Assembly: GCA_964440795.1 (NCBI GenBank)
Contig: CAYTTQ010000002.1
Coordinates: forward strand, 21,106 to 85,105
Origin: an uncultured Desulfobacterales bacterium
GTDB taxonomy: Bacteria > Desulfobacterota > Desulfobacteria > Desulfobacterales > C00003060
DNA length: 64,000 nt
Direction: 5' to 3'
Part shown: positions 1 through 64,000 of the stretch, one piece after another
Layout of the letters: every line of letters starts with the position of its first letter
How positions within the stretch are numbered: position 1 is the first letter of the stretch
Made by a program: the position numbers and the translations under genes
The notes under the pieces: generated by a model
Told to the model about the DNA's origin: nothing
The model's database searches: none
The model's input: only the letters and a program-made list of their open reading frames with translations

Positions 1-147
1 GGCTTTCGTGGAATGAACTTTGCATGCGACTCCTTCCGTCAGCGGCGGCTCGATCCCTGAAATGTCGACCGCCTCCTGTAAGCCAGGGGGCATAATCGGA
101 CCGCCACTCAGGTCATGCCACAGGTTACCTGATCGGGGAATGTTGCG

Positions 148-1524
148 GTGCCACAAAACGAACAAAGAAAGTCCTATCGTCATCCCACCTTCAAGGGATT
201 GAGTGAAAGAGATCTCGTTTCCCTCTACAACCTCACGGACGTCAAGAAGGTGAATCCCGGTGAACATCTGGTCAGCGAAGGCGATAATGATTCATTCTTC
301 TATCTGATCGTGGAAGGGTCGCTCCGCCTGACCAAGAGGCGAAACGGCACGTCGGACAACATCGCCGTCCTTCGTCAGGGCGATTCCGTCCCCGGGGCTT
401 CCTGTTACGAAAAGGGGGCCCGAAAGATGTCGGCCGTGGCATCAGAGGCCCTGACCGCTTTCGTCCTGGATGAATCGCGGTTACAAGAATTGTCGCCACA
501 GGCGCAATCCATCATCTACCGGAACCTGAACCAAAAATCGACCCGCCAAACCCACGCCCTCATGGTGGCGCAGGCGGACCTGTTCTATAAGCATCAACAG
601 TTGACCACCCAGGTCGCCAAGCACCTTCAGTGCCGGCGGGACCAGCACGCCAACTCGGAGATGATCCACAAGATCATCAAGGGCATTCCCCGGTTGCCCA
701 TGTACGCCAACCGTTTGGCCGTGGTCATCCTGGACGAGAATGTCTCGGCCCGGGATGTTGCTGAGTTGGCCAAACTGGACCCGTCACTGGTCAGCGTGGT
801 GCTCAAGTCGGTGAATTCGGCTTTTTACGGATTAAAACACAAGATATCCGACTTTCAGCATGCGGTTCTGCTGTTGGGACTCAATCAGGTCTATCAGCTG
901 GTGATGAACGTGGGTATCCGCAGCACCATGCCCAAGACACCGGCGTTTAGAGATTTGCTTTTTCATTCCTTGATCGTGTCGTTTATCGGATTTGAAATCG
1001 CCCAAATGTGCAATCTGCAAAAAGCGGTGGCCGTGAGTACCATCGGCCTGCTCCACGACATCGGCAAAAGTGTCACCTTATTACTCAAGAAACAGTATCC
1101 CAAAATGGAACTCCTGGTGGATATGCTGGATCCGGCCACGGTCGGGGCGCTCCTCCTTAAGGAGTGGAACATTCCCGACACGGTGTGTCGAACCCTGGAG
1201 TATCAGTCGTATCCGGAGTGGCTGCCGCCGGAAACCATTCCGGAGGAATACAGAAGCAATGTGGCGGTGCTCTTTGTGGCCCATCTTTGTTACGACTATC
1301 TATCGGGCAAGAAAGAAGCCGAGTTGCCCACCAACTTGTTCCCCGATTACATGGCCCTGTTGAAGCGACCCGAACGGTCGGTGGCGGAATTTGTCGAAAA
1401 AAAAGTGTTTCCCGCACTGGACAAGAAAAAGGGCACTTACCCGGAGGAAATCCGTGAGTTCTTGGCAAAAAGCGGGGAGGCCGTCTTAGACAGACCCCCG
1501 GAGACCGCACGGACCCGGCGGTGA
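148..1524 (+). CDS. Cyclic-nucleotide-binding domain + HDOD domain signalling protein
   Basis: 458-aa ORF. The N-terminus (FFYLIVEGSLRL...RQGDSV) looks like a cNMP-binding beta-barrel. The C-terminal half has an HD-related HDOD-type motif (GLLHDIGK). GTG start as given in the ORF track. Confidence 0.7.
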   Translation: MPQNEQRKSYRHPTFKGLSERDLVSLYNLTDVKKVNPGEHLVSEGDNDSFFYLIVEGSLRLTKRRNGTSDNIAVLRQGDSVPGASCYEKGARKMSAVASEALTAFVLDESRLQELSPQAQSIIYRNLNQKSTRQTHALMVAQADLFYKHQQLTTQVAKHLQCRRDQHANSEMIHKIIKGIPRLPMYANRLAVVILDENVSARDVAELAKLDPSLVSVVLKSVNSAFYGLKHKISDFQHAVLLLGLNQVYQLVMNVGIRSTMPKTPAFRDLLFHSLIVSFIGFEIAQMCNLQKAVAVSTIGLLHDIGKSVTLLLKKQYPKMELLVDMLDPATVGALLLKEWNIPDTVCRTLEYQSYPEWLPPETIPEEYRSNVAVLFVAHLCYDYLSGKKEAELPTNLFPDYMALLKRPERSVAEFVEKKVFPALDKKKGTYPEEIREFLAKSGEAVLDRPPETARTRR

Positions 1525-1615
1525 CCGGCGGCGGTTACGTCATGCCGGCAATGGTGCCGTTGTTCCCATCTCCTCACAGTGTGTACCGCCCGCACTACAG
1601 GTTGAGTGGACGCCA

Positions 1616-1640
1616 AAAAGACCCCGGGGTCTCTTTTAGG
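1616..1640 (+). terminator. Weak intrinsic-terminator-like hairpin downstream of the cNMP/HDOD gene
   Basis: AAAAGACCCCGGGGTCTCTTTT: a short GC stem (AGACC/GGTCT) flanked by an A-run and followed by CUUUU, about 90 nt after the stop. Confidence 0.3.
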
Positions 1641-1750
1641 TTAAAGAATACCCCTGTAGGTTCCGATTAAATGGGCGAATTTCGTTATCTCAATGGTGAA
1701 TCCGTTTTTGGCGATACACCCGAATAGATTGGAAAGCCGTATCTCGCCCG

Positions 1751-1793
1751 AATATGACCGCATATGACCGTATATGACCGTGTATATGAACGG
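1751..1793. repeat. 10-bp tandem repeat (N)ATATGACCG x3 plus a degenerate fourth copy
   Basis: aatatgaccg / catatgaccg / tatatgaccg at 1751-1780 in exact 10-bp register, then tgtatatgaacgg. Confidence 0.85.
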
Positions 1794-1822
1794 ATCAGCC
1801 CGGATATGACATGTAGACCCGA

Positions 1823-3184
1823 TTGCTTGGACGGAGGTTGCAAATGGAAGACACGAGGGGGACGCTGGTCCTAAAGGCCGTTCCCGACGGGGGCGTGCAC
1901 GAGGTGGAGGCCTTTTTGGCCAAGGTGTTCAAAGGGGTATCCTCGGAAAAGGTCTCTCGACTGATCGCCAAGGCCCCGGTGGTACTGAGCAAAAATATGC
2001 CCGCCGAGGCCGGCGACAAGATCGTCAAAAACCTGGAGCGGCTCGGCGCCACCGTCGATTTTGTCCCCCGGGAAACGCCTTCCAATGGGCTGGTGGGAGA
2101 AATCATCCCCCAGGAAACGTCGCAGACCCCATTCCAGCCGGCTCAACAAGCAGCCACGGCGGCGGCACAACCGACGGCGGAAAGCGACGAGTTCCAAGTA
2201 GGCCGAGTAAGCTGGATGCATAAAATCAAAGCCTCCGTATCGAGGAATATCGCCGAGGTCAATAAAGAACTCTGGTTGATTCTCTCCCTGATACTCCTGG
2301 CGGCGGTCATGAATTATCTGGTGGCCGCCAACCGGATGGTGCTCGGTTTCTACACCCTGCCCACGCTTTTTTCCGCCTATTTCTATGGACGGCGGCACGC
2401 CACCTTGACCGCCTTTGCCAGTGTGTTTCTCATCGGCCTGCTCGTTCACTACAACCCGAACCTGCTGGCGGAAACAACGGCCACCGACTTCGTCGACGGC
2501 CGCTGGTATGACCTGACCGCCTGGGCGGGAATCCTGGTGGTTACCGCCTATGCCATGGGGACGCTTCATGAACATCATGAATCGCGGGTAAAGGAACTGC
2601 GTCAAACCTATCACGGCCTGTTGCTGATCCTGCGCCAATTCATTTCCAAGGACAAATATACGGAAAACCATTCATACCGGGTTTCCATATACGCCACCAA
2701 GATCGCCTCCTACCTGGGACTGGGAGATACCCGGATCGAGGACATACGGGATGCCGCCTTGTTACACGACATCGGCAAACTGGACGTGAGTCGGCAGATT
2801 CTTCACAAGGCATCCCAGTTGACCGACGAAGAATACGAAGGCATGAAAAGGCATGTGGAAAAAGGGGTGGGGATACTCGAACCCATCGGCGGCCCGCTTC
2901 GCCGCATCCTGCCTATCATCCTGGCTCACCATGACAAATTTGACGGCTCCGGTTACCATCCCATGTCAGGAGAACGGATCCCCCTGGAGGCCCGGGTGAT
3001 TTCGGTCGCCGACGTCTACGATTCCCTGGCCAGCGATCGACCGTATCGCAAGGCCATGTCCATATTCGACGCCAAGGACATCATCGTAAAAGGGTCGGGA
3101 ACGGAATTCGACCCCAAAGTGGTCAACGCCTTTCTAACCGCTTTCCGGAAGGGAGAAATGGAAGTGCCGGAAGTGCAGGTATAA
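1823..3184 (+). CDS. Membrane-anchored HD-GYP domain protein (c-di-GMP phosphodiesterase family)
   Basis: C-terminal HD-GYP signatures: HSYRVSIYA..., LLHDIGKL, HHDKFDGSGYH. Hydrophobic segments in the middle. The N-terminal ~70 aa resemble the ribosomal L7/L12 C-terminal domain. Alternative start ATG at 1844 (MEDTRG). Confidence 0.8.
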   Translation: MLGRRLQMEDTRGTLVLKAVPDGGVHEVEAFLAKVFKGVSSEKVSRLIAKAPVVLSKNMPAEAGDKIVKNLERLGATVDFVPRETPSNGLVGEIIPQETSQTPFQPAQQAATAAAQPTAESDEFQVGRVSWMHKIKASVSRNIAEVNKELWLILSLILLAAVMNYLVAANRMVLGFYTLPTLFSAYFYGRRHATLTAFASVFLIGLLVHYNPNLLAETTATDFVDGRWYDLTAWAGILVVTAYAMGTLHEHHESRVKELRQTYHGLLLILRQFISKDKYTENHSYRVSIYATKIASYLGLGDTRIEDIRDAALLHDIGKLDVSRQILHKASQLTDEEYEGMKRHVEKGVGILEPIGGPLRRILPIILAHHDKFDGSGYHPMSGERIPLEARVISVADVYDSLASDRPYRKAMSIFDAKDIIVKGSGTEFDPKVVNAFLTAFRKGEMEVPEVQV

Positions 3185-3205
3185 CACAAGGACAGGGGGC
3201 CGTGC

Positions 3206-4873
<1,668 letters not shown>

Positions 4874-7800
4874 TCAGGCACTCATTTCAGATACGATTCG
4901 TTCCGATATCTTCTCGGCCGACATACCGAACAGGTCTTCGATGCCGATACGATCCAGGTATGGGTCCTGCCAGGCGAGACTCATTTCTTCCACCAGGTTT
5001 CGGATGTGGTGGTATTTGCCGCCCAGAGCGTCCACCTTTTTGTGGAGCGCCAATCCCCGTTGAAATCCGATTTCAAACAAGACCAAATGATCGATTTTCG
5101 AACCGCTCGAGATGACCGGCACCACCAGGATACTCCTGTTATCACGCTTACCCCGCCCGATAAAGACATTTCCATTCTTGACGATGATGCGCTTGGTACC
5201 GTGTAGCCGCTTGTCCTGCTCAATCCGGGAACTCAGTTCGGCCGAGGTCCCTTCTTTGTTGATCAGATGGATGGTCGAATCCTCCGTCGGCTCGCCGAGA
5301 ATGTTCAGATTCTCGATCCCATAGGTGGTCACCCCTTTGATTTGGGCCACCACTTCCTGCAGGCGCTTGAGAACCAAGATGTTGCTGGTGGTCAGCTGGT
5401 CCTTGCTGAAACCGCGCCCTTCCAGGGCTTCGAAAAGAAACCCTTCCACCTTGTCCGGGATCCGACTCGTGCCGACGGTAACCGTCTTGGCCTGGTGCTT
5501 GATGGCATCCACGGGGCGGGCCATTTCATTGATGACCTTGCCGATACAAGAAAAAAAGCGCTTCATCAAATTGGGCGCCGTTCCTTCTTGGCCGAAATCA
5601 AACTCAAAATCCTTGATGGGAAGCCGGCCGGAAAGATACTTGAGCAGCAGCGTGAGATCCGATCCCGCCTGTAACCCCATGGCCGTGGCATACCGATTCC
5701 GGCCGATCCGTTTTTTGAAGTTACTGTAAAAACCGGTCGCCCGTTCCCGAAAGCCCTTGTCCAGCACGATCTCATAGATGTCGAGACCGCGATCCGTGCA
5801 CGCAGCGATATAGCGATTCATCTCTTCCCGGAAGGTATACAGATATTGGGACTCTTCATTTATCGCCAGGGCCGCATAATATCCCCACAAGTGCCCGGCC
5901 AAGGTATTCAAGATGGGCGCGAATCGCTCTTCGATGGGAGGCACGTAAATCACCGAGTCGGCATAGGGTTCAAAGCGGTGTTCCCCTTCGGTGGTAATGA
6001 CGATGGGCACGGCTTCGTGGGCCTTGAATATGGCCGTGTCCTTGATGATATCGGTAACCACGCTCTCCCGGTTCCCCGCCGCACACACCAGGATCAAGGG
6101 CTCGGAAGACAAATCGATATGCTTTTTGTCTTCCACCACATCGGAAGAGATACTCTTATAACACAGCTCGCTGAGTTTGATCCGAATCTCGTCGGCGGAG
6201 ACCTTGTTGGGGCCGCTTCCCACGATGGCCCAATACCGTCGGGTGACGGCGAACCGCTCGGCGGACCGCCGGATCCGGGCCTTGTTCTGCAAGACCTTTC
6301 GCATGGCGGAAGAGAGCTTCCAGAGTTTTTGCATCTCTCTCAACACAAAATCGTCGGATCGGGCGCCCGTCAACTGGGCCATCCTAAGCCCCAGGATCCC
6401 GCCGGCGACGATTTGAGAATAATAGGCCTTGGTGGAAGCCACGGACATTTCGATATCCCGGCCCGTACTGGTGTATAACACCCCGTCCACCTTAAAGGTT
6501 ACGTCCGAATCCCGACGGTTCACAATCGCCAACGTGTAGGCGCCCAACCGCTTGGCCATGTCGACGGCCCGGTTGGTATCCGTGGTGGTGCCCGATTGGC
6601 TGATCGCCACCACCAGCGTGCCCGCCAGGCTGCCGTCCATCATAAAGCCGCTGAACTCGGAGGCCTTGAAAGCGGCCACCCGGATGGCGGTTTGCTGCAA
6701 ATAGTCCCGCAACAAGGTGGTACAGCCCGATGCCGCCACGCCGGCGGTGCCCTGACCGATAAAGAATATCCGGCTTATCCGTTGGTTTTTGAGGGCTTCG
6801 GCCAGCCGCTCCGGTATGACCGAGCCGTCCAAAAGGATCCGGGGGCGGGGTTCGCCGTTTTCCTCCTCGACGGAAAGCCGCCCTTGAATGGTTTGTTCCA
6901 CCGAACGGGGCGATTCGGAGATTTCCTTTAAGAAGTAGTGCGGGTAATCCTGGCGGTCGATGTCCCGAGACCGGATTTCCGCGTCTTTGATATCGGTTTC
7001 AGACAGGATAATGGGCGTGCCGTCATAATACATGGCCGTGATCTCTCCCACACCGCCGGTACCGTGGGCATCCAGGATCATTATTTGGCCTTGCGTTTGC
7101 CCGGACAGCCCGTTTACCGTCTTCTCACCGTCCAGCTTTACGAACCGGCCGGCCTGCTCGACAAAGCCGTAAATCTCCGACGCCGGCACATAACAAGATC
7201 CGGCCAGGCCGGTGAATACGGCCTGGCCGCTACCCCGCTGGGCCAGAAACACCTTTCCCGGGGCCAGGTCGGTATGCATGGCGATGGCGTGGGACCCGTC
7301 GAACTCGCTGACCGTTTGGCGAAAGGCCTCGGCCACGGACTCCGTGTTTTCCAGCTTTTGTTCGATGCGAAGGGGGATGATCTTGGTATCCGTGCTGATC
7401 GAAGGATCGATGGTTTTCCCGGTTTCCGTTTCATACGCCCTGCTCAGGTAGTGATAATTATCGATATCCCCGTTCAGGCAGGCGTGAATGATGCCCTGCT
7501 GCCGGTCGTCATTTTCCACCGGATGGCAATTGGGTTCGCTGATTTCTCCCACCGACGCCCAGCGGGTATGGGCCAGCACACTGTGGTGAACCGGGGGAAG
7601 GGTCAACAACCGGGAAAAGATGGCGTCCTTGCGCACCTGCTCGCGCAAAAAGGCCACATTGTCACCCAGGCGCCCGATCTCTGCCGCCACCTTAAAGACA
7701 AACGCTACGGAAATGCCGGCCGCACAGTCCTCGTTTATCCGAATACTGCCGTTGACCAGCACGGGATCATTGGCGCGGCGCTCCAGTTCCTGCAGCCGGT

Positions 7801-8554
7801 CCTCATCGGCCAAGGCTTGTCGGAACCGGGAAAAGGCGTCTTTGTCCAAAACGGACAAAACGGAAATGCCGGCCGAGTCTCTTCCCCGGACCTCCAGGCG
7901 GTCCAGATTGTTGAAAACCAGATTGATTTCCCGCAACAGATCCACGGCGTGACCGGGCAGGTCCCCAGGGGCCAGGTCGGCCGGGTGTGCCAGGTCCTTG
8001 ATCTTGTCGATGTTGGCCAGAGTGTCGTGTTTCAGCGTCCAATAGACGTCCTTGAGCCGCTCCGTTTGAGCCCAGAAATCCTGTGCCCGTTTCCAGGTCA
8101 ACCATTCCTTGGCTTCCGCCAGGGCCTGCTGGGCATCGCCGATGATACCCTCAAGGGCGGTGCACAGGGCGGCCAGCCGGACCTGATACTCCCGATGGGT
8201 GAACAGCCTGCGGAAGAGCGCCGGATCCTTGCCCCGATCCCCCAACGCGGCCAGCCGGGCGAGTAGGGCGTCCGTGTCTCCGGAAGGAGATTCCGGATCT
8301 TCCTTTCCCTGCCCCAACCGCTGGGAGAACCGTTCGGCAATGGTATTGACCACTCCCTCCAGCTCCTCCACCAGGTCTTCCGGGTCCTGTTTGGAGGGGA
8401 CGGCCTTGAACGCCAGTAGACCGGTGATGCCGCAGCTCACCGTGGCCGGCTGGTAGGGAAACAGGACCAAGGACCCATACGGCACGCCGCCCAAAGACCT
8501 GCCCCAGAAAACGCCGGTAATCCCAATTTTATCCAACCACCGTTTGATACCCAT
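4874..8554 (-). CDS. Giant class-II (Ntn) glutamine amidotransferase + tandem SIS-domain protein, GlmS-like with large insertions
   Basis: 1226 aa. SCGITGLLAF (Cys41), RGRDSAGISV, HTRWASVGE and NGDIDNY resemble GlmS amidotransferase motifs. ISQSGTTTDT plus a second SIS-like region. HQAKTVTVG resembles the GlmS C-terminal tail but is followed by about 200 more residues. Confidence 0.75.
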   Translation of the reverse strand: MGIKRWLDKIGITGVFWGRSLGGVPYGSLVLFPYQPATVSCGITGLLAFKAVPSKQDPEDLVEELEGVVNTIAERFSQRLGQGKEDPESPSGDTDALLARLAALGDRGKDPALFRRLFTHREYQVRLAALCTALEGIIGDAQQALAEAKEWLTWKRAQDFWAQTERLKDVYWTLKHDTLANIDKIKDLAHPADLAPGDLPGHAVDLLREINLVFNNLDRLEVRGRDSAGISVLSVLDKDAFSRFRQALADEDRLQELERRANDPVLVNGSIRINEDCAAGISVAFVFKVAAEIGRLGDNVAFLREQVRKDAIFSRLLTLPPVHHSVLAHTRWASVGEISEPNCHPVENDDRQQGIIHACLNGDIDNYHYLSRAYETETGKTIDPSISTDTKIIPLRIEQKLENTESVAEAFRQTVSEFDGSHAIAMHTDLAPGKVFLAQRGSGQAVFTGLAGSCYVPASEIYGFVEQAGRFVKLDGEKTVNGLSGQTQGQIMILDAHGTGGVGEITAMYYDGTPIILSETDIKDAEIRSRDIDRQDYPHYFLKEISESPRSVEQTIQGRLSVEEENGEPRPRILLDGSVIPERLAEALKNQRISRIFFIGQGTAGVAASGCTTLLRDYLQQTAIRVAAFKASEFSGFMMDGSLAGTLVVAISQSGTTTDTNRAVDMAKRLGAYTLAIVNRRDSDVTFKVDGVLYTSTGRDIEMSVASTKAYYSQIVAGGILGLRMAQLTGARSDDFVLREMQKLWKLSSAMRKVLQNKARIRRSAERFAVTRRYWAIVGSGPNKVSADEIRIKLSELCYKSISSDVVEDKKHIDLSSEPLILVCAAGNRESVVTDIIKDTAIFKAHEAVPIVITTEGEHRFEPYADSVIYVPPIEERFAPILNTLAGHLWGYYAALAINEESQYLYTFREEMNRYIAACTDRGLDIYEIVLDKGFRERATGFYSNFKKRIGRNRYATAMGLQAGSDLTLLLKYLSGRLPIKDFEFDFGQEGTAPNLMKRFFSCIGKVINEMARPVDAIKHQAKTVTVGTSRIPDKVEGFLFEALEGRGFSKDQLTTSNILVLKRLQEVVAQIKGVTTYGIENLNILGEPTEDSTIHLINKEGTSAELSSRIEQDKRLHGTKRIIVKNGNVFIGRGKRDNRSILVVPVISSGSKIDHLVLFEIGFQRGLALHKKVDALGGKYHHIRNLVEEMSLAWQDPYLDRIGIEDLFGMSAEKISERIVSEMSA

Positions 8555-8626
8555 GATCCATTCAGCTCCGTATCACGACCCCCGCCCGCTGGGCGTCATT
8601 GGATTTATCTCCTCTCGGACACCGCC

Positions 8627-10066
8627 CTAGTGCTCCAGACAAAGCTTGGAAATGTCGTTGGGCGGCGGTACCGGATACGCCCCGTTAAAACAGGCCAAAC
8701 AAAACAACTCGTGATCATATCCGGTCGAATCCAACATCCCGGTCAGACTCAAGTACCTCAAGCTGTCCAGGCCGATGTAGCTTTGCACCTCTTCCACCGA
8801 GTGCTGACAAGCAATCAACTCCCCCCTGGTGGAAAAATCGATCCCATAGTAGCACGGATAGCGATGCGGCGGACAGCTCACCACCATGTGTACTTCCTTG
8901 GCCCCGGCCTCCCGCAGCGCTTTGATGCGCATCTTACTGGTCGTGCCCCGGATGATGGAGTCTTCCACGATCACCACACGCTTTTGATTCAGGATATCCC
9001 GGACCGGATTGAGCTTGACCTTGACCCCGAAATCCCGCATCGACTGGGTGGGTTCGATAAACGTCCGGCCCACGTAGTGGTTTCGAATCACGCCCATCTC
9101 CATGGGAATTCCCAGGCCTTGACAGTAGCCGAGGGCGGCATAGTTTCCCGAGTCGGGAAAGGGCATCACAAAATCGGCCTCGATCGGATATTCCTTGGCC
9201 AATTGCTTACCGAGCCGTTTTCGTACGGCGTATACATTTTGGCCGAAAATATTACTGTCCGGGCGGGCGAAGTAAATATATTCAAAGATGCAAAAGCTGC
9301 ACGGTCGCTTTGAAAACGGTTTTAGCGTTTTGAGTCCGGTATTGTCGATGATGAGGATTTCTCCCGGCTCGATATCCCGCAGATACCGGGCTTCCACCAA
9401 ATCCAAGGCGCAGGTTTCAGACGCCACGACATATCCCCCGTTCAACATGCCCAAACAAAGCGGTCGGAAGCCTTGGGGATCCCGAAACGCAATCAGCTTG
9501 TCTTCGGTCATCAAGGTACACGAATAGGCCCCTTCGATTTGCTGGACCGCGGTGACCAGCGCGTCTTCGATACCGTCTTGCAGATTTCGGGCAAGGAGAT
9601 GGACGATGATTTCACTGTCCATGGTGGTTTGAAAGATGGACCCGCGGCCCTCCAGGTCCCGCCTCAATTGTCTGGCATTGGTCAGATTACCGTTGTGACC
9701 GATGCCCAGGGACATATTCCCGTGGGTGACCACGAAGGGCTGGGCGTTTTTGGCGATCGAAGAACCGGTGGTCGAATACCGGACGTGACCGATGGCCGCC
9801 GTTCCGGGAAGTCGGTTGAGGGTCTTTTCGTCGAAAACCTCGGAGACCAACCCCATACCCTTGTACTCGTGAACCGTCGTACCGGTGGACGTCACGATAC
9901 CGCAGCTTTCCTGTCCCCGGTGTTGCAACGCGTATAACCCGAAATAGGTCAATTTGGCCGCAGCCTCTTGCCCGAAGACGCCGAAAATCCCACAGGACTC
10001 TTTCGGACCTTCCGAAACGCCGCCCCCGCAGGGGTGCCTACCGGGTACTTGTTGATATACCTTCAC
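8627..10066 (-). CDS. purF: Amidophosphoribosyltransferase
   Basis: CGIFGVFG catalytic N-terminus, PRTase and Fe-S-type C-terminal region. I place the start at GTG 10066, which has AGGAGAA 5 nt upstream. The ORF track extends to 10129. A propeptide of about 24 aa before the Cys is implied. Confidence 0.9.
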   Translation of the reverse strand: MKVYQQVPGRHPCGGGVSEGPKESCGIFGVFGQEAAAKLTYFGLYALQHRGQESCGIVTSTGTTVHEYKGMGLVSEVFDEKTLNRLPGTAAIGHVRYSTTGSSIAKNAQPFVVTHGNMSLGIGHNGNLTNARQLRRDLEGRGSIFQTTMDSEIIVHLLARNLQDGIEDALVTAVQQIEGAYSCTLMTEDKLIAFRDPQGFRPLCLGMLNGGYVVASETCALDLVEARYLRDIEPGEILIIDNTGLKTLKPFSKRPCSFCIFEYIYFARPDSNIFGQNVYAVRKRLGKQLAKEYPIEADFVMPFPDSGNYAALGYCQGLGIPMEMGVIRNHYVGRTFIEPTQSMRDFGVKVKLNPVRDILNQKRVVIVEDSIIRGTTSKMRIKALREAGAKEVHMVVSCPPHRYPCYYGIDFSTRGELIACQHSVEEVQSYIGLDSLRYLSLTGMLDSTGYDHELFCLACFNGAYPVPPPNDISKLCLEH

Positions 10067-10210
10067 GTGCTTCTCCTGATCGAAAGAAATACATATGTAT
10101 ATTTGATGATGCCGTCGTAAAAAGTCCAATATCTGCGTTGCGCTGCATCCCTCGTCACTGCGACCCCGACGTCCCCCTATGTCCCGACTGATAACCGCTG
10201 TCCGTCAGAC

Positions 10211-13200
10211 TCATGCCGGCGTCGATCTCTGCGGATCCTCCCTCGAGGCCACTTCACAGCGGCGATGAAAGATCTGGATCGAACAGACCGTCAGGCCCTG
10301 GGTCTTCATGGCTTCAATGGCGTCGGCCATGGCACCCGCTCCGGCCAAGGTGGTCGCATAGGGCAGTTCATATCTCAATACGGTGCGTCGAATAATGACC
10401 GCCCCGCCGGCGCTTTCTTTCCCGGAGGGCGTGTTGATGACCAGCTGTATCTGTCGGTTCTTGATCAGGTCGGTGACGTTCGGCCGTCCTTCCGCGATTT
10501 TTTTGATCCGTTGGTTGGCTATTCCTGCCGCGGCCAGGTACCGGGAAGTTCCGGCCGTGGCCATAATGTCGAATCCCATATCGTAGAGTTTCCGAACGAT
10601 GGGACAAGCCTTTTCCTTGTCCGAATCCTTTACACTGACGAACACGGTACCCGATGTGGGTAAACGTTGTCCCGCCGCCAACTGGGACTTGGCGAAGGCC
10701 CGTCCGAAGTCTTCGTCGATTCCCATGACTTCCCCGGTCGATTTCATCTCCGGCCCCAGAATCACATCCACGTCGGGAAAGCGACTAAAGGGAAACACCG
10801 ATTCCTTGACGGAGACGTGATGGGGCCGAACCGGTTTTGTAAAGCCCAAATCTTTTAAGGACTTGCCGAGCATGACCTTGGTGGCCAGCTTGGCCAGCGA
10901 AACCCCGGTGGCCTTGCTGACAAAGGGGACGGTCCGTGACGCCCGCGGATTGACCTCCAACACGAACACCTCATCGCCCTTCACCGCAAATTGGATGTTC
11001 AGCAAGCCGATGACCTTGAGTTCCTTGGCCAGGGCCCGGGTTTGAGCGCTGATATTTTCCAGAAAAGCGCGGGACAGCCCCCGAGGGGGTAAGACGCAGG
11101 CGCTGTCTCCGGAGTGGATGCCCGCCGCCTCGATATGTTCCATAATGCCGCCGATCACCGTCGTTTCGCCGTCACAGATGGCATCCACGTCGACTTCCAC
11201 CGCATCTTCCAGAAACTTGTCGATCAATATCGGATGATCCGGGGAGGCCAGTTTGGCTTGATGCGTAAAGGCAGCCAAGGATTCTCGGTCATAGACGATT
11301 TGCATGGCCCTGCCCCCCAGGACGTACGAGGGTCGAACCATCACGGGAAACCCGATCCGCTCGGCCAGCCGAAGGGTCTCCGTTACGTCCATGCCGCTGG
11401 CGTTGTCCGGCTGTTTCAGGCCCAGCTTTTGGAGCACGTTCTTAAAAAGCTCCCGGTCTTCCGCCAGGGCGATGCTCTCGGCCTGGGTCCCGATAATCGG
11501 AACCCCGGCTTCGGCCAGGGGGGTACATAGGTTCAGCGGCGTTTGGCCCCCGAACTGCACGATTACCCCGGAGGGGGCTTCCCCCTCCACGATATTCAAG
11601 ACGTCTTCTTTGGTCAGCGGTTCGAAATAGAGCTTGTCCGACGTGTCATAATCGGTGCTCACCGTCTCCGGATTGCTGTTGACCATGACACTTTCGATCC
11701 CTTCCTCCGCCAAGGCGAACGCGGCCTGGACACAACAGTAGTCGAATTCGATCCCTTGGCCGATGCGATTCGGGCCGCCCCCCAGTATGACCACCTTGGA
11801 TCCGGCGGACACCCGTGCTTCGTTCTCCCATTCGTAGGTCGAATAATAGTAGGGCGTGCGGGCCTCGAATTCCGCCCCGCAGGTATCCACCAGTTTGTAC
11901 ACCGGGGTGATGTCCAATTCCTTTCGCAACCGCCGTATATCGTCTTCCGTCCGCCCGAGAAGATACCCCAGCTGGACATCGGAAAACCCGAAGTCCTTAC
12001 TTCGCACCAACAGATCCCGTCCCGGCGGGGTCTCCGATTGGGATATCTCTTCTTCCAGGGCGATGATACGAGCGATCTGGCGCAAAAACCACGGATCGAT
12101 GCCGCTCAGGCGATAGAGGGTCTCCAGTTCGATGCCGGCCTTGATGGCGTAGGCAAGGTAAAATATCCGTTGTGAGTTCGGGTTGGCCACGTTGGCCTTG
12201 ATTTCCTCCACCGAGGGCGTCTTACCCTCCCGGCCCGGCAACTGTTTCCCGTCGGCACCCAGTCCGAATCGGCCGATCTCCAGGGAGCGCAAGCCCTTCT
12301 GCAGGGCCTCTTTGAATGTCCTGCCGATGGCCATCGTCTCACCCACCGACTTCATGGCGGTGGTCAGGTGGTCTTGCGTTTCGGGAAATTTCTCAAAGGT
12401 CCACCGGGGTATCTTGACCACACAGTAGTCAATGGTCGGCTCAAAGGAGGCCACCGTCTCTCCGGTAATGTCGTTGGGAAGCTCGTCCAGTGTATACCCC
12501 ACGGCCAGCTTGGCGGCCATCTTGGCGATCGGAAATCCCGTCGCCTTGGATGCCAGCGCGGAACTCCGTGACACCCGCGGATTCATCTCGATGACCACCA
12601 TCCCCCCGTTTGTGGGATCCACGGCGAACTGGATATTCGATCCCCCGGTCTCCACCCCGATTTCTCTGATGACGGCGATGGCGGCATCCCGCATGGTCTG
12701 ATATTGCTGATCCGTCAGGGTCTGTGCCGGGGCCACGGTGATGCTGTCCCCGGTATGGACCCCCATGGGATCGAAGTTTTCGATGGAACAGACAATGACC
12801 ACATTGTCTTTGAGGTCCCGCATGACCTCGAGCTCGAACTCTTTCCATCCAATGACGGATTCTTCCAACATGATCTGATGGGTCAAGCTGGCATCCAGGC
12901 CCCAGGCGGCCCACCGTTCCAGATCTTCGGGATTATAGGCCACACCGCCGCCGGTTCCCCCCAAGGTAAAGCTGGGACGGACAATAATCGGATACCCGAT
13001 CTCCCGGGCGATTTCTCTGGCCTGGTCCATGGTGCGGGCGATACCGCTTTCCGGGACCCGCAACCCGATACGGCCCATGGCGTCTCGAAATAGATCCCGC
13101 TCTTCCGCCTTCTTGATGACCTCCACGGAGGCACCGATCATCTCCACATTATAGGTGTCGAGAACCCCCATCCGGGCCACTTCGATGGCGGTATTCAAAC

Positions 13201-13483
13201 CGGTTTGCCCCCCTAGGGTGGGCAGAAAGGCGTCGGGCCTTTCTTTTTCGACGATCATGGCCACGATCTCAGGAGTAATGGGCTCGATGTAGGTATGATC
13301 CGCCATTTCCGGATCGGTCATGATCGTTGCCGGATTGCTGTTGGCCAAAACGATCTCGTAGCCTTCTTCCTTGAGGGCTTTGCAGGCTTGGGTACCCGAA
13401 TAGTCGAACTCGCAGGCCTGGCTGATGACGATCGGTCCCGAGCCGATGATCATGATTTTCGATATGTCGGTTCGCTTCGGCAC
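10211..13483 (-). CDS. carB: Carbamoyl-phosphate synthase large subunit
   Basis: Canonical [21 protein letters not shown]-terminus begins at GTG 13483-13481. The upstream 42 codons of the track ORF overlap guaA and are not CarB-like. Duplicated ATP-grasp halves and an MGS-like C-terminus. Confidence 0.95.
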
Positions 13484-15012
13484 TATTCCCACTCGATCGT
13501 ACTGGGGGGTTTGGAACTGATATCGTAAACCACCCGGTTGACGCCTCTCACCTCGTTGATGATGCGATTGGAAATCTTTCCCAACAGGTTGTGGGGCAGC
13601 TTGGCCCAATCGGCGGTCATCGCGTCTTTACTGGTCACCGCCCGAATGGCGACGATGTCTTCATAGGTTCGCTGATCCCCCATGATCCCCACACTCTTTA
13701 ACGGCAGGAGCACGGCGAAGGACTGCCATAGCTTTTTGTACAACCCCGCCGCCCGGATTTCCTCCAGGAGAATGCCGTCGGCCTTGCGCAACACGGAAAG
13801 CCTGGCCTCTGTTACCTTCCCGATAATCCGGATCGCCAACCCGGGACCCGGAAAGGGTTGCCTCCAGATCAAGTCCTCGGGAAGACCGAGTTCTTTGCCC
13901 AGGCGGCGGACCTCGTCCTTAAACAGGTGCTTCAGCGGTTCGATGAGCGTCAACCGCATCTTTTTGGGAAGCCCGCCCACATTATGGTGAGACTTGATCA
14001 CCACGCTGGGTCCGCCAAACGTGGATTGAGATTCGATAATGTCGGGATAAAGGGTCCCTTGTCCCAAGAAGGCGATGTCCTCGAGTTTTCCCGCCTCTGC
14101 CTCAAACGCCTCTATGAAGGTCCGGCCAATGATCTTGCGCTTTTTCTCCGGATTTTCAACATCCTTTAGTCGGGATAGAAACCGCTTTCGGGCCCGTACG
14201 AATCTCAGGTTGAGCTTCAGGTGCTCCTTGAAAACCGACTTGACTTCCTCGGCCTCCCCTTTCCGCAGCAGTCCGTTATCCACAAAGATGCAGATCAGGT
14301 TCTTCCCGATGGCTTGGTGAAGCACCATGGCCGTCACCGAGGAGTCCACGCCGCCGCTCAACCCCAGAATGACCCGCCGGTCACCGACCTGGGACCGAAT
14401 CTCCACAACCGCCTGGGTCATAAACGACTTCATGGTCCAGGTTCGCTTGCATCCACAGACCTCGAACAAGAAGTTTCTGAGCATCTTCTTGCCCCGGACG
14501 GTGTGTGACACTTCCGGATGGAACTGCACCCCATAAAACTTGCGCCCTGCGTCTTCTATGGCCGCCATCCGGGTGTTTGAAGTCGAACCGATGGCCCGAA
14601 AGCCCGGAGGTGGGTTTTCGATCGCATCGCCGTGACTCATCCAACACCGGGTGGGGCTCCGGATCCCCTTGAAAATTCCCGAATCGTGCTGGATCTGGAG
14701 CTCCGCCAATCCGTATTCCCGCTTTTCGGCCCGATGGACCCGCCCCCCCAGGGTATTGGCCATGTAGTGGAGACCGTAACAGATGCCCAGCACCGGAATT
14801 CCCAATTCGAATATGGCTTCGTCCGCCTTGGGACTGCCCTTTTCATAGATGCTGGCCGGTCCACCGGACAAGATGAGCCCTTCCGGCGCCAAGGCGCGGA
14901 TATCGTCGATCTTGACGCTGGGCGGTTCAATCTGACAATAGACCCGATGTTCCCGGATGCGCCGGGCGATAAGTTGATTATACTGCGACCCGAAATCGAT
15001 AACCAGAATCAC
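13483..15012 (-). CDS. guaA: GMP synthase (glutamine-hydrolysing)
   Basis: 509 aa. [21 protein letters not shown], GATase-1 domain, SGGVDSS PP-loop, and a C-terminal ...PPSTIEWE. Confidence 0.95.
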
Positions 15013-15092
15013 TGCTGGACCCTTTCTTTACCACAGGACCGGGCCCGGGGTATCTGCGGCCCCCACCCTTTCAGGCCGATCGTGGCACCCGC

Positions 15093-16184
15093 TCAGCCAA
15101 CTTTTCTCCTGTTTATGATCTCGACAAATTCGTCGAACAGATAGTGGGCATCGTGAGGTCCCGGGAAGGCCTCCGGATGGTACTGGACGGAGAAAATCGG
15201 CAATTCCCGATGTCTCAGCCCCTCGACGGTATTGTCGTTTAGGTTCATATGGGTGATCTCCACTTGGGCGTCGGTAATGGAATCGACATCCACACAAAAC
15301 CCGTGATTTTGGGCGGTAATCTCCACTTTTCCCGTGGATAGATTCTTCACCGGGTGGTTGGACCCGTGATGACCGAATTTCAGTTTGTAGGTCCGTCCGC
15401 CGAAGGCCAGCCCCAACAACTGATGTCCCAGGCAAATACCGAAAATCGGATACCGGGGGATCAAGGCCCGAATCGTGTCTACCACGTAGGATAGCGGTTC
15501 CGGATCTCCGGGTCCGTTGGAGAGCAAAATGCCATCCGGATTCATGGCCTGGATGACTTCCGCCGAGGTGTGGGCGGGCACGACGGTGACCGCAAAATTT
15601 CGTTTGGCCATGCTCCGGGCCATGTTGTATTTCATGCCGCAATCAACAATCACCACGGATAATGCCGCATCCGGTTCTCGGGGCCATTCATAGGGGTGTT
15701 CGCAGGTCACATACCGGATCAGGTCTCGTCCAACCAGACTGGGAAAAGCCGCCGCCTTTTCCGCCAAGGCCCGGGGATCCGATGCCTCTGTAGAGATAAT
15801 CCCCCGCATGGCCCCGGCCCGGCGAATGTGCCGGGTAAGCGCCCGGGTGTCCACCCCTTCAATGCCGATCACCCCGTGCCGGTCCAAGTAGTCGGCCAGG
15901 GATTCTTGGGAGGCCCAGTTGCTGGGCACCGGTTCATATTCTCGAACCACAAACCCTTCCGCCTGAACCCGAGACGATTCGACATCCGTTTCGTTGACCC
16001 CATAGTTTCCGATCAGGGGGTAGGTCATGGTCACGATTTGACCCTTGTAAGAGGGGTCGGTGAGGATTTCTTGATACCCCGTCATGCTGGTGTTAAACAC
16101 CACCTCCCCCAATGTCTCGCCCCGTCCGGCGAAAACCCGGCCGGGAAAATACGTCCCGTCTTCCAGTACCAGCAGGCCGTTCAT
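15093..16184 (-). CDS. carA: Carbamoyl-phosphate synthase small subunit
   Basis: MNGLLVLEDGTYFPG... and a GATase-1 domain (GICLGHQ). Start moved to ATG 16184, which has AGGAAA 8 nt upstream. The track ORF starts at 16214. Confidence 0.93.
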   Translation of the reverse strand: MNGLLVLEDGTYFPGRVFAGRGETLGEVVFNTSMTGYQEILTDPSYKGQIVTMTYPLIGNYGVNETDVESSRVQAEGFVVREYEPVPSNWASQESLADYLDRHGVIGIEGVDTRALTRHIRRAGAMRGIISTEASDPRALAEKAAAFPSLVGRDLIRYVTCEHPYEWPREPDAALSVVIVDCGMKYNMARSMAKRNFAVTVVPAHTSAEVIQAMNPDGILLSNGPGDPEPLSYVVDTIRALIPRYPIFGICLGHQLLGLAFGGRTYKLKFGHHGSNHPVKNLSTGKVEITAQNHGFCVDVDSITDAQVEITHMNLNDNTVEGLRHRELPIFSVQYHPEAFPGPHDAHYLFDEFVEIINRRKVG

Positions 16185-16229
16185 GCGCTCGTTTCCTGAC
16201 GCCCCTTGTCTCATCGGCGCTCAGCGTTT

Positions 16230-16269
16230 CGGCTTGGACTTTTAAGTTAACAAGCCGGTTTTATTTAAT
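16230..16269 (+). terminator. Terminator-like hairpin (CGGCTTG..CAAGCCG + GTTTTATTTAAT) lying in the carA 5' region but oriented on the opposite strand
   Basis: 7-bp stem at 16230-16236 / 16251-16257 with a 14-nt loop. The U-rich tail exists only when read on the plus strand. Confidence 0.25.
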
Positions 16270-16569
16270 ATCTCGGCGGTGGGCGGGCCTCGATGGGCCC
16301 CCTGCCCGGGCAAGGCACCGAGATTGCATACAAAGCCAACCGTCCACCCGCCCGGCGGGGGCTTTCCCGCCCAAGCGGTTACTAGTTTACAACTGGGTCT
16401 TTGTATCATTGACACGTAATCTTTCAACGAAAAACTTGAGATCCACGGAAGATTCCCGCGTCGCCCCCGGCAACCGGGAAGTTGGGCGGTAAACGCCCAA
16501 AAGTATACTTTGTTCAAAAGGGCGTCGATCTCGGTCTGGGGGTTGCGTGCAGAGAAAGGATACGTCTCC

Positions 16570-17352
16570 ATGCTGAAAGAACATGAATATGTCAGACAAA
16601 CCCTTGAACGATATACGAAAAGCCGGCTGGAAGATTTCTGCGACCACATCCTGTTGACCAATTTTTTGGAGTACGTCGACGGGTTCCGGGCCCGAGCCGA
16701 CGGGAGATGTTCGAAGGGCAAATTCCGTGTGGTCCACGCCAAACAGATGAATTGCACCTTGATCGACTTCGGCATCGGCTCGCCCCAGGCCGCCTTGTTG
16801 ATTCACTGCCTGGCCTATCTGGACAACCTCAAGTCCGTGATCATGCTGGGTATGTGTGGGGGAATCGACGACACCTTGCAGGTGGGGGATTTTGTCGTGC
16901 CCGGTGCCGCCATACGCGGAGAAGGAACGAGTCGCCATTACCTGCCCCGGGAATACCCGGCCGTGCCCGCCTCCTCCATCAATCTCTATTGTATCGGGGC
17001 GGTCAAGAAGACCGGCTTGACGCCTCGATGCGGGATCGTATACACAACAGACAGGAGATTGTGGGAGTTCGACGAAGAATTTGTTTGTTATTTGCGACAA
17101 CACCGGACGCTGGCCATCGAAATGGAATTGGCCACGCTCTTTTCTGTGGCCTATCGGTTTGAGGTCCCCATCGGCGCCATCATGCTGGTCTCCGACATGC
17201 CCATCCAGAAAAAGGGCATCAAGGGGACCAAGCTACACGACGAAGTGTATGCCAAGTATATAGGCACTCATCTCGATATGGGCATCGACGCCGTGCAGGC
17301 CCTTCAGGCCAACTGGACCGACGTAGAGAGAACCCTGTCCAGCGAATGGTAG
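16570..17352 (+). CDS. AMP nucleosidase-like nucleoside phosphorylase (short form, catalytic domain only)
   Basis: MLGMCGGI and YRFEVPIGAIMLVSDMPI resemble my recollection of the E. coli Amn catalytic domain (HCGGL, YRFRVPYGTLLCVSDKPL). Start taken at ATG 16570 (MLKEHEY). Confidence 0.7.
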   Translation: MLKEHEYVRQTLERYTKSRLEDFCDHILLTNFLEYVDGFRARADGRCSKGKFRVVHAKQMNCTLIDFGIGSPQAALLIHCLAYLDNLKSVIMLGMCGGIDDTLQVGDFVVPGAAIRGEGTSRHYLPREYPAVPASSINLYCIGAVKKTGLTPRCGIVYTTDRRLWEFDEEFVCYLRQHRTLAIEMELATLFSVAYRFEVPIGAIMLVSDMPIQKKGIKGTKLHDEVYAKYIGTHLDMGIDAVQALQANWTDVERTLSSEW

Positions 17353-17374
17353 ATCCGCTTTCCATACATGAGGA

Positions 17375-18398
17375 ATGCAACCCGTGTATAGACCCCTTCC
17401 CCCACAGCCCAACCATCGGTCCCTGATCGCACGGGCGTCGCTGTGCGCCGTCGCCGTCCTACTTTTACTCACCACCCGGCTGTGGGCGGCACGACAGGCT
17501 GCCGCCATTCCCTTGGAGGAAATCTCCTGGGGCCTGGTAATCACCGGGCTCCTCGGGGGATTGGGGCTTTTCCTTTACGGCATGGAAAAGATGAGCGAGG
17601 GAATGAAACTCGCCGCGGGCAATAAGTTTCGGTCCATCCTTAAGGCACTCACCGCCAATCGGGTCGTCGCCCTCCTTTTTGGTGCCCTGGTCACCATGTC
17701 GGCATCCTCATCGTCCTGGCCCAACAAGGCCTAGTCTCTCTGGAAGCAGGCATCCCCATGATATTCGGCGCCAATGTGGGCACTTGCATCACCGCCCTGG
17801 TGGCCGCGACGGGCATGTCTCGACAGGCCAAGCGGGTCGCGGTGCTCCATATCTCGTTTAAGGTCTTGGGGGTGATTCTGTTTATTTTGAGGAGAAACTC
17901 GATTTTTTGGAGGAAAAGATTTCGGAGTATCTGCTCAAGATCGCCCGCGGGGAACTCTCCGCCGGGCAGACCGCCGAAGTGTACGAAATGATGTCCATCG
18001 TAAAAGACATTGAAAACATCGGGGATATTATACATCGGAACATGTTGCCCCTTATCGAAAAGAAAAGGGCCCTGGAGATGGACTTTTCGGAAGACGGCAA
18101 AGAAGAATTGCTTATCTATCATGAGAAGGTGTGTAGTCACCTGCGACTGTTGACCGAAGCCTTCTCGGAAACCAACCCCGACAAGGCCTGTCGGATCATG
18201 GAACAGGAAGCGGAGTATCTTGACCTGGAGCGTCGCTACAGGTTAAAACATTTGCAACGACTCCAGTATGAAACCAGAGAGTCCCTGGCCACGCACGAAG
18301 TCCACATGGAATTAATGGATATCATGAAACGGATTATAACCCACACGTCCGACATCGCCCGGGTCTTTGTGGCCAGGTGTAATGAAAACCGTCAGTGA
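17375..18398 (+). pseudogene. Na+/phosphate cotransporter (NptA-type, PhoU-like C-terminal domain) gene with two internal deletions/frameshifts
   Basis: Three fragments in three frames. (1) 17375-17734: ...LFLYGMEKMSEGMKLAAGNKFRSILKALTANR...GALVT. (2) About 17698-17890: GILIVLAQQGLVSLEAGIPMIFGANVGTCITALVAATGMSRQAKRVAVLHISFKVLGVILFI. (3) About 17880-18398: EEKLDFLEEKISEYL... PhoU-like. Total span is about 340 codons, versus roughly 550 aa that I expect for intact family members. Confidence 0.7.
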
Positions 18399-18431
18399 AC
18401 CGAGAAAGACAGCGAAAGGAGACCGTCCCGG

Positions 18432-19475
18432 ATGACACCCGACTCGCCTGAGCCGCTGGTCCTGGCTGGAGACGTGGGGGGGACCAAGACGGTTTTGGGA
18501 CTCTTCTCCACCGACGCCGCCCGCCCCCGGTTAAAAGCCCAGGAAACCTTTGTCAGCCGGGAGGCCCGATCCCTCCAACAGGTCATCGAGGCGTTTCTTC
18601 GGCGTCACCCGGCAGACATCTCCTCCGCCTGCTTCGGCGTGGCCGGCCCGGTGACCCGCGGCGTGTGCAAGGCCACCAACCTGCCGTGGCGGATTTCCGA
18701 GACTCGGATTCGAAACCGGTTCGGTTTCTCCCCTGTTCGTCTGATAAACGACCTCACTGCCACGGCGGTGGCCATTCCCTTGTTACGACCCAAAGAGCTG
18801 CATACGCTGAACCGCAGACGCCCGGGCAGTAAACGGGTGGGGCTGGTCGCCCCGGGGACCGGGTTGGGCGTGGCCTTGGTCGTAGGAACGGAAACGGACC
18901 GGATTTGCGTCCCCTCGGAGGGAGGACACGTAGATTTTGCCCCCGGGAACACGCGACAGCAGGGCCTGTGGAAATACCTCCATGACCGGTATGGCCATGT
19001 GAGTGTGGAACGGGTGATTTCCGGGCCCGGGTTGGTCAACATCTACTCGTGGCTCAAGGAGACCGGGGATTACGAGGAACCGGGATGGTTGGCCGAAAGG
19101 CTCACCCGAGCGGACCCGGCCAAGGTGATCTCCGAGGCGGCGCTGAACACTGACACACCGCTGGCAAAGGAGACCCTGCGCATTTTTGTGTCCGTCCTGG
19201 GCTCGGTTTGCGGAAATCTGGCCTTGCTGGGCTTGACCACCGGAGGCATCTATCTAGGTGGGGGCATTTGCCCGCAGATCCTGCCGGAGCTTAAAAAAGG
19301 GGGCTTTCTGCAGGCGTTTTCGGACAAGGGACGTTTCAAGGACCTGGCGGAAAAGATCCCCGTCAAACTCATACTGAATCCCCGAACCGCGCTCCTGGGC
19401 GCCGCCCGTCACGGCATCGAGGTCGGCCAAATTGCCCCGCCCGAAGGGCAGGGCATTGCCGCCGGCGCCCCATAA
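18432..19475 (+). CDS. glk: Glucokinase
   Basis: LAGDVGGTKT ATP-binding motif; 347 aa; typical Glk length and layout. Confidence 0.85.
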   Translation: MTPDSPEPLVLAGDVGGTKTVLGLFSTDAARPRLKAQETFVSREARSLQQVIEAFLRRHPADISSACFGVAGPVTRGVCKATNLPWRISETRIRNRFGFSPVRLINDLTATAVAIPLLRPKELHTLNRRRPGSKRVGLVAPGTGLGVALVVGTETDRICVPSEGGHVDFAPGNTRQQGLWKYLHDRYGHVSVERVISGPGLVNIYSWLKETGDYEEPGWLAERLTRADPAKVISEAALNTDTPLAKETLRIFVSVLGSVCGNLALLGLTTGGIYLGGGICPQILPELKKGGFLQAFSDKGRFKDLAEKIPVKLILNPRTALLGAARHGIEVGQIAPPEGQGIAAGAP

Positions 19476-19498
19476 GGGCAAAACACCGGATCCCAACC

Positions 19499-20800
19499 TT
19501 AACCGTCTTTTCGTATCTTCATCGCCCGGGCATGGGCGGACAAGCCTTCGATATCGGCCATTCGGACAATATCGGGGTAATCTTTATCGAAAGCCTCTCG
19601 GCTGTAATACAAAACACTCGTCTTTTTAATGAAGTCATCCACCGAGAGGGCGGATGCAAACCGTGCGGTGCCGGCCGTAGGCAGTACGTGGTTGGGTCCG
19701 GCGATGTAGTCACCCACGGGTTCGGGGGTATGGGGGCCGAGAAAGACCGCCCCGGCATTTTGGACGGCACCCAAGTACCGGACCGGCTCCGCTACATGGA
19801 GTTCCAGGTGTTCGGGCGCCATGCGGTTGGCCAGTTCAAAAGCCCCCTTTAGGTGGGGAACCACCATGAGGGCCCCGTAGGCACGGAGCGATTTTTCCGC
19901 AACCTCCCGGCGCGTCAAGGACGGCAACTGGCCTTTCACCGCTGCGGAAACCGACTGTGCAAGCGTTTTTGAAGGGGTGACAAGTATGGCCGATGCATAG
20001 GCATCGTGTTCCGCCTGGGACAATAAATCGGCGGCAATGTAGTCCGGGTCCCCGGTCTCGTCGGCGATGACCAGAATCTCGCTGGGCCCCGCCAACATGT
20101 CGATACCCACCGTCCCCGAGACGAGTTTCTTGGCCAGGGTGACATAGATGTTTCCCGGCCCCACGATGACGTCTACTTTCTTTACCCGCTCCGTACCGTA
20201 AGCGAGGGCGGCGATGCCCCAGGCACTTCCCGCTTTGTAAACGGTCCGGATACCCAACCGGTACGCAGTTGCCAGAAGATAGGGGTTGACTTTACCCTCC
20301 CGGGTAGGCGGCGTGGTGATGCAGATATCTTTCACCCCGGCGATCTTGGCGGGGATACAGCCCATGAGTACGGACGAAATCAGGGGGGTCTGTCCGGCAC
20401 TGCCGCCGGGCACGTACACCCCGGCCGCCGCCACCGGTCGAATCAACTGGCCGAGCATGGTGCCGTCCGGCTCCGTGGTAAACCAGGAATTGCGCACTTG
20501 TCGCCGGTGAAAGGACTCGATCTGGCGGATCGCTTTACGAAGGGTTCGCAGATAGGCCGGGTCGACCTGATCCCGCGCTTCTTCGAGTTCCGCTTTCGAT
20601 ACTTGGAGGGCGTCGGGTGCCAGGTCCGGGGCATCGAAGCGGTTGACATAGCTCATCAAGGCCGCATCACCGTCTTTTCGAATCCGGGACAGGATCTTCT
20701 TGACCGCATTGACGTCCGTTGACTTGAAGTCTCTATTTCGATTGACGATGCTTGCCAGTCGCTTCTCGGCGCCGGCGGAGGGGACGGTATAGATCTTCAT
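19499..20800 (-). CDS. hisD: Histidinol dehydrogenase
   Basis: 433 aa with conserved HisD blocks (SQAEHD..., GDYIAGPNHVLPT). Confidence 0.95.
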   Translation of the reverse strand: MKIYTVPSAGAEKRLASIVNRNRDFKSTDVNAVKKILSRIRKDGDAALMSYVNRFDAPDLAPDALQVSKAELEEARDQVDPAYLRTLRKAIRQIESFHRRQVRNSWFTTEPDGTMLGQLIRPVAAAGVYVPGGSAGQTPLISSVLMGCIPAKIAGVKDICITTPPTREGKVNPYLLATAYRLGIRTVYKAGSAWGIAALAYGTERVKKVDVIVGPGNIYVTLAKKLVSGTVGIDMLAGPSEILVIADETGDPDYIAADLLSQAEHDAYASAILVTPSKTLAQSVSAAVKGQLPSLTRREVAEKSLRAYGALMVVPHLKGAFELANRMAPEHLELHVAEPVRYLGAVQNAGAVFLGPHTPEPVGDYIAGPNHVLPTAGTARFASALSVDDFIKKTSVLYYSREAFDKDYPDIVRMADIEGLSAHARAMKIRKDG

Positions 20801-20948
20801 CGCTGTGTATCCTTTACCTTCCGGGATGGATCATGGTACATAAGCAAGCTGTTTGTCTGATGGCATCTTATGTGAGAAAGCCGAATCTTGTCAAGCGGCT
20901 GGGTCATTGCGTGGGCCATTACGGAATGGGGACGTGGAAACGCTGGCG

Positions 20949-22742
20949 ATGAAGATCTTACTCATTTACCCCTACCCCTTGTTTGACCGGAGCAAATCCC
21001 ACGAGGAAGACATCACCGCCCCCCCCATCGGCCTCTACTCCATTGCCGCCGTACTGAAGGCACACCGGTTCGATGTCGAGGTCCTCAACTGGTCCAATAT
21101 CCACAAAACCCCCCAACACGTGGCCGAGACCTTTCGCACGGAGCGGCCGGACCTGGTGGCCTTCTCGATTCTCAATGCCAACCGGTGGGGCGGTATCGAG
21201 TTGGGACAGATCGCCAAGCAAATCGATCCCCGGGTGACGGTGGTCTTCGGCGGGGTGGGCGCCTCCTTTCTGTGGGAGCATTTGCTGACCCATTTTCCGG
21301 TGGTCGACGTCGTGGTGATCGGAGAAGGGGAATACACCTTTCTCAATCTCGTAAACGCTTTGACAGCCGGGGATCCGGGTTCCCTCGAGCAAATCCCGGG
21401 CATCGCTTTTCGAGAGGGGGGAAAAATTCGAAAGACGGCCCCGGCCCCGTTTATTCAAGACCTGGACGCCCTTCCCATCCCGGCCCGCTATTTCACTTAT
21501 CATCACGTGGTCTCTTCACGAGGCTGCCCCGGTCGGTGTACCTTCTGCGGTAGTCCCACGTTCTGGGCACGACAGGTACGCTTTCGGTCACCGGACAATT
21601 TCGTCGAAGAATTGGAATTGTTGTACCAGAAGGGTATCCGCTTCTTCTGTTTCTCCGATGATACCTTCACCCTCAACAAACAGCGGGCCGTCGCCATTTG
21701 TAAACGGATCCTCGCCCGCGGCTTGGCCATTACCTGGTTTGCCATTTCCAGAGCCGATTGTGTTAACGAGTCCGTCTTGTATTGGATGCGCAAGGCGGGC
21801 TGTATTCAACTCAGCTACGGCGTCGAAAGCGGCTCCTCACAGATGAGGGCGGTTCTGGGTAAGCCCTTGAAGACGGACCACATCAAGACGGCCTTTTCGC
21901 TGACGCACCGGTTCGGCATCCTGGCCCGGGCCTATTTCATCTACGGCGCACCGGGAGAGACATGGGAAACGATTCAAGAAACGGTTGACTTGCTCAAGGA
22001 AATCAAACCGCTTGTGGTCATCTCCTACATCCTGGAGATCTATCCGGGCACTCAACTGTATGCCGACTTTCTGGCTCGCACCAACCAAACGGATGACATT
22101 TGGCTTGAGCGCATCGAAGGCATTTGTCACTTCGAGGTGGATCCGTCCTTGACCCAAGACGATATCCTGGCATTCGGCAGGGCCATCCGGGAAGCCCTGT
22201 ACGCAAACCTGTACGCATTTTCCGACGCCCTGGCGCTGGTGGATGACCCGGCTTTTTACGAGATGCATGCGGATTTTTATTCCCGGTTGGCCATGACTTT
22301 CAGCCACGGGGACTATGCAAAGATCGAGCGGATAACAGGGAGACGGGAGATCGCGGAAAGCCTGTTTAAACGGGCCTTGTCCTACGCACCGACGGAACGC
22401 GCCTTTCTGGGAATGGCCTTGCTCAAACAACGGGACGGGAATGCGCCGGAAGCGGTCCGCCTGCTGGAACAGGGCTTGAGCCATTTTCCGGAAAGCGAGG
22501 GGTTGAATATTTGCATGGGAACCCATTTCATGAACCAGGGAAGATTTAGAGAAGCATTGCGGGTTCTGCATCGATTCGAGCAATCCCCCCAGGCGCTTCA
22601 CCACATGGCCCTTTGCTATCAAGCCCTGGGAGACTCAAAACAGGAAGCCGCCTTCCGGGATAGGGCCCGGTCGTTGGAAAATCGATCGTCAGCGCACCCA
22701 CCGCCTCAAACCTCCGGCAAACTCGGCAAGCGGTGGATTTAG
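20949..22742 (+). CDS. B12-binding-domain radical SAM protein with C-terminal TPR-like repeats
   Basis: MKILLIYPYP... Rossmann-like B12-binding N-terminus, CPGRCTFC (CxxxCxxC) cluster motif, and a helical-repeat C-terminus (...ALCYQALGDSKQEAAF). Start taken at ATG 20949. Confidence 0.8.
   Translation: MKILLIYPYPLFDRSKSHEEDITAPPIGLYSIAAVLKAHRFDVEVLNWSNIHKTPQHVAETFRTERPDLVAFSILNANRWGGIELGQIAKQIDPRVTVVFGGVGASFLWEHLLTHFPVVDVVVIGEGEYTFLNLVNALTAGDPGSLEQIPGIAFREGGKIRKTAPAPFIQDLDALPIPARYFTYHHVVSSRGCPGRCTFCGSPTFWARQVRFRSPDNFVEELELLYQKGIRFFCFSDDTFTLNKQRAVAICKRILARGLAITWFAISRADCVNESVLYWMRKAGCIQLSYGVESGSSQMRAVLGKPLKTDHIKTAFSLTHRFGILARAYFIYGAPGETWETIQETVDLLKEIKPLVVISYILEIYPGTQLYADFLARTNQTDDIWLERIEGICHFEVDPSLTQDDILAFGRAIREALYANLYAFSDALALVDDPAFYEMHADFYSRLAMTFSHGDYAKIERITGRREIAESLFKRALSYAPTERAFLGMALLKQRDGNAPEAVRLLEQGLSHFPESEGLNICMGTHFMNQGRFREALRVLHRFEQSPQALHHMALCYQALGDSKQEAAFRDRARSLENRSSAHPPPQTSGKLGKRWI
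22719..22740 (+). repeat. 22-nt exact repeat, copy A (AAACTCGGCAAGCGGTGGATTT)
   Basis: Identical 22-mer occurs again at 42029-42050 in the same orientation. Copy A forms the last codons of the radical SAM/TPR gene. Confidence 0.9.
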
Positions 22743-22756
22743 GGCCATGGAAAGGC

Positions 22757-22785
22757 TTGACAAAAGCAAAAAGCTATGGTTAATT
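22757..22785 (+). promoter_or_regulatory. Candidate sigma-70 promoter upstream of rpmH
   Basis: TTGACA (22757-22762), 17-nt spacer, TTAATT (22780-22785) preceded by TGG. Lies about 170 nt upstream of the rpmH ATG. Confidence 0.35.
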
Positions 22786-22957
22786 TTCAAGCTTATAGGA
22801 ATTTAGTGCCATGGTGGCCCTACGAACCGCAGGGATGTTCTTTTCCGGCAGCCGGCACACCGAAGGTCGCACACAGACGGCGGCGCCGATGAATGCACCC
22901 GCAGTGAAGCCTTTTTGGGGTTCTTGCGTTTAGAATTAGGTAAGGGGATTCAAGAAG

Positions 22958-23092
22958 ATGAAACGGACATATCAGCCAAGCAGGATTAAGCGGGCCAGAA
23001 CGCATGGTTTTCGTAAGCGGATGTCTACCAAGGAAGGAAGAAGGATTATTCGTCGGCGCCGGGCGAAGGGAAGAAAACGGTTGTCCGTGTAG
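22958..23092 (+). CDS. rpmH: 50S ribosomal protein L34
   Basis: Hand translation: [44 protein letters not shown]. 44 aa, below the ORF-track cutoff. Confidence 0.95.
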
Positions 23093-23107
23093 AAAGGCAT
23101 GTAAGAC

Positions 23108-23464
23108 TTGAGCCGCTTTTCCTTTTCGAAGGAGGACAGACTTCTTAACCGGTCTCATTTTCTCGGATTGGCCAAGGACGGTAGGCGGGTTCACGCCAAG
23201 CACTTTTTGATCACCTATTGTGGGAACCACACCGACAGATCCCGGTTGGGCGTCACGGTAAGCAAGAAGGTCGGAAAAGCGGTCAAAAGAAATCGTATCA
23301 AACGTCTGGTCCGTGAGTACTTCCGCTTACACAGGGACGAACTGCCCGGCACCGTGGACCTGAACGTTATCGCCAAAAAAGGGGCGGCGGAATTGCCGTC
23401 GCGGCAAGTGAATCAATCGCTGGAAGGTTTGTTTCGTAAGCTCTCACTGGATTTTTCGGAATGA
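23108..23464 (+). CDS. rnpA: Ribonuclease P protein component
   Basis: 118 aa, basic, with ...[23 protein letters not shown]...; directly follows rpmH. Confidence 0.9.
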
Positions 23465-23670
23465 AGACGTTGTTGTTGATATTTATCAGAACCTATCAAT
23501 ATATCTTTTCTCCAATCTTCACCCCGACCTGTCGCTTTTATCCCACATGTTCCCAGTACGCCGGGGAGGCCATCACCCGTCACGGCGCACTGAAGGGCAC
23601 TTACATGGCGGCCAGGAGACTTTTGCGATGTCATCCTTTCTGTCCCGGCGGTTTTGATCCGGTTCCGTAG
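23461..23670 (+). CDS. yidD: Membrane protein insertion efficiency factor YidD
   Basis: 69 aa: [31 protein letters not shown]. Overlaps the rnpA stop by 4 nt. Confidence 0.9.
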
Positions 23671-23944
23671 GGCTCATGCAAAAATGGATTGCCTTGTGGA
23701 CTTTTCCCGGTGATCTGTCCGTTCTGGTCGTCCGTAACGGCCGGGTGTTTAATGTTTCTGAAAGAACGAGACAGACGGATCGGTATGTCCGCCGTGTTTA
23801 AGCGGCCCCGTCACGGTCGCCGGGTCCGGAGCCATTCGGTGCGCGGGCGAGTGCGGCCTGACAAGGCAAAGCGAATTGACCGTCCATGGTGGATCACTGT
23901 GGGTAAATACGACTGAGGTCAGAAATTCAGGGAGAATCGGGTTC

Positions 23945-25612
23945 ATGTCCATGGAACTTAGGATGTTGTTGGCGATTGTATTGTCTTTTGTCGTGTTTTT
24001 TGTGTTTCAGTCCATTTTCGGCACACCGCAGCCAAAGCAAGCCCGGAAGCCGGTAACGCCCCAAGAGACCGACAGCCCGACGTCACCGAAAACGGAAAGC
24101 CGGGTTCAACCCTTGTCGGAATCGCCGGCCCTGAAACAAGAGCCCGCGACGGAGTCCTTGGGCACCGATCGCACCATTACCGTGGATACGGCCCTCTACA
24201 TCGCTGAGCTTTCTGAACAAAGCGGGTGTTTTACCAGTTTCAAGCTGAAGAAATATAAAGAGGTGTTAGGGGCGGATGCCGCGCCCAAGGAACTGGTCAA
24301 TTTGCCCACCCAGGCGGGGTGTACCCCGGTGGTCCACTTGCTCCGACAAGGAGAAGCACCGGTAGGACGCGTCGAGGGATTTCAAAGCCCGTTTTCTGAG
24401 ACCCGTCTGGATGTCTCGGCAACAGGAAAAACATTGACCTTTCGTCGGACGGCCCCTGACGGTGTCGCCATCACGAAAACCTATCGGTTTGACCCGAAGA
24501 GCTATGAGATTGCCCTTCAGGTGGAGGTGGCCAATCACACATCCGCCTACATAGAGGACAAGCTGGCGGTATCACTAAAAAACCTGAGAGATAAGTCGGA
24601 CAATTCCCGGTATGTTTTCGCCGGACCGGCGGCGTTGATCAACGGCGAACTCGAGGAGATCGACGTGGACGACATCAAAGACGAACCGCAACACGCCGGC
24701 ACGATCCATTGGGTAGCCAACGAGGATCCTTATTTTGTCTCCGCGGTGGTACCGGAAAAGACGGGGGAATCGACCTTGCAACTGAGCCTTTCCGACGGCG
24801 ATGTCCTCACCACCAGCTACCTGGATCCCTCCGGTCCATTGCCTCCCCGTACGGCGCGAACATTAAATTACACGCTCTATTTCGGACCGAAAAACGTGGA
24901 TACGCTCAGTCAAGTCGGGCCCGCCCTGGCGCGAATCGTCGACTTCGGTTTTTTCGACATCATCGCCAAGCCGCTGCTTCACGCCATGAAGTTCATTTAC
25001 CGGTACATTCCCAATTATGGAGTGGCCATCATCATCATCACCTTTATCGTCAAGCTGATATTCTGGCCGCTGAGCAATCGCAGTTACAAATCGATGAGCC
25101 AAATGAAGCGGCTGCAGCCCAAGATGGCCGAAATACGGGCCAAGTATAAAGACGACAAGCGGATGATGAATCAGGAACTCATGAACCTGTATAAGATCTA
25201 CAAAGTGAACCCCCTGGGCGGGTGTTTACCCATGGTTTTGCAAATACCGGTCTTCTTCGCCTTTTACAAAATGCTCTACCAGGCCATCGAACTTAGACAC
25301 GCCCCCTTCTTTTGGTGGATCAATGACCTGTCGGCGCCGGACCGGTTGTTGCGCTTCGACGTGCACATCCCCCTGATGGCGCCGCCTTACGGAATACCGG
25401 TACTGACCGTCATCATGGGGGCGTCCATGTTTCTGCAACAAAAGATGTCCCCGCCCCCGGGAGACCCCACGCAGGCCAAGATGATGATGTTTATGCCCAT
25501 TTTCTTCACCTTTATCTTCATTAATTTCCCCTCGGGTCTCGTTTTGTATTGGCTGGTAAACAATGTTCTCTCAATGGCTCAGCAATACTACATTACGAAA
25601 AAAACCGCGTAG
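23945..25612 (+). CDS. yidC: Membrane protein insertase YidC
   Basis: N-terminal TM segment, large periplasmic domain, and a conserved C-terminal 60-kDa insertase core (...GGCLPMVLQIPVFFAFY...). Start at ATG 23945 with GGGAGAA upstream. Confidence 0.95.
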   Translation: MSMELRMLLAIVLSFVVFFVFQSIFGTPQPKQARKPVTPQETDSPTSPKTESRVQPLSESPALKQEPATESLGTDRTITVDTALYIAELSEQSGCFTSFKLKKYKEVLGADAAPKELVNLPTQAGCTPVVHLLRQGEAPVGRVEGFQSPFSETRLDVSATGKTLTFRRTAPDGVAITKTYRFDPKSYEIALQVEVANHTSAYIEDKLAVSLKNLRDKSDNSRYVFAGPAALINGELEEIDVDDIKDEPQHAGTIHWVANEDPYFVSAVVPEKTGESTLQLSLSDGDVLTTSYLDPSGPLPPRTARTLNYTLYFGPKNVDTLSQVGPALARIVDFGFFDIIAKPLLHAMKFIYRYIPNYGVAIIIITFIVKLIFWPLSNRSYKSMSQMKRLQPKMAEIRAKYKDDKRMMNQELMNLYKIYKVNPLGGCLPMVLQIPVFFAFYKMLYQAIELRHAPFFWWINDLSAPDRLLRFDVHIPLMAPPYGIPVLTVIMGASMFLQQKMSPPPGDPTQAKMMMFMPIFFTFIFINFPSGLVLYWLVNNVLSMAQQYYITKKTA

Positions 25613-25626
25613 GAACGGAGGCACTC

Positions 25627-26331
25627 ATGGCGCCTGAATATGAATTTGAGGGAAAAACCAAGGAAGAAGCCCTGGCAAACGCTTGCAAAGAACTCGGTCT
25701 GACCGAGGAAGAAATGGAAACCGAAGTGCTGTCCTACGGTTCGAGCGGGATATTCGGCCTGGTAGGCGTAAAAAGGGCCAAGATTCGAGTGGCCGTTCCG
25801 GAATCGGTCGCCCCGGCAACGGCACCGGCAGCCCCCGCGGAACCAGAAACGGAGACCGAGACGGTGCCGGCCTCGACGGACATCGTACAAACCGCCAAAG
25901 AGGCGGTTGACGAAATTGTTTCTCACATAGCAGACGACACCTCGGTTACCGCCACCGCCACGGCCGACGAGATCACCCTGGAAGTACACGGCGGAAACGC
26001 CGCGTTATTGATCGGCAAGCATGGTAAGACACTCGACGCCCTCCAGTACCTGGTTCAACGTATCGTCCAAAAACAAGGCGGCACCAGAATCCGCGTCACC
26101 GTGGATGTAGAAGGGTATCGAAGCAGACGGAAGGACTCCTTAAGCCGACTCGCCTTGCGCTTGAGCGAAAAAGTGAAACAGACCGGTAAGCCGGCCACCA
26201 TTAAGCCGATGAACGCATATGACCGGCGTATCGTCCATTTGGCACTCAAGAAAGAAAACAAAGTCCGCACCCAAAGTAAGGGAACGGGGACTTTCAGAAA
26301 AGTGGTCATCTACCTGCAAAAGAAAAGTTGA
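25627..26331 (+). CDS. jag: Jag/KhpB-type RNA-binding protein (Jag_N, KH, R3H)
   Basis: MAPEYEFEGKTKEEAL N-terminus and a C-terminal R3H-type segment (YDRRIVHLAL). In the conserved position after yidC. Confidence 0.8.
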   Translation: MAPEYEFEGKTKEEALANACKELGLTEEEMETEVLSYGSSGIFGLVGVKRAKIRVAVPESVAPATAPAAPAEPETETETVPASTDIVQTAKEAVDEIVSHIADDTSVTATATADEITLEVHGGNAALLIGKHGKTLDALQYLVQRIVQKQGGTRIRVTVDVEGYRSRRKDSLSRLALRLSEKVKQTGKPATIKPMNAYDRRIVHLALKKENKVRTQSKGTGTFRKVVIYLQKKS

Positions 26332-26390
26332 GCCGCCAAAGACGGTTGGCTCGCCCCTCCAAATGAGATTTTTCGAGGGTTTTTTCCATC

Positions 26391-27779
26391 GTGAATTCCC
26401 CTGTTGACACCATAGCGGCGATTGCCACACCTCTCGGGGCCGGCGGTATCGGGGTCGTCAAGATGTCCGGGCCGGCATGTGAGTCCGCCTTGCGCGGATT
26501 GCTGCCCGCCGAAAGGCAACCCGATACGTTGACGTCCCACCTGCTCTATCACGGATTCATCATCGACCCTCACTCCGGTGCCGCTGTGGATGAAGTGCTT
26601 TACACACTCATGCGCGCACCCCGGTCCTACACCCGGGAAGACGTGGTGGAAATTCAAGCCCACGGCAGTCGATGCGGTTTAAACAAAATCTTGGAACTGC
26701 TGTGTGCCCGCAGCGACGTTCGGCTGGCCGACCCCGGGGAATTCACCAAACGGGCATTCTTGAAAGGCCGGATTGACCTGACCCAGGCGGAAGCGGTAGC
26801 GGAACTGATCTCCGCCCAGACCCCGCCGGGTCACGAGCTGGCCGCCCGGCAGTTGCAGGGAGAGCTGCGCCGTCAAGTGGAAGCCGTGTACCGTCAGGCG
26901 GAACAACTTCTGGTAAATATCGAGGTGGGGGTCGATTTCCCGGAGGACGTGGAAGATATCTACCGGCCGGAAATTGTGTCGGACCAGTTGGCATCGGCGG
27001 TAATTGAGCCGATGGAACGCTTGCTGGCGTCCTACGAGGAAGGCCACGTCTATCGGGACGGCGTGTCCACCGTTATCATCGGCAAGCCCAATGTGGGCAA
27101 ATCGAGCCTGATGAACTGTCTCCTGCAAAAGGAACGGGCCATCGTGACCACGTTTCCCGGAACGACGCGGGACTTTATCGAAGAAACGGTGAATATGGGC
27201 GGGGTACCCTTTCGATTGATCGACACCGCGGGGCTGCGGCGAACCGACGATGATTTGGAGGCGGTTGGAATCCGGCTTACCCGGCGTGAGTTGCAGGCGG
27301 CGGACGTGGTATTATTCGTGATCGACGGCAGCCAACCCCTAACGGCGGAAGACCGAGACATCTACGCCGACATTCGGGATCGAGAGGTTATCCTGGTCAT
27401 CAACAAGAGTGATCTTCCCGGCCACACTCCGACCGAAGAACTCACGAATCGGTTCCCCGCCCGGGCAGCGGTATCCACGTCCGCTTTATTGTGCAAAGGC
27501 ATGGAACGCTTGAAACATGATGTCTGGTCCGTAGTGACAGGTCGGTCCGGACCGGCGGAATTACCCGGCGTGGTGCCGAATCTCAGGCAAAAACAGCTGC
27601 TTCAGCGGGCCCTCACGGCCGCCGGACTCTCTCAGGACGCCCTGAAAGCCGACGCCGCCCCCGAACTGGTGGCCGTCGACCTTCGCGAGACCCTCAACTG
27701 TCTCGGGGAAGTCATCGGAACGCAGACCTCGGACCGGATCTTGGATCGGATTTTTGAACAATTCTGCATAGGAAAGTAG
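26391..27779 (+). CDS. mnmE: tRNA modification GTPase MnmE
   Basis: DTIAAIATP N-terminus, GKPNVGKSSL G1 motif, C-terminal ...FCIGK. Confidence 0.95.
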   Translation: MNSPVDTIAAIATPLGAGGIGVVKMSGPACESALRGLLPAERQPDTLTSHLLYHGFIIDPHSGAAVDEVLYTLMRAPRSYTREDVVEIQAHGSRCGLNKILELLCARSDVRLADPGEFTKRAFLKGRIDLTQAEAVAELISAQTPPGHELAARQLQGELRRQVEAVYRQAEQLLVNIEVGVDFPEDVEDIYRPEIVSDQLASAVIEPMERLLASYEEGHVYRDGVSTVIIGKPNVGKSSLMNCLLQKERAIVTTFPGTTRDFIEETVNMGGVPFRLIDTAGLRRTDDDLEAVGIRLTRRELQAADVVLFVIDGSQPLTAEDRDIYADIRDREVILVINKSDLPGHTPTEELTNRFPARAAVSTSALLCKGMERLKHDVWSVVTGRSGPAELPGVVPNLRQKQLLQRALTAAGLSQDALKADAAPELVAVDLRETLNCLGEVIGTQTSDRILDRIFEQFCIGK

Positions 27780-27797
27780 GTTGTGTTGAAAACCACC

Positions 27798-27965
27798 ATG
27801 CAGTGTAAACATTGCCGGGGCACGCTCTACCTTCGGCCGGAGTGACGGTCCGTCACTTTTGTCTGCAAGGATTGCAACCAACGGCACGAATTGAAAGACC
27901 TGGTGAATGAGCTTGACGAAACCTCCCTGGAACGTATCGCCGGACTGCGATGTGATCGCATTTGA
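27798..27965 (+). CDS. Small dual-CXXC zinc-ribbon protein interrupted by an in-frame TGA (candidate selenoprotein, other recoding event, or nonsense pseudogene)
   Basis: MQCKHCRGTLYLRPE-[TGA 27843-27845]-RSVTFVCKDCNQRHELKDLVNELDETSLERIAGLRCDRI-stop (27963-27965). The two CXXC knuckles straddle the TGA, and 39 sense codons stay open after it. Each half is <60 aa, so it is not in the ORF track. Confidence 0.4.
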
Positions 27966-28117
27966 CGAAAGGAAAAGGATTTTCTCAAAAATGTAACCTT
28001 TGTTGGAACAAAAGCGCACTTTTTTTTCCGTTTTGCCGGCTGCCGTCCTTACCCCTTCTCGCCCTAGTGGGCACATAAGCCGCAGATATTAAAGCAAATA
28101 AGCGCCGACCAGGATCT

Positions 28118-28132
28118 TGGCACCCAGGTTGC
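28118..28132 (+). promoter_or_regulatory. Sigma-54 (RpoN) promoter
   Basis: TGGCAC-CCAGG-TTGC matches the -24/-12 consensus TGGCAC-N5-TTGC exactly. Lies 185 nt upstream of the 28318 ATG. Confidence 0.6.
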
Positions 28133-28317
28133 TATACAGAAAGGCGTGGGGGAGGAACATAGGCACACCGGCGCCCCGCAGGGACGAAACACCTGACGTG
28201 AGGCATGGGGCTTTTCACCGGTTTCCGTCTTCGGATAATAGGAACGGAAAATTAACGGCTGCCATCGGGGCCTTGAACGCAAGGCCTGAAGCACCGAGAA
28301 AAGGGGCTTAGGATATT

Positions 28318-28752
28318 ATGAACCAGGTAATCGAACTAACCGACGATACGGCAATCATCCACACCGCCCAACCGAAAGGGTTGGGGACACAGGTGGAACT
28401 CAAGGTCAAGTTACCAGATGGTGTCGTGGCCAACCATCTGGTCATCCCCGGTACCGTAACCCGCTGTGATCTTATTGACAATAACGGAGAGGGCCAATAT
28501 CTCCTGGAGCTGAAGATAAAGGAAATGTCGTCGGTTGATCAGAAGATCTTGGCCGCGTACCGGGAGTTCTTGGAGCGTAAGAAGGTTCTGGCGAAGGTTA
28601 AGGTCGATTTGGGCGAAATTCAGGCGGCGTTCGAGACTTTCGGTAGCAATCTCAGAGAGTTGAGAAAAAACGCCGAGGATTTGAGAGAAAACTTGCGGGG
28701 GACGTTGGAGTTGATGAAAATCAAGGCCGAGGGAAGAACCACCGTCCATTAG
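28318..28752 (+). CDS. Hypothetical protein (N-terminal beta-rich domain, C-terminal coiled coil)
   Basis: 144-aa ORF with an ATG start and GGGGCTTAGG upstream. The C-terminal half is heptad-like (LRELRKNAEDLRENLRGTLELMK). No family recognised with confidence. Confidence 0.55.
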   Translation: MNQVIELTDDTAIIHTAQPKGLGTQVELKVKLPDGVVANHLVIPGTVTRCDLIDNNGEGQYLLELKIKEMSSVDQKILAAYREFLERKKVLAKVKVDLGEIQAAFETFGSNLRELRKNAEDLRENLRGTLELMKIKAEGRTTVH

Positions 28753-28768
28753 GCCCCCGGCCACTCTA

Positions 28769-31282
28769 TTACCTTTCCTCGTTTCCGCCCGCCGGCTCCT
28801 TTTGGATCCGGGCCAACTGAATGGCCCGGTCAGTGAGGCCAAACACTTCCTCGAGAATCCGGGTAACCCGAAGTTGGGGGGTTCGGGATCCGTCAATCAC
28901 CATCTCCAATACCCCGGGGGAAGGAGACGACATCCGGTTAACCAAACGCTTCAGGTCTGCCGTGGAAACCCGCCCCTTCCGATTTACCTTTTGAACCGGC
29001 CAGGTCTCGGTTTGATCAAACGCCTGCAGTCTCTCCGCCGGAAACCCTTCGTCTCGAAGGGTGATTACGTACTTGTGAAGAGAAACAGCGCCCCGGGCAC
29101 GGGCGGCCCGGTCGCTCAAAGGCCGTATACGCAATCCCGACGGGAGGCACTCATTGAGTCGCCCCGTCAGTTCGTCGCCGTCCAGGTCTGCGAGCGTCTC
29201 AACGGACAAACACTCCTCCCGGCTCTCGATACCCACCGGCAAGGCGGTGTCAAAAGAGATCTTTGGAGACGGATGAAATCCCTGGGAATACTGCACGGGA
29301 ATGCGGGCGCGGCGGAATGCCCGTTCGATGATCCGAACCAGCTCGAGATGACCGAAGAACCGGGCCGGACCGGTCTTAGAGTAAAGAAGGACCCGCTTCC
29401 GGAAGACAGGCGAGGTAGGAGGGCGGGACCCTACCTCAACCGGCGTCGTTTCCGTTTGACGGTAAATGACCGGCATTACCTCCTTGAAATCACACACCCC
29501 GCACCCGTGGCACGTACCTGAGCGGCAATCCGATGTGGGGGTCAACGCCAGAGATTTTTCCCATTCGTCCCACAGAAAGGCCTTCGACACACCGGCGTCA
29601 ATGTGATCCCAGGGCAAGGGGGCCGTGGCCTCCCGGCTCCGCAAATAGGCCTGCGGATCGATGCCGGTGGCAGCCATGGCGTCCTGCCAGGCGGACAGGT
29701 TGAAATGATCACTCCAGCCGTCGAACCGGCAGTTGTTCCGATAGGCGCGGATCAATAACGGGGTCAACTTACGATCCCCTCTCGCCCACACCCCTTCCAG
29801 CAGGCTCATCTCCGGGTTCTGCCACTTGAAGCGGATACCCCGTTTCCGCAGGGCGGCTTTGAGGTGGGCGATTTTCTCCCGGCTTTCTTGCAGCGAGACC
29901 TGGGAACACCACTGGAATGGGGTGTGTGGCTTGGGGACGAAGGTGGAAACACTGACCGTAATTCCTTTCCATCCCTTTTTCGGCGGGCGCATGCGGGCGA
30001 GTCGGGCGGCCAGATCGATAATGGCGTCGATGTCCTCGGCGGTCTCGGTGGGCAAACCAATCATAAAATAGAGCTTGATTCCCTGCCAGCCCAACGCCAT
30101 GGCGTGGTCAACGGCAGTGAACAGGGATGCTTCATCCACGTCTTTGTTGATGACATCCCGTAGGCGCTGGCTGCCTGCCTCCGGGGCAAGAGTAAAGCCG
30201 GTTTTTCGAACCCGTTTGATTTGACGCATCAAGGGCGCATTCAAGCCACCCACGCGCAGGGACGGCAGCGACAGAGCGATCCGTTCCGGTTCACAGCGGT
30301 CCATGAGGCGATGAATGAGCCAGGGAAGGCTGGCATAGTCCCCGGTACTCAAAGACAGAAGGGACAGGTCTTCGTAACCCGATCCCGCCAAGGCCCGGTC
30401 GGTCGAAGCGAGCAATCCTTCCGGGTGCCGTTCCCGCACGGGACGATAGATCATGCCGGCCTGGCAAAACCGACACCCCCGTGTACACCCGCGGCAGACC
30501 TCGATGCTCAGGCGGTCGTGAACGGGGTTACCGAAAGGAACGATCGGCCGGTACGGCGGGGGCACGGTGTCGATGTCCGATAGCAAAGCCTTTTTTACAC
30601 CGGTATATCCCGCCTTCCGAGGGACCACCCCTTGATTGCCTGCGGCGTCCCATCGGGGGCGAAAAAAGGAGGGAATGTAGACCCCTGGAAGGCGCGCCCA
30701 TTGGTCGAACAACGCCCCACGGTCACCGTCCCGTTCTCGCCAGGCCAACCAGACATCGGCCAGCCGCAAAACGAGATTCTCGCCGTCTCCCACCACCATG
30801 GCGTCAAAAATATCGGCCATCGGTTCCGGATTGAAGGTACAGGGGCCGCCGGCGATCACAAGGGGGTGGGATTCGTCCCGGTCCTTATTCAAAAATGGGA
30901 TACCGGACAGTTCCAGCATGGCTAGAATATTGGTATAACTGAGTTCGTACAGGAGGCTGAATCCGACGATGGAAAACGCCCCGACCGGTGTTCCCGTTTC
31001 CAGGGACCGCAACGGATCACCCCGCTCCCGCAGCAGGGACGCCATGTCCAGCGCCGGGGCAAAGACCCGCTCCGCGCCGATATCCGGTCGTTCATTCAGG
31101 ATTTGATAGAGAATCTGGAGGCCCTGATATGACATGCCGATTTCATACAGGTCGGGAAAGGCCAGAAGCATCCGGAGGGCAACGGAACCGGGGTCTTTCC
31201 GGCGGGCATTGATCTCACACCCCAGGTACTGGCTGGGCTGACGGACCAAGGGCAAGGTGATGTCATGGTGGTCGTATGTCAT
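28769..31282 (-). CDS. Radical SAM protein, fusion of a B12-binding-type radical SAM module with a DUF2344-like C-terminal module
   Basis: 837 aa. N-terminus ...LVRQPSQYLGCEIN, CRGCTRGCRFCQAG cluster motif. My assignment to the TIGR03960 + TIGR03936 families is from memory. Confidence 0.8.
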   Translation of the reverse strand: MTYDHHDITLPLVRQPSQYLGCEINARRKDPGSVALRMLLAFPDLYEIGMSYQGLQILYQILNERPDIGAERVFAPALDMASLLRERGDPLRSLETGTPVGAFSIVGFSLLYELSYTNILAMLELSGIPFLNKDRDESHPLVIAGGPCTFNPEPMADIFDAMVVGDGENLVLRLADVWLAWRERDGDRGALFDQWARLPGVYIPSFFRPRWDAAGNQGVVPRKAGYTGVKKALLSDIDTVPPPYRPIVPFGNPVHDRLSIEVCRGCTRGCRFCQAGMIYRPVRERHPEGLLASTDRALAGSGYEDLSLLSLSTGDYASLPWLIHRLMDRCEPERIALSLPSLRVGGLNAPLMRQIKRVRKTGFTLAPEAGSQRLRDVINKDVDEASLFTAVDHAMALGWQGIKLYFMIGLPTETAEDIDAIIDLAARLARMRPPKKGWKGITVSVSTFVPKPHTPFQWCSQVSLQESREKIAHLKAALRKRGIRFKWQNPEMSLLEGVWARGDRKLTPLLIRAYRNNCRFDGWSDHFNLSAWQDAMAATGIDPQAYLRSREATAPLPWDHIDAGVSKAFLWDEWEKSLALTPTSDCRSGTCHGCGVCDFKEVMPVIYRQTETTPVEVGSRPPTSPVFRKRVLLYSKTGPARFFGHLELVRIIERAFRRARIPVQYSQGFHPSPKISFDTALPVGIESREECLSVETLADLDGDELTGRLNECLPSGLRIRPLSDRAARARGAVSLHKYVITLRDEGFPAERLQAFDQTETWPVQKVNRKGRVSTADLKRLVNRMSSPSPGVLEMVIDGSRTPQLRVTRILEEVFGLTDRAIQLARIQKEPAGGNEER

Positions 31283-31324
31283 AGGTTCTCTATCTTAAAA
31301 CCCCTGTCGGGACGGCAGGTTCCA

Positions 31325-31352
31325 GGAAAATGTTCCACGTGGAACATTTTCC
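31325..31352. other. parS site 1 (core TGTTCCACGTGGAACA at 31331-31346) inside a 28-bp perfect palindrome
   Basis: GGAAAATGTTCCACGTGGAACATTTTCC is its own reverse complement. The core is 15/16 identical to the classical parS TGTTCCACGTGAAACA. Confidence 0.75.
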
Positions 31353-31366
31353 GTGTCGTCCATTTT

Positions 31367-31400
31367 GTTTCGAAATGTTCCACGTGGAACATTTCGAAAC
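31367..31400. other. parS site 2 (core TGTTCCACGTGGAACA at 31376-31391) inside a 34-bp perfect palindrome
   Basis: GTTTCGAAATGTTCCACGTGGAACATTTCGAAAC is its own reverse complement. Centre-to-centre distance to site 1 is 45 bp. Confidence 0.75.
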
Positions 31401-31420
31401 CCTTTCTCCCCGTCTTACCA

Positions 31421-32116
31421 TCAATCCTTCCGGTACACGATTAGGCACCGCTCTATCCCCGAAACGGGGAGCCGATAGCGATGACGTATGACCTCGAAAC
31501 CCGCCTTTCCCGCCTGTTCGTCCCCCCGCGTTTCTTCTCCACTCCCCATCAGTACTAACCATCCCCCGGCCTTCACCAGGGGAGCACACCATGGCACCAC
31601 CTGTTCCGGGTTTCCCACCGCCTTGACAACGACACCGTTCCACTCTCGCCACGCTTCTTCCCGTCCCTCCACGAGGGCCTCCGCCCGGCCCTGCCTTACC
31701 ACCATGTCCTTTAACCCCAGGGCCCTCACCAGATGTTTCAAGAACGTGATCTTTTTCCGAACCCCGTCGATGAGACAAACCTTCAGGTCCGGCCGCAACA
31801 CCTTTAAGGGCACCCCAGGAAAGCCACCGCCGGAACCGACGTCCAATATCCGCCATCCCTGAGGCAGCATACCGGCAAGGGGTATGGTGTCCAGGAATTG
31901 TCTCTCCGCCAACACACCCGACCGCTTAACCGCCGTCAGGTTCACCGCCGAATTCCAAGCCCACAACTCCCGGCCGTGCCGGACGAATTGCTCCACCTGA
32001 GCGGCCGTCAACGGATGCCCCATCGTTCGCGCACCCTCTTCCACTATCCGCGAAAATTCATCCCACACGCGTTTCTCTTTCAATCCCGCCTCAACTCCAC
32101 CAGCAGCGCCCCCCAT
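31421..32116 (-). CDS. rsmG: 16S rRNA (guanine527-N7)-methyltransferase RsmG (GidB)
   Basis: ...NLTAVKRSGVLAERQFLDTI...ILDVGSGGGFPGVPLKV... SAM-binding motif. The start is uncertain: ATG 32116, or TTG 32083 overlapping the Smr stop. The track ORF extends to 32254. Confidence 0.8.
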   Translation of the reverse strand: MGGAAGGVEAGLKEKRVWDEFSRIVEEGARTMGHPLTAAQVEQFVRHGRELWAWNSAVNLTAVKRSGVLAERQFLDTIPLAGMLPQGWRILDVGSGGGFPGVPLKVLRPDLKVCLIDGVRKKITFLKHLVRALGLKDMVVRQGRAEALVEGREEAWREWNGVVVKAVGNPEQVVPWCAPLVKAGGWLVLMGSGEETRGDEQAGKAGFEVIRHRYRLPVSGIERCLIVYRKD

Positions 32117-32349
32117 CCGCCCGCCTCGGGCGGTGCCGGTGACACCGACACAACCAACGGATTCTTTTCTAACACCGCTTCCACCCGCCGTCTCAATATG
32201 CCTCGCCCCTTTCCGTGGATCACTCGCACCGAAAAGATTTCCTCTTCCACACACGCAGCCAGATAGGCCTCCAGAAGATCCGGGATCTCCTTGGGCAAAA
32301 ATGTGTGCAGATCCAACACATCCTCAATGGGAACTCTAACGACCATCAC
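32080..32349 (-). CDS. Smr domain protein
   Basis: 89 aa: LDLHTF...VRVIHGKGRGILRRRVEAVLEKNPLV. The start overlaps the upstream regulator's stop (ATGA). Confidence 0.8.
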   Translation of the reverse strand: MMVVRVPIEDVLDLHTFLPKEIPDLLEAYLAACVEEEIFSVRVIHGKGRGILRRRVEAVLEKNPLVVSVSPAPPEAGGWGALLVELRRD

Positions 32350-33722
32350 ATCCCTCCCGCTTTGCCTATCCCGTATTTCTTCATCTTTTTGTACAAGGTA
32401 TCCCTCGAAATCCCCAACAGGCGCGACGCCCGGGCCTTATTCCCCCCCGTCTCTCTCAAGGCCTCCCGAATATGGCCCGCCTCCACCTCCGCAATGGGAC
32501 GAACCCCCGGGGCCGCCCGCGTCGTCGGTGCTTGCCCCAACTCTTCCGTCACCGCCTTTAAATCCTTCGACGTAATCCTTTCCCCCTTCACCAGCGCCGA
32601 CACCGCTAAGAGTAGATTCCTCAACTCCCGAATGTTCCCCGGCCAGTCGTATGCCTCCAGGATCTCCCGCGCACTCTTCGAAATCCCTGGAACCCGCCAC
32701 CCATATGTCTGGGAAAATTGCTCCAGGAAGTGATCCATAAGCACCGGAATCTCTTCCTTTCTTTCCCGCAACGGGGGCAACTCCAACCGGATACAGGCCA
32801 AGCGCTCATAGAAGTCCTTTCGGAATACCGATCGCCGGATCATACCTTTTAAGTCTTGGTTGGTCGCCGCAATCAGCCGAACATCAACCCGGCGCGTCTT
32901 CGTGTCCCCGAGCCGCGTAATTTCCTGGTCTTCGATGAACCTTAGCAACTTGGGCTGTGATTCCAAAGACATATCCCCCACCTCATCCAGAAAACAGGTA
33001 CCCCCTTCCGCCATTTCCAGTTTTCCCGCTTTGTCGACGGCATTGTTGAACGCCCCTTTCACGCACCCAAAGAGTTCACTTTCAAAAAGCCCTCCCGGAA
33101 TGGATGAACAATTGATGGCCACCATCCGACCCGTCCGGCCCGAATATGCATGTAACGTCCGTGCAACGTGTTCCTTTCCGGTACCCGCCTCCCCCAGTAT
33201 CAATATGGGCACGGCAATTCGAGCCACCGTTTCCACGTCCCGATACAATCCGGTCATCTTCTCGCTCACCACGACCACACCGTCTTCGCGCAATCGGGCC
33301 TTCAACCGGGATGACGCGTCATCTTCCACACCCGACGGAGCCAGGGTATCCACACCTTCCTCCCATCCCCCGTCAGTCCGTGAGCCCCCTTTTTGCCGGC
33401 GGTGGGAAACGTCTGCCACCGCACCCTCGTCTACAAAGGTAATCTCATAATCGACAATTTCAAACTTCGTTCCGTGTACCAGGAGACACGAATCGATCCG
33501 CCTCCCCTCGACCCACGTACCGTTTTTACTCCGGTCGCGCAGGACATAGCCCTCCCTTTCCTTGCAAATATCCGCATGCCGCCGCGAGACCAACAAGTCA
33601 TCCCGGTCACTCAACACGACATCATTGGTTTCCGCTCGACCCACGGTTATCCGATCGGTAAAGCGAAACACCCGGTAGTCCTTAACCTCCTTACCCACCA
33701 CCAGATAGGCCATCTCCGCCAC
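32346..33722 (-). CDS. Sigma-54-dependent transcriptional activator with N-terminal FHA domain
   Basis: FHA: ITVGRAETNDVVLSDRDDLLVSRRHADI...RDRSKNGTWVEGRRI. AAA+: GEAGTGKE, ESELFGCVKGAFNNA. C-terminal Fis-type HTH: ...ASRLLGISRDTLYKKMKKYGI. Confidence 0.9.
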   Translation of the reverse strand: MAEMAYLVVGKEVKDYRVFRFTDRITVGRAETNDVVLSDRDDLLVSRRHADICKEREGYVLRDRSKNGTWVEGRRIDSCLLVHGTKFEIVDYEITFVDEGAVADVSHRRQKGGSRTDGGWEEGVDTLAPSGVEDDASSRLKARLREDGVVVVSEKMTGLYRDVETVARIAVPILILGEAGTGKEHVARTLHAYSGRTGRMVAINCSSIPGGLFESELFGCVKGAFNNAVDKAGKLEMAEGGTCFLDEVGDMSLESQPKLLRFIEDQEITRLGDTKTRRVDVRLIAATNQDLKGMIRRSVFRKDFYERLACIRLELPPLRERKEEIPVLMDHFLEQFSQTYGWRVPGISKSAREILEAYDWPGNIRELRNLLLAVSALVKGERITSKDLKAVTEELGQAPTTRAAPGVRPIAEVEAGHIREALRETGGNKARASRLLGISRDTLYKKMKKYGIGKAGGM

Positions 33723-33975
33723 CCCTATGATTCATCCAACTTCCACCACACCGAGCACTCGCATTCCTTTTCATTTCAACACTTTGCAACAGCCATTCCC
33801 GGCAGCCCACAATTCTTCTTGACTAACCCCCTGATTTGCTGATATTTTATTATCGAGTGTCATTCCCTTCAATGCATGGGGTTCTAATCGGATCGTATGC
33901 GGGCCGGCTACATTGACCTAAGGCCATCTATCCGGCCGAACGCACGACAAGACTTTCAAACCATCAAAGCGCACC

Positions 33976-33991
33976 AGGCGTGCACTTCGCT
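33976..33991 (+). promoter_or_regulatory. Weak sigma-54-like element (GG-N10-GC) upstream of the PilZ gene
   Basis: aGGcgtgcacttcGCt has correct GG/GC spacing but a poor match to the flanking consensus. Lies about 35 nt upstream of ATG 34025. Confidence 0.25.
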
Positions 33992-34024
33992 GTCCCGATC
34001 TCCGTTACGGAAGAAACCGTCTCT

Positions 34025-34345
34025 ATGACCGAGTTTTCCGAAAAGCGAGCCGAACCACGCACACAACTGGAGAAATATCACAGTGTCGAATTTCGGGTAT
34101 CTGAACAGGGGGCACTCTACCAATTCAAGATCTGGAATACCTCTTCAAAAGGGCTCTGCCTGTTAGTCAGGGAAGATTCCGAGATTCTAACGGACCTTGA
34201 GGTGGGAACCGTTTTGGACATGAAGTATTACACGACTGATTTTTCTCAACCTCCCGAAAAACTCAAGACAGAAATCAAACATATCACAAAAGAACCGGAA
34301 GGCCGCTTCCAGGGCCATTTTTTCGTGGGCCTTCGCGTCGTCTAA
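34025..34345 (+). CDS. PilZ domain protein (c-di-GMP receptor family)
   Basis: RAEPR (RxxxR) followed by NTSSKG (D/NxSxxG), the two PilZ signature motifs. Start taken at ATG 34025. Confidence 0.8.
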   Translation: MTEFSEKRAEPRTQLEKYHSVEFRVSEQGALYQFKIWNTSSKGLCLLVREDSEILTDLEVGTVLDMKYYTTDFSQPPEKLKTEIKHITKEPEGRFQGHFFVGLRVV

Positions 34346-34408
34346 TGCTCCATCCAACGCCGCAAACCGATTGCCACGGAAAACCTCCCGTTTAGCCCAC
34401 CACGCTGT

Positions 34409-34747
34409 CTAGCCGTCTTCCGGTTCGATCCAAACCATGTGCGCCTTATTGACGATCAAGACCTTTCCCGTGCCTCCCGAGTACGCGGCGTCGAACAACA
34501 CCAAAAAGTGCTCCTCATTTTTGGTGAACAGGTCCGATACCCTGTCGCGAGCCCCCAGGTTGACACTCCCCTGTAATACGCTCCCGTCTACGGTTCGAAT
34601 GGTCACTTGACGGACCTTCATTTTTCCGCTGTCTTTCTTTTCCGACTCCATGCACCTTACCTCCCCGAGAGTTTTTACCGCCACCAAAACAAACAGCCCA
34701 ACCAAAGCGGCGCGCCCAAAATCCAGTTTGGTAAAGCTGAGGGGCAT
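34409..34747 (-). CDS. Hypothetical protein with N-terminal hydrophobic segment
   Basis: MPLSFTKLDFGRAALVGLFVLVAV... then MKVRQVTIRTVDGSVLQGSVNLGARDRVSDLF...VLIVNKAHMVWIEP. The start at ATG 34747 lies inside the tRNA-like fragment. The track ORF's upstream extension is probably not real. Confidence 0.5.
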   Translation of the reverse strand: MPLSFTKLDFGRAALVGLFVLVAVKTLGEVRCMESEKKDSGKMKVRQVTIRTVDGSVLQGSVNLGARDRVSDLFTKNEEHFLVLFDAAYSGGTGKVLIVNKAHMVWIEPEDG

Positions 34748-34773
34748 CAAACCCCTGACCTCATGACTGCCAG
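34735..34773 (-). other. Duplicated 3' half of tRNA-Ala (att-like fragment)
   Basis: agctgaggggCatcAaacccctgacctcatgactgccag matches 35195-35233 of the intact tRNA gene at 37/39 positions. It covers the anticodon loop to the 3' acceptor strand. Confidence 0.75.
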
Positions 34774-34844
34774 GAGCGACATCTCCCTGCCAACCCCCTG
34801 ATATCTTTTGGCTATCCGAACCAACTAAACCTGCTCGCAGAAAT

Positions 34845-34873
34845 AATATAACCAAACATCCTCAAAAAATCAA
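34845..34873 (-). promoter_or_regulatory. Candidate sigma-70 promoter for the 34409-34747 gene
   Basis: Minus strand reads TTGATT, 17-nt spacer, TATATT. Confidence 0.35.
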
Positions 34874-34967
34874 TTACTGTCACTTTTTCACAAATAGAAG
34901 GACGCAATCAAGGTCCTAATTTGTAACTTCAGACGCAGTTGTGACGCTCAAATGTTTATCGAAGCAC

Positions 34968-34997
34968 ATTGTTATGATATGAATTGTTATGATATGA
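34968..34997. repeat. Perfect tandem duplication of a 15-mer (ATTGTTATGATATGA x2)
   Basis: 34968-34982 and 34983-34997 are identical. Lies in the non-coding stretch between the tRNA fragment and the tRNA. Confidence 0.9.
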
Positions 34998-35143
34998 CCT
35001 GATCGCATCTCTTCGCTCGGACATTAAGACCACACTGGCTTATAGGACAAGATCTCGCAATCACCAAACACAACTTCAAAAAAAGCGGGTGGACCAATGA
35101 GACACGAAGCAAGCACCCACCTGCTCCCAGTGGCGCCGATGAC

Positions 35144-35180
35144 ACAAAAAAAGAGGTTGCCGAAAATGGCTAACCTCTTG
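35144..35180 (-). terminator. Rho-independent terminator downstream of tRNA-Ala
   Basis: Minus strand: AAGAGGTTAGCCATTTTCGGCAACCTCTT (8-bp outer stem plus GCC/GGC) followed by TTTTTTT. Confidence 0.6.
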
Positions 35181-35188
35181 TTATTACT

Positions 35189-35264
35189 TGGTGGAGCTGA
35201 GGGGGATCGAACCCCTGACCTCATGACTGCCAGTCATGCGCTCTCCCAGCTGAGCTACAGCCCC
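35189..35264 (-). tRNA. tRNA-Ala (anticodon GGC), CCA encoded
   Basis: Reverse complement GGGGCTGTAGCTCAGCTGGGAGAGCGCATGACTGGCAGTCATGAGGTCAGGGGTTCGATCCCCCTCAGCTCCACCA folds as a cloverleaf. It has the G3:U70 Ala identity pair and anticodon loop CTGGCAG. Confidence 0.95.
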
Positions 35265-35301
35265 GTGTTGCCATTTTATTATACCAACCCCGGGTCTGCT
35301 G

Positions 35302-35706
35302 TCAATCAGCTTTTTTTTCAACGATTTCTGTCAAAACCCCTTGCGTTTCCTTGGGATGCAGGAAAGCGACTTTTTTGCCGCCGGCGCCGACCCGCGGTGT
35401 GCTATCCACCAAGCGAACACCGTTTTTATTGAGTTCTTCTAAGGCTTCATCAACATTTCCCACCTCATACGCAATATGGTGCACCCCTTCCCCGCGCTTG
35501 GAAAGATACTTGCCGATAACCCCGTCCTCCGTCGTCGGTTGAATCAATTCCAGGTTTACTTCGCCCACCGGCACAAAGGCAATCCGCATATCGCCGACCG
35601 TTTCTTCGGCTCCCACCGAGACCCCCAACTTCTGTTCATAAAACGCCTTGGCTGCACCCAAGTCCTTAACTGCGATTCCTATATGATCGATCTGTTTTAA
35701 TTTCAC
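35302..35706 (-). CDS. Methylmalonyl-CoA epimerase (VOC/glyoxalase family)
   Basis: VKLKQIDHIGIAVKDL...VHHIAYEV...GGKKVAFLHPK. GTG start at 35706 with AGGGAGG upstream. The track ORF is longer. Confidence 0.8.
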   Translation of the reverse strand: MKLKQIDHIGIAVKDLGAAKAFYEQKLGVSVGAEETVGDMRIAFVPVGEVNLELIQPTTEDGVIGKYLSKRGEGVHHIAYEVGNVDEALEELNKNGVRLVDSTPRVGAGGKKVAFLHPKETQGVLTEIVEKKAD

Positions 35707-35850
35707 CCCAACCTCCCTTGTCCCCTTCGGCCAACGCCTATAACTTTGACTTCTTTTCCCTTTCTTGACAACTCCCGGACCACGCACTATATATTAAACA
35801 TTGTTTGAATAACCGGCCATTCGGTATTCTTTTTACGAAAGAGACCCAAC

Positions 35851-36105
35851 ATGCAAAACCCGTTTCACAATTATTACCAAAGTCCTCAGGAAGAATCCCC
35901 CAGCCGTGCGGACATGTTCAAAGAACTTGACGCCACGGAGCTTTACTGTCCGACCTGCCGCTGTGCCACACCGGTGCGTAAGCGATTATTGCTGGTGCTC
36001 CCCGAAGGCGACAAATATGAGTATCTGTGCAGTTATTGCATGACCTCCGTGGGAGCCAAAGTAGTCCGAAAGAATGCGCCCTCCGAAAACAGACTCGTTA
36101 TCTAG
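35851..36105 (+). CDS. Hypothetical small zinc-ribbon protein
   Basis: 84 aa with CPTC...CSYC spaced like a zinc ribbon. No family recognised. Confidence 0.5.
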   Translation: MQNPFHNYYQSPQEESPSRADMFKELDATELYCPTCRCATPVRKRLLLVLPEGDKYEYLCSYCMTSVGAKVVRKNAPSENRLVI

Positions 36106-36146
36106 TTGCCATCCATTTCCCACACCTTTTTCCTAAAAGTGTCTGT

Positions 36147-36845
36147 TCACGGCTCTTCCCGCATCGTTCGCAGTTGCGCCAGCTCCCACACGTAATCATA
36201 TAGATGCAGCCCCTTGCTGGCGGCGATGATTTCCCCATCTCCCACCCCGATCTCGTCACTCATATATTCTTTCAACAACTGAAGACCGCCCAAGTTGGCG
36301 GGAAACCCGTTCCATAAGTCCCAAGATCGAAAATAGACCATAAAATGCAGTCGGTCGTGGCTGATCCGGGTATCGATATGGCGCAGACACGGCGGATCGT
36401 TCAACAAGATGTCCGATGGGACGGATACCGTCATTGCCGCTTGATTGGTGCCGTACCCCTTGCTCTTGTACATATCGATCACGGCCTCAATCTGATTGAC
36501 GATTTCCGAGGCGCCCTCGTTTTCGTACCGCCACCCGGTTAAACGCTCGCCATACGTATAGTCTTCGTTGGGGTGTTTGTTCGGAGTCATGAGATAGGGC
36601 AAATAGGTTTCCACATATCCCTCTTCCACCGGATTGGGAATCCCGAGGGACGCGGGAATGTCGGGGATCATGGGCCTCACACCCGGATACTTCACCCGAA
36701 CCGTTACGTAATCGAACTCCAGTCGCTTCTGTCCCACACAACTGCCATGGTCGATCACATACTCCCGACCGGTGTCCTGCAACTCATATACACATTGAAA
36801 CCAAGCATCCGGCAAGTCCCGCGCCTCTACAGTGACCAATCTCAT
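36147..36845 (-). CDS. Divergent thymidylate synthase (ThyA-fold) protein, short archaeal-like type
   Basis: 232 aa. NQIEAVI..., DPPCLRHIDTRI (catalytic-type Cys), YFRSWDLWNGFPANL, GLHLYDY follow the ThyA fold pattern but diverge from canonical bacterial ThyA. Confidence 0.6.
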   Translation of the reverse strand: MRLVTVEARDLPDAWFQCVYELQDTGREYVIDHGSCVGQKRLEFDYVTVRVKYPGVRPMIPDIPASLGIPNPVEEGYVETYLPYLMTPNKHPNEDYTYGERLTGWRYENEGASEIVNQIEAVIDMYKSKGYGTNQAAMTVSVPSDILLNDPPCLRHIDTRISHDRLHFMVYFRSWDLWNGFPANLGGLQLLKEYMSDEIGVGDGEIIAASKGLHLYDYVWELAQLRTMREEP

Positions 36846-36863
36846 CTACCTTCGTTGCACTCC

Positions 36864-40371
<3,508 letters not shown>

Positions 40372-40500
40372 ATTAAGCTCCCTTTTATTTTATTATATTA
40401 GTAATAAAAACCATCATCATAAGGCCTATCAGTATTGTAAAAAAGGGCTATAATATACGCATATAATTAATTTATTCTATCAAATTCATGTTAAAAAAAA
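40372..40500. other. Strongly AT-rich intergenic block upstream of dnaN (promoter region, possible unwinding element)
   Basis: Hand count of 40381-40500 gives 25 G+C out of 120 (21%), against about 55% in the flanking genes. Confidence 0.6.
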
Positions 40501-40602
40501 GGTCCAAAGAAGACCCCGATTCGTTGAAGAGCGACTTGTGATCAAAAAAAGAGGCACTATCGACAATGATATAAACATGCCTGTGTAAAAAAAGTGCCAG
40601 GG

Positions 40603-41886
40603 TCACGATGAAAAATAGTCTTTTACCATCTTGATGGCACAAAGTTCACCGCACATGGTGCAGACGTCCTCAGCGCCGGGGCGACTGTTTTTCCTGTAGG
40701 TTTCTCCCTTGTCCGGATCGATTGAGAGGGCAATCTGTCGGTCCCAGTCGAGTCGTTTTCGTGCCGTGGCCATTTCCAAATCCCACCCGGCGGCCCCCGG
40801 GTGCCCTTTGGATAGGTCCGCTGCATGCGCGGCTATTCGAGAAGCGATGACGCCTTCTTTGACGTCTTCTATGCCTGGCAATTTCAGATGTTCCGCCGGG
40901 GTGACGTAGCAGAGAAAATCGGCCCCGGCTTTTCCGGCCAGAGCTCCGCCTATGGCACACGCAATATGGTCATATCCGGCGGCAATATCGGTGACGATGG
41001 GCCCTAGAACATAGAACGGCGCCCCGTGACATAACCGTTTTTGTAATATCACATTGGTTTCAATTTGGTCCAGCGGGACGTGCCCCGGACCTTCAATCAT
41101 CACTTGGACGTTGGCGTCCCAAGCCCGTTGGGTCAGTTCTCCCAAGGTAAGTAACTCCTGCACCTGTGCCCGATCCGTGGCGTCGGCGATGCATCCGGGC
41201 CGCAACCCGTCCCCGAGACTCAGTGTTATGTCGTATTGATGGGCAATGGAAAGGAGCCTGTCGAAATCGGTATAGAATGGATTTTCTTTGTCATGGTGTA
41301 ACATCCAGGAGGTCAAGAAAGCCCCGCCTCGACTGACGATATCCGTTACCCGACCTTGGCGTCGCAATCGTTCCAGTGCGTGGCGTGTGAGACCCGAATG
41401 AATGGTCATAAAGTCCACGCCGTCTTTGGCCTGTTCTTCGATAACGTCAAAGAGAATATCCGGGGTAATATGAACGATCCCGCCCGATTTTTCAGCGGTT
41501 TCTATGGCTGCCTGATAAATGGGAACCGTACCAAACGGGAGCGTCGAGGCCTCAAGCAGGACTTTACGGATATGGGCCACGTTTCCCCCCGTACTTAGAT
41601 CCATGACCGCGTCCGCCCCGGCGCTTACGGCGCAGTGGAGCTTTTTCAACTCTTCGTCGAGATCGACGTGGTCACGCGAGGTTCCAATATTGGCGTTTAC
41701 TTTTATGGTCGACGACTTTCCGATGCCCACGGGGTCTAAGTGTGCGTGATGTATATTGGCAGGGATGACCAGTGTTCCTTCGGCGACATGATGTTGAACC
41801 GTTTTGGGGTCCAGGTTTTCTTTTTCAGCCACTTTCTTCATGACTTCCGAAACGACTCCGTCCCGGGCCAATTCGATCTGCGTCAT
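40603..41886 (-). CDS. thiC: Phosphomethylpyrimidine synthase
   Basis: 427 aa: ...TVPIYQA..., HGAPFYVLGPIVTDIAAGYDHI, C-terminal CTMCGELCAIK cluster motif. Confidence 0.95.
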   Translation of the reverse strand: MTQIELARDGVVSEVMKKVAEKENLDPKTVQHHVAEGTLVIPANIHHAHLDPVGIGKSSTIKVNANIGTSRDHVDLDEELKKLHCAVSAGADAVMDLSTGGNVAHIRKVLLEASTLPFGTVPIYQAAIETAEKSGGIVHITPDILFDVIEEQAKDGVDFMTIHSGLTRHALERLRRQGRVTDIVSRGGAFLTSWMLHHDKENPFYTDFDRLLSIAHQYDITLSLGDGLRPGCIADATDRAQVQELLTLGELTQRAWDANVQVMIEGPGHVPLDQIETNVILQKRLCHGAPFYVLGPIVTDIAAGYDHIACAIGGALAGKAGADFLCYVTPAEHLKLPGIEDVKEGVIASRIAAHAADLSKGHPGAAGWDLEMATARKRLDWDRQIALSIDPDKGETYRKNSRPGAEDVCTMCGELCAIKMVKDYFSS

Positions 41887-42028
41887 TCCAACTCCCTAAG
41901 AAAACAAATTAAATGGTTATTCAGGGACCCGATCTCGCGATGATCATCACGTCCCTTCTGAACCCCCATAGCCTACCAAAAAAAAAGAAAGAACACAAAC
42001 ACTTGTCTTCCCGTAAAAGACTATCGAT

Positions 42029-42050
42029 AAACTCGGCAAGCGGTGGATTT
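42029..42050 (+). repeat. 22-nt exact repeat, copy B (AAACTCGGCAAGCGGTGGATTT)
   Basis: Identical to 22719-22740. Here it is non-coding, in the thiC/tal divergent intergenic region. Confidence 0.9.
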
Positions 42051-42160
42051 GGGGGCTCCGAACCGGTTGACCATCCGGCGTTTGTCGGTTATGGTGCGTC
42101 GGTATCGACCAAAGCGCATAGGGGAAGTCACCATACGTTTAAGAAAGGGAGATGCCTGGT

Positions 42161-43243
42161 ATGAAATCGACCAAACTATCCGATTTGTCGGCGCTGGGAC
42201 AGAGCCCCTGGTACGACAACATCGACCGGCGACTGATCGAAAACGGCGAATTACAAAGTTTATTTGATCTGGGCGTAACCGGGGTCACATCGAACCCGAG
42301 TATATTTGAAAAGGCGGTAAAAGGCTCTGAGATCTACGATGACCTTATCAAGGTGCATGCCCGTAACGGCGACTCGACACTCGACATCTACGATGCGATA
42401 ACGGTGCAAGACGTGCAATCGGCTGCAGACATGCTGTCCGACACGTACAGGAATTCTGAAGGACAAGACGGGTATGTGAGTTTGGAGGTTTTGCCGGATC
42501 TTGCCTATGAGACGGACAAGACGGTCGAGAATGCCAAAGACCTTTGGGCGAAAGTGTCTCGGCCCAACCTGATGATCAAGGTCCCGGGAACGGCGGCAGG
42601 CTACCCGGCGATACGGGAATTGACCAAAGCGGGCATCAACGTCAACGTGACACTTCTGTTTTCCATCGATCACTATAGACACAGTGCCAACGCCTACATC
42701 GCAGGCTTGGCGGACCGACAGGCGGCGGGTGAAGATATTTCCGGTCTGTTTTCGGTGGCAAGCGTGTTTATCAGCCGGGTGGACACCATGGTCGACGAAC
42801 AATTAACTGCGTTAGGCAACTCTGCGCTTCAGGGAGAGGTGGCCGTGGCCAATGCCAAGGCCATTTATCAAGAATTCAAAACCTTATTCTTCGATTCCGA
42901 TTTCGACAAACTCCAAGCCCTGGGTGGGAACCGCCAAAAGGTCCTGTGGGGCAGTACAAGCACAAAGAATCCGGCCTATCGGGACGTAAAGTATGTGGAA
43001 GAACTCATCGGCGAGGACACGATCAACACCATGCCGCATAAGACGTTAGAGGCGTTTTTAGACCACGGGCAGGTGGCGCCTACTGTTGAGGCCGATTGGA
43101 AACAGGCCGCGGCATGCCTGGATGAGGTCGCCTCCTTTGGAATCGACTTAAATCGGATCTGTGATGAGATACAAGCCAAAGGCGTTACGGACTTTGTTAC
43201 AGCCTTTGACGGATTGATAGCGGCAATAGAAGAAAAGAAATAA
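42161..43243 (+). CDS. tal: Transaldolase
   Basis: LGQSPWYDNIDRRLI..., GVTSNPSIFEKA, MIKVPGT. Start at ATG 42161, 9 nt after GGGAG. Confidence 0.9.
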   Translation: MKSTKLSDLSALGQSPWYDNIDRRLIENGELQSLFDLGVTGVTSNPSIFEKAVKGSEIYDDLIKVHARNGDSTLDIYDAITVQDVQSAADMLSDTYRNSEGQDGYVSLEVLPDLAYETDKTVENAKDLWAKVSRPNLMIKVPGTAAGYPAIRELTKAGINVNVTLLFSIDHYRHSANAYIAGLADRQAAGEDISGLFSVASVFISRVDTMVDEQLTALGNSALQGEVAVANAKAIYQEFKTLFFDSDFDKLQALGGNRQKVLWGSTSTKNPAYRDVKYVEELIGEDTINTMPHKTLEAFLDHGQVAPTVEADWKQAAACLDEVASFGIDLNRICDEIQAKGVTDFVTAFDGLIAAIEEKK

Positions 43244-43289
43244 GCGGTGTTCCGAGAGGTTTGCGTCGGCATGCCGCACTTCCCCGGCC

Positions 43290-44450
43290 CTAAGAAGCGG
43301 TTAACTGGGAGACAGGAACAATATTCACCTCTCGCCTCATGTGCGGCATTTGTTCGTTGAGTATTTCGAAAGTGACGGGATATGGATGGGCGATGCCGAC
43401 GGCCTGACCGCGCTTTCGGGCGATGGACAGAAGCCGTTTGATCTGGAGTCGGACGGCGTTGGCTTCCTGAGAATGATCCAGGAATACCTGACGTTCCGCA
43501 AACGGCAGCCTGAATAGCCGGGCCACACGGGCGCACTGCGAATTCGGACTGGTGAGGCTGTCAACGAAAAAGAGCCGGCGCTTCTTTAAGATGGTAAAGA
43601 CTTGCCGCATTCGGGCGGCATCTTCGGTCAGCCTGGACCCCATATGATTGTTGACGCCGGATATGTAGGGAACCGCATCCAGGTCCCGCTTGAGTTCGGC
43701 CAGTAGTTGGTTTGGGCTCATTGAGGTAATCAAGGCCCCAGGGCCCGGATCAACTGTCGGATATTCACGCGGTTCCATTGGAAGATGCAACAAGACCTCC
43801 CGATCCGAATTATGCGCCAATGTGGCGATTTCAACTTGAAAAGGACTGTGGGGCAGGATCGAAATAGAAAAACCGACGTCCATTTGCAAAAACCGGCTGG
43901 CCACTTCCAAATCGTAACCCATGTCATCGATAATAATGGCCACCCGGGGACGATCGGCTTTTTTGGGAATCGGGGAAGGCTTTTCCACAAAGGGAACAAA
44001 CACCACCCGGTGGGTGCGGTGTCCACCCAGAGAGATATCGATAACCGTCTTATGATTCGACTTCACTCGAAATCGGATGTCCGGTCGGGGTGTCATGTCA
44101 CCGAGACGCTCTATAAAGGCCGTTTTCTTTGCCGTCGGTGTAATGGCTTTTCGTGTTTGGACGGTCAACTCCGAGTAGGTCCACTGTTCCGAACCCGACT
44201 TTATGGTTTGGACGTGAGCAAACGTAAGGTCCTCGGCGGGGATGTCTAACGCCATGAGGGCGTCATATATTTCCTGGTCCAGTGCCTGGACGGCGTTTTC
44301 CAGTTTGCCTGAGGGATAGGTTTCGAAAACCGGCGTTTTGGATGTGTCAGGGGTGGTAAAGATAGAATAGGCAATAGGTCCTGCCACCGCCAAGAGCAGG
44401 ACCAAGGCAAGAAAAGCGTATAGGGGTGAACGTTTTGCTTTTTTTCGCAA
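43290..44450 (-). CDS. Divergent polysaccharide deacetylase family protein (YibQ-like)
   Basis: N-terminal TM segment, RVAIIIDDMGYD..., ...GVNNHMGS.... TTG start as in the ORF track. Confidence 0.75.
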   Translation of the reverse strand: MRKKAKRSPLYAFLALVLLLAVAGPIAYSIFTTPDTSKTPVFETYPSGKLENAVQALDQEIYDALMALDIPAEDLTFAHVQTIKSGSEQWTYSELTVQTRKAITPTAKKTAFIERLGDMTPRPDIRFRVKSNHKTVIDISLGGHRTHRVVFVPFVEKPSPIPKKADRPRVAIIIDDMGYDLEVASRFLQMDVGFSISILPHSPFQVEIATLAHNSDREVLLHLPMEPREYPTVDPGPGALITSMSPNQLLAELKRDLDAVPYISGVNNHMGSRLTEDAARMRQVFTILKKRRLFFVDSLTSPNSQCARVARLFRLPFAERQVFLDHSQEANAVRLQIKRLLSIARKRGQAVGIAHPYPVTFEILNEQMPHMRREVNIVPVSQLTAS

Positions 44451-44581
44451 CGACTTCGCTATTGTAAAAGGCCTCCCCGGGACGGGGGGCTAATATGGAT
44501 GTTTGGGACGTGTCCCTACGGCTGAGCTCCAACCAAGGGCTGAACGCAACCGTATCGCTTGGGCCCTGCCTGAAACGGGCG

Positions 44582-45946
44582 TCAGCTCTTAGCGACCATC
44601 TGAGAAAATATTTGCCAACTTTTTAGGATCTGCAGGGCCCGTATCGCTTGGTTATCTTTCTTGAGTAAGATCTCGACAACTTCCGAGGCCTCTTCTCCCG
44701 GAACGCGGACCCCCCGAAGATGCATCAAGTCTTCTTCCGGTTCTTCGGATGTATCCTTTTTCGGATCGGCCGAGATATGATTGGCCAAATCCTTTTCCAT
44801 TAGGTGATGTGGTGCCTTTTCTTTGGTTTCCGGCACCAACCGTCGGGTCACCACTACGTCCGGCGCCACCCCTTTGGCCTGAATCGAGCGGCCGCTGGGC
44901 GTGTAATACCGGGCAATGGTGAGTTTCAACCCTGCGCCGTCCCGCAAAGGTTCAACCGCTTGCACGGAGCCCTTTCCAAAGGTGGTGGTGCCAAGAAGAA
45001 CCGCCCGATGGTGGTCGCGAAGCGCCCCGGCCACGATTTCGGAAGCGCTGGCGCTGCCTTCGTTGATAAGCACGACTATGGGATAGTGGTGTTTCCTCCG
45101 GTTACCGTGGGCCGTATAGGTTTTGGAGTGTGTGTTGGCCCGGCCTTTGATGGACACAATCGTTCCCTCTTCCAAAAAAATGTCCGCCACCTTGATGGCT
45201 TCCGGTAATAAGCCGCCGGGGTTGTCCCGAAGATCGAATATCAAGCCCTCCAAGGGGTCCTCGTCGCCTTCCATGTCTTTCAGGGCCGCTTCCACGTCTT
45301 CGAACGTGCCATCCCGAAAACTGCTGATCCGCAGGTAACCGTATCCGGGCTCCAACACGTAATATCGGACGCTTTCCAACGGGATTACGTCCCGGACCAG
45401 AGTGAAATCCCGGGGCTCGGTAAACCCTTCCCGTATGATGGTGATGGTGACTTCCGTGCCCCTCTTTCCCCGCATTTGTTTGACCGCTTCCCACAGTTCC
45501 ATGTCCTTGGTCGGAGATCCGTCCACCTTGATGATCTTGTCTCCCGCCGTGATACCCGCCTCGTAAGCCGGAGTACCTTCAATGGGAGAAACAACGGTGA
45601 GCAGGCCGTCTTCCATGGTGATCACGATGCCGATCCCACCAAACTCGCCTTTGGTGTCGATTTGAAGCTCTTTATAGGCCGTGGGAGAAAGAAATGCCGA
45701 ATGCGGGTCCAATGATTTCAGCATACCCTGAATGGCTCCCCGGACAAGTTTTTGCGAATCTACCGGGTCCACGTAGGTTTCTTCTATGATTTCGATAATG
45801 TCGCTGAATACTTTGAGTTCTTCGTAGGTCTGGTCCGTTTCCGCCATCAAGCGGTAATCGATTTTCCCGCTGCCCAGTAGCAGAAGAACCGAGCAAAGGA
45901 CTACGGTGGTAATGATGCGTCCGTATTTTTTTCCAAAGGATCTCAT
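44582..45946 (-). CDS. S41 family C-terminal processing peptidase
   Basis: PDZ domain (GIGIVITMEDGLLTVVSPIEGTPAYEAGI) plus S41 core (...LINEGSASASEI..., TFGKGSVQ). Confidence 0.9.
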   Translation of the reverse strand: MRSFGKKYGRIITTVVLCSVLLLLGSGKIDYRLMAETDQTYEELKVFSDIIEIIEETYVDPVDSQKLVRGAIQGMLKSLDPHSAFLSPTAYKELQIDTKGEFGGIGIVITMEDGLLTVVSPIEGTPAYEAGITAGDKIIKVDGSPTKDMELWEAVKQMRGKRGTEVTITIIREGFTEPRDFTLVRDVIPLESVRYYVLEPGYGYLRISSFRDGTFEDVEAALKDMEGDEDPLEGLIFDLRDNPGGLLPEAIKVADIFLEEGTIVSIKGRANTHSKTYTAHGNRRKHHYPIVVLINEGSASASEIVAGALRDHHRAVLLGTTTFGKGSVQAVEPLRDGAGLKLTIARYYTPSGRSIQAKGVAPDVVVTRRLVPETKEKAPHHLMEKDLANHISADPKKDTSEEPEEDLMHLRGVRVPGEEASEVVEILLKKDNQAIRALQILKSWQIFSQMVAKS

Positions 45947-46000
45947 GGCGCCTCCTCAGTCAGGCCCTATATCTGATGGAACTTAAATCAGCACTCGGCA

Positions 46001-46029
46001 TATTATACCATTTAACATGATGGATGACA
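46001..46029 (-). promoter_or_regulatory. Candidate extended -10 sigma-70 promoter for the peptidase gene
   Basis: Minus strand reads GTGTCA, 17 nt ending in TGG, then TATAAT. That gives a TGnTATAAT extended -10. Confidence 0.45.
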
Positions 46030-46116
46030 CATATTGTTGCCCGTGGTCAAGCCTTTATTTTTTCGTAGATCCCTCACTTCGCCATGGATTCCCGTCCGGA
46101 TAGGGATCGCCGGGAC

Positions 46117-47334
46117 TCATTGTCTTTTTAGCAACCAAGGCGCCGGATCCAGCGGCTTGCCATGATGACGGATTTCAAAATAGACTCCCGAACCGCTGTG
46201 CGTGCTTACCCCCCCGGCTATTCCAATTACTTTTCCCGCCGAGATTCCGTCACTCTTTTGGACGAAAAAATCGGCCAACTGGGCACAGAGGGTATAAAAG
46301 TGGTCGCCGTGGTCAATGATCACCATGTTGCCATATCCCCTGAGGCGGTTGGCATAGATTACTTCTCCGTCATAGACCGCCCGCACGGGCGTACCCGGAT
46401 CCACCTGGAAGTGAATTCCGCTCCTGAACCCCTTTGTGCCGTAATGACCATCGATTTCATAGGATCCGAACGGTTCGACCACCTCCCCGTCCACAGGCGG
46501 TGGAAGCACTCCTTTAGCTGCAAGAAATGCGCCGCCGGATCCCTCCCCGGCTTGCTGATCCTTGTCCCGTAGGGCTTTGAGTTCCCTGATGGTTTTTTCG
46601 AGCTTTTCCGCCGACGCCTTGAGCGTGGTCAGATGATCGATCAGTCTTTTCTTGTCGGAACGAATGGCCGCCAACAACCGGGTCTGGTCGGCCTTGTGTT
46701 TGGCGATTTTCTCCTTCTCTTGACACAGCTGGGCCAACAGGTCTGCTTTTGTCCCTTCCTCGCGAGCCGTTTGCCGCCGCACGGATTCCAGCGCCCGCTT
46801 CTTTTCTCGAAGAGTCGACCACAGGGCCGAGTCATGTTGACTGATCGCCTCTAAGGCCTTTTGCTTGTGTAATAACTCGGACAGGGAGTTACAAGACAAG
46901 ACAACCGGGACCACGCCGAGTCTGTTCAATTTATAGAAAGCGACCAGACGCTGTGCGGCATTGCGTTCCAGTGTCCGAATCTCCTTTTCCAGGGATGCCT
47001 GACGCCTCTTGGCGGCGTTCAAGCGTTTCCGTATGGCGGTCAACTGGGACCGGGTTTGATTCTCTTGGCCGTAAAGGGTGTTGAGGGTCTGGGTCAACGC
47101 TTCGAGTTCTCTGTCGATCGGTTTTTCCCGTGCCTCAAGGGCTCGCACCGCTTTTTGGGACTGCTCGATTTTCCCTTGTGTGGCCGTCCTGCGATCTTGG
47201 TGTTTGCGGATTTGTTCTCCAAGATCCCTCGACCGATCTGCCGCCAAACCGATCGTCGGTTCAGCCAGCACGAGCCCCCCCCACAAAATTACGATTTTGT
47301 AAATTGTTTGAGTGACAGGTAACATCCCAACCAT
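46117..47334 (-). CDS. EnvC-like murein hydrolase activator (coiled coil + M23/LytM domain)
   Basis: Long coiled-coil N-terminal half and a C-terminal M23 domain (...GIHFQVDPGTPVRAVYDGEVIYAN...MVIIDHGDHFYT). Start uncertain (ATG 47334 or 47325); overlaps the ftsX 3' end. Confidence 0.8.
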   Translation of the reverse strand: MVGMLPVTQTIYKIVILWGGLVLAEPTIGLAADRSRDLGEQIRKHQDRRTATQGKIEQSQKAVRALEAREKPIDRELEALTQTLNTLYGQENQTRSQLTAIRKRLNAAKRRQASLEKEIRTLERNAAQRLVAFYKLNRLGVVPVVLSCNSLSELLHKQKALEAISQHDSALWSTLREKKRALESVRRQTAREEGTKADLLAQLCQEKEKIAKHKADQTRLLAAIRSDKKRLIDHLTTLKASAEKLEKTIRELKALRDKDQQAGEGSGGAFLAAKGVLPPPVDGEVVEPFGSYEIDGHYGTKGFRSGIHFQVDPGTPVRAVYDGEVIYANRLRGYGNMVIIDHGDHFYTLCAQLADFFVQKSDGISAGKVIGIAGGVSTHSGSGVYFEIRHHGKPLDPAPWLLKRQ

Positions 47335-48185
47335 GCCATAATAATTCCGGAAAGCAACAAAGCGATGATTTCCCACCCGGACAAAAAACGCATATTACCG
47401 GCGGACAGGAGGACTTGTTGGGCCGCCAGTTGCGCCGTCAAAAGATAATACGCGCCAAAGAGGATCCCCAGCGCAATGGCGCTCCCCAAGAGACCTTCCA
47501 CTATATTTTGCAAGTAATAGGGCGCTTTGATAAAGGCGTCCGTCGCCCCGATGATTTGCATCACCGCCAGCTCTTCTCTTCTGGCGTAGAGTGTGAGCCG
47601 AATCGTGTTGCTGCAAATGAACACCGTGGTAGCAAATATTACCGCCCCGATCACCAGCGTGGCCAGCCTGAAAAAGGTGACAAACCCGGTAAACCGGCGA
47701 AGCCATGCCCTGGCGTACTCCACGCTCTCTATTTCCGGAAGCCCTTCAAGCGCGCGCACGACGTTTCCTATCCGACCTTCATCGGGATCGGTGTGGACCA
47801 GTTCGATTTCCAAGGATGCCGGTAGCGGGTTGGTTTGCAAGCCTTCCAACAAAGACGAGCGATGTTTCATCTGTTTTCGCAACTGGTGGAGGGCCTCTTC
47901 CTGAGAGACGTAGGTGACGGTCTGGATTTCCTCCATTCGGCTGACCGTATCTCGAAGTGCCTTCCCCTGTCCGGCGGAAACGTCCTCGTTGACGTAAGCG
48001 ATGATTCGGAAGTCTTTCTTCCACACCGCTATAAGGTCGTTGACATTGGTATACAAGACGAGGAATACGCCGGCAATGAGCAGACTGAACGCAATGGTAC
48101 CGGTGGCCGCCACATGCAAATGGGGTACCGCCCAAAAGTTACGCTTGATCCGTCTGAAGATGGATACCAACGCCGTTTGATTCAT
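47289..48185 (-). CDS. ftsX: Cell division ABC transporter permease FtsX
   Basis: 298 aa with four TM segments and a periplasmic domain between TM1 and TM2. Follows ftsE with a 4-nt overlap. Confidence 0.88.
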   Translation of the reverse strand: MNQTALVSIFRRIKRNFWAVPHLHVAATGTIAFSLLIAGVFLVLYTNVNDLIAVWKKDFRIIAYVNEDVSAGQGKALRDTVSRMEEIQTVTYVSQEEALHQLRKQMKHRSSLLEGLQTNPLPASLEIELVHTDPDEGRIGNVVRALEGLPEIESVEYARAWLRRFTGFVTFFRLATLVIGAVIFATTVFICSNTIRLTLYARREELAVMQIIGATDAFIKAPYYLQNIVEGLLGSAIALGILFGAYYLLTAQLAAQQVLLSAGNMRFLSGWEIIALLLSGIIMAWLGCYLSLKQFTKS

Positions 48186-48880
48186 GAGCAGGGTAGTTGG
48201 ATCTCCATACGTCCGCCCTGGAGTTTCATGATACGTCCCGGTGCATCTTCCAGGAGTTGTCGGTCATGGGTGGCGACAATGACGGTGGTGCCCAAGGCGT
48301 GGAGCTGTGCAAACAGCTCAAAGACCAGAGCGGCGGTGGCACCGTCAAGATTTCCGGTGGGTTCGTCCGCCAGAAGAATCGGAGGCTTGCCCACAGCGGC
48401 CCTGGCGACCGCCACCCGCTGTTGTTCCCCGCCGGACAATCCCGGGGGGTAGGCCTGGCCGGCGTCCGCCAGTCCGACCATGCGCAAGACCTGACGCACC
48501 CGTTTGGGGATATAGCGCCGATCATGCCCGGCCGCCTCCAGAACCAAGGCGACGTTTTCATAGACCGTGTAGTGCTCAATGAGCCTAAAATCCTGAAACA
48601 CGACGCCGATCTGTCGTCTCAGAAAGGGGATGCGTTTCCTCGGGATTCGCTGCAAATTGATCCCGTTCACTACGATGTACCCTTCCGAAACCGACTCGTC
48701 CAGGAAGAGTAGTCGCAAGAAGGTCGTTTTTCCCGCCCCGCTGGCACCGGTGACAAAAACGAATTCGTTCTTCATAATGGCCAGGTTGAGATCGAGCAAG
48801 GTGGGGTGGGCGCCATAGCGTTTGAAAACGTGAAAAACTTCTATAACCGCATCGCCGCCGTCTGCCGTGGCCCGAACCAT
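48182..48880 (-). CDS. ftsE: Cell division ATP-binding protein FtsE
   Basis: GASGAGKTT Walker A, LSGGEQQRVAVARA signature, ILLADEPTGNLD Walker B. Confidence 0.9.
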   Translation of the reverse strand: MVRATADGGDAVIEVFHVFKRYGAHPTLLDLNLAIMKNEFVFVTGASGAGKTTFLRLLFLDESVSEGYIVVNGINLQRIPRKRIPFLRRQIGVVFQDFRLIEHYTVYENVALVLEAAGHDRRYIPKRVRQVLRMVGLADAGQAYPPGLSGGEQQRVAVARAAVGKPPILLADEPTGNLDGATAALVFELFAQLHALGTTVIVATHDRQLLEDAPGRIMKLQGGRMEIQLPCS

Positions 48881-48882
48881 AT

Positions 48883-50226
48883 CTATTCCGCCTCGGCGCC
48901 GATGGCTCGGTAGAGTGCCGCCTTCGACAAATTGTAGCCGTTTAATGCATTGTAATAATTATTTTGGGTTCGGGTGAGCAGTGTCTGGGCATCGATGACT
49001 TCCGTGGACGTGGCCACTTGCTCCCGGTACCGTTCTTGGGTGATACGCAGATTTTCCTTGGCCTGTTCCACCGCCTTCTTTTGCGTGACTATGTTGCGTT
49101 CGGCCTCCTTGAGGCCCAGGTAGGCATCTTTGACATCTTGCCGTATCCGGTCTTCGATGGTCTTCACCGCCAGTTCCGCCTGGGCCCGTCGCCTCAGTTT
49201 TTCCCGAACCCCATAAACGGTTTTTCCCCATTCCCAAAAGGTCCAGGATGCCGTCACGCCGACATTCCACGCTTCTTCGTCGTAAATGCCGGTGCCCCCG
49301 TCGACGTCCGCCGAGTCCCCCGTCTTGACATAATTGGCTTCCAGGTTGACGGCGGGATAATAATCCCGTTTGGCCAGTTGGACCGCCTCCTGACTCCTTT
49401 CCAACCCCAAAAGGGCGCGTTTCTTTTCCGTCCGGTGGGCAAGGGCGAGGTCGACGCAGGCCGGGTACGACTTGTCAAAGGTGCCGGCCCGCCCGATATT
49501 TTCCAGGAAAACCGGGGCATCGATGGGGCGTTGCAACAAGACATTGAAACGCGACTTGGCAAAGGCCACCCGGTTTTGGGCGACCACCAGATCGAGTTTG
49601 GCGTTGGCCAACTCGACCTCTGACTCCAACAGATCGTTTCTGGGGATTAGCCCGACTTCATAAAAATCCTTGGCCTGTTCGACGTGGGAAGCAAGCTGTT
49701 TTACCGCTTGTGCTGCGACCATGGCCAGGTTTTGTTCCTGCAATATGTTAAAGTAGGCTTCCTTTACCCGGTATACCAGGTCCTGGCGGGCTTCCCGCTC
49801 TTGGAACCGTGCTATTTGGACATCCAGCTTGGATATCTCGAACCGGTTTATCTTGGAAAACCCGGTAAAAACCGTTTGGTCAAGGGTTGCGGTGAAGGTA
49901 TATTGATCCTTCGGGGCCGTCACCACGCCGGGCAAGGATTCCTTTTCATTATCCAAGCGGAGGTATCCGTATGTGCCGCTCAACTTGGGCAGGAACTCCG
50001 AAAACCGCCCTTTTTTGTTTAACCGGGCTGCAGAAACGCCCTCTTTTGAGATCAATACGTCCGGATTGTGTTTTAAGGCGTGGGCGATGCTCGACGTCAG
50101 CGTAAACCGGGTGCCGCCCTCTTCTTCGGCAAAACCGGTTGCCGGTTCTGTCAGAGCGCAAACCCAACAAAGGAGACATATCAGCAAACGTTGTACCCAC
50201 TGACGATCTATTCGATTCAATTGCAT
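48883..50226 (-). CDS. TolC family outer membrane protein
   Basis: Signal peptide (MQLNRIDRQWVQRLLICLLCWVCALTEP...) and duplicated alpha-barrel/coiled-coil repeats; ends ...YRAIGAEAE. Start taken at ATG 50226; the track ORF starts at 50292. Confidence 0.82.
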   Translation of the reverse strand: MQLNRIDRQWVQRLLICLLCWVCALTEPATGFAEEEGGTRFTLTSSIAHALKHNPDVLISKEGVSAARLNKKGRFSEFLPKLSGTYGYLRLDNEKESLPGVVTAPKDQYTFTATLDQTVFTGFSKINRFEISKLDVQIARFQEREARQDLVYRVKEAYFNILQEQNLAMVAAQAVKQLASHVEQAKDFYEVGLIPRNDLLESEVELANAKLDLVVAQNRVAFAKSRFNVLLQRPIDAPVFLENIGRAGTFDKSYPACVDLALAHRTEKKRALLGLERSQEAVQLAKRDYYPAVNLEANYVKTGDSADVDGGTGIYDEEAWNVGVTASWTFWEWGKTVYGVREKLRRRAQAELAVKTIEDRIRQDVKDAYLGLKEAERNIVTQKKAVEQAKENLRITQERYREQVATSTEVIDAQTLLTRTQNNYYNALNGYNLSKAALYRAIGAEAE

Positions 50227-50441
50227 CCTTTCTTCGGTCCTCCGTGCGGTGCGAAAATCCATGACGCTGGTCCTATCCATGTTGCTCCCCACTCTTAGTA
50301 CTTGCCTTGCAGAAATTCAACCCCTTTGAAAGGCGAGGTGGCGTCGCCGGGGCACCGTAATGGCTTGCGAAGCCGGGTGAATGCTGCTATGGTTTCCGTA
50401 AGGAGAGTGAGGGGTGCTGGCCACCAGTTTTCCTCACAACC

Positions 50442-50497
50442 GAAACCTCCGCTGAACAACAAGAATGGGCTTCTTCCGGTTTGGCGGAGGTTTTCTC
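50442..50497 (+). terminator. Long imperfect hairpin + U-tract (intrinsic-terminator-like) inside the leader of the 50546 gene
   Basis: GAAACCTCCGC (50442-50452) pairs with GCGGAGGTTT (50484-50493). An inner AAGAA/TTCTT stem is present. Followed by TTTTCTC. Confidence 0.4.
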
Positions 50498-50545
50498 GCT
50501 AGGCCCGGAACCTTTTTGCCGTAATGCCGAGTTGAGGTGGTGCGC

Positions 50546-50890
50546 ATGTCCATTATGAAATTCCTGGAAAAGGCCAACAAGTTTGAGTTGGATGCATACC
50601 GAAAGTTTCCTCATTTGGCCCGAGATTACGTCGCCTTTACCGGGGCGCCTCAACGACACCCCTTTCGGGATGACCGCGTTCTGTTGGTGGCGGATCCGTT
50701 CAGCCGGCAGGCGTTCTATTACGAGTTTGATCTCAGCGACGTCGAAGGGGTGGAGGTCTTGCCCAAGCTGGTTACCATGGATGGAGAATCGGTCACCATG
50801 GCACGGCTTTGGGTTAGGAAGGGAAGTATCGGGATTCGGTCCAATCCCTTTGTGGTGGAAGACACGTCTGCGGTCACACTGGTGGAATGA
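50546..50890 (+). CDS. Hypothetical protein
   Basis: 114 aa (MSIMKFLEKANKFELDAYRKF...). GAGGTGG lies 5 nt upstream of ATG 50546. No family recognised. Confidence 0.5.
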   Translation: MSIMKFLEKANKFELDAYRKFPHLARDYVAFTGAPQRHPFRDDRVLLVADPFSRQAFYYEFDLSDVEGVEVLPKLVTMDGESVTMARLWVRKGSIGIRSNPFVVEDTSAVTLVE

Positions 50891-50917
50891 TCGATGCAGC
50901 GTGCGGCTGTCGGTGAC

Positions 50918-52060
50918 TCAAGCCGCTCCGGGGGCGGCCGCTGCAGGTACGTACGTTCGGTGATTGCTTTTTCCAAGAGAGCAGTAGATTTCGTAGCTGA
51001 TGGTGCCCGCCTGGGCGGCGATTGCTTCGGCCGTTATTTCTTCCGACCCCTGGACACCCATGAGGACCACTTCGTCGCCGACGCGAACCCCATGTAGACC
51101 CGAAACATCGACCATGGTGAGATTCATGCAGACCCTTCCCACCACGGGTACCCGCGTGCCGTGAATGAGGACCTCACCTTTGTTGGAAAGGGATCGGCTG
51201 AAGCCGTCATCGTATCCCACGGGGATGGTGGCGATGGTCGCCTCGCCTTGGGTCTTATAGGTACAGCCGTAGCTAATCGGCGTGCCGGGCGGAACGGTTC
51301 TTACCTGAATGATCGTCGATTTGAAACTCATGGCCCGCTTTAAGCGGACATTGTCGCCAAGCCTGGGGCCGGGAGACGAGCCGTAAAGGGCCAGGCCGGG
51401 CCTGACCAGGCCGACCTGGCCTGCGATACCGCTTAAGACGGCGGCGCTATTTCCAAAATGCAACATTTCTCGCCGAATCTGTATAGACGAGACCCGGTCG
51501 ACCGCTGAAAGAAAGCGTTTTCGCTGTTGGTCGGTGAAGTCATTGTCCGGATCGTCAGCGGCGGCCAAATGAGAACAAAGGCCCGCGATTTGGATTCCCT
51601 TCATGGTGCTGATCCGGTCCAGGAACCGGGGAAGGTCGGTCCAGGGAACACCGAGACGGTTCATGCCGGTGTCCACCTTCACATGTGCGGGGACGACGAC
51701 GGCCTTTGACAGGGCGGCTTCGGAGAGGTCCTGTGCCGTTTGTTCCTGGAACAGACAAACCGAAAAGCCCTGATCCACTACGGTGGAAATCTCCTCCCGG
51801 CGTGCGCCCATCAGAATCAGGATGGGCACCGCACACCCGTCAGCTTTCAGTTTCAAGGCCTCGTCCAGTTCAAATACCGCAAAATAGGCGGGTCCTTCCG
51901 GGGCCAAAGTCCTGGTCACGGGAATCATGCCGTGCCCGTAGGCGTCGGACTTGACCACGGCGATGATGCCCACCTGAGGTCCGATGACCCTTTGGATTTC
52001 CCGGAAGTTATGTCGGAGGGCATCTAAATCGATGGTAACTCGGTTGGCGGACATGATCAT
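50918..52060 (-). CDS. alr: Alanine racemase
   Basis: ...IIAVVKSDAYGHG... PLP-lysine motif; 380 aa. Confidence 0.9.
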   Translation of the reverse strand: MIMSANRVTIDLDALRHNFREIQRVIGPQVGIIAVVKSDAYGHGMIPVTRTLAPEGPAYFAVFELDEALKLKADGCAVPILILMGARREEISTVVDQGFSVCLFQEQTAQDLSEAALSKAVVVPAHVKVDTGMNRLGVPWTDLPRFLDRISTMKGIQIAGLCSHLAAADDPDNDFTDQQRKRFLSAVDRVSSIQIRREMLHFGNSAAVLSGIAGQVGLVRPGLALYGSSPGPRLGDNVRLKRAMSFKSTIIQVRTVPPGTPISYGCTYKTQGEATIATIPVGYDDGFSRSLSNKGEVLIHGTRVPVVGRVCMNLTMVDVSGLHGVRVGDEVVLMGVQGSEEITAEAIAAQAGTISYEIYCSLGKSNHRTYVPAAAAPGAA

Positions 52061-52076
52061 GAATCTTCCGTATCGC

Positions 52077-52856
52077 TCAAGAGAAAAGGCCGAAATACCA
52101 GGCGATCACTTCCCGGCCGAAAAAGACGAAGAGCAATGCCCCGATACTCAAAAAGGGGCCGAATGGAACGGCGGCCTTTCGTCCCTGTTGGGTTTGCAGC
52201 GCCACCCCGATCCCGAACAGGGTCCCCACGGCGGACCCCACGAATATGGTGAAGATGGTGGCCTTCCAGCCCAAAAAGGCCCCGATCATGGCCAGTAATT
52301 TGATGTCCCCCCCACCCATTCCTTCTTTCTTGGTAAGGTAGAAATATCCGGAAGCAACCAAAAAGAGCAACCCGCCGCCCAAGAGGATCCCCAAAAGAGA
52401 GTCAAGGACCGTCACGTGCCTCAACCAGAAGGAGCCGACGAAGCCGACGACGATGCCCGGATAAGTAATCACATCCGGAATGATCCGGTGGTCTAGGTCC
52501 ACAAAGGTGACCACCACCAGCGCGGCGACAAACACATAAAGGAAGCCAATTTCCGGAGACAGGCCATATCGGTGGAAGAGGCCCAGGGCGAACAAGCCGG
52601 CAATCAGTTCTACGATCAGGTATCTCGGCGATATGCGGACGCCGCAGTGCCGACATCGGGCGCGGAGGAGGAGATAACTCAGCAGGGGAATGTTGTCATA
52701 GAAGGCAATCTTTTGGCCGCATGCCGGGCAACCGGAAGGGGGGTGTACAATAGAACGGGATTCGGGGATCCGGTAGATGCATACATTTAAGAAACTGCCG
52801 ACGGCCAACCCGAAACAAAAGACAAAAATATCTGCAATCAACGTGCTGAATCCCAC
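52077..52856 (-). CDS. pilD: Prepilin peptidase (A24 family)
   Basis: N-terminal CPACG...CRHCG zinc motif, polytopic membrane protein, GGGDIKLLA active-site block. Confidence 0.85.
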   Translation of the reverse strand: MGFSTLIADIFVFCFGLAVGSFLNVCIYRIPESRSIVHPPSGCPACGQKIAFYDNIPLLSYLLLRARCRHCGVRISPRYLIVELIAGLFALGLFHRYGLSPEIGFLYVFVAALVVVTFVDLDHRIIPDVITYPGIVVGFVGSFWLRHVTVLDSLLGILLGGGLLFLVASGYFYLTKKEGMGGGDIKLLAMIGAFLGWKATIFTIFVGSAVGTLFGIGVALQTQQGRKAAVPFGPFLSIGALLFVFFGREVIAWYFGLFS

Positions 52857-53040
52857 CTTTCCAAGCCGGTACGGTGCACGGTAACTATAGGGTGAGCGAC
52901 TGAAAAATCAAGATTTTTGTTGTCACTCAGGCTCATTGTCCTATAAACGTCTACCAGGAAACGGTGTGTTTGGATGCGATCAGCCGCAGGTTGAACATCG
53001 AAATCCGGACACCCGCATAAGAGACTAAAGGATGACATGA

Positions 53041-55455
53041 ATGGCACAAAGGGACAGTGAAGATACCATAGACATTATACAAGATATCGGAGAGGAAGTG
53101 GAAATCCCGGAAGTGCTGCCGCTTCTTCCCGTTCGCGATATCGTGGTGTTCAACTACATGGTGCTGCCGTTGTTTGTGGGCAGGGATCGGTCCGTGCAGG
53201 CGGTGGACAGTGCCATGGCCTCGAACCGGTTGATTTTGTTGGCCACCCAGCGGGACTCGATTGCGGAAAGTCCGGAACCCGACGAGATCTTCGACGTGGG
53301 AACCGTGGCCATGATATTGCGGATGTTTAAATTGCCTGACGGTCGGGCCAAGTTGTTGGTTCAGGGCATCGCCAAGGCGGCCGTTGTTGAATACCTGGAC
53401 ACGGAACCCATGTATCGCGTCAAGATCCGGCAGATCGCGGAAGGAAAAGTCGGTGAGATGTCCTTGGAAACCGAGGCCTTGATGCGGAATGTGTGTGAGC
53501 AAGGGGAAAAGATTCTTGAATTTCGGGGAGAACTCAGCGGCGATGTGAGTGCGATTTTACGGGGGGTGGAAGATCCGGTGCGCCTCGCCGATCTCGTGGC
53601 GTCCAACCTTCGGCTGAAAATTGCAGACGCCCAAGCCCTTTTGGAGCTGAACGATCCCGTGGAGAAACTCCAGCAAGTCAACGAGATGTTGAGCAAGGAG
53701 CTGGAGGTGTCGGCCATGCAGGCCAAAATTCAATCCCATGCGAAGGAAGAGATTTCCAAAACCCAGCGGGAATATTTCCTGAGAGAGGAAATGCGGGCGA
53801 TTCACAAAGAACTGGGTGATATGGACGAACGGACCCAGGAGGCGGCCGAATACCGAAAGAAGATTCAGAAAGCCCGTATGCCTCGAGAGGTGAATAAGGA
53901 GGCGGAAAAACAGCTCAAACGGCTTGAGCAAATGCACCCCGATGCCGCCGAGGCCTCCATCGTTCGAACCTATCTGGACTGGTTGACCGGTCTGCCGTGG
54001 CGCAAGGCGAGTAAGGACGTACTGGACATCGCAAAGGCCCAACAGGTGTTGGATGAAGACCATTATGATTTAGAGAAGATCAAAGACCGGATTCTGGAGT
54101 ACTTGAGCGTCAGGAAACTGAACAAACAGATGAAAGGGCCGATACTCTGCCTGGTCGGTCCGCCTGGGGTGGGAAAGACCTCCCTGGGTAAGTCGATCGC
54201 CCGGGCGATGAACCGAAAGTTTGTGAGGATTTCCCTCGGGGGCGTTCGAGACGAAGCGGAGATACGGGGGCATCGCCGAACCTATGTGGGGGCCATGCCG
54301 GGGCGTATCCTGCAAGGTCTCAAGCAATGCGGGACCAACAACCCGGTATTCATGATGGATGAGGTGGACAAGGTGGGGGCCGATTTCAGGGGAGACCCGG
54401 CGGCGGCCCTGCTGGAGGTCCTCGATCCGGAACAAAATGTTGCATTTAGTGACCACTATCTGAATGTGCCCTTTGACCTGTCCCGGGTCTTTTTCATCAC
54501 CACGGCGAATGTGGCCGACCCGATTCCTTCTGCGCTGAAAGATCGGATGGAAATCCTCGAACTGGCGGGATACACGGAAGAAGAAAAGATCGTTATCGCC
54601 CAACGGTTTTTGATTCCCCGTCAGGTTCGGGAAAACGGGATGAAAGAAGAACAGGTCCGGGTGGGGACCCACGCCCTTCGGGAGATCATCACCCAATATA
54701 CGCTGGAAGCGGGTTTAAGAAACCTGGAACGGGAAATCGCCGCCATCTGTCGCAAGGGGGCCCGAAACCTGGCCGAAGAGAAGTCGGGTCCCTTTGTCGT
54801 GGATCGTCGAAATCTTCACAAGTATCTGGGAATTCCCAAATACTTGCCCGAGTTGGAGCAAGATTTTCACGAAATCGGTGTGGCCACCGGCCTCGCCTGG
54901 ACTCAAGCCGGCGGGGAGACCTTGTATGTGGAGGCCTCGGTGATGAAGGGCAAGGGCGAGCTTACCTTGACCGGACAGCTTGGGGAGATCATGCAGGAGT
55001 CGGCCCGGGCGGCCGTCTCTTATGCCCGAGCGAATGCCCGGAGCCTGGGGATTCGGGCCACTTTTTATCAGGACATGGACATTCATATCCATGTCCCTGC
55101 CGGGGCGATTCCCAAGGATGGGCCGTCAGCGGGGGTGACCATGGCCACGGCCCTTATTTCGGCCCTGAGCAAAAGGTCCGTGAGCAGAGACGTGGCCATG
55201 ACCGGCGAGATTAGTTTGCGGGGGCGGTTGCTACCCGTGGGGGGGGTGAAGGACAAGGCCTTGGCCGCCCTTCGAGCAAAGGTCAAAATGGTAATCATTC
55301 CCAAAAAGAACGAGAAAGACCTGTCGGACGTACCCAAGCATGTACGGCGAAAACTCTCCTTTGTTACGGCCAATCATATAACGGACGTTCTCGAGCACGC
55401 CTTACGACCCAAACCGGCCGGCAAGAAACAGGCGAACCGTCGGGCGGCCCGATGA
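53041..55455 (+). CDS. lon: ATP-dependent Lon protease
   Basis: LON N-domain, GPPGVGKTS Walker [10 protein letters not shown] catalytic serine block; 804 aa. Confidence 0.97.
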
Positions 55456-56171
55456 AACTCTTGGCCGTAGATACGTCGACCCATACGGAAGGTGTCGCCG
55501 CTTTGGACGGGGATACGGTCCGAGCGGTCATTCACACCACCGGTCCCAAGACCCATGCCAAACGCCTCATGACCACCGTGGATACCGCACTGAAATTGGC
55601 AAACATGACCCTGGACGATTTTGACGGGTTTGCCGTCACGACGGGACCCGGCAGTTTCACGGGGCTTCGCATCGGTATCAGTGCGGTGAAGGGATTTGCC
55701 GTGGCCACCGCAAAACCGGTTGCCGGTGTGTCTACCCTGGAGGCCTTGGCCAGGCAGTTTCCCGGTTTTCCAGGAAAGATCTGTCCAATCCTCGATGCGC
55801 GGAAGGGCCAGATATATTCGGCTCTTTACCGGTTCGGAGAAAAAGGGGATCGGCGGGTCCTCAAGTCGCCCTGTGTGGTGGACCCGGAAACCTGGCTGCA
55901 ATCAGTTGATCCGCCGTGCCTCTTCGTAGGCGATGGTCTACTGGTTTACCGAGACTTGGTGGCGCAAAAACTGGGCGATGCCGCCCAATTCGCCCCGCCC
56001 TGTTTGAACAGCCTCAATGCCTGTGTCGTTGGACAAATGGGGATGACGGAGGTCGCGTTGGGAAATGCCGTGGACGTCAACCAGTTGTCCCCGCAGTATA
56101 TTCGCAAGTCTGACGCCGAGATCAAGTTGAAGAAGGCACAGGTGGGCGCTTCAAACCGACAACCGTCGTGA
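55452..56171 (+). CDS. tsaB: tRNA t6A biosynthesis protein TsaB
   Basis: [10 protein letters not shown]...GPGSFTGLRIG. Overlaps the lon stop by 4 nt. Confidence 0.85.
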   Translation: MKLLAVDTSTHTEGVAALDGDTVRAVIHTTGPKTHAKRLMTTVDTALKLANMTLDDFDGFAVTTGPGSFTGLRIGISAVKGFAVATAKPVAGVSTLEALARQFPGFPGKICPILDARKGQIYSALYRFGEKGDRRVLKSPCVVDPETWLQSVDPPCLFVGDGLLVYRDLVAQKLGDAAQFAPPCLNSLNACVVGQMGMTEVALGNAVDVNQLSPQYIRKSDAEIKLKKAQVGASNRQPS

Positions 56172-56215
56172 AACCCGAGACCTTTCCGGGCGGTGGGTTT
56201 GGGCATGGTCTTTCG

Positions 56216-56243
56216 TTGACAAACCGCGCAAAAAGACTATAAT
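56216..56243 (+). promoter_or_regulatory. Consensus sigma-70 promoter for psd-pssA
   Basis: TTGACA (56216-56221), 16-nt spacer, TATAAT (56238-56243). The psd ATG is only 10 nt downstream of the -10. Confidence 0.6.
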
Positions 56244-56253
56244 TTCTAGAAAT

Positions 56254-56925
56254 ATGCACACATCCACAGACCGTGTAAAATCAATACACAAAAAGATACC
56301 GATCGCCCGGGAGGCGCTGCCGTTCATTCTGGTGCCGGCGTTGGTGAGTATCTATTTGTCGGCCCTGGGGTTTCAGGTTGTCGCCTTGGTATTCCTGCTT
56401 CTGGCCGGGTTTATCGCTTTCTTTTTTCGCAATCCCGAGCGGGTAGTACCTCAAGAAGCAGGGGCGGTGGTGTCTCCTGCGGACGGAAGGATCGTTACCG
56501 TCGACATGGTCGATGATCCGGCCGGCGATTTCCACGGGATGCGCAAAATCAGCATCTTTATGTCCGTATTCAATGTGCACGTAAACCGGGTGCCGATGGA
56601 TGCCACGGTGACGAAGATCTCCTACCATCCCGGTAAGTTCCTGTCGGCCAATTTGGATAAGGCCTCGATGGACAACGAACGGAACATGCTTTTTTTGGAT
56701 ACGCATTATGGTGCACAGATAGTCGTGGTTCAGGTGGCGGGACTGATCGCCCGTCGAATTGTGTGTAAAATCGAAAAAGGCGATCAGGTTCATCGGGGTG
56801 ACCGTTTCGGTTTGATCCGCTTCGGCTCCCGACTCGATGTCTACCTTCCAGCGGAGACCACCCCCGCGGTCTCCGTGGGAGAAAAAGTGACGGCCGGTGC
56901 TTCCAGGCTGGGGTTTATAAATTAG
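56254..56925 (+). CDS. psd: Phosphatidylserine decarboxylase (short type)
   Basis: 223 aa with ...GDRFGLIRFGSRLDVYLP (GS self-cleavage site); sits next to pssA. Confidence 0.85.
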   Translation: MHTSTDRVKSIHKKIPIAREALPFILVPALVSIYLSALGFQVVALVFLLLAGFIAFFFRNPERVVPQEAGAVVSPADGRIVTVDMVDDPAGDFHGMRKISIFMSVFNVHVNRVPMDATVTKISYHPGKFLSANLDKASMDNERNMLFLDTHYGAQIVVVQVAGLIARRIVCKIEKGDQVHRGDRFGLIRFGSRLDVYLPAETTPAVSVGEKVTAGASRLGFIN

Positions 56926-57031
56926 GGACAGGCTCCCGGAAGTCGCTCACCCAAAGCTTTGGACTGCGTTCGAATGCGCGCAATATATTTTGGGGACACC
57001 GCGCCATGTTTGAGAGGGCGAAGGACGAACG

Positions 57032-57820
57032 ATGAGTAAAAAGAAAAAGAAAAAGAAGGCGAGATCGCAACGAGGCATTTTCATCCTGCCCAACCTGTTC
57101 ACCTCGGCCAATCTTTTTTGCGGATTTTATGCGATTGTAGCGGCCATTCAAGGGTCTTTCGTCGTCAGTGCCGTGGCCATCATGCTGGCCGCCGTCTTTG
57201 ACGGCCTGGATGGTAAGATTGCCCGGGTGACCGGCGCGGTGAGCCAATTCGGTTTGGAATATGATTCGTTGAGTGACGCCGTTTCTTTCGGTGTGGCCCC
57301 CGGTGTGTTGGTATATGTGTGGGCCCTGGAACCGTTCGGTCGGGTGGGCTGGTTGGCCGCCTTCGTATTCGTCGCCTGCGGTACCCTGCGGTTGGCTCGA
57401 TTCAATACGCTGGCCGGACGGGTAAGCGGCACCTATTTCATGGGGTTACCCATTCCCGCGGCGGCGTTTATGGTGGCTTCCACGGTCCTGGTTTTCGATC
57501 GCTTCGGCGGAACGGGGACGTCCAAACACGTGACCATTCCGGTGATGATATATGTGTTGTCCTTTTTGATGGTGAGTACCATCAAGTACTATAGTTTCAA
57601 ACGGATGTCTCTGTTTAAAGAGATGAAATTCAACGTCCTGGTGCTGGTGGTGCTGGTGTGTATCGTCATTGCCGCGGAACCGAGCATCAGTTTCTTTTTG
57701 ATCATGCTCGCCTATATCCTTTCCGGTCCCCTGTCGGTTTTCTGGTTGCGACGCAAGAAGCCCGCCGATGAGATGGTTTCTGAATACGGGGACGACGTTT
57801 CATCCGGGGGGTCTTTGTAA
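57032..57820 (+). CDS. pssA: CDP-diacylglycerol--serine O-phosphatidyltransferase
   Basis: CDP-alcohol phosphatidyltransferase motif [26 protein letters not shown]. Confidence 0.9.
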
Positions 57821-57821
57821 C

Positions 57822-59081
57822 ATGTCTCAAACCATTTCGGAAAAAATCCTGGCCGCTCACGCGGGAAGGCAGAGCGTTGCCGCCGGAGAATTGCTCAACG
57901 TCCCCATTGATTTGGCTCTGGCCAATGATATCACGGCCCCCATTGCGATAGAACTGTTCGAAGGGTCCGGTGCCGCGTCGGTTTTTGATCGGGAACGGAT
58001 CGCCTTGGTCCCCGACCACTTTGTGCCCAACAAGGATATCCGTTCGGCGAAGCAGGTCCAAACCATGCGGGACTTTGCCAAGAAATATGATATCCCCCAT
58101 TTTTTTGAGTTGGGGGAGATGGGAATCGAGCACGTCTTGTTGCCCGAGCAAGGGTTGGTGGGGCCGGGAGATGTCGTGATCGGTGCAGATAGTCACACAT
58201 GTACCTATGGCGCTTTGGGGGCCTTTTCCACCGGTGTGGGGAGCACGGACATCGCTGCGGCCATGATCACCGGCGAGGTCTGGTTCAAGGTCCCGGACAC
58301 GATAAAATTTACGTATACCGGAACGCCCGGAAAGTGGGTGTCGGGCAAGGACCTGATCCTTTTTACCATCGGCGATATCGGTGTGGACGGCGCGACATAC
58401 AAGGCCATGGAATTTACAGGGCAGGCCATACATGCACTGCCCATGTCCGATCGGTTTACCATGAGCAACATGGCCATCGAAGCGGGGGCAAAGGTCGGTA
58501 TCATTGTTCCCGACCGGGTTACGCTCGATTACGTCGAGGGTCGGGCCCAGCGGCCGTATACGGTTTACGAAAGTGATCCCGACGCCGACTATGTTCGGGA
58601 GATCTCTTATGATGTATCCGACATTGAACCCCAAGTCGCGTTTCCCCATCTTCCCGGCAATACCCGCGGGATTTCGGCGGTCGGCGAGGTTTTCATCGAT
58701 CAGGCGGTTATCGGATCCTGTACCAACGGTCGGATCGAGGACCTGCGGACTGCAGCCGGAATTCTCCGCGGACACAAGGTGGCCAAGGGCGTTCGCCTTA
58801 TTGTTATACCCGGATCACCCCAGGTCTATCGAGATGCCTTGGCGGAAGGTCTTTTAGAAATCTTCTTGGATGCCAAAGGCATCGTAAGTCCCCCCACGTG
58901 CGGACCATGTCTGGGCGGTTTCATGGGGATCCTGGGGCCGGGAGAACGGGCCATCGCCACCACCAACCGCAATTTTGTGGGCAGGATGGGCGACACCCGC
59001 AGCGAGGTTTATCTGGCCAATCCGGCGGTAACGGCGGCGTCTGCGGTGTTGGGGCGTATCGGAAGTCCGGAGGAGTTATAA
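57822..59081 (+). CDS. leuC: 3-isopropylmalate dehydratase large subunit (short type)
   Basis: [13 protein letters not shown]..., aconitase-family Cys ligands ([24 protein letters not shown]). Start at ATG 57822. Confidence 0.92.
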
Positions 59082-59111
59082 CCACGGATCCACAATTTAT
59101 TGGTCGACGAC

Positions 59112-59137
59112 GGGGGCGGTTTGCCCCCTTGTATTTC
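59112..59137 (+). terminator. GC hairpin + U-rich tail inside the leuC-leuD spacer
   Basis: GGGGGC-GGTTT-GCCCCC followed by TTGTATTTC. Confidence 0.3.
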
Positions 59138-59234
59138 AGACCCTCCCTACGCAACGGACGCGGACGGCCCATCAAACAGAGACGAAGTGACAGGGTGGCA
59201 GCGGTCGAGGGGGGGAAATGTGAGGGGAAAAGGC

Positions 59235-59723
59235 ATGGCGATAGAAGGCAAGGCCTGGAAATTCGGCGATAACGTCGATACGGATGTGATTATTCCGGCT
59301 CGATATCTGGTCACAACGGACGCAAAAGAGCTCGGGCGCCATTGTATGGAAGGCGTGGATGCCGCCTTTCCACAGAAGATAGCCCCCGGCGATATGATCG
59401 TGGCGGGGGAAAATTTTGGTTGCGGATCCTCCCGAGAACACGCCCCCATGGCGATAAAAGGGGCGGGCATTTCTTGCGTGGTGGCGGAGAGCTTTGCGCG
59501 GATTTTTTTTCGCAATGCCTTTAACATGGGCCTTCCCATATTTGAGGCCGCCGGGGTGAATACGGGGATTGCCAACGGGGATCTCGTATCCGTGGATGAA
59601 GAGACCGGAAAAATAACCAACATCACCCAGTCAACGGAATTTGCGGCCAGTCCGATCCCCCCGTTTATGCAACAGCTTCTGGATGCGGGGGGCCTGATGG
59701 CCTACGTGTTGAAGCGAAAGTAG
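59235..59723 (+). CDS. leuD: 3-isopropylmalate dehydratase small subunit
   Basis: MAIEGKAWKFGDNVDTDVIIPARYL...GENFGCGSSREHA. Start at ATG 59235; the upstream in-frame extension in the track is not LeuD-like. Confidence 0.9.
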   Translation: MAIEGKAWKFGDNVDTDVIIPARYLVTTDAKELGRHCMEGVDAAFPQKIAPGDMIVAGENFGCGSSREHAPMAIKGAGISCVVAESFARIFFRNAFNMGLPIFEAAGVNTGIANGDLVSVDEETGKITNITQSTEFAASPIPPFMQQLLDAGGLMAYVLKRK

Positions 59724-59742
59724 GCCGTAGGGAGACGGTATT

Positions 59743-60816
59743 ATGGATGAAACATATACGATTGCGGTGGTGGCCGGAGATGGTACCGGACCGGAGGTGG
59801 TGGCGGAGGGGCTGAAGGTCCTCGATGCGGTTTCCCGACGGTACGGGTTTGGGCTTCACTTGGAGCACTTCCCTTTGGGGGGTAAACACTACCGGGACAC
59901 CGGTCAAACGCTCCCCGATGACATCCTGGGAGAAATCAGACAGACCGATGCCATTTATCTGGGAGCTATCGGAGACCCTGCGGTGCCACCCGGTGTGTTG
60001 GAGCAGGGCGTACTCCTGAAACTGCGGTTTGAACTCGACCAATACATCAACTTACGTCCCATAAAGCTCTATCCGGGGGTGGAAATTCCCATCAAGGACA
60101 AGGGGCCGGAGGCGATCGACTTCGTCGTGGTTCGCGAAAATACGGAAGGTCTCTATGCCGGTACGGGCGGTATCATCCGCAAAGGGACACCCCACGAAAT
60201 CGCCATACAGGAGTCGATCAGTACGCGCATGGGTGTGGAACGATGTGTGCGCTACGCCTTCGACGTGTGCCGGAAACGGCGGAAAGCGAGAAAGCTTACC
60301 CTCTGTGGCAAGACCAACGTGTTGACCTATACATTCGATCTTTGGCAACGAACGATGGATGACGTGTCGGCCGCATATCCGGAAATCGAAACAGACTATG
60401 CCCACGTAGACGCTTTGTGCATGTGGATGATCAAGAACCCTGAATCATTCGACGTGATTGTGACGGAAAACATGTTCGGGGACATCATCACGGATTTGGG
60501 CGCCATTTTACAGGGAGGCATGGGTGTGGCCGCCGGGGGCAACATCAACCCGGAAGGGGTTTCCATGTTCGAGCCCATTGGGGGGTCGGCGCCCAAGTAT
60601 ACCGGAAAGAACATCATCAATCCCATCGGTGCGGTACTGGCCGCGAAACTGATGCTGGAAACACTGGGACAGCCATCGGCGGCGGCCCTCATCGAGCAAG
60701 CCGTAGAAAAGGTGCTTCGATACGACGTGAAAGACACCAGTGCCGGCAAGATGGGCTGTTCGACATCCCAGGTGGGGGATTTGATTGTCGATTACATTGA
60801 GCGGGCCGCCGACTAG
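59743..60816 (+). CDS. leuB: 3-isopropylmalate dehydrogenase
   Basis: IAVVAGDGTGPEV..., NMFGDIITDL. Context is downstream of leuCD. Confidence 0.88.
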   Translation: MDETYTIAVVAGDGTGPEVVAEGLKVLDAVSRRYGFGLHLEHFPLGGKHYRDTGQTLPDDILGEIRQTDAIYLGAIGDPAVPPGVLEQGVLLKLRFELDQYINLRPIKLYPGVEIPIKDKGPEAIDFVVVRENTEGLYAGTGGIIRKGTPHEIAIQESISTRMGVERCVRYAFDVCRKRRKARKLTLCGKTNVLTYTFDLWQRTMDDVSAAYPEIETDYAHVDALCMWMIKNPESFDVIVTENMFGDIITDLGAILQGGMGVAAGGNINPEGVSMFEPIGGSAPKYTGKNIINPIGAVLAAKLMLETLGQPSAAALIEQAVEKVLRYDVKDTSAGKMGCSTSQVGDLIVDYIERAAD

Positions 60817-60911
60817 GGTACCATAGTCGGCCCGAAACAGAGCCGAATCGGATCGTCGATGCCGCGAAATCGTTTCTCCCGCAGTTGCCGAGGAAAAAGG
60901 AGGTTGGGGCT

Positions 60912-61934
60912 ATGAGTCAGTTATTTAATGTTGCCGTTGCGGGTGCCACCGGTGCGGTGGGCAACCAGATGATCACCTGTTTGGAGGAGATGGATTTTCC
61001 CGTGAAGAGCCTGAAACTCCTGGCGACAGCCAAATCGGCGGGGCGGAAACTCCTCTTCAAGGGGCAAGAAGTCGTGGTCGAGGAACTGACCGAAACCGCC
61101 TTCAAAGGTGTGGATATGGCCATCTTCTCGGCCGGGGGTGGCACCAGTGAGCGATTTGCGCCGCTGGCCGCCGGGGACGGATGTGTGGTGGTGGACAACT
61201 CTTCAGCCTGGCGTATGGATCCGGATGTTCCGTTGGTGGTTCCAGAGGTAAACCCCCATGCGGTTGCCGGATATACCAAAAAGGGCATTATCGCCAACCC
61301 GAATTGTTCAACGATCCAGATGATTGTGGCGCTGGCCCCTTTGCACCGAAAATTCGGTATCCAGAGGATCGTGGTATCCACGTATCAAGCCGTGTCCGGC
61401 ACGGGGAAAAAGGCCGTCGACGAACTCCGGGACCAAACCCGGGCCGTTCTGGATGGTCAGGAACCGAGCAACCGGGTCTATCCTCACAGGATCGCCTTTA
61501 ATTGTTTGCCTCACATCGATGCCTTTCTGGAAAGCGGGTACACGAAAGAGGAGATGAAGATGGTCAACGAGACCCGCAAGATATTGGAAGATGACAGTAT
61601 CCGGATTACGGCGACCACCGTGCGGGTTCCTGTTTTCTACGGACATTCCGAGTCCGTAAACGTGGAAACCAGGGATCCGATCCCCCCACAAGATGTGCGA
61701 CGCTTGTTGGACAGCGCCCCGGGGGTTACCGTGGTGGACAACCCGTCGGAAAACCGTTATCCTTTGGCCGTCGATGCAGCCGGCAAGGATGACACGTTTG
61801 TGGGCCGTATTCGGGCCGACGAGTCGGTGGCCAACGGCATTAACATGTGGGTGGTTTCAGACAACATCCGTAAGGGGGCGGCAACGAACGCTGTACAAAT
61901 CGCCCAAATTCTGGCCCGGGACTACCTGGGGTAG
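60912..61934 (+). CDS. asd: Aspartate-semialdehyde dehydrogenase
   Basis: VAVAGATGAVG, NPNCSTIQM active-site Cys block. Start at ATG 60912. Confidence 0.93.
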   Translation: MSQLFNVAVAGATGAVGNQMITCLEEMDFPVKSLKLLATAKSAGRKLLFKGQEVVVEELTETAFKGVDMAIFSAGGGTSERFAPLAAGDGCVVVDNSSAWRMDPDVPLVVPEVNPHAVAGYTKKGIIANPNCSTIQMIVALAPLHRKFGIQRIVVSTYQAVSGTGKKAVDELRDQTRAVLDGQEPSNRVYPHRIAFNCLPHIDAFLESGYTKEEMKMVNETRKILEDDSIRITATTVRVPVFYGHSESVNVETRDPIPPQDVRRLLDSAPGVTVVDNPSENRYPLAVDAAGKDDTFVGRIRADESVANGINMWVVSDNIRKGAATNAVQIAQILARDYLG

Positions 61935-62009
61935 ATGGCTGTAAACTATTTTCACTGCGTCGCCGGCGGGAAAAGCCGTGGTTGGACGCATACCTGGGAT
62001 TGAACGGGT

Positions 62010-62483
62010 GTGGAACGGATACCGATTACCAAAGAGGGATATGCAGCCCTCAAAAAAGAATTGGAGCGCTTGAAATCCGTGGAACGGCCTTCCGTAATTC
62101 GGAGTATAGAAGAGGCCCGTGCTCATGGGGACCTTTCTGAAAACGCCGAATACGATGCGGCCAAAGAACGGCAGGGCTTTGTCGAGGGAAGAATCGGGGA
62201 GCTGGAGCACAAGATTGCCAAGGCGGACGTGATCGATCCCAAGACGGTGAGCACCGAGTCGGTGGTCTTTGGGTGCACCGTGGTGTTGGAAAACCTGGAT
62301 ACCGAAGAGGAGGTTCGATACCAACTGGTGGGGGTGGACGAATCCGATGCGGCCCAAGGCCGGATTTCCGTTGTGTCGCCCTTGGGTCGGGCGATGATCG
62401 GTAAGAAGGCGGGCGATGAAATCGTGGTTCAGGCGCCCGGGGGCAAAAGGGAGTTCGAGATTATCGATATCCTGACGTCATAG
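62010..62483 (+). CDS. greA: Transcription elongation factor GreA
   Basis: (M)ERIPITKEGYAALKKELERLK...DLSENAEYDAAKE; GTG start. Confidence 0.95.
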   Translation: MERIPITKEGYAALKKELERLKSVERPSVIRSIEEARAHGDLSENAEYDAAKERQGFVEGRIGELEHKIAKADVIDPKTVSTESVVFGCTVVLENLDTEEEVRYQLVGVDESDAAQGRISVVSPLGRAMIGKKAGDEIVVQAPGGKREFEIIDILTS

Positions 62484-62501
62484 ACGTGAAAGGGCGAATT
62501 C

Positions 62502-63227
62502 ATGAAGCGGCGGTTTATTGTATACATGTTCTTGTTTGTCGGCCTGATATGCGGCTGTGCCGGTCACCGGCGACAAGTGGTTCCCGCCAAGATGCCGGAG
62601 GCGTTCCCCAACGCCACCAAAGTGGCCGGGGCCACCGTTGCCGCCAGGGCGTTCGACGATGCCGGTGAAGCCAAACAGGCCTTTGGCTGGGACATTCGGG
62701 GTGCCGGGCTCTATCCCGTGCAGGTGATTTTCGATAATCTGGGCACACACGCGCTGGAGGTGGATCCGTCTCAGACCTTCCTGATCGATCAAGACCAGAA
62801 TCTTTGGTCGATACTCGATTCGTCATTGGCTTACCAACGGGTGGCGGACAAGACGGAGGTCGGCCGTATCGCCAAGTCGGCGGTCAAGCCGGGTATCTTG
62901 GCGGGCGCCGCCGGTGCTATCTTGGGTGCGGCCATCGGTATCGTAAGCGGTCAAAATGTAGGGGAAGCCGCCGGAAAAGGGGCGGCCTTGGGAGCGGCCG
63001 TCGGTGCCACCGTCGGCGGGGCGAACGCCGCGGGATCCCGGGAGGCCAGATCGGCCATATCAGAGGATCTGGAAGCCCGGTCTTTGAGCAATAAACCGAT
63101 TTTACCGCGATCGATCGCCCATGGGTTCATATTTTTTCCCGGGGAGGCCCAAGGCGCGCAAGAGTTGCGACTCCAATTGCGCGACGTGGAAAGCGGTGCG
63201 CTCTATATGGTCCGCCTTGCCCTATAG
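62502..63227 (+). CDS. Lipoprotein with C-terminal glycine-zipper region
   Basis: Lipobox FVGLICGC after a basic N-terminus. Gly/Ala-rich GILAGAAGAILGAAIGIVSG...GAALGAAVGATVGG. Confidence 0.6.
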   Translation: MKRRFIVYMFLFVGLICGCAGHRRQVVPAKMPEAFPNATKVAGATVAARAFDDAGEAKQAFGWDIRGAGLYPVQVIFDNLGTHALEVDPSQTFLIDQDQNLWSILDSSLAYQRVADKTEVGRIAKSAVKPGILAGAAGAILGAAIGIVSGQNVGEAAGKGAALGAAVGATVGGANAAGSREARSAISEDLEARSLSNKPILPRSIAHGFIFFPGEAQGAQELRLQLRDVESGALYMVRLAL

Positions 63228-63253
63228 ACTCGTTTCCTTGTCCCAGGGCTCGG

Positions 63254-63281
63254 TTGACAAGTTGGTATTTGTGGATATAAT
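63254..63281 (+). promoter_or_regulatory. Consensus sigma-70 promoter upstream of rpoZ
   Basis: TTGACA (63254-63259), 16-nt spacer, TATAAT (63276-63281). About 150 nt upstream of the rpoZ ATG. Confidence 0.5.
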
Positions 63282-63430
63282 AAAACTGTCGATTCAATCA
63301 AAAAGTCGATCAAGTTGGGACGTTTTTGCTGTCAGGCGCCATGTTTATAGGCATCCTTTCCGGGAGTGTTTCGACTAACGGCATAACTATACAGGTTTTT
63401 TAAGGCGGTAGATATTGGGAGGATATTTGA

Positions 63431-63667
63431 ATGGCTCGTATTACGGTGGAAGATTGTCTGAGGCGGGTTCCCAACAGCTATATGCTGGTGCATTGCGCGG
63501 CCAAGCGGGTGCGGCAGATGCGAGAGGGGGCACAATACCTGGTGCATTCTCCAAAGAATGAGGACATTGTCGTTGCCTTGCGGGAAATCGCCGCAGGGAA
63601 AGTACGTTTCGCAGAAACCCCGGACACTCCCGAAACTCCCGAAACTCCCGACGAATTGGAAGCATAA
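63431..63667 (+). CDS. rpoZ: DNA-directed RNA polymerase subunit omega
   Basis: [30 protein letters not shown]... Confidence 0.9.
63623..63649 (+). repeat. 9-bp coding tandem repeat (GACACTCCC GAAACTCCC GAAACTCCC) in the rpoZ tail
   Basis: Encodes the ...[13 protein letters not shown] tail of omega. Confidence 0.85.
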
Positions 63668-63676
63668 CCTCTCCCG

Positions 63677-64000
63677 ATGTCTCGATACAGAGACCGTTCT
63701 ATGCGACGGGCCGTGGGTCGGGCACTCCATGACTATGAGATGATTACCGACGGCGATCAGGTCGCCGTCGGTCTGTCCGGTGGCAAAGACAGCTTGGCCC
63801 TGATGTGGGCGCTTCGAGAACGCTTAAACCGCATACCCATTCGTTATTCGCTTCTGGGTGTCTATATCGATTTGGGGTTTCCGGAAAGTCCGTCCCGGCA
63901 GATCTCGGACTATTGCCGTGAGATGGCGTATCCCCTTCAGGTGGAATACACCGATTGCGGGGTTCGCGGTCACAGTGCTGAAAACAGGGAAAATCCGTGT
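63677..64000 (+). CDS. TtcA-family PP-loop tRNA thiolation ATPase (5' partial; runs off the window)
   Basis: Hand translation MSRYRDRSMRRAVGRALHDYEMITDGDQVAVGLSGGKDSLALMW...ENRENPC. SGGKDS PP-loop. Open to the window end. Confidence 0.8.
   Translation, partial: MSRYRDRSMRRAVGRALHDYEMITDGDQVAVGLSGGKDSLALMWALRERLNRIPIRYSLLGVYIDLGFPESPSRQISDYCREMAYPLQVEYTDCGVRGHSAENRENPC

What the first reader, a model, noticed from the sequence alone, without database searches (positions are those of the whole stretch)
27798..27965. Dual-CXXC zinc-ribbon mini-protein split by an in-frame TGA: selenocysteine/recoding candidate or very recent pseudogene
**Reading frame.** Immediately after mnmE, ATG 27798 opens MQCKHCRGTLYLRPE, then TGA (27843-27845). 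The same frame continues for 39 sense codons: RSVTFVCKDCNQRHELKDLVNELDETSLERIAGLRCDRI-stop.

**Why read-through is plausible.** The two CXXC pairs (codons 3-6 and 23-26) only form a zinc-ribbon/rubredoxin-type knuckle pair if the TGA is read through. The TGA falls in the turn between the two predicted beta-hairpins.

**RNA features.** The TGA lies in the 5' arm of a perfect hairpin GTGACGG-T-CCGTCAC (27842-27856; apical GGUCC). A second hairpin TGCAA-GGA-TTGCA (27864-27876) begins 19 nt after the TGA. That spacing and its G-rich loop are broadly compatible with bacterial SECIS models.

**Caveats.** I recall a public family label for small dual-CXXC (seleno)proteins but cannot verify membership here. 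A single-base change from GGA or TGG is an equally simple explanation.
Basis: partly seen in the sequence, partly recalled or inferred. Interest (0 to 1): 0.6.

Follow-up and report, generated by a model that had tools for sequence, protein, structure and literature searches.

The report
Known small dual-CXXC selenoprotein gene (OS_HP3)
The "broken" 55-codon reading frame after mnmE is an intact gene of an already catalogued family of tiny zinc-ribbon-like selenoproteins, whose in-frame TGA almost certainly encodes selenocysteine, so the finding is correct but ordinary.

Summary
ATG 27798 opens 15 sense codons, then TGA 27843-27845, then 39 sense codons, then a stop at 27963-27965.

Read through, the product passes the curated NCBIfam equivalog NF041197, "dual CXXC motif small (seleno)protein" (48.9 bits, cutoff 40, full model length). 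This family was published as selenoprotein OS_HP3 in 2007 and again as "hypothetical protein DW" in 2025.

The TGA is not an error or a recent lesion:
- It is identical in six independent assemblies.
- It sits at the same codon in four diverged orthologues (down to 57% identity, the same as the neighbouring MnmE).
- It sits at the same column in a distant DW-type homologue and in all five published family sequences I found.
- Across all ten sequences, the four Cys and the Sec column are invariant, with spacing CxxC-x9-U-x6-CxxC.

A hairpin over the second CXXC codons has a GG-containing apical loop 22-23 nt after the UGA in every homologue. That fits the bacterial SECIS model, although it is weak in this window.

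The pseudogene reading is rejected. Three things remain untested: Sec-decoding genes (none lie in this 64 kb), actual selenium incorporation, and the protein's function. Novelty: already known.

The parts
27798..27965 (+). Complete gene for a 55-residue OS_HP3-type dual-CXXC small selenoprotein. ATG 27798, Sec codon 16, stop TGA 27963-27965.
   Evidence: Translation. NF041197 at 48.9 bits against cutoff 40, covering model positions 1-53 of 53. Orthologues in L010, L012/L013 and L007/L011 keep the same frame and length. The ATG is conserved in L010 and L012, whereas the upstream GTG is not.
27843..27845 (+). In-frame TGA, read as selenocysteine (residue 16).
   Evidence: Identical in 6 assemblies. 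TGA lies at the same column in 4 orthologues and in DW-type L014. It is U in the published family sequences. The family HMM rewards Cys at this column by about 6-7 bits over G, W, S or X, and by 11.6 bits over a deletion.
27804..27815 (+). First CXXC knuckle (C3-K-H-C6).
   Evidence: Invariant Cys columns in the 10-sequence family alignment.
27864..27875 (+). Second CXXC knuckle (C23-K-D-C26). Its codons also form the core of the SECIS-like hairpin.
   Evidence: Invariant Cys columns. Hairpin core UGCAA-GGA-UUGCA.
27859..27881 (+). Candidate bacterial SECIS hairpin. The core is 27864-27876, and apical loop GGA begins 23 nt after the UGA. The lower stem is interrupted by a 2x2 internal loop in this window.
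   Evidence: The alignment consensus fold keeps 8 pairs and includes one compensatory pair, U-A / C-G / A-U. The loop starts 22-23 nt after the UGA and contains GG in all 5 sequences. Energies are -4.1 kcal/mol here and -5.6 to -10.5 in homologues. Only 4.4% of TGA triplets in the window have a hairpin of 5 bp or more at that exact spacing.
27841..27857 (+). Hairpin that contains the UGA in its 5' arm (AGUGACG-GUC-CGUCACU). Its role is uncertain.
   Evidence: -7.5 kcal/mol. Kept in L010 and L012, weakened in L007 (-2.7), absent in DW-type L014. It overlaps the conserved residues U-R-S-V-T, so peptide and RNA constraints cannot be separated.
27951..27953 (+). Codon for Cys52 in the C-terminal RCDRI tail. 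It is the sixth conserved Cys/Sec position.
   Evidence: Cys in 9 of 10 family sequences.
26391..27779 (+). mnmE, the gene immediately upstream. Its stop lies 18 nt before the ATG and in the same frame. It is the probable source of the transcript.
   Evidence: ORF list. Pfam TrmE_N/MnmE_helical on the identical Logan gene. No promoter-like or credible terminator-like site lies between the two genes. The same tight arrangement occurs in L010 and L012.

Best explanation
**What it is.** 27798-27965 is a functional gene for a 55-residue selenoprotein of the OS_HP3 / NF041197 family.

**How it is expressed (inferred).**
- It is probably transcribed with mnmE.
- Translation starts at ATG 27798.
- At UGA 27843-27845, the hairpin over the second CXXC codons acts as a bacterial SECIS. 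Its apical GGA loop lies 23 nt downstream of the UGA.
- SelB carrying Sec-tRNA(Sec) then inserts selenocysteine instead of terminating, and translation runs on to the stop at 27963-27965.

**What the product looks like (inferred).**
- It is a zinc-ribbon-like module: two CXXC knuckles that presumably hold one metal ion.
- Sec sits exposed on the turn between them.
- An acidic C-terminal helix follows, ending in a conserved Cys (RCDRI).

**What is shown and what is not.**
- Shown: family membership, the conserved TGA column, coding-type conservation on both sides of the TGA, and a positionally conserved hairpin.
- Inferred: SelB/SECIS decoding, metal binding, and a Sec/Cys52 redox or chalcogen/metal-handling chemistry.
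- The cellular function of the family is unknown.
For: - **Family score.** NF041197 scores 48.9 bits (cutoff 40) over the full model. The C-terminal half alone scores 31.2, so the 15 codons before the TGA plus the Sec column add about 18 bits.
- **Sec column in the HMM.** Cys at the TGA column scores 48.9. G scores 42.8, W 42.6, S 42.3, X 41.2 and a deletion 37.3.
- **Base calls.** The TGA is identical in 6 assemblies.
- **Conserved TGA in homologues.**
  - L010, a Desulfobacterales MAG, 89% identity.
  - L012/L013, 87%.
  - L007 = L011, another Desulfobacterales MAG, 57%.
  - DW-type L014, where the gene caller had read the TGA as W.
  - Sources.
- **Same divergence as MnmE.** MnmE of the window and of L007 are also 57% identical, so the small gene is as constrained as its housekeeping neighbour.
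- **Translation through the TGA.** There is no in-frame ATG, GTG or TTG between the TGA and the second CXXC. Yet in RSVTFVCKDC, 4 of the 6 codons that differ from L007 are synonymous.
- **Published sequences.** The OS_HP3 and DW sequences carry U at the same column. The ten-sequence alignment has invariant C3, C6, U16, C23 and C26, near-invariant C52, and spacing CxxC-x9-U-x6-CxxC.
- **Literature.** The family is listed as a selenoprotein in PMC1976440, PMC12013277 and PMC13188914.
- **SECIS geometry.** It matches the published bacterial model in all five sequences.
- **Genetic code.** TGA is the commonest ordinary stop among 29 verified genes of the window (12 of 29). The recoding is therefore gene-specific.
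- **Fold.** The homologue model has three strands plus a helix, with the Sec position in the first turn. Its nearest PDB matches are zinc ribbons.
Against: - **No Sec machinery seen.** No selA, selB, selD or tRNA-Sec was found in the 64-kb window. The organism's capacity to decode Sec rests on its Desulfobacterales affinity and on the literature.
- **Weak SECIS in this window.**
  - The simple hairpin scores -2.1 kcal/mol and the extended form -4.1.
  - Both are above the -7.5 limit of the published model.
  - AAC replaces the GGY of the relatives and breaks one pair.
  - Hairpins of this quality follow about a third of random TGA triplets.
- **Confounded constraints.** The hairpin lies on Cys codons, so RNA and peptide constraints cannot be separated. 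The first CXXC also folds into a hairpin.
- **No Cys-form homologue seen directly.** Their existence rests on the deep-Sep paper and on the family name.
- **Limited structural evidence.** Fold matches are not statistically significant (best E = 0.2). The model is of a homologue with W at the Sec position, not of this protein.
Confidence: 0.87

Rival explanations
1. Very recent pseudogene: a single-base change (for example from TGG, GGA or TGC) created a premature stop in a former zinc-ribbon gene.
For: A lone in-frame TGA with no Sec machinery in view. The SECIS-like hairpin in this window is weak.
Against: - The same TGA lies at the same codon in four orthologues down to 57% identity and in a distant subfamily member.
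- All published family members carry U at that column.
- Both halves stay in frame, free of other stops, and show synonymous changes.
- The sequence is identical in six assemblies.
Confidence: 0.02
2. The TGA is read through, but not as selenocysteine. It could be near-cognate suppression (Trp, Cys or Arg) or a programmed leaky stop. That would give a mixture of a 15-residue peptide and a 55-residue protein.
For: Sec-decoding genes were not seen. The local SECIS energy is below the published threshold. Hairpin 1 encloses the UGA and could modulate termination.
Against: - The family is curated and published as a selenoprotein.
- The HMM column is Cys-like, the usual Sec counterpart.
- The closest genomes are Desulfobacterales, a lineage among the richest in selenoproteins.
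- The hairpin has bacterial SECIS geometry and is conserved at 22-23 nt after the UGA.
Confidence: 0.07
3. The TGA is a true stop. Only the 15-residue peptide is made, and the downstream conservation reflects an RNA element or an independently translated ORF.
For: Gene callers annotated only the downstream fragments: P0002 (37 aa) and P0003 (32 aa). Hairpin 1 followed by UUUU looks superficially like a terminator.
Against: - There is no start codon between the TGA and the conserved RSVTFVC.DC segment, which evolves with synonymous changes.
- The start codons of the called fragments are not conserved between lineages.
- The U-tract is absent in L007.
- No Rfam family matches, even at E-values up to 5.
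- The N-terminal CXXC is invariant.
Confidence: 0.03

Closest known systems
OS_HP3 / NCBIfam NF041197 'dual CXXC motif small (seleno)protein' (Zhang & Gladyshev 2007, PMC1976440; listed in PMC13188914)
   Same: - Passes the curated equivalog cutoff over the full model length.
- Same size.
- Same CxxC-x9-U-x6-CxxC spacing.
- Same acidic helix and same RCDR[ILV] C-terminus as the published OS_HP3 sequences.
- Same bacterial order as Desulfosarcina.
   Different: - 33-36% identity to the two published OS_HP3 sequences.
- The residues just before Sec are RPE-U here, rather than KRT-U.
- It has a shorter N-terminus.
- Here it lies directly after mnmE. The genomic context of the published members was not available for comparison.
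'Hypothetical protein DW' subgroup of the same family (deep-Sep, Xiao & Zhang 2025, PMC12013277)
   Same: It matches the same HMM (43.8-45.3 bits). It has the same five invariant Cys/Sec columns and spacing. In L014, the SECIS-like hairpin sits on the second CXXC at the same distance from the UGA.
   Different: - Only 14-20% identity to the window protein.
- A different C-terminal helix, without the RCDRI tail.
- No hairpin 1.
- A different neighbourhood in L014: ABC transporter and unknown genes.
Bacterial SECIS consensus model (bSECISearch; summarised in PMC13188914), with E. coli fdhF as the archetype
   Same: The stem-loop lies inside the coding region just downstream of the UGA. The apical loop is 3 nt and starts with GG. 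The upper stem is 5 bp, and 23 nt separate the UGA from the loop.
   Different: The local energy is -2.1 to -4.1 kcal/mol, which does not reach the model's -7.5 limit. The UGA lies in a separate small hairpin rather than in the lower stem of a single long helix. SelB binding is untested.
Small zinc-ribbon proteins and domains (RNA polymerase subunits RPC10/RPB9/RPB12, the eIF2-beta C-terminal domain, T. thermophilus ZifS)
   Same: It has two CXXC knuckles on a three-stranded sheet. These proteins are the top structural and sequence neighbours of the family.
   Different: No match is significant: Foldseek E is 0.2 or worse, and no Pfam zinc-ribbon family reaches its threshold. None of these proteins has Sec in the inter-knuckle turn.

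Membership tests
NF041197 dual CXXC motif small (seleno)protein (OS_HP3/DW) | Score at or above the curated whole-protein cutoff (40 bits) of the equivalog HMM | tested here: met
   48.9 bits with Cys at the TGA column, covering residues 3-55 against model positions 1-53 of 53. It still scores 41.2-42.8 bits with X, S, W or G at that column.
NF041197 dual CXXC motif small (seleno)protein (OS_HP3/DW) | Two CXXC motifs with the family's spacing around the Sec/Cys position | tested here: met
   CxxC-x9-U-x6-CxxC in the window and in all nine other sequences. The columns C3, C6, U16, C23 and C26 are invariant.
NF041197 dual CXXC motif small (seleno)protein (OS_HP3/DW) | In-frame TGA, or Cys, at the family's Sec column | tested here: met
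   TGA lies at that column in the window, L010, L012, L007 and L014. The published sequences carry U there. Cys-form homologues were not seen directly; they are only reported in the literature.
NF041197 dual CXXC motif small (seleno)protein (OS_HP3/DW) | Small single-domain protein of about 55-60 residues, with the RCDR[ILV] C-terminus of the OS_HP3 subgroup | tested here: met
   55 residues ending in RCDRI. Published OS_HP3 sequences end in RCDRL and RCDRI.
Bacterial selenoprotein gene (SelB/SECIS-dependent UGA decoding) | SECIS stem-loop after the UGA: loop of 3-9 nt with G in its first two positions, stem of 4 bp or more, 16-37 nt spacing, and MFE of -7.5 kcal/mol or lower | tested here: inconclusive
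   The geometry is met: loop GGA, 5 bp, 23 nt. It is conserved in 5 sequences with one compensatory pair. The energy is not met locally in the window (-2.1 and -4.1). It is met in L010 (-7.8) and L007 (-10.5). The 60 nt from the UGA fold at -13.3.
Bacterial selenoprotein gene (SelB/SECIS-dependent UGA decoding) | selA, selB, selC (tRNA-Sec) and selD present in the genome | tested here: inconclusive
   None is in the 64-kb window. The only tRNA is tRNA-Ala, and the 30 largest ORFs are other genes. The rest of the genome is not available. The closest genomes are Desulfobacterales MAGs.
Bacterial selenoprotein gene (SelB/SECIS-dependent UGA decoding) | Selenium actually incorporated at the UGA position | not testable with these tools
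   This needs 75Se labelling or mass spectrometry.
Zinc-ribbon fold | Two knuckles on a three-stranded antiparallel sheet that bind one metal ion | tested here: inconclusive
   The AlphaFold model of homologue P0004 has pLDDT 75.4, strands 19-23, 30-33 and 39-41, and helix 42-55. The top PDB matches are zinc ribbons, but with E of 0.2 or worse. Pfam zinc-ribbon families score below threshold. Metal binding is untested.

The most novel reading that the evidence does not exclude
The gene may be more than a routine family member. The stable hairpin that buries the UGA (27841-27857), together with an unusually weak SECIS, could make Sec insertion here a selenium-sensing switch between a 15-residue peptide and the 55-residue protein. 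The conserved position next to mnmE could tie the product to selenium or sulfur chemistry at the tRNA wobble uridine. That position is tight coupling 18 nt after the mnmE stop in the window's lineage, and the same neighbourhood in L007. None of this is tested. Hairpin 1 and the mnmE linkage are both absent from the DW-type member L014.
Probability: 0.05. Interest if true: 0.6.

Novelty: already known. Interest (0 to 1): 0.2.

Why it matters
**Annotation.** Standard gene callers miss or truncate this gene. Public predictions hold only the 32-37-residue tails, or a version with the TGA misread as Trp.

**What this adds.** Recognising it adds one selenoprotein to this organism's inventory. It also adds four TGA-containing orthologues and a conserved gene neighbourhood to a family whose function is still unknown.

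**What it does not change.** It alters nothing in what is known about Sec decoding.

Tried and rejected
**Searches that led nowhere**
- The word-indexed protein search with the Cys form found nothing.
- Profile searches returned only the truncated ORFs P0002 and P0003 and the mis-decoded P0004.
It gave 3 hits, one of them a repetitive 2606-residue protein that I judged spurious.
- Genome and metagenome scans gave only 4 loci in all.
- tblastn against plasmids found no match.
- Rfam found nothing beyond the window's one tRNA at gathering scores, and nothing at E-values up to 5 across 27700-28400.
- The PDB sequence search found only generic zinc-finger noise.
- The supplements of the 2007 OS_HP3 paper are not held.

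**Analyses that failed**
- A scan of the window for other split-by-TGA genes, as indirect evidence of Sec use, was swamped by GC-rich spurious frames and gave nothing usable.

**Ideas rejected**
- Hairpin 1 plus UUUU as a transcription terminator or attenuator: the U-tract is not conserved in L007.
- The first CXXC as a hairpin-free internal control for the SECIS: in the window it also folds into a hairpin.
- A genome-wide TGA reassignment: 12 of 29 verified genes end in TGA.

Full report
**1. The observation**

The window sequence at 27798-27965 reads ATG, 14 further sense codons, TGA (27843-27845), 39 sense codons, and a stop. The product is MQCKHCRGTLYLRPE*RSVTFVCKDCNQRHELKDLVNELDETSLERIAGLRCDRI*.

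Both hairpins are at the stated coordinates.
- GTGACGG-T-CCGTCAC lies at 27842-27856. As RNA it is a 7-bp stem, 27841-27857, with loop GUC and an energy of -7.5 kcal/mol.
- TGCAA-GGA-TTGCA lies at 27864-27876.

The gene follows mnmE (26391-27779) by 18 nt. It lies in the origin-proximal cluster rnpA-yidC-jag-mnmE. A radical-SAM gene and an ORF I take to be rsmG lie further on, and gyrB and dnaN are also in the window.

The 211 bases around the ORF are identical in six separate assemblies of six sequencing runs. The TGA is therefore real.

**2. What it is**

With Cys in place of the stop, the protein matches NCBIfam NF041197, "dual CXXC motif small (seleno)protein". The score is 48.9 bits against a curated cutoff of 40, and the match spans the whole 53-position model.

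Several controls bear on this score.
- The C-terminal 39 residues alone give 31.2 bits, so the part upstream of the TGA contributes to the match.
- At the TGA column the model scores Cys 48.9, Gly 42.8, Trp 42.6, Ser 42.3 and X 41.2.
- Deleting the column gives 37.3.
- The column therefore behaves as a conserved Cys/Sec position.

The literature agrees. A 2026 review lists NF041197 twice.
[quoted passage not shown] It was predicted as a selenoprotein in the Olavius algarvensis delta-1 and delta-4 symbionts (PMC1976440).
- The other is "hypothetical protein DW" from Desulfosarcina (PMC12013277).

Sequences in the deep-Sep supplements show the same architecture. An example is OS_HP3: MMDEIRATCPVCRRPLVMKRTUTRVTLACRVCGRDFSLEQFSEELDDEFERQFANVRCDRL.

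**3. Homologues**

Public protein predictions contain only fragments of this family. There are two tails that begin after the TGA (P0002, P0003). There is also one DW-type protein in which the caller read TGA as Trp (P0004).

Reading the DNA shows the full genes.

| Locus | Source | Identity to window | TGA position |
|---|---|---|---|
| L010 | Desulfobacterales MAG | 89% | codon 16 |
| L012 / L013 | metagenome contigs | 87% | codon 16 |
| L007 = L011 | a second Desulfobacterales MAG | 57% | codon 16 |
| L014 | DW-type, metagenome contig | 14% | homologous column (codon 26) |

Three further points follow.
- MnmE of the window and of L007 is also 57% identical. The small gene is thus conserved as well as a housekeeping neighbour.
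- Between the TGA and the second CXXC there is no possible start codon. Even so, four of the six codons that differ between the window and L007 in RSVTFVCKDC are synonymous. This segment is constrained as protein and can only be reached by reading through the TGA.
- An alignment of ten family sequences has exactly five invariant columns: C3, C6, U16, C23 and C26. G27 and C52 are nearly invariant, and the spacing is CxxC-x9-U-x6-CxxC.

This rules out a recent pseudogene and a sequencing error.

**4. Decoding**

TGA is the commonest ordinary stop in the window, ending 12 of 29 verified genes. The recoding must therefore be local to this gene.

The published bacterial SECIS model asks for four things:
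- a 3-9 nt apical loop with G in its first two positions;
- a stem of at least 4 bp;
- 16-37 nt between the UGA and the loop;
- an MFE of -7.5 kcal/mol or lower.

The hairpin on the second CXXC meets the geometry in all five sequences. The loop begins 22-23 nt after the UGA and contains GG. The consensus fold keeps eight pairs, one of them with compensatory changes.

Only 4.4% of TGA triplets in the window have a hairpin of 5 bp or more at that exact spacing. Three lineages share it, though they are not independent of the CXXC coding constraint.

In this window the element is the weakest of the set.

| Sequence | Energy of extended hairpin (kcal/mol) |
|---|---|
| window | -4.1 |
| L014 | -5.6 |
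| L012 | -6.7 |
| L010 | -7.8 |
| L007 | -10.5 |

The weakness arises because AAC replaces GGY after the second Cys. Taken alone, such a hairpin is not unusual. The SECIS assignment is therefore reasonable but not proven.

Hairpin 1, which contains the UGA, is kept in the close orthologues. It is weakened in L007 and absent in L014. It coincides with the conserved peptide U-R-S-V-T, so I leave its role open.

No tRNA-Sec, selA, selB or selD lies in the window. This says little for 64 kb of a genome. The nearest genomes are Desulfobacterales, which belong to the group richest in selenoproteins.

**5. The protein**

An AlphaFold model of homologue P0004 has a mean pLDDT of 75.4. It shows three short strands followed by a helix, and the Sec position lies in the turn after the first strand.

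The best PDB neighbours are zinc ribbons, namely RNA polymerase small subunits, eIF2-beta and ZifS. Their E-values are not significant. Sequence searches of Pfam and the PDB give only sub-threshold zinc-ribbon and rubredoxin matches.

My inference, which is not shown, has three parts.
- The four Cys hold a metal ion.
- Sec is displayed on the loop.
- The conserved C-terminal Cys52 could serve as its partner.

No function is known for the family.

**6. Verdict**

The pseudogene alternative is rejected. The gene belongs to a family that is already published and has a curated annotation model, so the finding is correct but not new.

**In passing**

A perfectly conserved sigma-54-type -24/-12 element lies at 28118-28133. 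It precedes the 144-residue gene of unknown function, which accompanies the selenoprotein gene in three lineages.

Two perfect parS-like palindromes lie at 31330-31347 and 31375-31392.

Noticed in passing
window 28118-28133 (+); L007 about 5272-5288: TGGCACCCAGGTTGCT is a perfect sigma-54-type -24/-12 promoter element. It lies about 185 nt upstream of the 144-residue gene at 28318-28752. It is conserved in L010, L012 and L007 while the surrounding intergenic DNA diverges. A sigma-54-dependent activator gene lies at 32346-33722 (-). The downstream gene is therefore probably its own transcription unit.
   Followed up: partly
window 28318-28752 (+): This 144-residue protein has no Pfam match. It is 41% identical to its counterpart in L007. 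It lies directly downstream of the small selenoprotein gene in the window, in L007/L008, and on the JGI contig that carries P0002. The two genes form a conserved pair of unknown meaning.
   Followed up: partly
window 31330-31347 and 31375-31392: There are two exact copies of the palindrome ATGTTCCACGTGGAACAT, 45 nt apart, where none is expected by chance. They lie between the radical-SAM gene and the ORF at 31421-32254 (-), which I take to be rsmG. From my own knowledge, the sequence matches the parS consensus tGTTNCACGTGAAACa. They are probably ParB-binding sites near the replication origin.
   Followed up: partly
window 27777-27800: The small gene is in the same reading frame as mnmE. Its ATG is six codons after the mnmE TAG stop, and no Shine-Dalgarno-like sequence lies in between. 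This suggests translational coupling. In L007 the gene instead sits about 350 nt after mnmE, with an AGGAGG 13 nt before a GTG start.
   Followed up: no
L014 4001-4173; proteins P0002, P0003, P0004: Public gene calls for this family are systematically wrong. Two entries are tails that start after the TGA. One was translated with TGA read as Trp, so it does not translate to its own record under table 11.
   Followed up: yes
window 36864-41886 (-): gyrB (36864-39254) and dnaN (39256-40371) are followed upstream by thiC (40603-41886) rather than by dnaA. I did not look for dnaA elsewhere in the window.
   Followed up: no

What the first reader, a model, noticed from the sequence alone, without database searches (positions are those of the whole stretch)
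31325..31400. Twin parS centromere sites embedded in 28-bp and 34-bp perfect palindromes, with no parAB nearby
Two copies of TGTTCCACGTGGAACA (31331-31346 and 31376-31391) lie 45 bp apart between rsmG and the radical SAM gene. Each is 15/16 identical to the classical parS TGTTCCACGTGAAACA. The symmetric C/G substitution makes each copy a perfect palindrome. Each core is also extended into a much longer perfect palindrome: GGAAAATGTTCCACGTGGAACATTTTCC and GTTTCGAAATGTTCCACGTGGAACATTTCGAAAC. That is longer than the 16-bp ParB site needs and would also form very stable RNA or cruciform hairpins. They sit where parA-parB usually follow rsmG, yet those genes are absent from the window.
Basis: partly seen in the sequence, partly recalled or inferred. 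Interest (0 to 1): 0.6.

Follow-up and report, generated by a model that had tools for sequence, protein, structure and literature searches.

The report
Twin chromosomal parS centromere sites
Two adjacent copies of the standard bacterial chromosome-segregation site (parS) lie just after the rsmG gene in the origin region of an uncultured Desulfobacterota-like bacterium; this is an ordinary centromere, and its pairing, long palindromic flanks and lack of a nearby parAB operon are all common at parS sites in other bacteria.

Summary
Two copies of TGTTCCACGTGGAACA (31331-46 and 31376-91) sit inside perfect 28-bp and 34-bp palindromes, in the 138-bp gap between rsmG and a radical-SAM gene. The 16-mer is letter-for-letter the experimentally validated parS of Pseudomonas aeruginosa (parS2/3), P. 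putida and Bdellovibrio.

Relatives keep parS at the same syntenic spot. Two of them have switched both half-sites to the other canonical palindrome, TGTTTCACGTGAAACA. No ParA, ParB or DnaA is encoded in the 64-kb window.

I compared 120 parS-bearing loci from many phyla:
- 20% of sites sit in perfect palindromes of 28 bp or more, against about 1% in controls.
- Spacing between neighbouring sites peaks at 36-53 bp.
- parS directly downstream of rsmG is frequent, and half of those cases show no ParB motif in the 8-kb block.

The long arms are not conserved among close relatives. They lack terminator U-tracts and match no Rfam family. They are most likely produced by template-switch expansion of the palindrome rather than needed for ParB.

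Verdict: a new member of a known kind, of low interest. The cross-phylum excess of long parS palindromes is a modest side lead. I could not scan this genome as a whole or locate its parAB.

The parts
31331..31346 (.). parS site 1 (core TGTTCCACGTGGAACA), on the radical-SAM gene side
   Evidence: Exact match. Identical to P. aeruginosa parS2/parS3, P. putida parS and B. bacteriovorus parS. Conserved in L001, L002, L130, L003 and L131.
31376..31391 (.). parS site 2 (core TGTTCCACGTGGAACA), on the rsmG side, 45 bp start-to-start from site 1
   Evidence: A parS at this position after rsmG is present in all relatives examined that keep rsmG here: L001, L002, L130, L003, L126, L127 and L129.
31325..31352 (.). 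28-bp perfect palindrome GGAAAATGTTCCACGTGGAACATTTTCC around site 1
   Evidence: I4. DNA hairpin -10.6 kcal/mol, against -3.6 for the bare 16-mer. The orthologous site in L001, L002 and L130 is a 24-bp palindrome that differs by one T/C in the right arm.
31367..31400 (.). 34-bp perfect palindrome GTTTCGAAATGTTCCACGTGGAACATTTCGAAAC around site 2
   Evidence: I3. DNA hairpin -14.7 kcal/mol. The left arm (in rsmG orientation) lies in a roughly 20-nt insertion that is absent from L001 and L002, where the palindrome is only 20 bp.
31421..32083 (-). rsmG (16S rRNA m7G527 methyltransferase); its stop codon is 20 nt from the 34-bp palindrome
   Evidence: Pfam GidB E=1.7e-33. A 220-aa, 100%-identical homologue (P0001) fixes the likely start.
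32080..32349 (-). Small Smr-domain gene overlapping the rsmG start; fused to rsmG in some relatives
   Evidence: Pfam Smr E=7.8e-22. The Smr-GidB fusion is seen in L129 and in many homologues.
28769..31282 (-). Radical-SAM/DUF2344 gene (837 aa); its ATG is 42 nt from the 28-bp palindrome. It occupies the slot where parAB sits in many other bacteria.
   Evidence: Pfam Radical_SAM_N2, Radical_SAM and DUF2344. The synteny rsmG - parS - this gene is conserved in L001-L004, L127, L129, L130 and L131.
23876..27779 (+). yidC - jag - mnmE, classical origin-region marker genes 3.5-7.5 kb from the sites
   Evidence: Pfam.
36864..40371 (-). gyrB - dnaN, origin-region marker genes 5.5-9 kb from the sites; no dnaA next to them
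   Evidence: Pfam. Cumulative GC skew falls until about 40 kb, is flat from 40 to 52 kb, then rises.

Best explanation
These are two functional chromosomal parS centromere sites. A ParB (Spo0J-type, CTP-dependent clamp) encoded elsewhere on the chromosome, more than 31 kb away on either side, binds each 16-bp palindrome as a dimer. It loads and slides onto flanking DNA to build the partition complex that marks the origin region. That complex is segregated by ParA and loads SMC. The pair sits at the ancestral position immediately downstream of rsmG. In this lineage the parAB operon that follows rsmG-parS in many bacteria is no longer there, and a radical-SAM gene follows instead. The extra palindromic arms (28 and 34 bp) are not part of the ParB site. 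They are evolutionarily labile extensions, most likely generated by intrastrand template switching seeded by the perfect 16-bp palindrome. Shown here: sequence identity to validated parS, conservation at the syntenic position, absence of parAB from the window, and non-conservation of the arms. Inferred: ParB binding in this organism, and the mutational origin of the arms.
For: (1) There are exactly two copies against a chance expectation of 0.02. (2) The 16-mer equals the validated P. aeruginosa parS2/3, P. putida and B. bacteriovorus parS, and is one base from the M. xanthus consensus. (3) Origin-region context: yidC-jag-mnmE, rsmG and dnaN-gyrB lie within 9 kb, and there is a V-shaped cumulative GC skew with its minimum at 40-52 kb. 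(4) Conservation: two sites between rsmG and the radical-SAM gene in L001, L002 and L130 (rsmG 83-85% identical, radical-SAM gene 95%) and in L003, L004 and L131 (rsmG 55%). There is one site after rsmG in L126 (62%), L127 (55%) and L129 (GyrB 75%). L127 and L129 carry TGTTTCACGTGAAACA, meaning both half-sites changed together, as expected for a symmetric dimer site. (5) The arrangement rsmG followed by one to three parS is widespread across phyla: 14 of 29 sampled loci with rsmG. (6) Close pairs are the typical arrangement: 52 of 180 neighbour distances fall at 30-60 bp. (7) Arms beyond 20 bp differ between the window (28 and 34 bp) and relatives whose radical-SAM gene is 95% identical (24 and 20 bp). 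One change is a single T/C substitution and the other involves a roughly 20-nt insertion. Expansion of inverted repeats by template switching is a published mechanism (PMC13100816, PMC8794818, PMC7202029). (8) A published review states that par operons and most parS sites lie anywhere within the ori domain, about 20% of the chromosome, and that several parS near oriC is the rule. A parAB operon more than 31 kb away is therefore not in conflict.
Against: No ParB gene of this organism was found, so a cognate binder is assumed and not shown. oriC itself was not located: there is no dnaA and no DnaA-box cluster in the window. 'Origin-proximal' therefore rests on marker genes and GC skew. Further copies elsewhere therefore cannot be excluded. 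The template-switch origin of the arms is inferred from their lability and perfection, not demonstrated. The strong cross-phylum excess of long perfect palindromes could equally reflect selection.
Confidence: 0.85

Rival explanations
1. The palindromes work mainly at the RNA or transcription level. They would be 3'-end hairpins of the rsmG transcript, acting as a terminator, attenuator or stabiliser that insulates the radical-SAM gene. In this reading the parS core is incidental, or the element has a dual function.
For: Both palindromes lie in the transcribed gap between two co-directional genes. The 141-nt intergenic RNA folds to -56.8 kcal/mol, z = -5.96. In other phyla some parS palindromes do look like A-tract/stem/T-tract bidirectional terminators, for example L010, L070, L113, L116 and L025.
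Against: On the transcribed (minus) strand neither hairpin is followed by a U-tract: the 34-bp one is followed by AAAAUGG and the 28-bp one by UGGAACC. The consensus terminator scan finds nothing there on the minus strand. No Rfam family matches. The conserved part across relatives is the parS core plus AA/TT flanks, not the stem length. In the cross-phylum sample, long palindromes are no richer in T-runs than short ones: 13/50 against 49/167.
Confidence: 0.1
2. The extended arms are selected at the DNA level. Hairpin or cruciform extrusion at parS would help ParB loading, position the clamp, or block replication or transcription through the centromere. The arms would then be functional, not mutational debris.
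For: There is a large excess of long perfect palindromes centred on parS across many phyla: 20% are 28 bp or longer against about 1% in two controls, and 9.5% are 34 bp or longer against 0.06% or less. The arm sequences are unrelated to one another, which is a covariation-like pattern. Both sites in the window are extended.
Against: Arm length changes between near-identical relatives (28/34 bp against 24/20 bp) while the locus is otherwise conserved. Most parS sites in the sample (80%) lack long arms. The arms are mostly AT-rich with modest stability. The ParB DNAs quoted from the retrieved literature are the 16-bp core with 3-bp synthetic flanks. I found no paper linking parS to cruciforms or extended palindromes.
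Confidence: 0.15
3. The 16-mers are operators for a different symmetric DNA-binding protein that recognises a CACGTG-centred palindrome, or they are copies of a dispersed REP/MITE-like repeat. Either way they would not be centromeres.
For: No ParB gene is in the window, so the binder is not identified.
Against: All 16 positions match validated parS. The only variant seen in relatives is the other canonical parS palindrome. The position after rsmG is the classic par-locus position. There are only two copies in 64 kb, both in one gap, and none elsewhere in the relatives' loci.
Confidence: 0.03

Closest known systems
Pseudomonas aeruginosa parS2/parS3 (also P. putida parS)
   Same: The 16-bp sequence TGTTCCACGTGGAACA is identical and is a perfect palindrome. 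The sites form a small origin-proximal cluster, and several sites lie close to oriC.
   Different: The organism is different: an uncultured Thermodesulfobacteriota-like lineage. Here the two perfect sites are 45 bp apart in one intergenic gap and carry 28-bp and 34-bp palindromic extensions. No cognate ParB has been identified.
Bdellovibrio bacteriovorus parS and the Myxococcus xanthus parS consensus (TGTTCCACGTGGAACG)
   Same: The CC/GG variant of the core is the same, and both come from lineages formerly grouped in the Deltaproteobacteria.
   Different: M. xanthus has about 22 sites. Only two are visible in this 64-kb window.
The gidB(rsmG) - parS - parA - parB arrangement, seen here in many sampled genomes
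   Same: parS lies immediately downstream of rsmG, often as a pair or triplet. Examples are L051, L074, L062, L065 and L006, where ParB follows.
   Different: parA and parB are missing from that slot here, and a radical-SAM/DUF2344 gene follows instead. The same 'orphan' layout, rsmG-parS with no ParB motif within several kb, also occurs in sampled Acidobacteriota (L050, L101, L121).
Inverted-repeat expansion by template switching (quasipalindrome mutagenesis)
   Same: The arms are perfect, lineage-specific extensions of a pre-existing palindrome. They change by single-step events that create complementarity. The mechanism is described in E. coli, yeast and humans.
   Different: To my knowledge it has not been described for parS. 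The evidence here is only the pattern, not a reconstructed mutational event.

Membership tests
Chromosomal parS (ParB/Spo0J-binding centromere site) | 16-bp inverted repeat matching the consensus tGTTNCACGTGNAACa | tested here: met
   Two exact copies of TGTTCCACGTGGAACA, identical to validated sites.
Chromosomal parS (ParB/Spo0J-binding centromere site) | Location in the origin domain of the chromosome | tested here: inconclusive
   The origin-region markers yidC-jag-mnmE, rsmG and dnaN-gyrB lie within 9 kb, and the cumulative GC-skew minimum is at 40-52 kb. However, no dnaA or DnaA-box cluster was found, so oriC itself is not pinned down.
Chromosomal parS (ParB/Spo0J-binding centromere site) | Conservation of the site, including symmetric half-site changes, in related genomes | tested here: met
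   The site is present after rsmG in L001-L004, L126, L127, L129, L130 and L131. L127 and L129 carry TGTTTCACGTGAAACA.
Chromosomal parS (ParB/Spo0J-binding centromere site) | A cognate ParB and ParA encoded in the same genome | not testable with these tools
   Both are absent from the 64-kb window and from relatives' loci within about 10 kb either side.
Chromosomal parS (ParB/Spo0J-binding centromere site) | ParB binding and nucleation in vivo or in vitro | not testable with these tools
   This needs ChIP-seq or EMSA/BLI with this organism's ParB.
Rho-independent (intrinsic) terminator | G+C-rich stem-loop followed by a U-tract on the transcribed strand | tested here: not met
   There is no minus-strand terminator-like site at 31325-31400. 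The tails on the minus strand are AAAAUGG and UGGAACC.
REP/MITE-like dispersed palindromic repeat | Many copies dispersed in intergenic regions across the genome | tested here: not met
   There are only two copies in 64 kb, both in one gap, and no extra copies in the relatives' loci. The test is limited to the DNA available.
Known structured RNA family (Rfam) | A match to a covariance model at its gathering score | tested here: not met
   Only miRNA-hairpin matches were found, at 19-24 bits against gathering scores of 83-100 bits. Nothing reached the gathering threshold.

The most novel reading that the evidence does not exclude
Long, perfect palindromes of arbitrary sequence centred on parS may be a general and, as far as I could find, undescribed property of bacterial centromeres. 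They would be maintained because hairpin or cruciform extrusion, or an RNA hairpin, at the site helps ParB loading or shields the centromere from transcription or replication. The window's 28-bp and 34-bp twins would then be a clean example of a selected structural module and not mutational by-products.
Probability: 0.15. Interest if true: 0.55.

Novelty: new member of a known kind. Interest (0 to 1): 0.25.

Why it matters
For this genome, the finding marks the chromosomal centromere and supports placing the origin region in this window for an uncultured lineage. It also shows that parS can stay at its ancestral place after rsmG when parAB has moved away. More broadly, the comparison set made to judge this finding shows two regularities in parS architecture. 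One is a roughly 20-fold or greater excess of long perfect palindromes around the core. The other is a preferred neighbour spacing of 36-53 bp, with almost none closer than 36 bp. Both could inform models of ParB loading and of palindrome growth by template switching. The finding itself does not change what is known about ParABS systems.

Tried and rejected
1. Exact-protein look-ups of the window's rsmG (277-aa ORF) and dnaN found nothing. The genome is not in that collection with those gene calls.

2. I scanned genome contigs with the 20-mer AATGTTCCACGTGGAACATT, hoping to retrieve this genome's other parS sites and parAB. I used the 120 loci as a comparison set instead.

3. Terminator hypothesis: not supported.

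4. Known RNA family: none.

5. DnaA-box search to locate oriC: no enrichment (14 matches against 9.3 expected) and no cluster.

6. A sigma-54 promoter reading of TGGAAC...TGCC just after the 28-bp palindrome: rejected by eye, because the GG-N10-GC spacing does not fit.

7. Literature searches for parS combined with cruciform, intrinsic terminator or extended palindrome returned nothing relevant.

8. The metagenome scan with the radical-SAM protein gave 30 loci, but only the two closest (L130, L131) keep the parS-radical-SAM junction. It therefore added little resolution on how the arms evolve.

9. The 188-aa ORF at 31290-31856 (minus strand) that overlaps the palindromes has no Pfam match and overlaps rsmG in another frame. 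I treated it as spurious.

Full report
**Observation.** Reading 31100-31640 shows GGAAAATGTTCCACGTGGAACATTTTCC at 31325-31352 and GTTTCGAAATGTTCCACGTGGAACATTTCGAAAC at 31367-31400.
- The 16-mer TGTTCCACGTGGAACA occurs exactly twice in the window. No further match appears at up to 2 mismatches, and 0.02 are expected by chance.
- A relaxed search (TGTTNCACGTGNAACA, up to 3 mismatches) adds only three 3-mismatch hits, which is chance level.
- The repeat finder confirms two perfect inverted repeats, 14+14 nt and 17+17 nt, and a shared 22-mer.
- As single strands the DNA hairpins are worth -10.6 and -14.7 kcal/mol, against -3.6 for the bare 16-mer.

**Context.** The sites lie in the 138-bp gap between two minus-strand genes: rsmG (Pfam GidB, stop codon at 31421) and an 837-aa radical-SAM/DUF2344 gene (ATG at 31282).
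- Nearby are yidC-jag-mnmE (23.9-27.8 kb, plus strand). On the minus strand are a small Smr gene and an FHA/sigma-54 activator upstream of rsmG, then gyrB-dnaN (36.9-40.4 kb) and thiC.
- Cumulative GC skew falls to about 40 kb, is flat to about 52 kb, then rises. This fits an origin within or near the window.
- No dnaA and no DnaA-box cluster were found.
- No ParA or ParB is encoded in the window. The signature motifs GERRxRA and KGGxGKT are absent from all six frames. Pfam scans of essentially all substantial ORFs gave housekeeping functions only.
- GyrB is 70-74% identical to MAGs labelled Thermodesulfobacteriota, Desulfobacterales or Deltaproteobacteria. The host is therefore an uncultured member of, or neighbour to, that group.

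**Identity as parS.**
- The 16-mer is letter-for-letter P. aeruginosa parS2/parS3, called 'the perfect palindrome' in PMC4368675.
- It is also the P. putida parS, and it is one base from the M. xanthus consensus (review PMC7022226).
- It is the parS used for B. bacteriovorus ParB assays.

**Relatives.** I found relatives through rsmG, GyrB and radical-SAM homologues, and they keep the site in the same place.

| Loci | Relatedness | parS after rsmG |
|---|---|---|
| L001, L002, L130 | rsmG 83-85% identical (L001, L002); radical-SAM gene 95% (L130) | two sites 47 bp apart, before the radical-SAM gene |
| L003, L004, L131 | rsmG 55% | the same two sites, 714 bp apart |
| L126 | rsmG 62% | one site |
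| L127 | rsmG 55% | one site, TGTTTCACGTGAAACA |
| L129 | GyrB 75% | one site, TGTTTCACGTGAAACA |

 In L127 and L129 both half-sites changed together to the other canonical parS palindrome. That is the behaviour expected of a site read by a symmetric dimer. A more distant lineage (L134, L135, L158) again has two parS 47-48 bp apart, there downstream of mnmE. None of these loci carries a ParB or ParA motif within about 10 kb.

The hits came from Bacteroidota, Bacillota, Acidobacteriota, Nitrospirota, Planctomycetota, Patescibacteria, Bdellovibrionota and others. I used these 120 loci as a comparison set.
1. **Palindrome length.**
   - Of 168 sites that are perfect palindromes of at least 20 bp, 20.2% extend at least 4 more pairs per arm (28 bp or longer). 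Controls give 1.0% with shuffled partner flanks and 0.6% with a shifted register.
   - 9.5% extend at least 7 more pairs (34 bp or longer), against 0.06% and 0% in the same controls.
   - The longest reach 48-52 bp, and their arms have unrelated sequences.
   - By-catch sites that were not selected by the 20-mer show the same heavy tail.
2. **Pairing.** 87 of 120 loci have at least two sites. Of 180 neighbour distances, 52 fall at 30-60 bp and only 3 fall below 36 bp.
3. **Position.** rsmG is present in 29 of the 8-kb blocks. In 14 of them a parS, often two or three, lies 5-173 nt after the rsmG reading frame. Seven of those 14 have a ParB motif in the block and seven do not. At least L050, L101 and L121 have several kb of downstream sequence without one.
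4. **parAB proximity.** Only 28 of 120 blocks contain a ParB motif at all.

The review also states that par operons and parS lie anywhere in the ori domain, about 20% of the chromosome. Twin spacing, long palindromes and the absence of adjacent parAB are therefore all within the normal range for parS.

**What are the arms?** They are not conserved.
- The 28-bp palindrome is 24 bp in L001, L002 and L130. The difference is one T/C in one arm.
- The 34-bp palindrome is 20 bp in those relatives. In rsmG orientation, the window's left arm GTTTCGAAA lies inside a roughly 20-nt insertion. It is the reverse complement of the right flank, which in the relatives reads TTTCAAAC.
- L125 (rsmG 79%) shares the insertion, but its contig ends inside the arm.
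- Only AATG...CATT, the 20-mer, is constant across the lineage.
- They are not canonical terminators. On the transcribed strand the hairpins are followed by AAAAUGG and UGGAACC, and the scan finds no minus-strand terminator there.
- Across the sample, long palindromes are no richer in T-runs than short ones: 13/50 against 49/167. A subset (L010, L070, L113, L116, L025) does look like bidirectional terminators.
- No Rfam family matches.

Perfect, lineage-specific arms of arbitrary sequence that change in single steps fit best with expansion of an existing palindrome by intrastrand template switching. That mechanism is documented in E. coli, yeast and humans (PMC7202029, PMC8794818, PMC13100816). 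This is inference. Selection for a DNA or RNA hairpin is not excluded, and I rate it at about 0.15.

**Mechanism (best explanation, 0.85).** ParB dimers encoded elsewhere bind the two 16-mers, load as CTP-dependent clamps and spread over the origin region. ParA and SMC act on that complex. This follows from established knowledge of ParABS and was not tested here. Still unshown are the ParB gene of this organism, actual binding, the exact oriC, and the genome-wide site count.

**Novelty and score.** This is a new member of a known kind, and a specialist would not be surprised by it. The cross-phylum excess of long perfect palindromes and the 36-53-bp spacing mode are side observations. I could not find them in the searchable literature. 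They come from a sample conditioned on the 20-mer and need an unbiased re-analysis. Interest 0.25.

Noticed in passing
L005-L124 (cross-phylum parS loci): Perfect palindromes centred on parS are far longer than chance predicts: 20% are 28 bp or longer against about 1% in controls, and the longest reach 52 bp, with unrelated arm sequences. I could not find this described in the searchable literature. The sample is conditioned on the AA/TT-flanked 20-mer.
   Followed up: partly
L005-L124: Distances between neighbouring parS sites peak at 36-53 bp (52 of 180 fall at 30-60 bp), and only 3 pairs are closer than 36 bp. This suggests a preferred or minimum spacing for adjacent ParB loading sites.
   Followed up: partly
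window 39256-41886: dnaN-gyrB is preceded by thiC, not dnaA, and no dnaA is anywhere in the 64-kb window. The same thiC-dnaN-gyrB order is present in relatives L128 and L129.
   Followed up: partly
window 40372-40602: The dnaN-thiC gap is the most AT-rich stretch of the window (28% G+C around 40300-40500) and lies where cumulative GC skew levels off. It may be a DNA-unwinding element or part of an origin, but it has only one DnaA-box-like match.
   Followed up: partly
window 32000-40000: This block has a strongly negative GC skew (-0.21 to -0.32). From about 34 kb its G+C is also lower (47-50%, against 54-59% elsewhere). It covers the sigma-54 activator through gyrB and dnaN.
   Followed up: no
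L003 10719-11418 (= L004, L131): In this relative the two parS sites are separated by about 700 bp of apparently non-coding sequence, against 45-47 bp elsewhere. This looks like an insertion between the twin sites.
   Followed up: no
L125 1600-1632: A metagenome contig of a close relative ends exactly inside the left arm of the rsmG-side palindrome. This is consistent with assemblers breaking at the twin 22-mer repeat or palindrome.
   Followed up: no
window 32080-32349 and 31421-32083: A small Smr-domain gene overlaps the rsmG start by 4 nt. In many relatives Smr and RsmG are fused into one protein of 320-358 aa.
   Followed up: no
window 41887-42151 (upstream of thiC): No TPP riboswitch was detected upstream of thiC at the Rfam gathering threshold. 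The only Rfam hit in the window is a tRNA at 35192-35264 on the minus strand.
   Followed up: no
L134 12883-12945, L135, L158 6922-6983: In a more distant lineage (radical-SAM gene 41-53% identical), two parS sites 47-48 bp apart lie downstream of mnmE and upstream of a CxxCxxCC-domain gene. No rsmG or parAB was seen among the flanking ORFs scanned.
   Followed up: partly
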